Shown: piece by piece, positions 1 to 32,000 of the stretch
Layout: each line of letters opens with the position of its first letter
Position numbering within the stretch: the stretch's first letter is position 1
DNA from: Erysipelotrichaceae bacterium
Lineage (GTDB): Bacteria; Bacillota_I; Bacilli_A; Erysipelotrichales; Coprobacillaceae
NCBI GenBank assembly: GCA_028698185.1
Contig: JAQVDW010000005.1
Location: forward strand, 1-32,000
Length of the DNA stretch: 32,000 nt
Reading direction: 5' to 3'
Translations under genes and position numbers: made by a program
Notes under the pieces: generated by a model
What the model was told of the DNA's origin: nothing
Databases searched by the model: none
The model's input: the letters and a program-made list of their open reading frames with translations, nothing else

Positions 1-96
1 GGCATGATGGACACACCTGTTCCCATCCCGAACACAGAAGTTAAGCATCATAACGGCGAAGATAGTGCAATGTGCGACAATAGCAAGCTGCCAGTT
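1..96 (+). rRNA. rrf: 5S rRNA, 3' portion (5' end cut by window edge)
   Basis: Conserved 5S core CCTGTTCCCATCCCGAACACAGAAGTTAAGC; 3' CTGCCAG closes helix I; terminator follows. Confidence 0.85.
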
Positions 97-102
97 TGAC
101 AC

Positions 103-127
103 GAAGGACGGAAGTCCTTCTTTTTTT
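103..127 (+). terminator. rho-independent terminator of the rRNA operon
   Basis: GAAGGAC-GGAA-GTCCTTC hairpin followed by T7. Confidence 0.85.
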
Positions 128-277
128 GCCTTCAAGGCCAAAGAAAAGAACCGGCGCCAGCCGGTTCGAAAAGAGAGTACAACAAGTCAGAAGTAATTAA
201 TAAGGAGTTCCTTATGCATTGATATTATCACTCATTTGTGAATTTAATGTTAAATTTTGGCGATATCGGCAAATAGT

Positions 278-306
278 TTGCATCTTAACCGTCATCCGAT
301 TATAAT
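278..306 (+). promoter_or_regulatory. sigma-A type promoter
   Basis: TTGCAT - 17 nt - TATAAT, about 25 nt upstream of AGGAGG RBS and the ATG at 331. Confidence 0.7.
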
Positions 307-330
307 GGTACTTGAAAAGGAGGATGATTC

Positions 331-930
331 ATGACAAGATTCTATGTGGTGCGTCACGGTGAAACGCTGTTCAATCGCAAAAACAAAGTGCAAGGGGCTT
401 GTGACTCGCCGCTGACCAAAAACGGGATTGCCCAGGCTGAGGCGATAATCAGCCAGATAGACAAGGTCGACTTCGATGGGGTCTATTCCTCAATCAGCGA
501 ACGGGCTTTTGATACTGCGACGATAATAACGTCAGGAAAATATGAAATTAATATCACCAAACAGATAAAGGAAATGAATTTTGGCTATCTTGAAGGTGAA
601 GATAATGGTGTACTCCTTAAGCCGGAACATGATGGTGACTGGATGAAGACGTTTGAGGAAGGCTTCGAATATGCCGGGGGGGAAAGCTTTCAGCAGGTCC
701 ATAAGCGGCTGATCGATTTTATCTCCGAAGTGGCGGAACTCCATCCTGATGGCAATGTCTTGCTTGTATCCCATGGCTTGATTGTGACATCCCTGGGATT
801 GATTGCGGACTATGATTATACCTCGTCATACCTGCGCTCAGGCAACGCTATCAAAAACTGTTCGATTTCTACATTTGTCTATGATGGCAGTCTTAAAATA
901 GAGAAGTTCAATCAGGAGAAAATCGGATAA
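331..930 (+). CDS. histidine phosphatase family protein (phosphoglycerate mutase-like, GpmB-type)
   Basis: N-terminal RHGETLFN catalytic motif, later SHG motif; RBS AAGGAGG upstream. Confidence 0.85.
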   Translation: MTRFYVVRHGETLFNRKNKVQGACDSPLTKNGIAQAEAIISQIDKVDFDGVYSSISERAFDTATIITSGKYEINITKQIKEMNFGYLEGEDNGVLLKPEHDGDWMKTFEEGFEYAGGESFQQVHKRLIDFISEVAELHPDGNVLLVSHGLIVTSLGLIADYDYTSSYLRSGNAIKNCSISTFVYDGSLKIEKFNQEKIG

Positions 931-931
931 G

Positions 932-957
932 AAAAAAGTGTCTCGCGACACTTTTTT
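932..957. terminator. bidirectional terminator between convergent genes
   Basis: A6-GTGTC-TCGC-GACAC-T6. Confidence 0.8.
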
Positions 958-961
958 AATT

Positions 962-2674
962 TTATTGGATTGCTACTTTTTCTTCAACTAAAGCGACAAC
1001 TTCTTCCATTGTTCCTTTAGTCAGGGCTTCAGCAGCCAGTAATTCCATTTCCGCTTTTGATAATGAACGGATTAGTTTTCTTTGTGACAAGATAGATGTA
1101 GCTGACATTGAGAATTCATCCAATCCCAATCCCAACAACAATGGAGCGGCCAATGGTTCACCGGCCATTTCGCCACACATACCAGCCCATTTACCGTTGG
1201 CATGAGCAGCTTCGATAACTCCCTTTACCAGTTTCAAGATAGCAGGGTTGAATGGTTGGTACAGGTAGTTGATCGAGTTTGACATACGGTCAGCAGCGAA
1301 TGTGTATTGAACCAAGTCGTTGGTTCCAACTGAGAAGAAGTCAACTTCTTTGGCGAATTGGTCAGCGTTTACTGCAGCGGCAGGGATCTCAATCATGATA
1401 CCAACTTGGTAGCTGTCAGAGATTTCGAATCCAGCTGCTTTCAAGCTTGCTTCTTCTTCTTTCAACATTGCTTTGGCTTTGCGGAATTCTTCCAAAGTTG
1501 CAATCATTGGGAACATGATGCGCAAGTCACCATATGTTGAAGCACGGAGCAAGGCTCTCAATTGAGTTCTGAAGATTTCAGGTTTTTCGAAACAAAGACG
1601 GATCGCACGGACACCTAAGAATGGGTTCATTTCATGAGGCATATCGATTGCGGCGATTTCTTTGTCCCCACCGATATCCAAAGTCCGGACAACGACAGGT
1701 TTCCCTTCCATTGTTTCAAGAACTTCTTTGTAAACTTCGAACTGTTGGTCTTCAGTTGGCAATGAAGCCGATTCCATGTAAAGGAATTCCGTACGGAATA
1801 ACCCGACACCTTCGCCACCGTTAGCTTTAACAGCTTCCAAGTCGCTGATTGATCCGATGTTGGCAACCAGTTCAACGTGGTGACCGTCAGTAGATTCGGT
1901 TTTTTCGTTAACCAATTTTTTCAGTTCGTTGCGTTGAGTGATGTAAGCATCACGTTTAGCTGCATATTCATCGATGATCACTTCATTAGGGTTAACCAGG
2001 ACGATTCCTTCTTTACCATCAAGAACGATCATGTCGCCATCGTTAACATCTTCAGTGATTGTCTTACATGCAACAACCGCTGGGATTTCCAATGAACGGG
2101 CCATGATAGCCGAGTGAGAAGTTCTTCCCCCGATGTTTGTCGCGAAACCGCGGACCAGGTTCTTGTTCAACTGAGCTGTATCAGAAGGAGTAAGGTCATC
2201 AGCGATGACAACTACTTCTTCAGAAATCAATGCAGGGTTAGGTAAAGATTTTCCTAAGATATTTGCAAGCAAACGGCGAGAAACGTCTTTGATGTCGGCA
2301 GCTCTTTCTTTGAAATAAGCATCATCCATAGATTCGAACATCATCACGAACATTTTTGCAACTTCATCAGTCGCGTATCCAACGTTTACTTTTTCATTTT
2401 TGATTTTGTCTTCGATTTGAGATTTCAATTCAGGGTCAGCCAAAACCAGCGCATGAGCATCAAATACCGCAGCTTCTTCAGCTGATAAGTTTTTCGATGC
2501 AGCTTCCTTAATTGCCGCTAATTGTGTAGCTGTCACTTCCATCGCTTCTTGAAGTTTTGCAAGTTCGCCAGCCACATCGGCAATACCAGTTTTTTCAACA
2601 CTTAAGTCTGGCATAACCAATTTGTAAGCTTTAGCGATTGCAATTCCGTTTGAAGCTCCAATTCCTTTAATCAT
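962..2674 (-). CDS. ptsI: phosphoenolpyruvate-protein phosphotransferase (PTS enzyme I)
   Basis: 570 aa; [13 protein letters not shown] active-site His region, full-length EI architecture; RBS GGAGGT. Confidence 0.95.
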
Positions 2675-2798
2675 TTTATTACCTCCATATAATATGGTTC
2701 TATTCTATCTTATTTGAGGCAAAAAATCTATAATTTTTCTAAGATAATTGCAATGTAAACGGATAGATTTTCATTTAATGAAAATATGATTTTATATA

Positions 2799-2827
2799 TT
2801 GAAAATACTATTTTTTTGATGTATTAT
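2799..2827 (+). promoter_or_regulatory. sigma-A type promoter for nagB
   Basis: TTGAAA - 17 nt - TATTAT. Confidence 0.6.
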
Positions 2828-2848
2828 AAAGCTGTGGAGGTAGCGAAC

Positions 2849-3577
2849 ATGAAAATTATAAAAGTAGACAATTACAACGAAGCAAGTGCCAAGGCCTTTG
2901 AGGTGTTCAAAAACCAGATAATCACCCAGCCGGAGTCGATTTTGGGGTTGGCAACCGGATCGACACCAAGAAAGCTTTATGAGATGATGATCGAAGACCA
3001 TCAGACAAACGGGACCAGCTACAAGCAGGTCAAGACATTCAATCTCGATGAGTACGTCGGACTGGACGGAGCCGATGAACAGTCATATGAGTACTTCATG
3101 AATCATAATCTTTTCGACCATATCGATATCGACAAACAAAATACCCATGTTCCTTCAGGGATTGGGGATATCGCCAAAAACATCGCTGATTACAACCAAA
3201 TGCTCAAGGACAATCCCATTGATTTGCAGCTGCTGGGAATCGGTTCGAATGGCCATATCGGTTTTAACGAACCGGGGACAGCCAAAGACAGCGTGACCAG
3301 CCTGGTTGATTTGAAGCAGTCGACAATCGATGACAATGCGCGTCTGTTCTTCGGTGGCGACGTTACCAAGGTTCCAACTCAGGCAATCTCAATGGGTATC
3401 GCCAATATCCTGGCGGCCAAGAAGATCGTTCTGATCGCCTGTGGTCAAAACAAGGCCGATGCGATCAAGACCCTGATCGAGGGGAAAGAGTCGTCTGAGT
3501 GCCCGGCAAGTTTCCTGCAATCGCATCCAGATGTGACTGTGATCATCGACAAGGAAGCGGCAAGCGCCTTGAAATAA
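2849..3577 (+). CDS. nagB: glucosamine-6-phosphate deaminase
   Basis: LGLATGSTP and LLGIGSNGHIGFNEPG motifs; start moved to ATG 2849 because GGAGG sits at 2836-2840 (track ORF starts at 2786). Confidence 0.92.
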   Translation: MKIIKVDNYNEASAKAFEVFKNQIITQPESILGLATGSTPRKLYEMMIEDHQTNGTSYKQVKTFNLDEYVGLDGADEQSYEYFMNHNLFDHIDIDKQNTHVPSGIGDIAKNIADYNQMLKDNPIDLQLLGIGSNGHIGFNEPGTAKDSVTSLVDLKQSTIDDNARLFFGGDVTKVPTQAISMGIANILAAKKIVLIACGQNKADAIKTLIEGKESSECPASFLQSHPDVTVIIDKEAASALK

Positions 3578-3581
3578 ACGC

Positions 3582-3610
3582 AAGTTATCCTTTAAGGGAT
3601 AACTTTTTTG
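3582..3610 (+). terminator. rho-independent terminator after nagB
   Basis: AAGTTATCC / GGATAACTT hairpin followed by T6. Confidence 0.8.
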
Positions 3611-3651
3611 TTGTATAATTTTGGTAAATAAACAAAGAAGGTGGTGATTGG

Positions 3652-4884
3652 GTGGAAGATTTTTCAACTGTGGCAATCGGGGTCGAAAATCCCAAATATG
3701 AACAGGCCTGCAAACGGCAAGAACCGATTTACGCCCGTGACAACGACTGGCGCAGCGAGTTCTACCGCGACCATACGCGGATTCTGTTTTCCCAGGCCTA
3801 CCGGCGCCTCAAACATAAGACCCAGGTGTTTTTCGCAATCAAGAACGACCATGTGTGCACCCGCTTGGAGCATGTGAATCTGGTTAGTTCAATCGCCTAC
3901 ACTATTTCCAAACAGCTGCACCTTAACGTTGAACTCACCCAGGCGATTGCCCTTGGCCACGATCTCGGCCACGCCCCCTACGGTCACCGGGGAGAGAAGA
4001 TTCTCGAAAAGCTGGCCAGGGAAAATGGACTTTCCGGCTTTTTTCATGAGAAGAACTCCCTGCATTTTGTCGACGAGATCGAAACAATGGAAGACAATAA
4101 CTACTTCAGGCACAATCTGAATCTCACCTATGCCACCAGGGATGGGATAATCTGCCACTGCGGCGAGCTCAACCAGATATCGATCAAACCCCGTGATGAG
4201 ATCATCGACCTGGCCGACTACAATTATCCAGGTGAATATCAGCCCTATACCTACGAGGGCTGCGTGGTCAAGATGGCCGACAAGATCTCGTATCTCGCCC
4301 GGGACATCGAGGATGCGATCCGATTGAATATCCTCGACAAAAAGACGCTTGAGGATTTTTCGAACCTGATCAACGATTCCAACCCGGACTGGAAATTCGC
4401 CGCCATCAACAATGGTACGATAGTGAACTACTTTATCAATGACGTGATAACCAACTCGACCATCGCTAAGGGCATTTCGCTCTCGACTTCGGGCCACCAG
4501 CTGATGATCAAACTGATGGAGTTCAATTACAGCAACATCTACCTGAACAAAAGGCTGGATATCTACAACCGCCATGTCGAAAACATCATCAGCTCGATAT
4601 TCGAGTTGCTAGAGGGTATTTATGACCAAAGCCGCCTGCTTGGGGAACCTTTTGACGAGGCGCTTGAAAAACAGGAACAGCGTTATCCGACCCTGATCTC
4701 CAGCTTCCTGAAATATGTCCTGAAGTATTCCAATTATCGGATTCAAAGCTACTACAACAATCGGATTATCTATGATTTCAATGACGAAAGTCAGGCGATC
4801 CACCGCTGTTTGATTGACTATTTGTCGGGAATGAGTGATAATTACCTGCAGATGATCTTCGAGGAGATCCTGACATTCAATTAA
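3652..4884 (+). CDS. dGTPase-like HD-domain triphosphohydrolase
   Basis: RDHTRILFSQAYRRLKHKTQVF and LGHDLGHAPYGH motifs typical of the Dgt/dNTP triphosphohydrolase family; GTG start with GAAGGTGG RBS. Confidence 0.85.
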   Translation: MEDFSTVAIGVENPKYEQACKRQEPIYARDNDWRSEFYRDHTRILFSQAYRRLKHKTQVFFAIKNDHVCTRLEHVNLVSSIAYTISKQLHLNVELTQAIALGHDLGHAPYGHRGEKILEKLARENGLSGFFHEKNSLHFVDEIETMEDNNYFRHNLNLTYATRDGIICHCGELNQISIKPRDEIIDLADYNYPGEYQPYTYEGCVVKMADKISYLARDIEDAIRLNILDKKTLEDFSNLINDSNPDWKFAAINNGTIVNYFINDVITNSTIAKGISLSTSGHQLMIKLMEFNYSNIYLNKRLDIYNRHVENIISSIFELLEGIYDQSRLLGEPFDEALEKQEQRYPTLISSFLKYVLKYSNYRIQSYYNNRIIYDFNDESQAIHRCLIDYLSGMSDNYLQMIFEEILTFN

Positions 4885-4895
4885 GGAGAGATACT

Positions 4896-5837
4896 ATGCC
4901 AATAATAATCCCCGACAATCTGCCTGCCAGCAGTGTCTTGAAAAAAGAAAACGTATTTGTGATGAACGACGCCCGGGCCCTTTTGCAGGATATCCGGCCA
5001 CTGAAGATTCTGATCTTGAATATCATGCCCCAGAAGATAATCACGGAAACGCAGCTACTGCGGCTGATTTCCAATTCGCCTTTGCAAATCGAGATCGAAC
5101 TGATTGCACCGGCGAGTCACGAATCCAAGAATACTCCAAAGGAGCACCTGCTTGATTTCTACAAGACCTTCGATGAAATCAAGGAAAACTATTACGACGG
5201 CCTGATCGTCACCGGGGCTCCAGTCGAGCTGATGAATTTCGAAGATGTGGACTACTGGGATGAGATCAAGGTAATCCTGGAATGGTCGAAGACCCATGTG
5301 TTTTCATCGATGTTCATCTGCTGGGGTGCCCAGGCGGGACTTTACTATTTCCATGGGATCGAGAAAGTCAAGCTGCCAAAGAAAATTACAGGTATCTATG
5401 AGCACACAATCAACAAGGAAAAAAGTTATCGCCGGCTGGTAAGAGGCTTCGACTCGGATTTCTTCGCACCCCACTCAAGATATACGGCTTCCTCAATCGA
5501 CCAGATCCGCTCATGCGACGAAGTCGACATCCTGGCGGAATCTAAAGAAGCCGGGGCCTACCTGATCGCTGAAAAAGATGGGTCAAGGGTGTACGTCACC
5601 GGCCATCCCGAGTATGACAAGTATATGCTCGACAATGAGTATCGCCGCGACCTGGTGAAGATGGAGGATAAGGCACCGCTGCCAAAACACTACTACCGCA
5701 ATGACGACTACAACGAGGACGTCATGGAACGCTGGAAGTCGCATGCCTACCTGCTTTTTTCGAACTGGCTCAATATGGTGTACCAGGATACTCCCTTCAA
5801 GATTGAAGATCTTGAAAATTTGCGCAAATCAAAATAG
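4896..5837 (+). CDS. metA: homoserine O-acyltransferase (MetA family)
   Basis: 313 aa; MPIIIPDNLPA N-terminus, ILNIMP and VTGAP motifs; RBS AAGGAGAG; starts 11 nt after the previous stop. Confidence 0.92.
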   Translation: MPIIIPDNLPASSVLKKENVFVMNDARALLQDIRPLKILILNIMPQKIITETQLLRLISNSPLQIEIELIAPASHESKNTPKEHLLDFYKTFDEIKENYYDGLIVTGAPVELMNFEDVDYWDEIKVILEWSKTHVFSSMFICWGAQAGLYYFHGIEKVKLPKKITGIYEHTINKEKSYRRLVRGFDSDFFAPHSRYTASSIDQIRSCDEVDILAESKEAGAYLIAEKDGSRVYVTGHPEYDKYMLDNEYRRDLVKMEDKAPLPKHYYRNDDYNEDVMERWKSHAYLLFSNWLNMVYQDTPFKIEDLENLRKSK

Positions 5838-5857
5838 GGCTTCTGCCCTGTTTTTTT
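5836..5857 (+). terminator. rho-independent terminator after metA
   Basis: AGGGC-TTCT-GCCCT followed by G and T7. Confidence 0.8.
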
Positions 5858-5882
5858 GTATCATCATATGATATGATGATAC
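5858..5882. promoter_or_regulatory. perfect 11-3-11 palindrome (candidate operator)
   Basis: GTATCATCATA-TGA-TATGATGATAC, 26 nt upstream of the Nit-family start. Confidence 0.4.
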
Positions 5883-5907
5883 AAAGTTTTCAACGATGGA
5901 GGTCGTG

Positions 5908-6735
5908 ATGAAGATAATCCAGTACCAGAGTGCTGTCCATTCAGTCAAAAAAGAAAATCTGATCCAACTTGAAAAATTCCTCGACCGGGTTGCCGGTGAA
6001 CAGGCTGACCTGATCATGGTGGGGGAAATGTTCGCCTGCCCATACGACATAAACAATTTCCTGGCCTACAGCGAACCCCAGGGCGGTGAGACTTTTAAAT
6101 TTCTTTCCGGCCTGGCCAGAAAGCACCGTGTTTATCTTGCGGCCGGAACAGTTCCGGAAATCGACGCTGAAGGCAAAGTTTACAACACTGCCTATGTGTT
6201 CGACCGCAATGGCGAACTTGCGGGCAAACATCGCAAGGTCCATCTGTTCGACATCGACATCCCGGGCGGGCAATATTTCAAGGAGTCAACAATCCTGAGC
6301 CCGGGTGAACAGGTTACGGTATTCGACAGCGAATTTGGCAAAATCGGGCTTTGCATCTGCTTCGACATCCGTTTCAATGAAATGTTCCGGATCATGACTA
6401 ATCTTGGTGCCAGGATCATTCTTATTCCGGCGGCATTCAATACGACTACCGGACCGATCCATTGGCAATTGTTGCTTCAAGCCCGGGCTTTGGACAACCA
6501 GTGCTTTGTGGCGGCCACATCACCGGCTAGAAACAAAAACGCAAGTTATCAGGCCTGGGGCCACAGTCTGGTTGTCAACCCATGGGGCAAAATCATCGGG
6601 GAACTTGATGAGTTGCCGGGTCATCTGACAAGCCGGGTCGATTTCCAGGAGGTGGAATCGGTGCGCGAACAGCTGCCGGTAGTAAGCAATTTGCGAAGTG
6701 ATCTCTATGAGGTTGTCTACAAGCCTCCTGTCTGA
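5908..6735 (+). CDS. carbon-nitrogen hydrolase family protein (Nit/omega-amidase-like)
   Basis: Glu (GEMF), Lys (HRKVHLF) and Cys (CICFDIRF) catalytic triad context; ATG 5908 preferred because GGAGG lies at 5898-5902 (track start 5896). Confidence 0.85.
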   Translation: MKIIQYQSAVHSVKKENLIQLEKFLDRVAGEQADLIMVGEMFACPYDINNFLAYSEPQGGETFKFLSGLARKHRVYLAAGTVPEIDAEGKVYNTAYVFDRNGELAGKHRKVHLFDIDIPGGQYFKESTILSPGEQVTVFDSEFGKIGLCICFDIRFNEMFRIMTNLGARIILIPAAFNTTTGPIHWQLLLQARALDNQCFVAATSPARNKNASYQAWGHSLVVNPWGKIIGELDELPGHLTSRVDFQEVESVREQLPVVSNLRSDLYEVVYKPPV

Positions 6736-6741
6736 TTGGGC

Positions 6742-6770
6742 TTGACTTTGGAAAATTTCCCGACTATACT
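6742..6770 (+). promoter_or_regulatory. sigma-A type promoter upstream of the folC leader
   Basis: TTGACT - 17 nt - TATACT. Confidence 0.6.
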
Positions 6771-6834
6771 TTTTGCGAATATATAAGGTCGCTTCTGGCA
6801 TTTGAAAACCGGTGCGGGAAGTTGTTTTTGAACC

Positions 6835-6872
6835 GGGGATGGGCGCAACATGCCCATTCCCTTTGTCATTTT
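6835..6872 (+). terminator. terminator-like hairpin inside the folC 5' leader
   Basis: 10 bp stem GGGGATGGGC / GCCCATTCCC with a 7 nt loop, followed by the T-rich run TTTGTCATTTT. Confidence 0.5.
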
Positions 6873-6980
6873 CGTGCATTCGTGAGGCTCGTTAACCAGT
6901 GAGCTTTGGCTCCCGTTCGAATTGGTAGGGTCAAATACATTTTAAAATCATTACGGTAAATCAATAGGAGGGGTATAACA

Positions 6981-8255
6981 ATGGATTATCAACAAGCTTT
7001 AAATAAATTAAACGCCACCGCCACAAATACGTTCAATCTTGGTCTTGAGCGGCTGGTAGCGCTGCTTGAAAAAATGGGCAACCCTCAGGATGAACTGAAA
7101 TTCATCCATGTTGCGGGAACCAACGGCAAGGGTTCGATTGTCAAGATGCTTGGAAACATTCTGAGTGCCAGCGGTTATCGGACCGGTCTTTACATCAGCC
7201 CTTTTGTCCTGGATTTCAAGGAGCAGTTACAGGTCGATGGCCGGATGATCTTTCCTGAGGAGTTCGCCCAGTGTGCCAGCTTCGTCTTCGACCTGATCGA
7301 TTTCAATGATCCCGAACGCCCGACCCAGTACGAGATCCAGACAGCCATCGCCTTCGAGTGGTACCGCCGTTGTGGCTGTGACCTGGTCTGTCTTGAAGTC
7401 GGACTGGGCGGACAGGATGACGCGACCAATGTCATAAAGACGGCCATCCTGCATATAATTTCGTCAATCAGCCTTGACCATCAGGATATCCTGGGCGAGA
7501 CGATATATGAGATCGCCACAAAAAAGGCCGGAATCATAAAAACCGGACCGACCATCCTCTATCCGCTCCAGGATAGAGTGGCGATGGACGTGATCGCCAA
7601 AAAATGTGAGAGCCAGAAAAGCGAATTGGTGATACCTGACTTAAACAAGCTGGATACCGGCAATGGTGAAGGTTGGGGAAATGATTTTGTCTATGAGGGG
7701 CAATCATACCATAAATCGCTCAACGGCCAGATCCAGATCTACAATTGCCTGACTGTGATCGAGGCCATCAAGAAACTCACTGAGCTGGGATACCCGGTTG
7801 CAATCGATTCGGTCAGACAAGGGATTGCAAATACCTGGTTCCCGGCCCGGATGGAAATGATCAGCTTTGACCCCACGGTCATCCTCGACGGTTCCCACAA
7901 CCCGGCTGGAGCCCGGGCCTTGGCAGATTTCCTGGGGCAATTTTCCCACCGGAAGATTACGATTGTGATGGGAGTCTTGAAGGACAAGGATTACGAGACA
8001 CTACTGGAATATCTGGCACCGCTGGCTGACCGTTTCCTGGCGGTGGCTCCCGACAATCATCGGGCCTTGCCGGCAGTAGAACTTGCCCTGGTTGCCAGGG
8101 ATTATTGCAACAAGGTGTTCTCTTATGATGACAACTTTGAAGCGATTGGCCAGGCTTTAAACAACCAGAAGGAAGATGAGGTGCTGGTTGTCTGCGGTTC
8201 GCTTTATCTCGCTGGACAGGTCCGGCCCTGGCTGTTGGGAAATAAGACTAAATGA
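6981..8255 (+). CDS. folC: folylpolyglutamate synthase / dihydrofolate synthase
   Basis: 424 aa; HVAGTNGKGS P-loop and Mur-ligase family layout; RBS AGGAGGGG. Confidence 0.92.
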   Translation: MDYQQALNKLNATATNTFNLGLERLVALLEKMGNPQDELKFIHVAGTNGKGSIVKMLGNILSASGYRTGLYISPFVLDFKEQLQVDGRMIFPEEFAQCASFVFDLIDFNDPERPTQYEIQTAIAFEWYRRCGCDLVCLEVGLGGQDDATNVIKTAILHIISSISLDHQDILGETIYEIATKKAGIIKTGPTILYPLQDRVAMDVIAKKCESQKSELVIPDLNKLDTGNGEGWGNDFVYEGQSYHKSLNGQIQIYNCLTVIEAIKKLTELGYPVAIDSVRQGIANTWFPARMEMISFDPTVILDGSHNPAGARALADFLGQFSHRKITIVMGVLKDKDYETLLEYLAPLADRFLAVAPDNHRALPAVELALVARDYCNKVFSYDDNFEAIGQALNNQKEDEVLVVCGSLYLAGQVRPWLLGNKTK

Positions 8256-8262
8256 TCATGAC

Positions 8263-8320
8263 AGGATTTTCCGGTTCAAATTGGTTATTGCCACTTTTGA
8301 TAACGGGAAATCCTTTTTTG
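8263..8320 (+). terminator. terminator after folC (long hairpin)
   Basis: AGGATTTTCCG ... CGGGAAATCC followed by T6. Confidence 0.6.
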
Positions 8321-8389
8321 TCTCCAGTTACAAGACAGACGGTTTTGGTGGTGTGCTGGCCAGGACGCACGATGTGTCTACTGTCGAAA

Positions 8390-8418
8390 TTGAAAAAAAG
8401 CATAGTGCTTGGTATAAT
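8390..8418 (+). promoter_or_regulatory. sigma-A type promoter with extended -10
   Basis: TTGAAA - 17 nt - TATAAT preceded by TGG. Confidence 0.7.
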
Positions 8419-8489
8419 ACAGGTAAGAAGAGAGTGGATAAATCATGAAATTGTCACATTTGGAAATTGGAATTGGAGAGGAGATCAAA

Positions 8490-9467
8490 ATGATTAATCC
8501 CAATGAGCTGTTGCGAAAAGATATTTTTGGCATTGATGCATCTGAAATTGCCCGCAAGATCGAGGAGTTCATCGCCACCGAGTTCCTGGTATCAAACCGG
8601 AATAAGATTGTGGTCCCGATTTCCGGTGGCCTGGATTCGAGTGTGGTAGTGGCTTTGTGTGTCAGGGATGTAGGTCCCGACAAGGTTGTCGGATTGATGT
8701 TACCCGAATTATTCGGCAATCCCGAAGCGAACCGCTATGGCATAATGATAGCCAAAAGCCTTGGTATCGAGACAAAGAAAATAAACATAACGCCAGCTGC
8801 AATTGGTCTTGGCGGTTTCGACCCGTTTTTCTCCTTGATCTCGGGTCGCAAATATCTGGAAAAAATAATCGCCCGGCATATGGCGAAACGCTCCCATAGC
8901 GCTGGTCGGGATTATATGGCGTGGCTTCAAGGTGATTTGGACAAACCCGGCCGCAAGGTTGTCTTCAAGGTCAATTCCAAACAACGGATCAGACTATTGA
9001 TCACATACAAATATGCCGACAAGAACAATTGTCTTGTTGCGGGCTCCAGCCATCAGACCGAGGTGATGGTGGGGCTTTTTTGCAAATATGGGATCGATGA
9101 CTGTGCCGATATCATGCCTCTAAAAAACCTATACCGCAGCCACATTGTCCAACTGGCTGATTATCTTGAAATCCCGCCCAAAATCAGGAAACGGACGCCT
9201 AATCCGGACATAGTTCCCGGGGTAACCGACAAGTACCGCGGCTATTTCGGTTTGACTTCTGAATTGGTTGAGCTGATCATTGTCGGGTATCTGAACAATA
9301 TCGCGCCAAAACAAATTGCAACTGCGCTAAATATCGATGATGACAAGGTCGAAGCTGTAATTCTGGCCATTGAGTTATCCGAGCCTATGCGCAACCACTC
9401 CCGGGCCCCGGGATTCGATTTCTACTGGTCCAAACCCAGCAAACCAAAAAAGACATCGCGTGTTTGA
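8490..9467 (+). CDS. NAD+ synthetase-like PP-loop ATP pyrophosphatase (divergent NadE family)
   Basis: SGGLDSS PP-loop and CKYGIDDCADIMPLKNLYRSHIVQLADYLEIP resembling the NadE C-terminal half; start moved to ATG 8490 behind GGAGAGGAG (track start 8445). Confidence 0.7.
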   Translation: MINPNELLRKDIFGIDASEIARKIEEFIATEFLVSNRNKIVVPISGGLDSSVVVALCVRDVGPDKVVGLMLPELFGNPEANRYGIMIAKSLGIETKKINITPAAIGLGGFDPFFSLISGRKYLEKIIARHMAKRSHSAGRDYMAWLQGDLDKPGRKVVFKVNSKQRIRLLITYKYADKNNCLVAGSSHQTEVMVGLFCKYGIDDCADIMPLKNLYRSHIVQLADYLEIPPKIRKRTPNPDIVPGVTDKYRGYFGLTSELVELIIVGYLNNIAPKQIATALNIDDDKVEAVILAIELSEPMRNHSRAPGFDFYWSKPSKPKKTSRV

Positions 9468-9482
9468 CGGTGTCTTTTTTGG
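9446..9482. terminator. bidirectional terminator between the nadE-like gene and the P-type ATPase
   Basis: A5-GACATCG ... CGGTGTC-T6; the nadE-like stop codon lies in the loop. Confidence 0.7.
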
Positions 9483-9501
9483 TTGTGAAGCATATGGTTA
9501 A

Positions 9502-12010
9502 TTATTTCCTTTTTTTGAAAAATTTGACAAGCTCATACCAGATAACCGACACGGCAGCAAGAGCGACTACGGCAAGCATCTCCATCAAAGAAAGCGGCGC
9601 CAGGGATACGAAATCATTGAGTGGCGAATATATCGCGATGATAACCCCGGCGATTGTCAGGCCGGTTGCAAGCCACATGACCTTGTCTCTCGCGAGCTTT
9701 TTCATGGAACTGAGCGCATAGTCATGGTTGGAACTGTTGACTTGAACCAGGAAAATGTTGGCGATCATGATCGTTGCCAGCCCCATACTCCTTGCAACGG
9801 AAGCGCCAGCTTGGGCGATTTCCAGCATGTAGTAATAGATTCCAAAAGATGTGGCGAAAATAGCCAGCCCCTGGATCGTGCTTTTTACCAGGATTGCTCC
9901 GGTGAGCAGCTGTTCCTTTGGATTGCGCGGCGGGCGGACCATAAGATCCGATTCAGCCGGCTGCCGTTCTAGTACGATCGAACAGGTCGGATCGATAATC
10001 AATTCGAGCAGGACGACATGAAGTGGCAACAGGAACAAGGACTGTGAAGGAATGTTGAGCAACGGAGCCAGCAATGAAGCGAAGGCTATCGGGATATGGA
10101 TTACAAAGACGTAACCTATGGCTTTGCGAATGTTGTCATAAAGCCGGCGGCCATCCCTGATTGTTTCGACTATGGTCGAGAAGTTGTCATCCATCAAGAT
10201 CAAATCGGCGGCTTCCCGGGAAACATCACTTCCTCTTTTGCCCATGGCAATTCCGATATCCGCGAATTTCAAGGCCGGAGCGTCGTTTACGCCATCCCCG
10301 GTCATCGCCACGATTTCCCCGTTTTCTTTGAAGGCTTTGACGATCCGCATCTTATGTTCAGGAATAACCCTTGAGAAGATGCTGCCGGTTTTGATCGCTT
10401 CTTTCATCTGGTTGTCGTCCATTTGGTCAATCATGGCCCCGGTGATGATTTCATCCGCATTGTCCATTCCAATTTTCTTGGCGATCGAAGAAGCGGTAGC
10501 GCCGTTGTCGCCGGTGATCAAGACCACTTTGATTCCGGCCCTCTTGCACGATTCGATGTCCGCTTCTACGTTTTCGCGGGGCGGATCCATAAGACCGATC
10601 AGACCTTCGAATTCTAGGTGGCACTGCAATATGGATTCGGGGATGGAAGTGACATCGTCAATCGTGCAGCTGCCTACGGCAATAACCCGCAGGCCTTCCT
10701 TTGACAATTCCATCGCTGCCGTTTCAATTGCTTCAAGCTGCGAACTGTCGAGGTGGCACAGGGGGATTATACTTTCATATGCCCCTTTGGCATTGAGGGT
10801 CAGGCTGTCATCAAGTCGCCAGATGTGACCCATCATCTTCAATTCATTGGTGAAGGAATACTCGCTGACGAGTTCCCCTTTGAGAATATCCTCCTTGGAA
10901 AAACCGTGGGTTTCACAGTACTCGAGAATTGCTTTTTCCATCGGGTCATAGGTTTCGGTTTCACAAGCCAGACCCATTACTCTGGTCATCCGGCCATCTC
11001 CGTCATTCATTGTGAATGTTTTCGCGACTTTCATCTGGTTCATCGTGATGGTTCCGGTCTTGTCGACGCACAGAACCGAAATGGAGCCTAGCGTTTCGAC
11101 CGCGGCCAGTTTCTTGATCAGTGAATTCTTTTTCGCCAGGCGCCAGGCTCCCATTGACAGGAATACTGTCAGGATGACCGGAAATTCCTCGGGGATCATG
11201 GCCATGGCCAGGGTTACCCCGGCTAATATGCCGTGGATGATCCGTTCATTGATCGAATCGTTGGCCATGTTGAGGAAAGTGATTAAGCCCACAGTCACAA
11301 ACAGGATCCCGGCGATTATTGCACATGTTTTCACCAGCTGGTCGATCTGGATTTTCAAAGGGTTGGGATCTTCAATGGCATTGACGACATTCAAACCGAT
11401 TTTTCCGTATTCGGTTTTGCTGCCGATTGCGGCAACTTTGATGTATCCTGAACCTTGGGTCGCCAGGGTTCCGGCATAACAATAATCGTCGCGCCAGTAG
11501 TCGGTGATCACGGCGAATCGGTCATAATTGGTTTTCCATACTCCTTGCGATTCGCCTGTAAGCGATGATTCGTCGACACAAAGATCGTTGCTCTTGAGGA
11601 CGTATCCGTCCGCGGGAATCTTGATTCCCTCATGGATGATCATGATGTCGTCAGGGACCAGGTCGACACTGTCGATTACCATTTCACTGCCATCGCGGAT
11701 TACGGTTTGTGGGGGCTGACAACTCTTTTAGTGCCGCCAGGGTCTTGTCGGTCTTCCATTCTTGGATGACGTCGATTGCGATTATTCCCACGACAAACAC
11801 AAGCATAATCGCCCCGTCGCGGGGTTCGCCGAGGATGAAGTAGACTACGGCGGCGACCATCAGCAGGATGAACATCGGTTCACTGAGGATCGACAATATT
11901 TTTTTGAAGAAGGATTCCGGTTTTTCCTGGGTCAGCTCGTTCTTTCCATGGATTTTCTGGCCTTCATGGGCCTCTTGGGTCGTCAGACCGGTCAGTTTTT
12001 TTTGTTCCAT
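9502..12010 (-). pseudogene. P-type cation-transporting ATPase (P2/Ca2+-ATPase-like), interrupted by a frameshift
   Basis: Two adjacent ORFs. 11684-12010 (108 aa) carries the Cation_ATPase_N-like LTTQEAHEGQKIHGKNEL and TM1-2. 9502-11682 (726 aa) carries DKTGTIT, TGDN and TGDGVNDAPALK. The frames join at a C5 run (plus-strand G5 at 11711-11715). Confidence 0.85.
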
Positions 12011-12034
12011 TTTTTAATTCTCCTTTGGTTTGGT

Positions 12035-12073
12035 AAAAAAAAACATCCAGGAACAATAAGAGTCCCACAGATG
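12035..12073 (-). terminator. terminator-like hairpin plus U9 in the 5' leader of the ATPase
   Basis: Minus strand CATCTGTGG...CCTGGATG followed by T9, 8 nt before the AAGGAG RBS. Confidence 0.45.
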
Positions 12074-12167
12074 TGCATTCGCAAACTGCTGCCAAAAACG
12101 GCCCGGCAATCGTGCGTCGATTTGATTGCCTGAATTATTAAATCTGAACATGTTGCTTTACACCTAC

Positions 12168-12197
12168 ATTTTAACTTAGGGCCTATATGTTTGTCAA
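12168..12197 (-). promoter_or_regulatory. sigma-A type promoter for the ATPase leader
   Basis: Minus strand TTGACA - 18 nt - TAAAAT. Confidence 0.55.
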
Positions 12198-12208
12198 CGG
12201 GTGACAAA
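12190..12208. promoter_or_regulatory. inverted repeat overlapping the -35 (candidate operator)
   Basis: TTTGTCA-N5-TGACAAA. Confidence 0.4.
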
Positions 12209-12400
12209 TGCATTATGGTGTTGAACTCCGATGAATCATCCAGTTCCCTTGCAATCATTCCCGGGCATCGGTTTTATCGGTTTAGGTTTTCCCGATTTAT
12301 CCTGTGCAAAAAATTGAATAGACAGTTTGACGCGGTAGTACTACAATATATGTAGGAACTACTATTAAATTTGGTCCGGAACGGGAAAATGAGGAAGCGC

Positions 12401-12793
12401 ATGAACTTGACGTATTGGGAAATTACATTGCGAATATCTAATGCCCAGGAACTTGTGCGCCAGGGAATGCTTGAAAAAGTGAGTTTCCAACTGGAAGTTC
12501 TTGCCGGGGGCGCTCCCATCTGGTGCTTATATCATGATTACCTGATGCTGGAAATAAAAAACGTGGCTTGTGGCGGCGATGATATAAACCCTCATGCCCC
12601 CAGGTCGCATCGGGATCTTGAAAAGGTGATAGCTGCACTGGTACAGCTGCTTTTCGATTGCGAGATTACGGCCTGGATGATGTACAGGGATTCCATCGGT
12701 TCCCATTATGTCACGTTCTTCAATAATTATCAAAGTCACCATATCACGAAAACTTCCAGTGAAATCGAATTTGTGTTCGGTGATTACAAATAA
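12401..12793 (+). CDS. hypothetical protein (no recognisable family)
   Basis: Open frame of 130-140 aa; start ambiguous (12371, 12389 or 12401); no motif recognised. Confidence 0.45.
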   Translation: MNLTYWEITLRISNAQELVRQGMLEKVSFQLEVLAGGAPIWCLYHDYLMLEIKNVACGGDDINPHAPRSHRDLEKVIAALVQLLFDCEITAWMMYRDSIGSHYVTFFNNYQSHHITKTSSEIEFVFGDYK

Positions 12794-12868
12794 AATGTGA
12801 ACGCCCGTCGACTCTGGCCGGGCGGATTGATATTTCTTTTTGAAGACAGTCTGTCTTGGAGGTGTCCC

Positions 12869-13114
12869 ATGATAATATTATATGTTTCCTTATTTGTTGC
12901 GGTGGCGATTGTCAATCTTGTGAAGTTTATGGTTTTCAAGCGGGAAATTCCTTTTTTTATCCTGACTGATTCCAAATGGCGCTGGCCGGTTCTAGGAATA
13001 ACCATAGCGATGTTCATTGCGGTGTTCTCTGGAGTCCATTACAAATATCTGTTGTTCTGGCTGGTGTTTATCGAGATAGCTGACTTCGCTGCCTACCTGG
13101 TCAAAAACAACTGA
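12869..13114 (+). CDS. small integral membrane protein (about 81 aa, 3 predicted TM segments)
   Basis: GGAGGTG RBS at 12858-12864 then ATG 12869; hydrophobic segments MIILYVSLFVAVAIVNLV, VLGITIAMFIAVFSG and LLFWLVFIEIADFAAYL. Confidence 0.55.
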   Translation: MIILYVSLFVAVAIVNLVKFMVFKREIPFFILTDSKWRWPVLGITIAMFIAVFSGVHYKYLLFWLVFIEIADFAAYLVKNN

Positions 13115-13275
13115 AGTCGAAATCCGGCAATTACGTTGGCCGATTTTCAAATCATATTCCTCTGTTAAAATTTATATTTCCTGACAACCAGAATCGCAGC
13201 TGTAGATAACGGAAAAATTGCCAAAGGTCACGCAAAACCATGCCCGGTTTTGCGTGGCAAGAGGATAAGAATAAA

Positions 13276-13331
13276 GTTGAAATTATCATCATGGGCTTAC
13301 AATGTTGAGATTATCATCATGAGCTTACAAT
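13276..13331 (+). repeat. tandem 28 bp direct repeat (2 copies, 26/28 identical)
   Basis: GTTGAAATTATCATCATGGGCTTACAAT / GTTGAGATTATCATCATGAGCTTACAAT; each copy has TTGAAA/TTGAGA and TACAAT promoter-like hexamers. Confidence 0.9.
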
Positions 13332-13386
13332 GTAGTTGGGACTTCAGCATAATTAATTGAAAATAATGTTTCAAGAGGTGGAGATT

Positions 13387-14262
13387 ATGAAAAAGATTAT
13401 CAGTTTTGCCGTTGTTTTAATGGTGGTGGTGGGGATGCTTTCGGGTTGCGAGTCCGCATCGAACACCAAGATCAGTTCACTCGTTGTTGACGGGGACTGG
13501 ATTTACTTTACGGATTCCAATGACAATGGTCTTTACAGGATGGATGTCGAGATGATGGAAAAAAACCGGATAGCCAACGGCGCCGATAACATTATTGTCC
13601 AAAACGATGTGATCTATTATGTTGATGAGCAGGGCTCGATTGCCAAAATGAATAGCGATGGTACGGGCAATTCCTTGATTGTAGATCTAGGAGGCAACAA
13701 CCTAATGACTTTCACGGTCGCGGGGGAATGGGTCTACTACGTCGAGAAACCAGGGGCCATCTATCGGATAAAGGCTGATGGCACCGCCAAAAGCAAGGTC
13801 ACCCAGCTTGATTTTTTCAAGGGAGGTCTTGAAGCCGATGACCAGGGCATATGTGTGGAAGCAAATGGGGACCTTTACAAAATCTCGTTTGACGGGGCTG
13901 TAGAAACGGAAATGGCACAAAATGGCGAACTGTTAGACGTCAATGACGGCTGGATCTATTATGCCGATGCCACCCAGCAGTCAGAAACCCGGGATATTTA
14001 CAAAATAAGAACCGACGGCACCGGTACGGTGAAAATCTGCTCGGGAGTCTTCTATGCCATTGTTGACTTGAAGCTTTATTACTTCGACGCGGATGAGTGG
14101 CTGGTCCAAAGCAATCTCGATGGCAGCGAACCGAAGCAATTGAATAACATATCGATGTTCTCGCCAAGAGGGATAACAAGCAACTATGTATTCTTTATCG
14201 AATACTCGGGAGCCGCTTATCGGATGAATCTCGATGGCAGCGACAAGACCCGGGTCCAATAG
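13387..14262 (+). CDS. lipoprotein with DUF5050-like beta-propeller repeats
   Basis: Signal peptide plus lipobox MKKIISFAVVLMVVVGMLSGC; repeated W(I/V)YY...IY(R/K)...DG(T/S) units; RBS AGAGGTGGAG (track start 13357). Confidence 0.8.
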   Translation: MKKIISFAVVLMVVVGMLSGCESASNTKISSLVVDGDWIYFTDSNDNGLYRMDVEMMEKNRIANGADNIIVQNDVIYYVDEQGSIAKMNSDGTGNSLIVDLGGNNLMTFTVAGEWVYYVEKPGAIYRIKADGTAKSKVTQLDFFKGGLEADDQGICVEANGDLYKISFDGAVETEMAQNGELLDVNDGWIYYADATQQSETRDIYKIRTDGTGTVKICSGVFYAIVDLKLYYFDADEWLVQSNLDGSEPKQLNNISMFSPRGITSNYVFFIEYSGAAYRMNLDGSDKTRVQ

Positions 14263-14288
14263 GATATCTGGAAAATGGACAAATAAAA

Positions 14289-14313
14289 AACGCTCCAATT
14301 AGCTTGGAGCGTT
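14289..14313 (-). terminator. 10 bp hairpin; U-tract only on the minus strand (terminates tRNA-Leu(GAG), may also stop the plus-strand gene)
   Basis: AACGCTCCAA-TTAGC-TTGGAGCGTT; minus strand continues TTTTATTT. Confidence 0.65.
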
Positions 14314-14323
14314 GCTTGCTGTA

Positions 14324-14408
14324 TGGTGCGGCAGACCGGACTTGAACCGACACGGAATAATCCATAAGTCCCTCAAACTTACGTGTATACCAATTTCACC
14401 ACTGCCGC
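14324..14408 (-). tRNA. tRNA-Leu(GAG)
   Basis: Acceptor GCGGCAG/CTGCCGC, anticodon stem TAAGT/ACTTA, loop TTGAGGG, long variable arm, encoded CCA. Confidence 0.9.
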
Positions 14409-14416
14409 ATGAATTG

Positions 14417-14445
14417 ATAATACCACAATCATATCCTTTTGTGAA
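14417..14445 (-). promoter_or_regulatory. promoter for tRNA-Leu(GAG)
   Basis: Minus strand TTCACA - 17 nt - TGG TATTAT (extended -10), 8 nt before the tRNA 5' end. Confidence 0.6.
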
Positions 14446-14820
14446 GATAAAAATGAAAAATTATTGTTCTCTCTGTTCTCTTTGCCCTGGCGAAAAGTGA
14501 TCGCACGCAAAATTTCGAAACAATTAGACTTAGCCAAATGATAAAACCAGGGGAATTCGCAAATTAAGCTGAATGAAATATTTACATATATAAGGATAGG
14601 ATTCCAGAAAAGCAGGTTTCCAGGAGTAGGAGAATGGATTTGCCATAGCAAAAATTAATCAAATGCAGTCCTAGGGGTTGCCTGTTCGAATACCCCGCCA
14701 GTAAATGTCGCCAATGTATAGCAGAAAATTGAAAGAATCGAATCCCGAGCGCGGTTTTGTCGATACAATCGGTATAAATCACATTCATCAAAAAATGTCA
14801 AAAAAAGATTGAAATTCCAC

Positions 14821-14849
14821 TTGCAAAAGAGGGGGCAATCATGTATAGT
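14821..14849 (+). promoter_or_regulatory. upstream promoter P1 of the tRNA array
   Basis: TTGCAA - 17 nt - TATAGT. Confidence 0.55.
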
Positions 14850-14929
14850 TATACGTGCCTGTTAGATAACATTCGAGCAATGATTATCGGTAAGCTTGAA
14901 ACAGTTGAGAAAAAAACTTAAATTAATCA

Positions 14930-14958
14930 TTGCAAATGAGGAAAGTTTGGTTTATAAT
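14930..14958 (+). promoter_or_regulatory. promoter P2 of the tRNA array
   Basis: TTGCAA - 17 nt - TATAAT, 20 nt upstream of tRNA-Cys. Confidence 0.75.
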
Positions 14959-14978
14959 AATAAGGCAGCATTTAATAC

Positions 14979-15053
14979 GGTTCCATAGCCAAGTTGGTAA
15001 GGCAGCAGACTGCAACTCTGCGATCGTCGGTTCAAGTCCGGCTGGAACCTCCA
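14979..15053 (+). tRNA. tRNA-Cys(GCA)
   Basis: Anticodon stem GCAGA/TCTGC, loop CTGCAAC, discriminator T73, encoded CCA. Confidence 0.92.
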
Positions 15054-15058
15054 TTAAT

Positions 15059-15147
15059 GCCCAGGTGGCGAAATTGGTAGACGCACAGGACTTAAAATCC
15101 TGCGGACCTTAAAATCCGTGACGGTTCGACTCCGTCCCTGGGCACCA
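15059..15147 (+). tRNA. tRNA-Leu(UAA)
   Basis: Stem CAGGA/TCCTG, loop CTTAAAA, long variable arm, CCA. Confidence 0.92.
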
Positions 15148-15162
15148 TTTCAAAAAATAGTG

Positions 15163-15191
15163 TTGACAAATCGAAAACTCTGTGTTAAGAT
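15163..15191 (+). promoter_or_regulatory. internal promoter P3 inside the tRNA array
   Basis: TTGACA - 17 nt - TAAGAT, between tRNA-Leu(UAA) and tRNA-Arg. Confidence 0.6.
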
Positions 15192-15207
15192 ACGTAAGCA
15201 TTCTTAA

Positions 15208-15284
15208 GCGCTAGTAGCTCAATAGGATAGAGTACTTGGCTACGGACCAAGAGGTTATGGGTTCGATTCCTGTCTAGCGCGCCA
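15208..15284 (+). tRNA. tRNA-Arg(ACG)
   Basis: Stem CTTGG/CCAAG, loop CTACGGA, CCA. Confidence 0.92.
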
Positions 15285-15287
15285 GTA

Positions 15288-15364
15288 CGGGAAGTAGCAC
15301 AGCTTGGTAGTGCACCTGGTTTGGGACCAGGGGGTCGCAGGTTCAAATCCTGTCTTCCCGACCA
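15288..15364 (+). tRNA. tRNA-Pro(UGG)
   Basis: Stem CCTGG/CCAGG, loop TTTGGGA, CCA. Confidence 0.92.
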
Positions 15365-15379
15365 TTTAAAAAACAATTT

Positions 15380-15455
15380 GGGGCCTTAGCTCAGCTGGGA
15401 GAGCACCTGCCTTGCACGCAGGGGGTCAACGGTTCGATCCCGTTAGGCTCCACCA
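15380..15455 (+). tRNA. tRNA-Ala(UGC)
   Basis: GGGGCCT acceptor with G3:U70, loop CTTGCAC, CCA. Confidence 0.92.
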
Positions 15456-15475
15456 AATTTATTTTTCACCCTTAT

Positions 15476-15552
15476 GGCGGGGTAGCTCAGTTGGCTAGAG
15501 CAATCGGTTCATACCCGGTGGGTCGGGGGTTCGAATCCCTTCCCCGCTACCA
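15476..15552 (+). tRNA. tRNA-Met(CAU), elongator type
   Basis: Loop TTCATAC; GGCGGGG acceptor; lacks initiator features. Confidence 0.8.
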
Positions 15553-15585
15553 ATTAAGCTAAATAGCTGTATCAATATTTAAAGC

Positions 15586-15678
15586 GGAGGTTTACCCAAG
15601 TCCGGCTGAAGGGATCGGTCTTGAAAACCGACAGGCGGGGAAACTCGCGCGGGGGTTCGAATCCCTCAACCTCCGCCA
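15586..15678 (+). tRNA. tRNA-Ser(UGA)
   Basis: Stem TCGGT/ACCGA, loop CTTGAAA, long variable arm, CCA. Confidence 0.92.
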
Positions 15679-15714
15679 TTTTTTCTTAAAGCATCAATAA
15701 AGCATCACTATTAT

Positions 15715-15791
<77 letters not shown>

Positions 15792-15796
15792 AATTT

Positions 15797-15873
15797 GGTC
15801 TGGTAGTTCAGTTGGTTAGAATGCCGCCCTGTCACGGCGGAGGTCGCGGGTTCGAGTCCCGTCCAGACCGCCA
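15797..15873 (+). tRNA. tRNA-Asp(GUC)
   Basis: Stem CCGCC/GGCGG, loop CTGTCAC, CCA. Confidence 0.92.
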
Positions 15874-15878
15874 ATTTT

Positions 15879-15954
15879 GGTTCCATAGCTCAGTCGGTAG
15901 AGCAAAGGATTGAAAATCCTTGTGTCGCTGGTTCGATTCCGGCTGGAACCACCA
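15879..15954 (+). tRNA. tRNA-Phe(GAA)
   Basis: Stem AAGGA/TCCTT, loop TTGAAAA, CCA. Confidence 0.92.
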
Positions 15955-15971
15955 TTTTTCATAAGTATTAT

Positions 15972-16048
15972 GCGCTAGTAGCTCAATAGGATAGAGTACT
16001 TGGCTACGGACCAAGAGGTTATGGGTTCGATTCCTGTCTAGCGCGCCA
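15972..16048 (+). tRNA. tRNA-Arg(ACG), copy 2
   Basis: Identical to 15208-15284. Confidence 0.92.
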
Positions 16049-16051
16049 GTT

Positions 16052-16128
16052 CGGGAAGTAGCACAGCTTGGTAGTGCACCTGGTTTGGGACCAGGGGGTC
16101 GCAGGTTCAAATCCTGTCTTCCCGACCA
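16052..16128 (+). tRNA. tRNA-Pro(UGG), copy 2
   Basis: Identical to 15288-15364. Confidence 0.92.
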
Positions 16129-16143
16129 TTTAAAAAACAATTT

Positions 16144-16219
16144 GGGGCCTTAGCTCAGCTGGGAGAGCACCTGCCTTGCACGCAGGGGGTCAACGGTTCG
16201 ATCCCGTTAGGCTCCACCA
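16144..16219 (+). tRNA. tRNA-Ala(UGC), copy 2
   Basis: Identical to 15380-15455. Confidence 0.92.
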
Positions 16220-16246
16220 AATTTAAAATAATGATCCTATAAAGAT

Positions 16247-16323
16247 GGCGGGGTAGCTCAGTTGGCTAGAGCAATCGGTTCATACCCGGTGGGTCGGGGG
16301 TTCGAATCCCTTCCCCGCTACCA
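16247..16323 (+). tRNA. tRNA-Met(CAU) elongator, copy 2
   Basis: Identical to 15476-15552. Confidence 0.8.
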
Positions 16324-16327
16324 TAAT

Positions 16328-16404
16328 GGACCCTTAGCTCAGTTGGTTAGAGCTATCGGCTCATAACCGATCGGTCGTTGGTTCGAGTCCAACAGGGTCC
16401 ACCA
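16328..16404 (+). tRNA. CAU-anticodon tRNA, probably tRNA-Ile2 (lysidine-modified)
   Basis: GGACCCT acceptor, loop CTCATAA, perfect T arm GTTGG/CCAAC. Overall resemblance to Bacillus-type tRNA-Ile(CAU) is from memory. Present only in the second repeat unit. Confidence 0.65.
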
Positions 16405-16427
16405 TATCATTATTTGTTTCATAAAGC

Positions 16428-16520
16428 GGAGGTTTACCCAAGTCCGGCTGAAGGGATCGGTCTTGAAAACCGACAGGCGGGGAAACTCGCGCGGGGGTTC
16501 GAATCCCTCAACCTCCGCCA
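16428..16520 (+). tRNA. tRNA-Ser(UGA), copy 2
   Basis: Identical to 15586-15678. Confidence 0.92.
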
Positions 16521-16556
16521 TTTTTTCTTAAAGCATCAATAAAGCATCACTATTAT

Positions 16557-16633
<77 letters not shown>

Positions 16634-16638
16634 AATTT

Positions 16639-16715
16639 GGTCTGGTAGTTCAGTTGGTTAGAATGCCGCCCTGTCACGGCGGAGGTCGCGGGTTCGAGTC
16701 CCGTCCAGACCGCCA
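16639..16715 (+). tRNA. tRNA-Asp(GUC), copy 2
   Basis: Identical to 15797-15873. Confidence 0.92.
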
Positions 16716-16720
16716 ATTTT

Positions 16721-16796
16721 GGTTCCATAGCTCAGTCGGTAGAGCAAAGGATTGAAAATCCTTGTGTCGCTGGTTCGATTCCGGCTGGAACCACCA
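16721..16796 (+). tRNA. tRNA-Phe(GAA), copy 2
   Basis: Identical to 15879-15954. Confidence 0.92.
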
Positions 16797-16805
16797 TTTG
16801 CTTGC

Positions 16806-16829
16806 AACGTGTTAATCACGTTTTTTTTA
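16806..16829 (+). terminator. terminator of the tRNA array
   Basis: AACGTG-TTAAT-CACGTT followed by T8. Confidence 0.85.
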
Positions 16830-16879
16830 TTGTCTTTTTTTACGTTATCTTGTAGTATAGTGGTAAACAGGAGGTTAAT

Positions 16880-17263
16880 ATGTTCAAATATCGCGAAATT
16901 CGGATGTTGCTTGTGACGTCACTGATTTTTATAATGGTAAACGGGTTGGTTGTCTATGCCTTGGTCAATAAAAACAAGATGCAGATTGCCCTGGGTCTGA
17001 TTATGTCTTTCTCTTCGCTGCTGTTGCTGGCGACCCGCTACAAGATGGCGGTTTTCAACGACTCGGTCATGGTCTATGAATTCAAGGGCGTAGCCATTTT
17101 GCCGGTCCTGATCGAGTTTGACAAGATTGAAAGGCTCGAGCTTGTGGGCAAACACCGCTTGAACATCGTCCATGGCACCACCACCAAGGTCTATATTGTC
17201 GATGCGACCAGGTTCATCGATGAGATCGAACTGTCACGCAAGGTCTACAAAGGTCTAAAATAG
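16880..17263 (+). CDS. hypothetical small membrane protein (2 N-terminal TM segments plus soluble C-terminal domain)
   Basis: AGGAGG RBS; hydrophobic MLLVTSLIFIMVNGLVVYALV and IALGLIMSFSSLLLLA; no family recognised. Confidence 0.6.
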   Translation: MFKYREIRMLLVTSLIFIMVNGLVVYALVNKNKMQIALGLIMSFSSLLLLATRYKMAVFNDSVMVYEFKGVAILPVLIEFDKIERLELVGKHRLNIVHGTTTKVYIVDATRFIDEIELSRKVYKGLK

Positions 17264-17374
17264 CCGGCGATAATTAGGCTTAGTCTAAATCGGATAAGAT
17301 TATTTCATTTTTTACAAATAATTCTTTATTTTGTTTTGGGCTTGTGTTAATATATGGAAAACGAGGTGGTCGCT

Positions 17375-17425
17375 ATGAGAAATAATCCAAACTTACAATT
17401 GAATCACCATCACCATTGGATCTAA
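17375..17425 (+). CDS. predicted his operon leader peptide MRNNPNLQLNHHHHWI
   Basis: GAGGTGG RBS at 17363-17369, ATG 17375, four consecutive His codons CAC CAT CAC CAT at 17405-17416, TAA at 17423; lies directly upstream of attenuator hairpins and hisZ. Confidence 0.65.
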   Translation: MRNNPNLQLNHHHHWI

Positions 17426-17427
17426 CT

Positions 17428-17461
17428 GGGCTATTATCTTAAATGATACAGCCCTTTTATT
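17428..17461 (+). terminator. his leader hairpin 1:2 with U-rich tail (first terminator or pause)
   Basis: GGGCT..TATC / GATA.AGCCC followed by TTTTATT. Confidence 0.5.
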
Positions 17462-17486
17462 GGTTGTATCTAATGGCGTTTATCTG

Positions 17487-17516
17487 CGGGTCATTAGAAA
17501 TAATGGCTCGTTTTTT
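17487..17516 (+). terminator. his leader terminator (attenuator)
   Basis: 10 bp stem CGGGTCATTA-GAAA-TAATGGCTCG followed by T6, 5 nt before the hisZ RBS AAGGAGG. Confidence 0.8.
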
Positions 17517-17533
17517 AATATAAGGAGGCAATT

Positions 17534-18502
17534 ATGGAATTTTATAAATATTTGATACCTGAGGAGAGCATCGACGTGCGCATCGACAATGTTGCGACAT
17601 TGCGCAAAATCGAAGGCAAACTCCGGGAAACTTTCACGAAAAACAACTACAACGAAGTGCTGATGCCAAGTTTCGACTATGTGGAACTGTACACCCAGAT
17701 CGGCTGCGACATCCCTTCATCGAACATGTTCCGCTTTGTCGATTCCAAAGGAAAAAATGTGGCGCTGCGTTACGATTTCACAATCCCTTTGGCAAGACTG
17801 TACGCAACCAAATACCACGATACTACGTCACGGTTCTGTTACTTCGGGAAGGTCTACCGCAAGGAAAAGGTGCACAAGGGACGTTCTTCGGAATTGTTCC
17901 AGGCCGGAGTCGAGTTGATCAATGAACCGGGTGTTAGAGGCGAACAGGAAATCCTGGCAATGCTTCAGGAAACAGTGAGCAACATCCCTCTCAATGACAT
18001 TCTGATCGAATTCGGTTCGGCGGCTTTTCTAGACCGGCTATTTGAAATCACCGATGACGATGCTAGGTTGCAGGAAATCCTGAAATACCGCAGTGTATCC
18101 CAGCTTAAGGAGTTCATCAAGGAACACGATTTCGACGAAAAGTTCAGTCGTCTTCTTTTGAAGCTGCCTAGCGCCATAGGCGGGACAAAGATGCTTGATG
18201 AAATCTGCGAACTTGTCGATGACAAGATCCTGCTGGACACCCTGATCGATCTCAAATGCCTGATCATCAACCTGGAAGGGACATACAACTACCAATTCGA
18301 TTTGGGAATGGTTCCTGAAATCGACTACTATACCGGACTTATGATCAAGGGTTACACCAAAAATGCGGCCAAACCGATCATCACCGGGGGACGTTATGAC
18401 AAACTGCTGCCAAAATTCGACGCCGATGTCAGCGCGGTCGGTTTTTGCTGCCACCTGAATTACGTTTTGGAAGCTTTGGCGATGGAGGAAAACAATGATT
18501 AA
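17534..18502 (+). CDS. hisZ: ATP phosphoribosyltransferase regulatory subunit (HisRS paralogue)
   Basis: 322 aa class-II aaRS-like fold with no anticodon-binding domain; directly precedes and overlaps a short-form hisG. Confidence 0.85.
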
Positions 18503-19121
18503 GATTGCGATAACCAAGGGCCGGATTGAAAAACAGGTCTGCAAGATGCTTGAAAAGGCAGGCTACGATCTCGAGCCGGTGTACAATAAAAAAAGAGAAC
18601 TGATGATTACTACTGACGACGGGCTGCAGTTCATCTTCGGCAAGGCCAACGACGTCGTGACGTTCCTCGAGCACGGGATTGTCGATATCGGATTTGTGGG
18701 CAAGGATACCCTCGATGACAATGATTTTGACGACTACTACGAGCTGCTTGATTTGCAGATCGGGAAGTGTTTCTTTGCCGTTGCGGCCTATCCCGAGTAT
18801 GCGACGAAAAATTTCAAAAACCGCAAACGGATTGCTTCAAAATACACCAATGTTGCCAAAAAATACTTCGAAAGCAAAAAAGAGGATGTGGAAATCATCA
18901 AGCTTGAAGGTTCGGTCGAGCTAGGTCCGATCGTCAATCTTTCCGATGCCATTGTCGACATCGTCGAAACAGGTTCGACCCTCAAAGCCAACGGGCTTGA
19001 AGTGATCGAGAAAATAAGCGAGATTTCGACCCGGCTGATCGCCAACAAGGTGAATTTCAAATACAACAAGACGGAAATAATCGACCTGGTGAACAGGCTC
19101 GAACAGGTAGTGGAGGAATAG
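18495..19121 (+). CDS. hisG: ATP phosphoribosyltransferase, short form
   Basis: 208 aa; [11 protein letters not shown]-terminus and [14 protein letters not shown] motif. Confidence 0.92.
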
Positions 19122-19124
19122 GGA

Positions 19125-20420
19125 ATGCTCAAGACGATTAACTATCAAGGCGATCTCGAAACGATCGTTGAAAAACTGAATACCCGCAAAACTTCAATCT
19201 CTAAGGAAGTCAGCGACAAGGTTCTAACTGTCCTGGAGGACATCGCCGCAAACAAAGATGCGGCCGTGATGAAATACTGCGAGATGTTCGACGGTTTCAA
19301 GGTGGCAAAGCCGGATGACCTGATCGCCACCGAGGCGGAAATCGAAGAGGGTTACAGCCAGGTGGATGCGGATTACATCCGCATCCTGCAACGCAGCTAC
19401 GACCAGATCAAGATGTACCATGAAAATCAGATCGACAAATCATGGGCGATGTACAAGGAAGATGGGGTCATCCTCGGCCAGATGATCCGCCCGATTGAAA
19501 GGGTGGCATTGTATGTGCCTGGGGGAACAGCGACATATCCTTCGACCGTTTTGATGAACGCCGTACCGGCGATTCTTGCGGGAGTCAAGGAAATCGTGAT
19601 CATCACCCCAGTCAAGAGCGATGGCAAAGTCAATCCGGTCATCATGGCGGCTGCAAAGGTATGCGGAATCAAGACAATCTACAAAGTCGGCGGGGCCCAA
19701 GGGGTCGGTGCGGTTGCCTACGGTACCCAAACCATCAAAAAAGTCGACAAGATTGTCGGACCGGGAAATATCTTCGTTGCCACTGCCAAAAAACTTGTAT
19801 ATGGAACGGTTGACATCGACATGGTTGCCGGTCCTAGTGAGATCCTGATCATCGCCGACGAAAATGCCAATCCAAAATATATCGCGGCTGATCTGATGTC
19901 CCAAAGCGAACATGACAGACTTGCCAGCGCGATCCTGGTCACTCCCGAAGCGAGCCTGATCGAAAAGGTCAACGCCGAGCTGGACCGCCAGATCCAATAT
20001 CTGTCACGTCCGGAAATCATCAAGGAATCATTGGAAAACTACGGCGGGGCGATTGTTGTTTCATCGTTGGATGAAGCCTTCACTGTCTCGAACTATCTGG
20101 CACCGGAACATTTGGAAGTGCTGGTGGGCGATCCGCTCAACACCCTGCCAAAAATCCAGAATGCCGGATCGATCTTCCTGGGTGAATACACGCCCGAACC
20201 TCTAGGCGACTACATGTCGGGAACCAATCACGTGCTGCCAACCGGTGGAACTGCGAAATTCTACAGCCCGCTTGGCGTATACGACTATGTAAAAGCATCG
20301 GCTTATTCATACTATCCAAAAGCGGCTCTTGCCACATTCAAGGATGACGTCGAAAAATTTGCCAAATCCGAAGGGCTTGATGCCCATGCCAATTCAATCA
20401 CTGTAAGATTCGAGGACTGA
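19125..20420 (+). CDS. hisD: histidinol dehydrogenase
   Basis: 431 aa; AGPSE, SQSEHD and NHVLPTGGTA motifs. Confidence 0.95.
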   Translation: MLKTINYQGDLETIVEKLNTRKTSISKEVSDKVLTVLEDIAANKDAAVMKYCEMFDGFKVAKPDDLIATEAEIEEGYSQVDADYIRILQRSYDQIKMYHENQIDKSWAMYKEDGVILGQMIRPIERVALYVPGGTATYPSTVLMNAVPAILAGVKEIVIITPVKSDGKVNPVIMAAAKVCGIKTIYKVGGAQGVGAVAYGTQTIKKVDKIVGPGNIFVATAKKLVYGTVDIDMVAGPSEILIIADENANPKYIAADLMSQSEHDRLASAILVTPEASLIEKVNAELDRQIQYLSRPEIIKESLENYGGAIVVSSLDEAFTVSNYLAPEHLEVLVGDPLNTLPKIQNAGSIFLGEYTPEPLGDYMSGTNHVLPTGGTAKFYSPLGVYDYVKASAYSYYPKAALATFKDDVEKFAKSEGLDAHANSITVRFED

Positions 20421-20424
20421 TACC

Positions 20425-21012
20425 ATGCGCCAGGGAAAAATTAACCGTGAGACTTTAGAAACTAAACTGAATATCGCCATTGACCTTGATGGTCAGGGAA
20501 AAACGAAGATCGATACCAAAATCGGATTTTTCGACCACATGCTTACCCTTTTTGGATTCCATGGCGGGTTCGATCTTGAGGTTTTCTGCGATGGAGACAT
20601 CGAGGTCGACAGCCACCACTCAATCGAGGATGTGGGTATAGCGCTCGGGCTGGCTTTCAAGGAAGCCTTGGGCGACAAATTGGGCATCAACCGTTATGGC
20701 AGCTTCCGCCTGGTCATGGATGAGGCGCTGGTATGTGTCGATCTCGACATTTCCAACCGCCCTTACCTCGTGTTCAATGGCGAGATTCCCAAGGTGGTTT
20801 TGGGCAATTTCGATTGCGAGATGACCGAGGAGTTCCTGCGGGCTTTCGCCTTCAATGCGGGAATAACCCTGCATGTCAACGTCATGTACGGCAAGAATGT
20901 GCACCATATCATCGAGGCCATCTTCAAGGCCTTGGCTAGGGCGTTGCAACTTGCAACGGCCATCGATCCAAGCAAGGTCGACAAGGTGAGTTCCACCAAA
21001 GGAATGTTATAA
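20425..21012 (+). CDS. hisB: imidazoleglycerol-phosphate dehydratase (monofunctional)
   Basis: 195 aa; FFDHML, HHSIED and HHIIEA metal-binding motifs. Confidence 0.95.
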   Translation: MRQGKINRETLETKLNIAIDLDGQGKTKIDTKIGFFDHMLTLFGFHGGFDLEVFCDGDIEVDSHHSIEDVGIALGLAFKEALGDKLGINRYGSFRLVMDEALVCVDLDISNRPYLVFNGEIPKVVLGNFDCEMTEEFLRAFAFNAGITLHVNVMYGKNVHHIIEAIFKALARALQLATAIDPSKVDKVSSTKGML

Positions 21013-21023
21013 GGAGGACAATT

Positions 21024-21632
21024 ATGGTTGTTATAATAGATTATAATGTCGGCAATCTTTCAAGCGTTGCCGGAGCCTTGAAACGGGTCGGAATCGATGC
21101 GATCGTGACCCGCGACAAGGAAACTATCGAACAGGCCCAGGCGATAATTTTGCCGGGGGTCGGTTCGTTCCCGGTGGCTATGGCCAACCTTGAAAAATAT
21201 GGTCTGATCGAAACTCTGACCAGCTGCAAGGAAAAAGGAACAATCATCATGGGCATCTGCCTGGGGATGCAGGTCCTTTTCGAGATGGGATACGAAGTCA
21301 GACCGACCAAGGGGCTAGGATTCATCCCGGGAAAAGTCGAATATATGGATATCGATGAGAAAATCCCGCACATGGGATGGAATGAGCTTTACTTCAACCA
21401 AATCCATCCGATCCTGAAATATATCGAAGAAAATGAGGATGTATACTACGTCCATTCATACCAGGCGGTTACCGATGATGAAAACATCATCGCCTACAGC
21501 ATGTATGGAACGGCTAAGATTCCCGGCATTGTCGGCAAGGACAATGTCATCGGATGCCAGTTCCACCCGGAAAAAAGCGGGGCCGTGGGCGAAAACATTT
21601 TAAAGGCATTTAAGGAGATGATCGAATGTTAG
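21024..21632 (+). CDS. hisH: imidazole glycerol phosphate synthase, glutaminase subunit
   Basis: GICLGMQ nucleophile elbow, QFHPEKS. Confidence 0.95.
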   Translation: MVVIIDYNVGNLSSVAGALKRVGIDAIVTRDKETIEQAQAIILPGVGSFPVAMANLEKYGLIETLTSCKEKGTIIMGICLGMQVLFEMGYEVRPTKGLGFIPGKVEYMDIDEKIPHMGWNELYFNQIHPILKYIEENEDVYYVHSYQAVTDDENIIAYSMYGTAKIPGIVGKDNVIGCQFHPEKSGAVGENILKAFKEMIEC

Positions 21633-22351
21633 TGATACCAGCGATAGATTTGAAAGACGGACAGGCAATCCGCCTGTACAAAGGTGATTACAACCAGAAG
21701 ACGGTATATTCATCTAATCCCGAAGAAATTGCGGCCAAATTCAGCGAAATGGGAGCCGACTATCTCCATGTGGTTGATCTTGACGGAGCCAAGGACGGTT
21801 TTGGCATCAATACCGAAGTGATCAGAAAGATCAAGGAAAACACCGACCTGCCAATTGAACTAGGAGGCGGAATCCGCAACCTGGAGACGGTGAAGATGTA
21901 TCTTGATGATGTCAAGGTCGACCGGGTCATCCTCGGAACCGCAGCCCTCAAAGACCGTGCCTTTTTGAAGGCGGCAATCGAACAATACGGACCGGAAAAG
22001 ATTGTGGTCGGGGTCGATGTGAAAAACGGCTATGTCTCAACCCAGGGATGGCTCGACACATCCGACGTCCATTTCCTGGATTTCATCAAGGAACTCGATG
22101 AGCTTGGGGTGAAGTACATTGTCGCGACGGACATTTCCAAAGATGGAACCCTTCAGGGACCAAACTTTGAGATGTACCAGCAGATCAGGGACAATTCGCC
22201 AATCAATTTCGTGGTCAGCGGCGGGATTTCTTCCAACGAGGACATCCTGAAAGTTGCCAGCCACGATTATTACGGTTGCATCATCGGAAAGGCCTACTAT
22301 GAAGGCAAAGTCGATATCAAAGAGGTGGTAGCATGCTTAAAAAAAGGATAA
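21626..22351 (+). CDS. hisA: ProFAR isomerase
   Basis: [10 protein letters not shown]-terminus, (beta/alpha)8 HisA pattern, GGGIR. Confidence 0.93.
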
Positions 22352-23094
22352 TCCCATGTCTTGATATCAAGGACGGTAAGGTTGTAAAAGGTGTCAACTT
22401 CGTCGGACTCAAGGAAGTCGGAGACCCGGTTGAACTAGCCAAACGCTATGACCTTCAATGTGCCGATGAGGTCGTGTTTCTCGATATCACCGCATCCTAT
22501 GAGGATCGTGGCATCATCCGGGATCTGATTGCCAAGGCTGCCAGCGAACTGTCAATCCCGTTGGCAGTCGGCGGCGGAATCCGCACGATCGACGATTTCC
22601 GGATGATCCTGGCGTCGGGAGCCGACAAGGTTTCAGTCAACTCGGCGGCAATCGCCAATCCCGATCTGATCAAACAGGCCAGCGATGAATTCGGTGTCCA
22701 ATGCGTGGTCATCGCCATCGATGCCAAAAAGAACGACCAGGGCCGCTATGATGTCTATGTCAAGGGTGGCCGGGAAAACACCGGACTTGACCTGGTCGAG
22801 TGGGTGAAAAAATGCGAGAGCCTTGGGGCGGGTGAAGTCCTGTTGACATCGATGGATGCCGACGGAACACGAGCAGGATTCGATATCGACATGCTCAACG
22901 CAGTATGCGAGGTTGTCAACATCCCGGTTATCGCTTCAGGAGGCTGTGGCAGCGTCCAGGACATTGTCGATGTGTTCGAGAAGACCAATGTCGATGCGGC
23001 CCTGGTCGCTTCCCTGTTCCATTTCAATGAAGCGACAGTCGAGGATGTCCGAAATGAACTTACCAAAAACAATATTCACGTAAGGAGGGTCTAA
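22333..23094 (+). CDS. hisF: imidazole glycerol phosphate synthase, cyclase subunit
   Basis: [27 protein letters not shown] motifs. Confidence 0.95.
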
Positions 23095-23095
23095 G

Positions 23096-23737
23096 ATGCG
23101 CCCAGATTTTACCAAGATGGATCTGATCCCGGCAATTGTCCAGGATTATAAAACCAAACAAGTACTGATGCTTGCCTATGTCAATGAGGAAGCATACGAT
23201 AAGATGCTCGAGCTAAACGAGACTGTTTTCTATTCAAGAAGCCGCAACAATCTTTGGCACAAAGGCGAAGAAAGCGGCCATTTCCAGAAAATCAAAGGGA
23301 TGTATCTTGACTGCGACTCAGACACCCTGTTGATTTTTGTCGACCAGATCGGAGGAAGCGCCTGCCATACGGGAGCATATTCATGCTTCTTCAATGAAGT
23401 ACAAGCCTTCGATGATACGAACATCTTCGTCGAGCTCGAAAAATCAATCAGCGACCGGGCAATCAATCCGGTGGAAAAATCTTACACCAACTACCTGCTA
23501 AACGAAGGGGTTGACAAGATCGCCAAAAAAGTCGGAGAGGAAGCGGCGGAAACAATCATTGCGGCCAAAAACTCCGACAAGTCTGAGCTTATCGGGGAGA
23601 TCGGGGATCTGATCTACCATGTTTTCGTCCTGATGCAAAATCAGGGAATCACCTTGAAGGAAGTCGAGAACAAGCTCAAGGAACGTCACAAGATCACCGG
23701 CAACAAGAAGCAGTTCAACACACGGGGCGACTACTAA
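23096..23737 (+). CDS. hisIE: bifunctional phosphoribosyl-AMP cyclohydrolase / phosphoribosyl-ATP pyrophosphatase
   Basis: HisI N-terminal half (LIPAIVQD, CHTG) fused to a HisE C-terminal half (EEAAETIIA, DLIYH). Confidence 0.93.
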   Translation: MRPDFTKMDLIPAIVQDYKTKQVLMLAYVNEEAYDKMLELNETVFYSRSRNNLWHKGEESGHFQKIKGMYLDCDSDTLLIFVDQIGGSACHTGAYSCFFNEVQAFDDTNIFVELEKSISDRAINPVEKSYTNYLLNEGVDKIAKKVGEEAAETIIAAKNSDKSELIGEIGDLIYHVFVLMQNQGITLKEVENKLKERHKITGNKKQFNTRGDY

Positions 23738-23738
23738 G

Positions 23739-24494
23739 ATGTATGTCGACTGCCATGTCCACACCCATCACTCGTTCGATTCTTCCCAGGCTCCCGAGCC
23801 CTACATCATCAAGGCGATCGAGATGGGAATGGACGAGATTTGTTTCACGGACCACCACGATTTCAATTATCCAGTCGACAATTTCGAACTCAACGTCGTT
23901 GACTACTTCTTGGAACTAAAGGAGCTTCAAAAGAACTACCAGGACAAGATCAAGATCAAAGTCGGAGTCGAAATCGGCCTTGATCTCGATTATGTCGATG
24001 AAATCAACCAGTTCATCAAGTCGAGTCCGTTCGAATTTGTGATCGGATCAATCCATGTCATCGACCATACCGAATTCTACTATGGTGAGTTTTTCAAGGG
24101 CCTGACCAAGGACGAGGCCCATCACAAATATTTCACGGCCGTTTTGGAATGTGTCAAGAAGTTCGACTGTTTCGACGTTCTCGGGCACCTTGACTACATT
24201 TCCCGTTATGGACCATACCAAGACAAGAGTATCGATTACGCCAAGCACCAGGAGGTGATCGAACAGATTTTCACGGCCCTGATCCACAAGAACAAGGGCA
24301 TCGAGCTCAATACCTCGGGTTATCGCACCTGCAACCATCCTTTTCCGGATTTCGATCTCGCGCAACGTTTTTACGATATGGGCGGACGGGTTGTCACTGT
24401 CGGCTCGGATTCCCATTCGACCGCGACCCTGGGGGCCAATAACCGGGAAGTGATCGACAGGCTCGAAAAAATAGGTTTTTCAATCCGGCAATAA
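23739..24494 (+). CDS. hisK: histidinol-phosphatase, PHP family (HisJ/HisK type)
   Basis: DCHVHTHHSFD PHP metal motif; last gene of the his operon. Confidence 0.85.
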   Translation: MYVDCHVHTHHSFDSSQAPEPYIIKAIEMGMDEICFTDHHDFNYPVDNFELNVVDYFLELKELQKNYQDKIKIKVGVEIGLDLDYVDEINQFIKSSPFEFVIGSIHVIDHTEFYYGEFFKGLTKDEAHHKYFTAVLECVKKFDCFDVLGHLDYISRYGPYQDKSIDYAKHQEVIEQIFTALIHKNKGIELNTSGYRTCNHPFPDFDLAQRFYDMGGRVVTVGSDSHSTATLGANNREVIDRLEKIGFSIRQ

Positions 24495-24535
24495 GCTGGA
24501 TTTTTTCTTATTGGTGGTTAACACTGAATCAAATA

Positions 24536-24544
24536 TGTTATAAT
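24536..24544 (+). promoter_or_regulatory. extended -10 element
   Basis: TGTTATAAT, 21 nt before the ATG 24566 that follows the AAGGAGG RBS. Confidence 0.5.
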
Positions 24545-24565
24545 GGATTCAAGGAGGATGTTTTT

Positions 24566-24913
24566 ATGGAACTATTCAACAAGGAAACATTGGAATTGCT
24601 TATAAAAAATATGGATGACAACAGCTACTATCTGCCGCGGCGTTTGTTTGCGACAAATTATTTTGCGAACGTCCGCCTGGAAACGAAGCTGGCCTATGCG
24701 GCCATTGCCGAAACGCTGATGCAAAGCCCTCACTATGACAAGAACGGTGTGGCCTACGTCAAGATCGACAATCCCGAAATCATTCACAACCTGAAGAAGA
24801 TTGCGAACAAGGATGTCGACAAGCAAAAAATCAACACTTACTTCGATGAATTGAAAGAAGCCGGTCTGATTGAAGTGGAAGGGATGAATATCAAGGTCCT
24901 CAATGTTGATTAA
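24566..24913 (+). CDS. small RepA_N-like (replication initiator A N-terminal / winged-helix) domain protein
   Basis: 115 aa; YYLPRRLF...LETKLAYAAI...VAYVKI...YFDELKEAGLIEV matches my recollection of the RepA_N domain pattern. Confidence 0.6.
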   Translation: MELFNKETLELLIKNMDDNSYYLPRRLFATNYFANVRLETKLAYAAIAETLMQSPHYDKNGVAYVKIDNPEIIHNLKKIANKDVDKQKINTYFDELKEAGLIEVEGMNIKVLNVD

Positions 24914-26072
24914 TTTTCTGATCAGGAGCTTCATCAATGATCATGAACATCTCGAAGATGAGCAGGTCCGGGGCAATTACGGTATTTTTGCCTCGGTTCT
25001 TTCTATCATCCTCAATGTGGTGTTGGTGATTTTCAAGATTTTGGTCGGTCTGGCCGCGAACTCGATTGCGGTCATCGCCGACGGTATCAACAATATGACT
25101 GATGTGGTTTCCAATCTGGCGACCCTGGTAGGCTTCAGGCTGGCTTTGCAGCTGCCAGACGAAAAACATCCTTATGGTCATGGCCGCTTCGAATACATCA
25201 GCGGCATCATTATTTCCTTTTTCATCCTGGTCGTGGCATTCGTCACGGTCCGCGATTCGGTTGTCAAGATTGTGACAAACGAACCGGTATTCTTTGATAC
25301 GGTCGGGGCGATTGTCCTGATCGGAGCTATCTTTGTCAAATTCTTCATGGCTTACTTCAACCGCGATATCGGCGCCAAGATCGGGTCGACATCGTTGCTG
25401 GCCGCAGCCCAGGATAGCCTAAATGATGTCCTGGCGACAACAGCTACGCTTATCGCCCTGGTTTTGTCGCGGTTCACCACGCTGCCAGTCGATGGCATCA
25501 TGGGGACGGTAGTCGGTATTATAGTTTTCCGTTCGGGAATCGAGATATTCAAGGACACGGTCAATCCGCTGCTCGGCCTAGCGCCTTCACCGGATCTCGT
25601 CAAGGAAATCGTCCGATATGTCAACAGCCATGAAGTGACCAAGGGAACCCATGACATCATGATTCATGACTATGGTCCATCAAGGAAGTTCATGACGCTG
25701 CACGTGGAAGTCGATGCCCGTGACGACATTATGGCCGTCCATGACGCGATCGACAATCTCGAAAGCGACCTTGAAAAAAAATTCAAGATCAAGACGGTCA
25801 TCCATATGGATCCGATAGACTACAACAACCCCGAGCTGGATCCGGTCCGAAAACAGGTGGTGGACGTCATCAAGATGTATGATGATGGCTACTCGATCCA
25901 TGATTTCAGGATGGTGGACGGTCCGACTCACACCAATCTGATTTTCGACCTGGTTGTTCCGTTCGAACAGGACAAAAACAGGGAGACCATCAAGGAGGAA
26001 CTGACCGATCTGATTGAAATCGCCAATCCCAAATACCGGGTGAAGATGACAGTCGAACATAAATATTACTGA
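24903..26072 (+). CDS. cation diffusion facilitator (CDF) family transporter
   Basis: 389 aa; six TM segments, ANSIAVIADGINNMTDV (TM2 metal site), HPYGHGRFE, C-terminal cytoplasmic domain; overlaps the previous gene by 11 nt. Confidence 0.9.
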   Translation: MLINFLIRSFINDHEHLEDEQVRGNYGIFASVLSIILNVVLVIFKILVGLAANSIAVIADGINNMTDVVSNLATLVGFRLALQLPDEKHPYGHGRFEYISGIIISFFILVVAFVTVRDSVVKIVTNEPVFFDTVGAIVLIGAIFVKFFMAYFNRDIGAKIGSTSLLAAAQDSLNDVLATTATLIALVLSRFTTLPVDGIMGTVVGIIVFRSGIEIFKDTVNPLLGLAPSPDLVKEIVRYVNSHEVTKGTHDIMIHDYGPSRKFMTLHVEVDARDDIMAVHDAIDNLESDLEKKFKIKTVIHMDPIDYNNPELDPVRKQVVDVIKMYDDGYSIHDFRMVDGPTHTNLIFDLVVPFEQDKNRETIKEELTDLIEIANPKYRVKMTVEHKYY

Positions 26073-26094
26073 CAGGCTTTTTTGCTGTCTTACA

Positions 26095-26137
26095 AATCCG
26101 CAGTTTCCATTTCTTTGGGAATTGCGGATTCTTTTTT
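26095..26137 (+). terminator. terminator after the CDF gene
   Basis: AATCCGCA ... TGCGGATT followed by CTTTTTT. Confidence 0.7.
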
Positions 26138-26284
26138 GATTTGGCAATGGGATTTGCGCCTGTAAATGATTGTGGCTTTTGAACCCGGTTAAAATGATGG
26201 CTCATTCCAAGGTTTTCTGATTTAGAAACTGTTTTTAAATATTGGAAAAAGTCCGGACTTGCATCCGTTTCATGATATATTTGA

Positions 26285-27688
<1,404 letters not shown>

Positions 27689-27700
27689 AAAGGAAATTAG

Positions 27701-29148
<1,448 letters not shown>

Positions 29149-29149
<1 letters not shown>

Positions 29150-29172
29150 ACGAACCCTCGCGGTTCGTTTTA
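29149..29172 (+). terminator. weak terminator after the second GH1 gene
   Basis: AACGAACC-CTCGC-GGTTCGTT followed by TTAC TTT. Confidence 0.45.
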
Positions 29173-29259
29173 CTTTCATCTTTTAGAATATTGAAAAAAT
29201 GCTGAATAAATACACATTTGATGATATATTTATAGTAATGTGACAAAAAGGAGAAATTT

Positions 29260-30147
29260 ATGAAGAAATATTTGACGATCGACATCGGAGGAAGCGCCAT
29301 CAAATACGGCGTGATTGATGAACAGCTCAATTTCACATCTAAGGGGAAAGTGGCTACCCCGCTTGACACTATTGAAAACCTGCTCCAGACAATCGGAGAG
29401 CTTGTTTCCAACTGTAAAGAACCGCTTGCCGGATTGGCGGTTTCGATGCCTGGAATCATCGACAATGAACAAGGATATGCCTATACCGGAGGGGCGTTAA
29501 GCTACATCCATGAAATCAACTTCAAGGACGAGCTAGAGGCCTACACGGAAATGAAAGTGGCTATCTGCAATGATGCCAAGGCGGCGACCCTGGCCGAAAT
29601 GGGGTATGGCCATCTTGAAGGCATTGCCAATGGGATTGTTGTGGTGCTGGGAACCGGAATCGGTGGGGGTGTTGTCATCAACAACAAGCTGATCAAGGGG
29701 ACCAATTTCTCGGCTGGAGAATTCTCGTTCATCAAGGGCGATGTGAACGACGATTCCCAGGACAACCTCTTTGCCTTCACCAACGGCATTGGCGGTGTCA
29801 AAAAGGAAATATTCAAGGCATCGGGACTGGAAAACATCGAAGGGGTCGAGGCCTTCAAGCTAATCAAGGCAGGCAACAAGGAAGTGCTTGCGGGAATGGA
29901 AGCCTTCTGCGACAAGCTCGCCTTCCATATCTACAACCTCCAGGTTGTCCTCGATGTCCAAAGGATTCTTATCGGTGGTGGCATCTCGCAGGAACCGATG
30001 ATGATCGAGCTGATCAATGAAGCGGCCGACAGGAAGTTTGGCGGCAAGTTCAATTTCATCAAGAAACCTGAAATCATGACTTGCCAGTTCTGTAACGATG
30101 CCAACCTGATTGGGGCTCTCTATAATTTCAAGAACATCCATGAATAA
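29260..30147 (+). CDS. ROK family sugar kinase (possibly beta-glucoside kinase-like)
   Basis: LTIDIGGSAIKYGVI N-terminal ATP motif, CNDAKAA, GTGIGGG; RBS AAAGGAG. Confidence 0.85.
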   Translation: MKKYLTIDIGGSAIKYGVIDEQLNFTSKGKVATPLDTIENLLQTIGELVSNCKEPLAGLAVSMPGIIDNEQGYAYTGGALSYIHEINFKDELEAYTEMKVAICNDAKAATLAEMGYGHLEGIANGIVVVLGTGIGGGVVINNKLIKGTNFSAGEFSFIKGDVNDDSQDNLFAFTNGIGGVKKEIFKASGLENIEGVEAFKLIKAGNKEVLAGMEAFCDKLAFHIYNLQVVLDVQRILIGGGISQEPMMIELINEAADRKFGGKFNFIKKPEIMTCQFCNDANLIGALYNFKNIHE

Positions 30148-30241
30148 CTCTCAAGCTTGCCTTTTTTAAGGTGGGCTTTCTTTTTTGTTTACTTCAACTT
30201 AACTTCAAGGTGTATGATGGTCTCAGGAAAGTGAGGCAAAC

Positions 30242-30964
30242 ATGGAAAGAGTGAAAGTGATATATCATATGACCGTTTCAATCGATGGCAAAATTACCGG
30301 TGATTATCTAAGTGATGAAAGATCACAGGAAGCCATCTCCTATTATTATGCAAAACACCGTGAGTTTAAAAGCGACGGATTCATCTGTGGCCGTAAAACG
30401 ATGGCTTCAAGTTTTGGACATCTGATGGACGAAAAGGCAGTATTGCCAGAAATACCGATCGAATCAAATGAGGATTTTGTCGGCGATCCCCAGGCGCGTT
30501 TTTATGCTATCGCCCTGGATTCCAAGGGCAAACTCAACTGGAGCTCCAATACCCTCAGAGATGATGATCCCGGTTACGATGGAGCCCATATAATCGAAGT
30601 GGTGTGCGAGGATGTCGACCGCCATTACCTGGGTTATCTTCAGGAGCGAAGGGTCTCGTATGTCTTTGCGGGAAAAGCCAAAGTCGATCTTGACCTGCTT
30701 TTTATCAAGCTAAAGGACCTGTTTTGCATCAATTTGCTCCTGCTTGAAGGCGGAGGGATAATCGGGGGATCGTTTCTTCAAGCCGGTCTTGTCGACGAAC
30801 TGTCGCTGGTTGTCGCCCCATTGATCCAGGGAAGCCAGGGACAGGATCTTGCAGTGGCTGATAAAGAGTTGACCGCCCATTTCACTGCCCAGACACCGGT
30901 CATGAACGAATCGGGGGTCCTTTATCTAAGCTTCGTGAAAAACATTCCAAGCATGCCACGATAA
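30242..30964 (+). CDS. RibD C-terminal domain / dihydrofolate reductase family protein
   Basis: MTVSIDGKITG and LLLEGGGIIGGSFLQAGLVDELSLVVAP motifs. Confidence 0.8.
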   Translation: MERVKVIYHMTVSIDGKITGDYLSDERSQEAISYYYAKHREFKSDGFICGRKTMASSFGHLMDEKAVLPEIPIESNEDFVGDPQARFYAIALDSKGKLNWSSNTLRDDDPGYDGAHIIEVVCEDVDRHYLGYLQERRVSYVFAGKAKVDLDLLFIKLKDLFCINLLLLEGGGIIGGSFLQAGLVDELSLVVAPLIQGSQGQDLAVADKELTAHFTAQTPVMNESGVLYLSFVKNIPSMPR

Positions 30965-30977
30965 ACACGATGTGATC

Positions 30978-31011
30978 GGACAAAGGAGTCGTTCCTTTGT
31001 CCTTGATTTTT
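30978..31011 (+). terminator. rho-independent terminator
   Basis: GGACAAAGGA-GTCGT-TCCTTTGTCC followed by TTGATTTTT. Confidence 0.85.
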
Positions 31012-31122
31012 CTGTGATGTGCAAGAGTATAGACAGTTTTCTATTTCAAAATATGGAAAAAAACTTCATTTGAATAAGCTTGAGGTGCTGTCAAGGCATT
31101 TCATTGGAATGAGCTCAAATTA

Positions 31123-31152
31123 ACCGAAAAAAGTTGATTTGACTTTTTCGGT
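31123..31152. promoter_or_regulatory. inverted repeat with CCGAA cores (PurBox-like pair, candidate PurR operator)
   Basis: ACCGAAAAAAGT-TGATTTG-ACTTTTTCGGT. Confidence 0.35.
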
Positions 31153-31242
31153 AAAAATTTGCACTTTTGGTAAAATTTGGTAATAAAAGGTGTTTATTTC
31201 TAAAAATGGTTGTCATTTATTTGTTTTTGTATAAAAAAAGAG

Positions 31243-31271
31243 TTGTAATCTTTATTTTATTATGGTATCAT
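31243..31271 (+). promoter_or_regulatory. candidate promoter of the purK leader
   Basis: TTGTAA - 17 nt - TGG TATCAT. An alternative extended -10, TGGTAAAAT, lies at 31168-31176. Confidence 0.45.
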
Positions 31272-31573
31272 CAACGCGGACAGGTTTAAATAAAAATGAA
31301 GGGTTAAAAAACAAAGCAGGCCGCCGGATTTAATGATTTCCAGCGGTTCGCTACGATTTCCCATGATAAAACACGGTGGCATCATCCTGTGTGACCTGCA
31401 ATCAATCACTTGAACAATATCGGCGCAACCAGCCGATATCTGGATATCAAAATGGCCAGAAGCTTTTTTGAGGAATTCGAGCAATGAAACCGGCCGGAAA
31501 GCTGGAAGAATCTAGACGAATTATTTGACTAAAGTTGGAAGACGAATCGGGTGGCGCAAGTTGCCTGATAGCG

Positions 31574-31616
31574 GGCCAATAACGATGCTTTTTTCAGCGT
31601 TGTTATTGGGCTTTTT
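31574..31616 (+). terminator. strong terminator immediately upstream of the purK RBS (attenuator / riboswitch expression platform)
   Basis: About 14 bp stem GGCCAATAACGATGC-TTTTTTC-AGCGTTGTTATTGGGC followed by T5; the AGGAGG RBS starts 7 nt later. Confidence 0.75.
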
Positions 31617-31635
31617 ACTAATAGGAGGACGTAAG

Positions 31636-32000
31636 ATGGCAAATAAGACAATCAAACAACTGACCCCGCCGGCGACAATCGGCATTATCGGGGGCGGCCA
31701 ACTGGGCAAAATGATGTCCCATGAAGCCAAAAAGATGGGCTATGATGTGGTTATCTATGACCCGAAAGAAAATGCCATTGCGGCTCAGGTTTCAAACAGC
31801 CAGGTGGTGGGTGGCTTCTCCGATGAAGCCAAGCTGTTGGAATTCGCCAAACAGGTCGATGTGATCACTTACGAATTTGAACATCTGGACGCCACTGTCC
31901 TGGAAAATCTGGAAAACAAGGGTTATCCGATCTATCCCAGCGCGGCGACTTTGAGAATGATCCAGGACAAGGACACCCAGAAAAAATGGCTCGCGGACAT
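31636..32000 (+). CDS. purK: N5-carboxyaminoimidazole ribonucleotide synthase (partial, 3' end outside window)
   Basis: Hand translation gives MANKTIKQLTPPATIGIIGGGQLGKMMSHEAKKMGYDVVIYDP...VITYEFEH...DK, an ATP-grasp PurK N-terminus. AGGAGG RBS at 31623-31628. Absent from the ORF track because there is no stop in the window. Confidence 0.85.
   Translation, partial: MANKTIKQLTPPATIGIIGGGQLGKMMSHEAKKMGYDVVIYDPKENAIAAQVSNSQVVGGFSDEAKLLEFAKQVDVITYEFEHLDATVLENLENKGYPIYPSAATLRMIQDKDTQKKWLAD

Follow-up and report, generated by a model that had tools for sequence, protein, structure and literature searches.

The his operon and its leader

The window (the whole stretch of DNA analysed, 32,000 nt) comes from an uncultured Coprobacillaceae lineage and carries a his operon at 17534..24494 on the + strand, consisting of hisZ-hisG-hisD-hisB-hisH-hisA-hisF-hisIE plus a gene for a PHP-type (HisJ/K-type) histidinol phosphatase. 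Gene identities were assigned with NCBIfam, which confirmed hisZ, G, D, B, H, A, F, and IE and a HisJ/K-type phosphatase, as expected from an earlier note on this DNA that had read the operon as hisZGDBHAFIE-hisK; hisC is absent by the same identification. The hisZ start codon is ATG 17534, and its ribosome-binding site (RBS), AAGGAGG (17522..17528, + strand; from the sequence), lies outside every conserved helix. In a protein search, the closest HisZ homologues were annotated as Thomasclavelia, Coprobacillus, Massilimicrobiota, and Erysipelotrichaceae. Directly 5′ of hisZ, the first gene of the operon, lies the element analysed here, in which the earlier note had placed a promoter, a small open reading frame (ORF), a hairpin, alternative pairings, and a terminator ahead of the hisZ RBS; all were found where it had put them.

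A TG-extended −10 promoter element, TGTTAATAT (17345..17353, + strand), was recognised from the sequence, and transcription probably starts at about 17360. A two-hexamer promoter scan of the spacer returned no + strand promoter and no −35 match. With a lenient pattern, 40 of 41 loci have a TGnTAnnnT-type element 21-24 nt 5′ of the leader ATG; in locus L014 the distance is 33 nt. The leader ORF (17375..17425, + strand) has 16 codons plus TAA, running from ATG 17375 through fifteen more codons to TAA 17423, and encodes the peptide MRNNPNLQLNHHHHWI; homologous mini-ORFs are found in relatives. Its Shine-Dalgarno sequence (SD) is GAGGTGG (17363..17369, + strand), and a GAGGTG-like SD stands 6-8 nt ahead of the ATG in 41 loci. 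Four consecutive His codons, CAC CAT CAC CAT (17405..17416, + strand), form the presumed sensing site; the run is kept in relatives and is followed directly in the window by the Trp codon TGG 17417. Four CAY codons in a row (CAYCAYCAYCAY) occur 2 times in the 32 kb, against 0.08 expected.

Distribution and conservation

The hisZ loci were surveyed using one genome per species, which gave 47 loci. The best survey locus belongs to a Coprobacillaceae metagenome-assembled genome (HisZ identity, 97%), and its leader is identical to that of the window across 121 aligned nt. HisZ identity to the window's protein was 44-82% for the remaining Erysipelotrichales loci and 28-32% for five distant Clostridia loci (L042-L046). 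The element was found upstream of hisZ in 42/42 Coprobacillaceae loci with upstream sequence, as one copy per locus and in every case on the hisZ strand; among the sampled genomes, it is confined to Coprobacillaceae.

The earlier note had made its reading depend on conservation of the mini-ORF and its His run, and both are conserved, with an intact SD-ATG mini-ORF of 15-20 codons in 41 loci of 42 (16-18 codons in 39 of these). Across the 41 loci, the peptides share the C-terminal pattern ..Q[LF]H(H/R)HH(H)W.., in which the His run spans 4 positions in 28 loci, 5 in 11, and 3 in 2; Arg replaces one position of the run in six loci. In the related loci, the run is followed by an invariant Trp, 1-2 variable codons, and the stop. 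The N-terminal residues vary freely, while SD, ATG, frame, length, and His run are kept in all 41. In L041, the His run is out of frame with the SD-proximal ATG; because the hisZ match of this locus is fragmented as well, an assembly error is the probable cause. Locus L026 has the element ~560 nt 5′ of hisZ, where the covariance model alone detected it.

The 36 relatives behind this covariance model (R1) include Thomasclavelia cocleata DSM 1551 and T. spiroformis; the window and its nearest relative were excluded. The model gave a single match in the window (17393-17517, + strand; 67.2 bits; E 1.2e-13) and no match in the Clostridia loci L042-L046. The window is the most divergent branch of the locus set (67 bits versus 100-143 for the others). 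At gathering score, Rfam matches in the whole window were limited to tRNAs and a fragment of 5S rRNA; at E<=10 with permissive filters, positions 17200-17600 gave a lone weak match (sroB; E 8.4), which is at chance level. Neither the T-box (RF00230) nor His_leader (RF00514) was matched at gathering score in the window or at E<=10 in 17200-17600, which agrees with the earlier note in seeing no T-box here. An Rfam scan of eight related loci, L042-L046 and L026 among them, likewise found no T-box.

Conserved segments and helices

The alignment has six near-invariant blocks (A, B, C, D1-D2, E, and F), between which five conserved helices are possible: A:D2, B:C, C:D1, D2:E, and E:F. Segment A (CCAUUGGAU; 17413..17421, + strand; RNAfold minimum free energy [MFE] structure and RNAalifold) takes in the last part of the His run, the Trp codon that never varies, and 2 further nt, and pairs with D2; from these folds, we infer that it acts as an anti-antiterminator strand. 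Segment B (GGGCUAUUAUC; 17428..17438, + strand; folds and pair counts) is the 5′ arm of hairpin B:C, and segment C (GAUACAGCCC; 17445..17454, + strand; pair counts) is either the 3′ arm of that hairpin or the partner of D1. The U-tract after the hairpin (17455..17458, + strand; T61-T63 invariant in alignments A2 and A3) belongs to no helix and, by analogy, may be a hairpin-dependent RNA polymerase pause signal. Segment D1 (GGUUGUAUC; 17462..17470, + strand; pair counts) is the alternative partner of C. Segment D2 (AUCUAAUGGC; 17468..17477, + strand; folds and alignment) is the switch strand, with A as its partner in the terminating state and E in the antiterminator. Segment E (GUCAUUAGA; 17490..17498, + strand; pair counts) is the top of the 5′ arm of the intrinsic terminator E:F (17486..17516, + strand; terminator scan and alignment). 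For this terminator, the location and T6 agreed with the earlier note; the stem has 11 pairs (17486-17511) where the note gave 10 bp (17487-17510). The stem is closed by a GAAA loop and carries its T6 at 17511-17516, and the terminator ends 18 nt ahead of hisZ.

In the window, B:C pairs GGGCTATTATC with GATACAGCCC (17428-38/17445-54) and is followed by TTTT. The alternative C:D1 is GATACAGCC:GGTTGTATC (17445-53/17462-70), and D2:E is CTAATGGC:GTCATTAG (17470-77/17490-97). RNAfold also returned A:D2, in which CCAUUGGAU (17413-21) pairs with AUCUAAUGG (17468-76) and encloses B:C. RNAalifold, run on 36 relatives without the window, recovered A:D2, B:C, and E:F independently. The leader folded with z = −3.26 relative to dinucleotide-preserving shuffles.

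The block consensus sequences are UCAUUGGA for A (17413-21; last His codons and Trp), GGGUUAUAUC for B (17428-38), GAUACAGCCC followed by AUUUU for C (17445-54), GGGUGUAUC-UAAUGAC for D1-D2 (17462-77), GUCAUUAG for E (17490-98), and GACUCG plus the U-tract for F (17505-16). Block A (UCAUUGGA) is nearly a copy of block E (UCAUUAG), and each is complementary to D2; competition between them for this strand explains why the Trp codon never varies and why the last His codon is always CAU. A role of the peptide itself, functional or as an arrest peptide, was considered as the reason for the conserved Trp and Gln-Leu/Phe residues and was rejected, since the Trp is accounted for by CAU-UGG being invariant as nucleotides and complementary to D2. 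Separately, a conserved ACAAUU block was noted; it lies outside the reach of the D2-complementarity explanation.

Pairing statistics and folding

Pairs were counted in 38 aligned sequences, with partners slid by 1-3 columns as the control. The terminating state was 96.7% paired, versus 31-44% with slid partners. The mutually exclusive helices A:D2, D2:E, and E:F were 92-100% paired across the 38 sequences: 8 of the 9 pairs of A:D2 were kept in 36-38 of 38 sequences, D2:E was 98.9% paired, and the core stem of E:F was 100% paired. For B:C, 98.8% of cells were paired, and for C:D1, 88.3%, with one position usually mismatched or bulged.

The earlier note had looked to covariation for support of its helices, and this was obtained for part of them. 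B:C covaries at its closing pair (UA14/AU12/GU4; RNAalifold, 36 relatives), and E:F shows compensatory changes, with GC/AU at three pairs in the 38 sequences and GC19/AU13 and GC34/AU2 in the 36 relatives. In the antiterminator state (C:D1 + D2:E), covariation was not significant in the shuffle control, so that what speaks for these two helices is their conservation; both vary only by wobble-compatible single changes. Because A, D2, and E are almost invariant, the support for A:D2 and D2:E consists of conservation and wobble-compatible single changes rather than compensatory double changes. At the wobble position of the penultimate His codon, the base varies together with its partner in D2 (UA27, UG6, CG3, and 2 breaks in 38 sequences), and the variation within D2 is entirely compatible with wobble pairing to both A and E. 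For roughly half of the relatives, pairing of D2 with E takes up no more than the uppermost 3-4 pairs of the terminator stem. CAUUAG of E serves only as the terminator loop in about half of the sequences and yet stays conserved there; it is therefore retained for pairing with D2.

Unmasked full-length leaders folded with A:D2 in 31/38 sequences and with the terminator in 38/38. When the leaders ended before F and a ribosome-sized mask was laid on the last His codon, D2:E formed in 31/38; C:D1 was present in 14/38 masked folds. A comparison of masked and unmasked folds had been proposed in the earlier note; at full length, the masked MFE structure retained the terminator in 37/38 sequences. An equilibrium switch was rejected on this ground, the masked full-length folds not having swapped terminator for antiterminator, and antitermination must thus be kinetic.

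Window energies were −24.2 kcal/mol for A:D2 with its extension plus B:C, −9.9 kcal/mol for D2:E, and −13.5 kcal/mol for E:F. With no ribosome and before F, the A:D2 state of the window was favoured over a forced D2:E by 2.6 kcal/mol. Folding the complete 5′ leader of the window with the mask gave a long-range pairing between the SD region and 17474-17489 that beat D2:E by 1.9-3.4 kcal/mol; we regard this predicted pairing as an artefact because the SD region would be under translation and the pairing looked specific to the window.

Proposed mechanism and alternatives

We are highly confident that the element attenuates transcription of the his operon by a ribosome-mediated (leader-peptide) mechanism and belongs to a family found upstream of hisZ in every Coprobacillaceae locus examined. 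The earlier note had proposed the same class, which would sense histidine through the charging of tRNA-His; the negative T-box and His_leader searches and the computed family-wide conservation of the SD-led mini-ORF, His run, and terminator support it. In the proposed mechanism, transcription would begin near 17360, with immediate translation of the leader, and RNA polymerase may pause after B:C and the U-tract with the ribosome held close behind. With charged tRNA-His plentiful, the ribosome would clear the His codons, terminate at UAA 17423, and leave; the free segment A (17413-21) would then pair with D2 (17468-76), stacked around B:C. With D2 locked in this way, the E:F terminator would form, and transcription would stop at the T6 tract. 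A ribosome at the stop codon would also mask A and part of B, so that termination under histidine-replete conditions would need fast ribosome release.

With tRNA-His uncharged, the ribosome would stall with a His codon in its A site and its footprint over segment A; if the ribosome shields about −12 to +15 nt relative to its P site, at least 17413-17417 would be covered at each of the four His codons. With A masked, D2 would stay free and pair with E (17490-98) once E emerges, and C:D1 may stack on the D2:E helix. The upper 5′ arm of the terminator would thus be sequestered, allowing read-through into hisZGDBHAF(IE) and the phosphatase gene. In this scheme, it is A:D2 that would make the switch depend on ribosome position.

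The wiring given in the earlier note differs: the stalled ribosome would cover B (17428-38), C would be freed to pair with D1, D2:E would be favoured, and the His and Trp codons would have no role in pairing. All the helices that it lists exist (B:C, C:D1, and D2:E are present with conserved pairing potential), C:D1 does form in those 14/38 masked folds, and a ribosome stalled on the last His codon touches the 5′ edge of B. Segment B, however, starts 12 nt past the last His codon, so that stalls on His codons 1-3 leave it uncovered and B:C intact. Toggling between B:C and C:D1 alone also leaves D2 free in both conditions; D2 is free despite B:C, and the antiterminator would be unblocked when histidine is plentiful. 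Lacking A:D2, which was returned by both RNAfold and RNAalifold, this wiring is therefore incomplete, and it leaves the invariant UGG, the final CAU, and the A/E mimicry unexplained. In the window, moreover, B:C + D2:E (−21.0 kcal/mol) is more stable than C:D1 + D2:E (−17.6 kcal/mol). We consider this wiring unlikely.

A smaller probability still, and a very low one, is given to a trans-acting factor that sets the switch, either uncharged tRNA-His bound by a divergent T-box-like RNA or a histidine-responsive RNA-binding protein, with the mini-ORF incidental. Translation of the leader is itself a prediction, and other Erysipelotrichaceae have T-box-controlled his operons (PMC9413887), but the T-box went unmatched at E<=10 in 17200-17600, at gathering score window-wide, and in the eight related loci, and a leader of ~155 nt is too short to hold stem I together with a specifier loop and the T-box core. 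The retention of SD, ATG, frame, length, and His run in 41 loci while other codons drift is, furthermore, a pattern unexpected of an untranslated RNA. AT-rich intergenic DNA often contains short ORFs and AU-rich complementary stretches, and several of the helices show little true covariation, but an unregulated spacer with a leaky terminator, in which the small ORF and alternative pairings arose by chance, is extremely improbable given an element present in 42/42 loci across HisZ proteins of only 44-56% identity to the window's, a covariance-model match at E 1e-13, a four-His-codon run expected 0.08 times per window, and a fold z-score of −3.26.

Comparison with known systems

T-box and HisR systems are the usual control of his genes in Firmicutes. 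Ashniev et al. 2022 (BMC Genomics 23 Suppl 6:558, PMC9413887) searched Firmicutes his operons without HisR and T-box and described candidate RNA attenuators, which they called novel, whose leader peptides contain three to five His codons and which have attenuator, terminator, and antiterminator hairpins. Their candidates (Additional file 6C) include six Erysipelotrichales species, namely, Catenibacterium mitsuokai, Coprobacillus cateniformis, Eggerthia catenaformis, Erysipelatoclostridium ramosum, [Clostridium] cocleatum DSM 1551, and [C.] spiroforme, and further His attenuator candidates were reported in the Bacillus cereus group and five Eubacteriales species. In the same study, RF00514 detected nothing in Firmicutes, HisR was missing from all 20 Erysipelotrichales genomes analysed, and T-box control of the his operon was assigned to other Erysipelotrichaceae. 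A His leader peptide 5′ of hisZ in bacilli was reported by Naville and Gautheret 2010 (PMC2965389). Our literature search found no experimental test of any of these candidates.

The Erysipelotrichales candidates of PMC9413887 occupy the same site as the window element, directly 5′ of a hisZ-led his operon in the same order of bacteria, and, as far as the source describes them, have the same build (a short SD-led ORF in which 3-5 codons specify His, together with an attenuator hairpin and a terminator that has an alternative antiterminator). By computation, the window has the corresponding position, ORF with RBS and His run, terminator, and mutually exclusive pairings. One published strain, [Clostridium] cocleatum/Thomasclavelia cocleata DSM 1551, is also survey locus L005. 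The window differs from these candidates in belonging to an uncultured Coprobacillaceae lineage absent from PMC9413887, in having one codon, not two, between Trp and stop, and in an operon without hisC and with a PHP-type phosphatase at its end. By its sequence features, the window element is a further member of this already predicted Erysipelotrichales family and is typical of its lineage. The earlier note had called such a sensor unusual for the lineage; this view did not hold, since the element is in every comparable Coprobacillaceae locus examined and was published as a candidate in 2022 (PMC9413887), and the host is a member of the Coprobacillaceae/Erysipelotrichales and not of the T-box-using Lactobacillales type. 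What the present analysis appears to add is the A:D2 helix and the A/E mimicry, the comparison with PMC9413887 being by its description, without its Erysipelotrichales alignment. Conceptual novelty is small because both the class of mechanism and its presence in the order have already been published.

The Peptostreptococcaceae/Lutispora and Bacillus cereus group candidates (PMC9413887, PMC2965389) are also Firmicutes leader-peptide attenuators 5′ of hisZ. When the T. glycolicus and L. thermophila leaders were folded from the machine-read supplement of PMC9413887, CAUCAUAG (the His codons and stop) paired with CUAUGAUG, which lies immediately ahead of the terminator. These pairings enclose inner hairpins, giving the machine-read sequences the same architecture as A:D2 of the window, a likeness that does not decide between homology and convergence. 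The GAUACAAGCCC-U-rich block of Peptostreptococcaceae-type leaders resembles segment C; their pairing uses the stop codon UAG where the window uses the Trp codon, and the terminators differ. We would put at about even odds the broader proposal that the sensing codons (UCAUUGGA) are themselves the anti-antiterminator, rivalling UCAUUAG for UCUAAUGA across a his-pause-like hairpin, in a design common to Erysipelotrichia and Clostridia through sharing or transfer.

The window resembles enterobacterial hisL (RF00514) in coupling translation of a His-rich leader to the choice between antiterminator and terminator, and in both, the sensing codons lie within the most 5′ pairing segment. The E. coli/Salmonella his leader has an early hairpin and a U-rich tract at the classic his pause, as does the window. 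The RF00514 search at E<=10 showed no sequence or structural similarity between the two. The window has four His codons against seven in E. coli hisL, its segment A pairs with a distal strand across an enclosed hairpin where hisL forms an adjacent A:B, C:D, E:F ladder, and its regulated genes begin with hisZ, a gene that enterobacteria lack. With the His-specific T-box (RF00230), the window shares control of the his operon, a choice between terminator and antiterminator, and the sensing of tRNA-His charging, but the T-box senses uncharged tRNA directly, without translation, and the window leader is too short for one.

Implications

The 2022 prediction for six species is extended here to all 42/42 Coprobacillaceae loci examined. 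Rfam has no family for the element, and the alignment and covariance model made here could seed one, leading to better annotation. The refined helix model, in which the His/Trp codons pair with the switch strand and are mimicked by the terminator arm, allows precise and cheap mutational tests. If the proposal is true and confirmed by experiment, the element would, within the literature searched, be one of the earliest cases of amino-acid leader-peptide attenuation demonstrated in gut commensals of the Bacillota. For the Coprobacillaceae, a common gut family, histidine biosynthesis is most likely controlled by translation-coupled attenuation and not by a T-box or HisR.

Two blocks of the his leader, the predicted His leader-peptide element upstream of hisZ, are nearly invariant in the alignment of Coprobacillaceae leaders (A2), and neither falls within any of the five helices (A:D2, B:C, C:D1, D2:E, and the terminator E:F). 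ACAAUU (window positions 17396-17401; A2 columns 3-8) lies immediately 5′ of the His run and provides Gln-Leu/Phe codons. The other block is a U-tract 3′ of hairpin B:C (17455-17458; A2 columns 68-72), which may be a pause signal. In the minimum free energy structure of the free leader, the Shine-Dalgarno region GAGGUGGUCG (17363-17372) was paired with the His-codon region AUCACCAUCACC (17404-17413). By analogy with trpL, this pairing could restrict leader translation to the first ribosome; alternatively, it could be a by-product of the CACC within the CAC-CAU codons.

The related Coprobacillaceae locus L040 (2844-2987) has a degenerate attenuator, with the His run reduced to His-Arg-His, the customary stop TAG replaced by GAG (extending the leader peptide to 20 amino acids), UCAAAUGG as the switch strand D2, and a shortened E (the top of the terminator 5′ arm); it nonetheless scored 100 bits against the covariance model built from 36 relatives without the window. 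In two relatives, the non-coding spacer from attenuator to hisZ was ~560 nt (L026, region 138-838) or ~130 nt (L006, region 2868-3000), against ~20 nt in other loci. These long spacers may hold another regulatory element or the remains of an insertion; L026 had no match in Rfam at the gathering score. In L041 (CP139560.1, 2790-2982), the SD-proximal leader ATG and the His run are in different frames, and hisZ was matched in pieces (best segment, 61%; weak E-value); both features are more suggestive of sequencing errors at homopolymers than of a biological difference.

The window operon (17534-24494) comprised hisZGDBHAF(IE) and a PHP-type histidinol phosphatase gene and was missing hisC, whereas the six published Erysipelotrichales his operons are given as hisZGDCBHAF(IE) (Ashniev et al. 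2022, PMC9413887). It is followed 3′ by genes for a cation-efflux protein and two GH1 glycosidases. Immediately 5′ of the leader is an ORF of 127 amino acids (16880-17263, plus strand) without a match in Pfam or NCBIfam. No terminator was detected between this ORF and the leader, so transcripts from the ORF could possibly continue into the leader.

Nineteen tRNA genes, none of them tRNA-His, are arrayed immediately 5′ of the his region (14979-16796, plus strand; also 14324-14408, minus strand). The block Arg-Pro-Ala-Met-Ser-Met-Asp-Phe (15208-15954) recurs at 15972-16796 with one additional tRNA-Met, and model scores were equal between the paired tRNA copies of the two blocks. The window starts with the 3′ part of a 5S rRNA (1-96).

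Among Clostridia-class His leaders, those of T. glycolicus and L. thermophila (PMC9413887, Additional file 6B; machine-read text) fold the His codons and stop, CAUCAUAG, onto CUAUGAUG, which adjoins the terminator. As machine-read, both also contain a block, GAUACAAGCCC-U-rich, that is similar to segment C of the Coprobacillaceae element. Together, the pairing of His codons and stop with CUAUGAUG and the GAUACAAGCCC-U-rich block suggest that these leaders and the Coprobacillaceae element have a common design.
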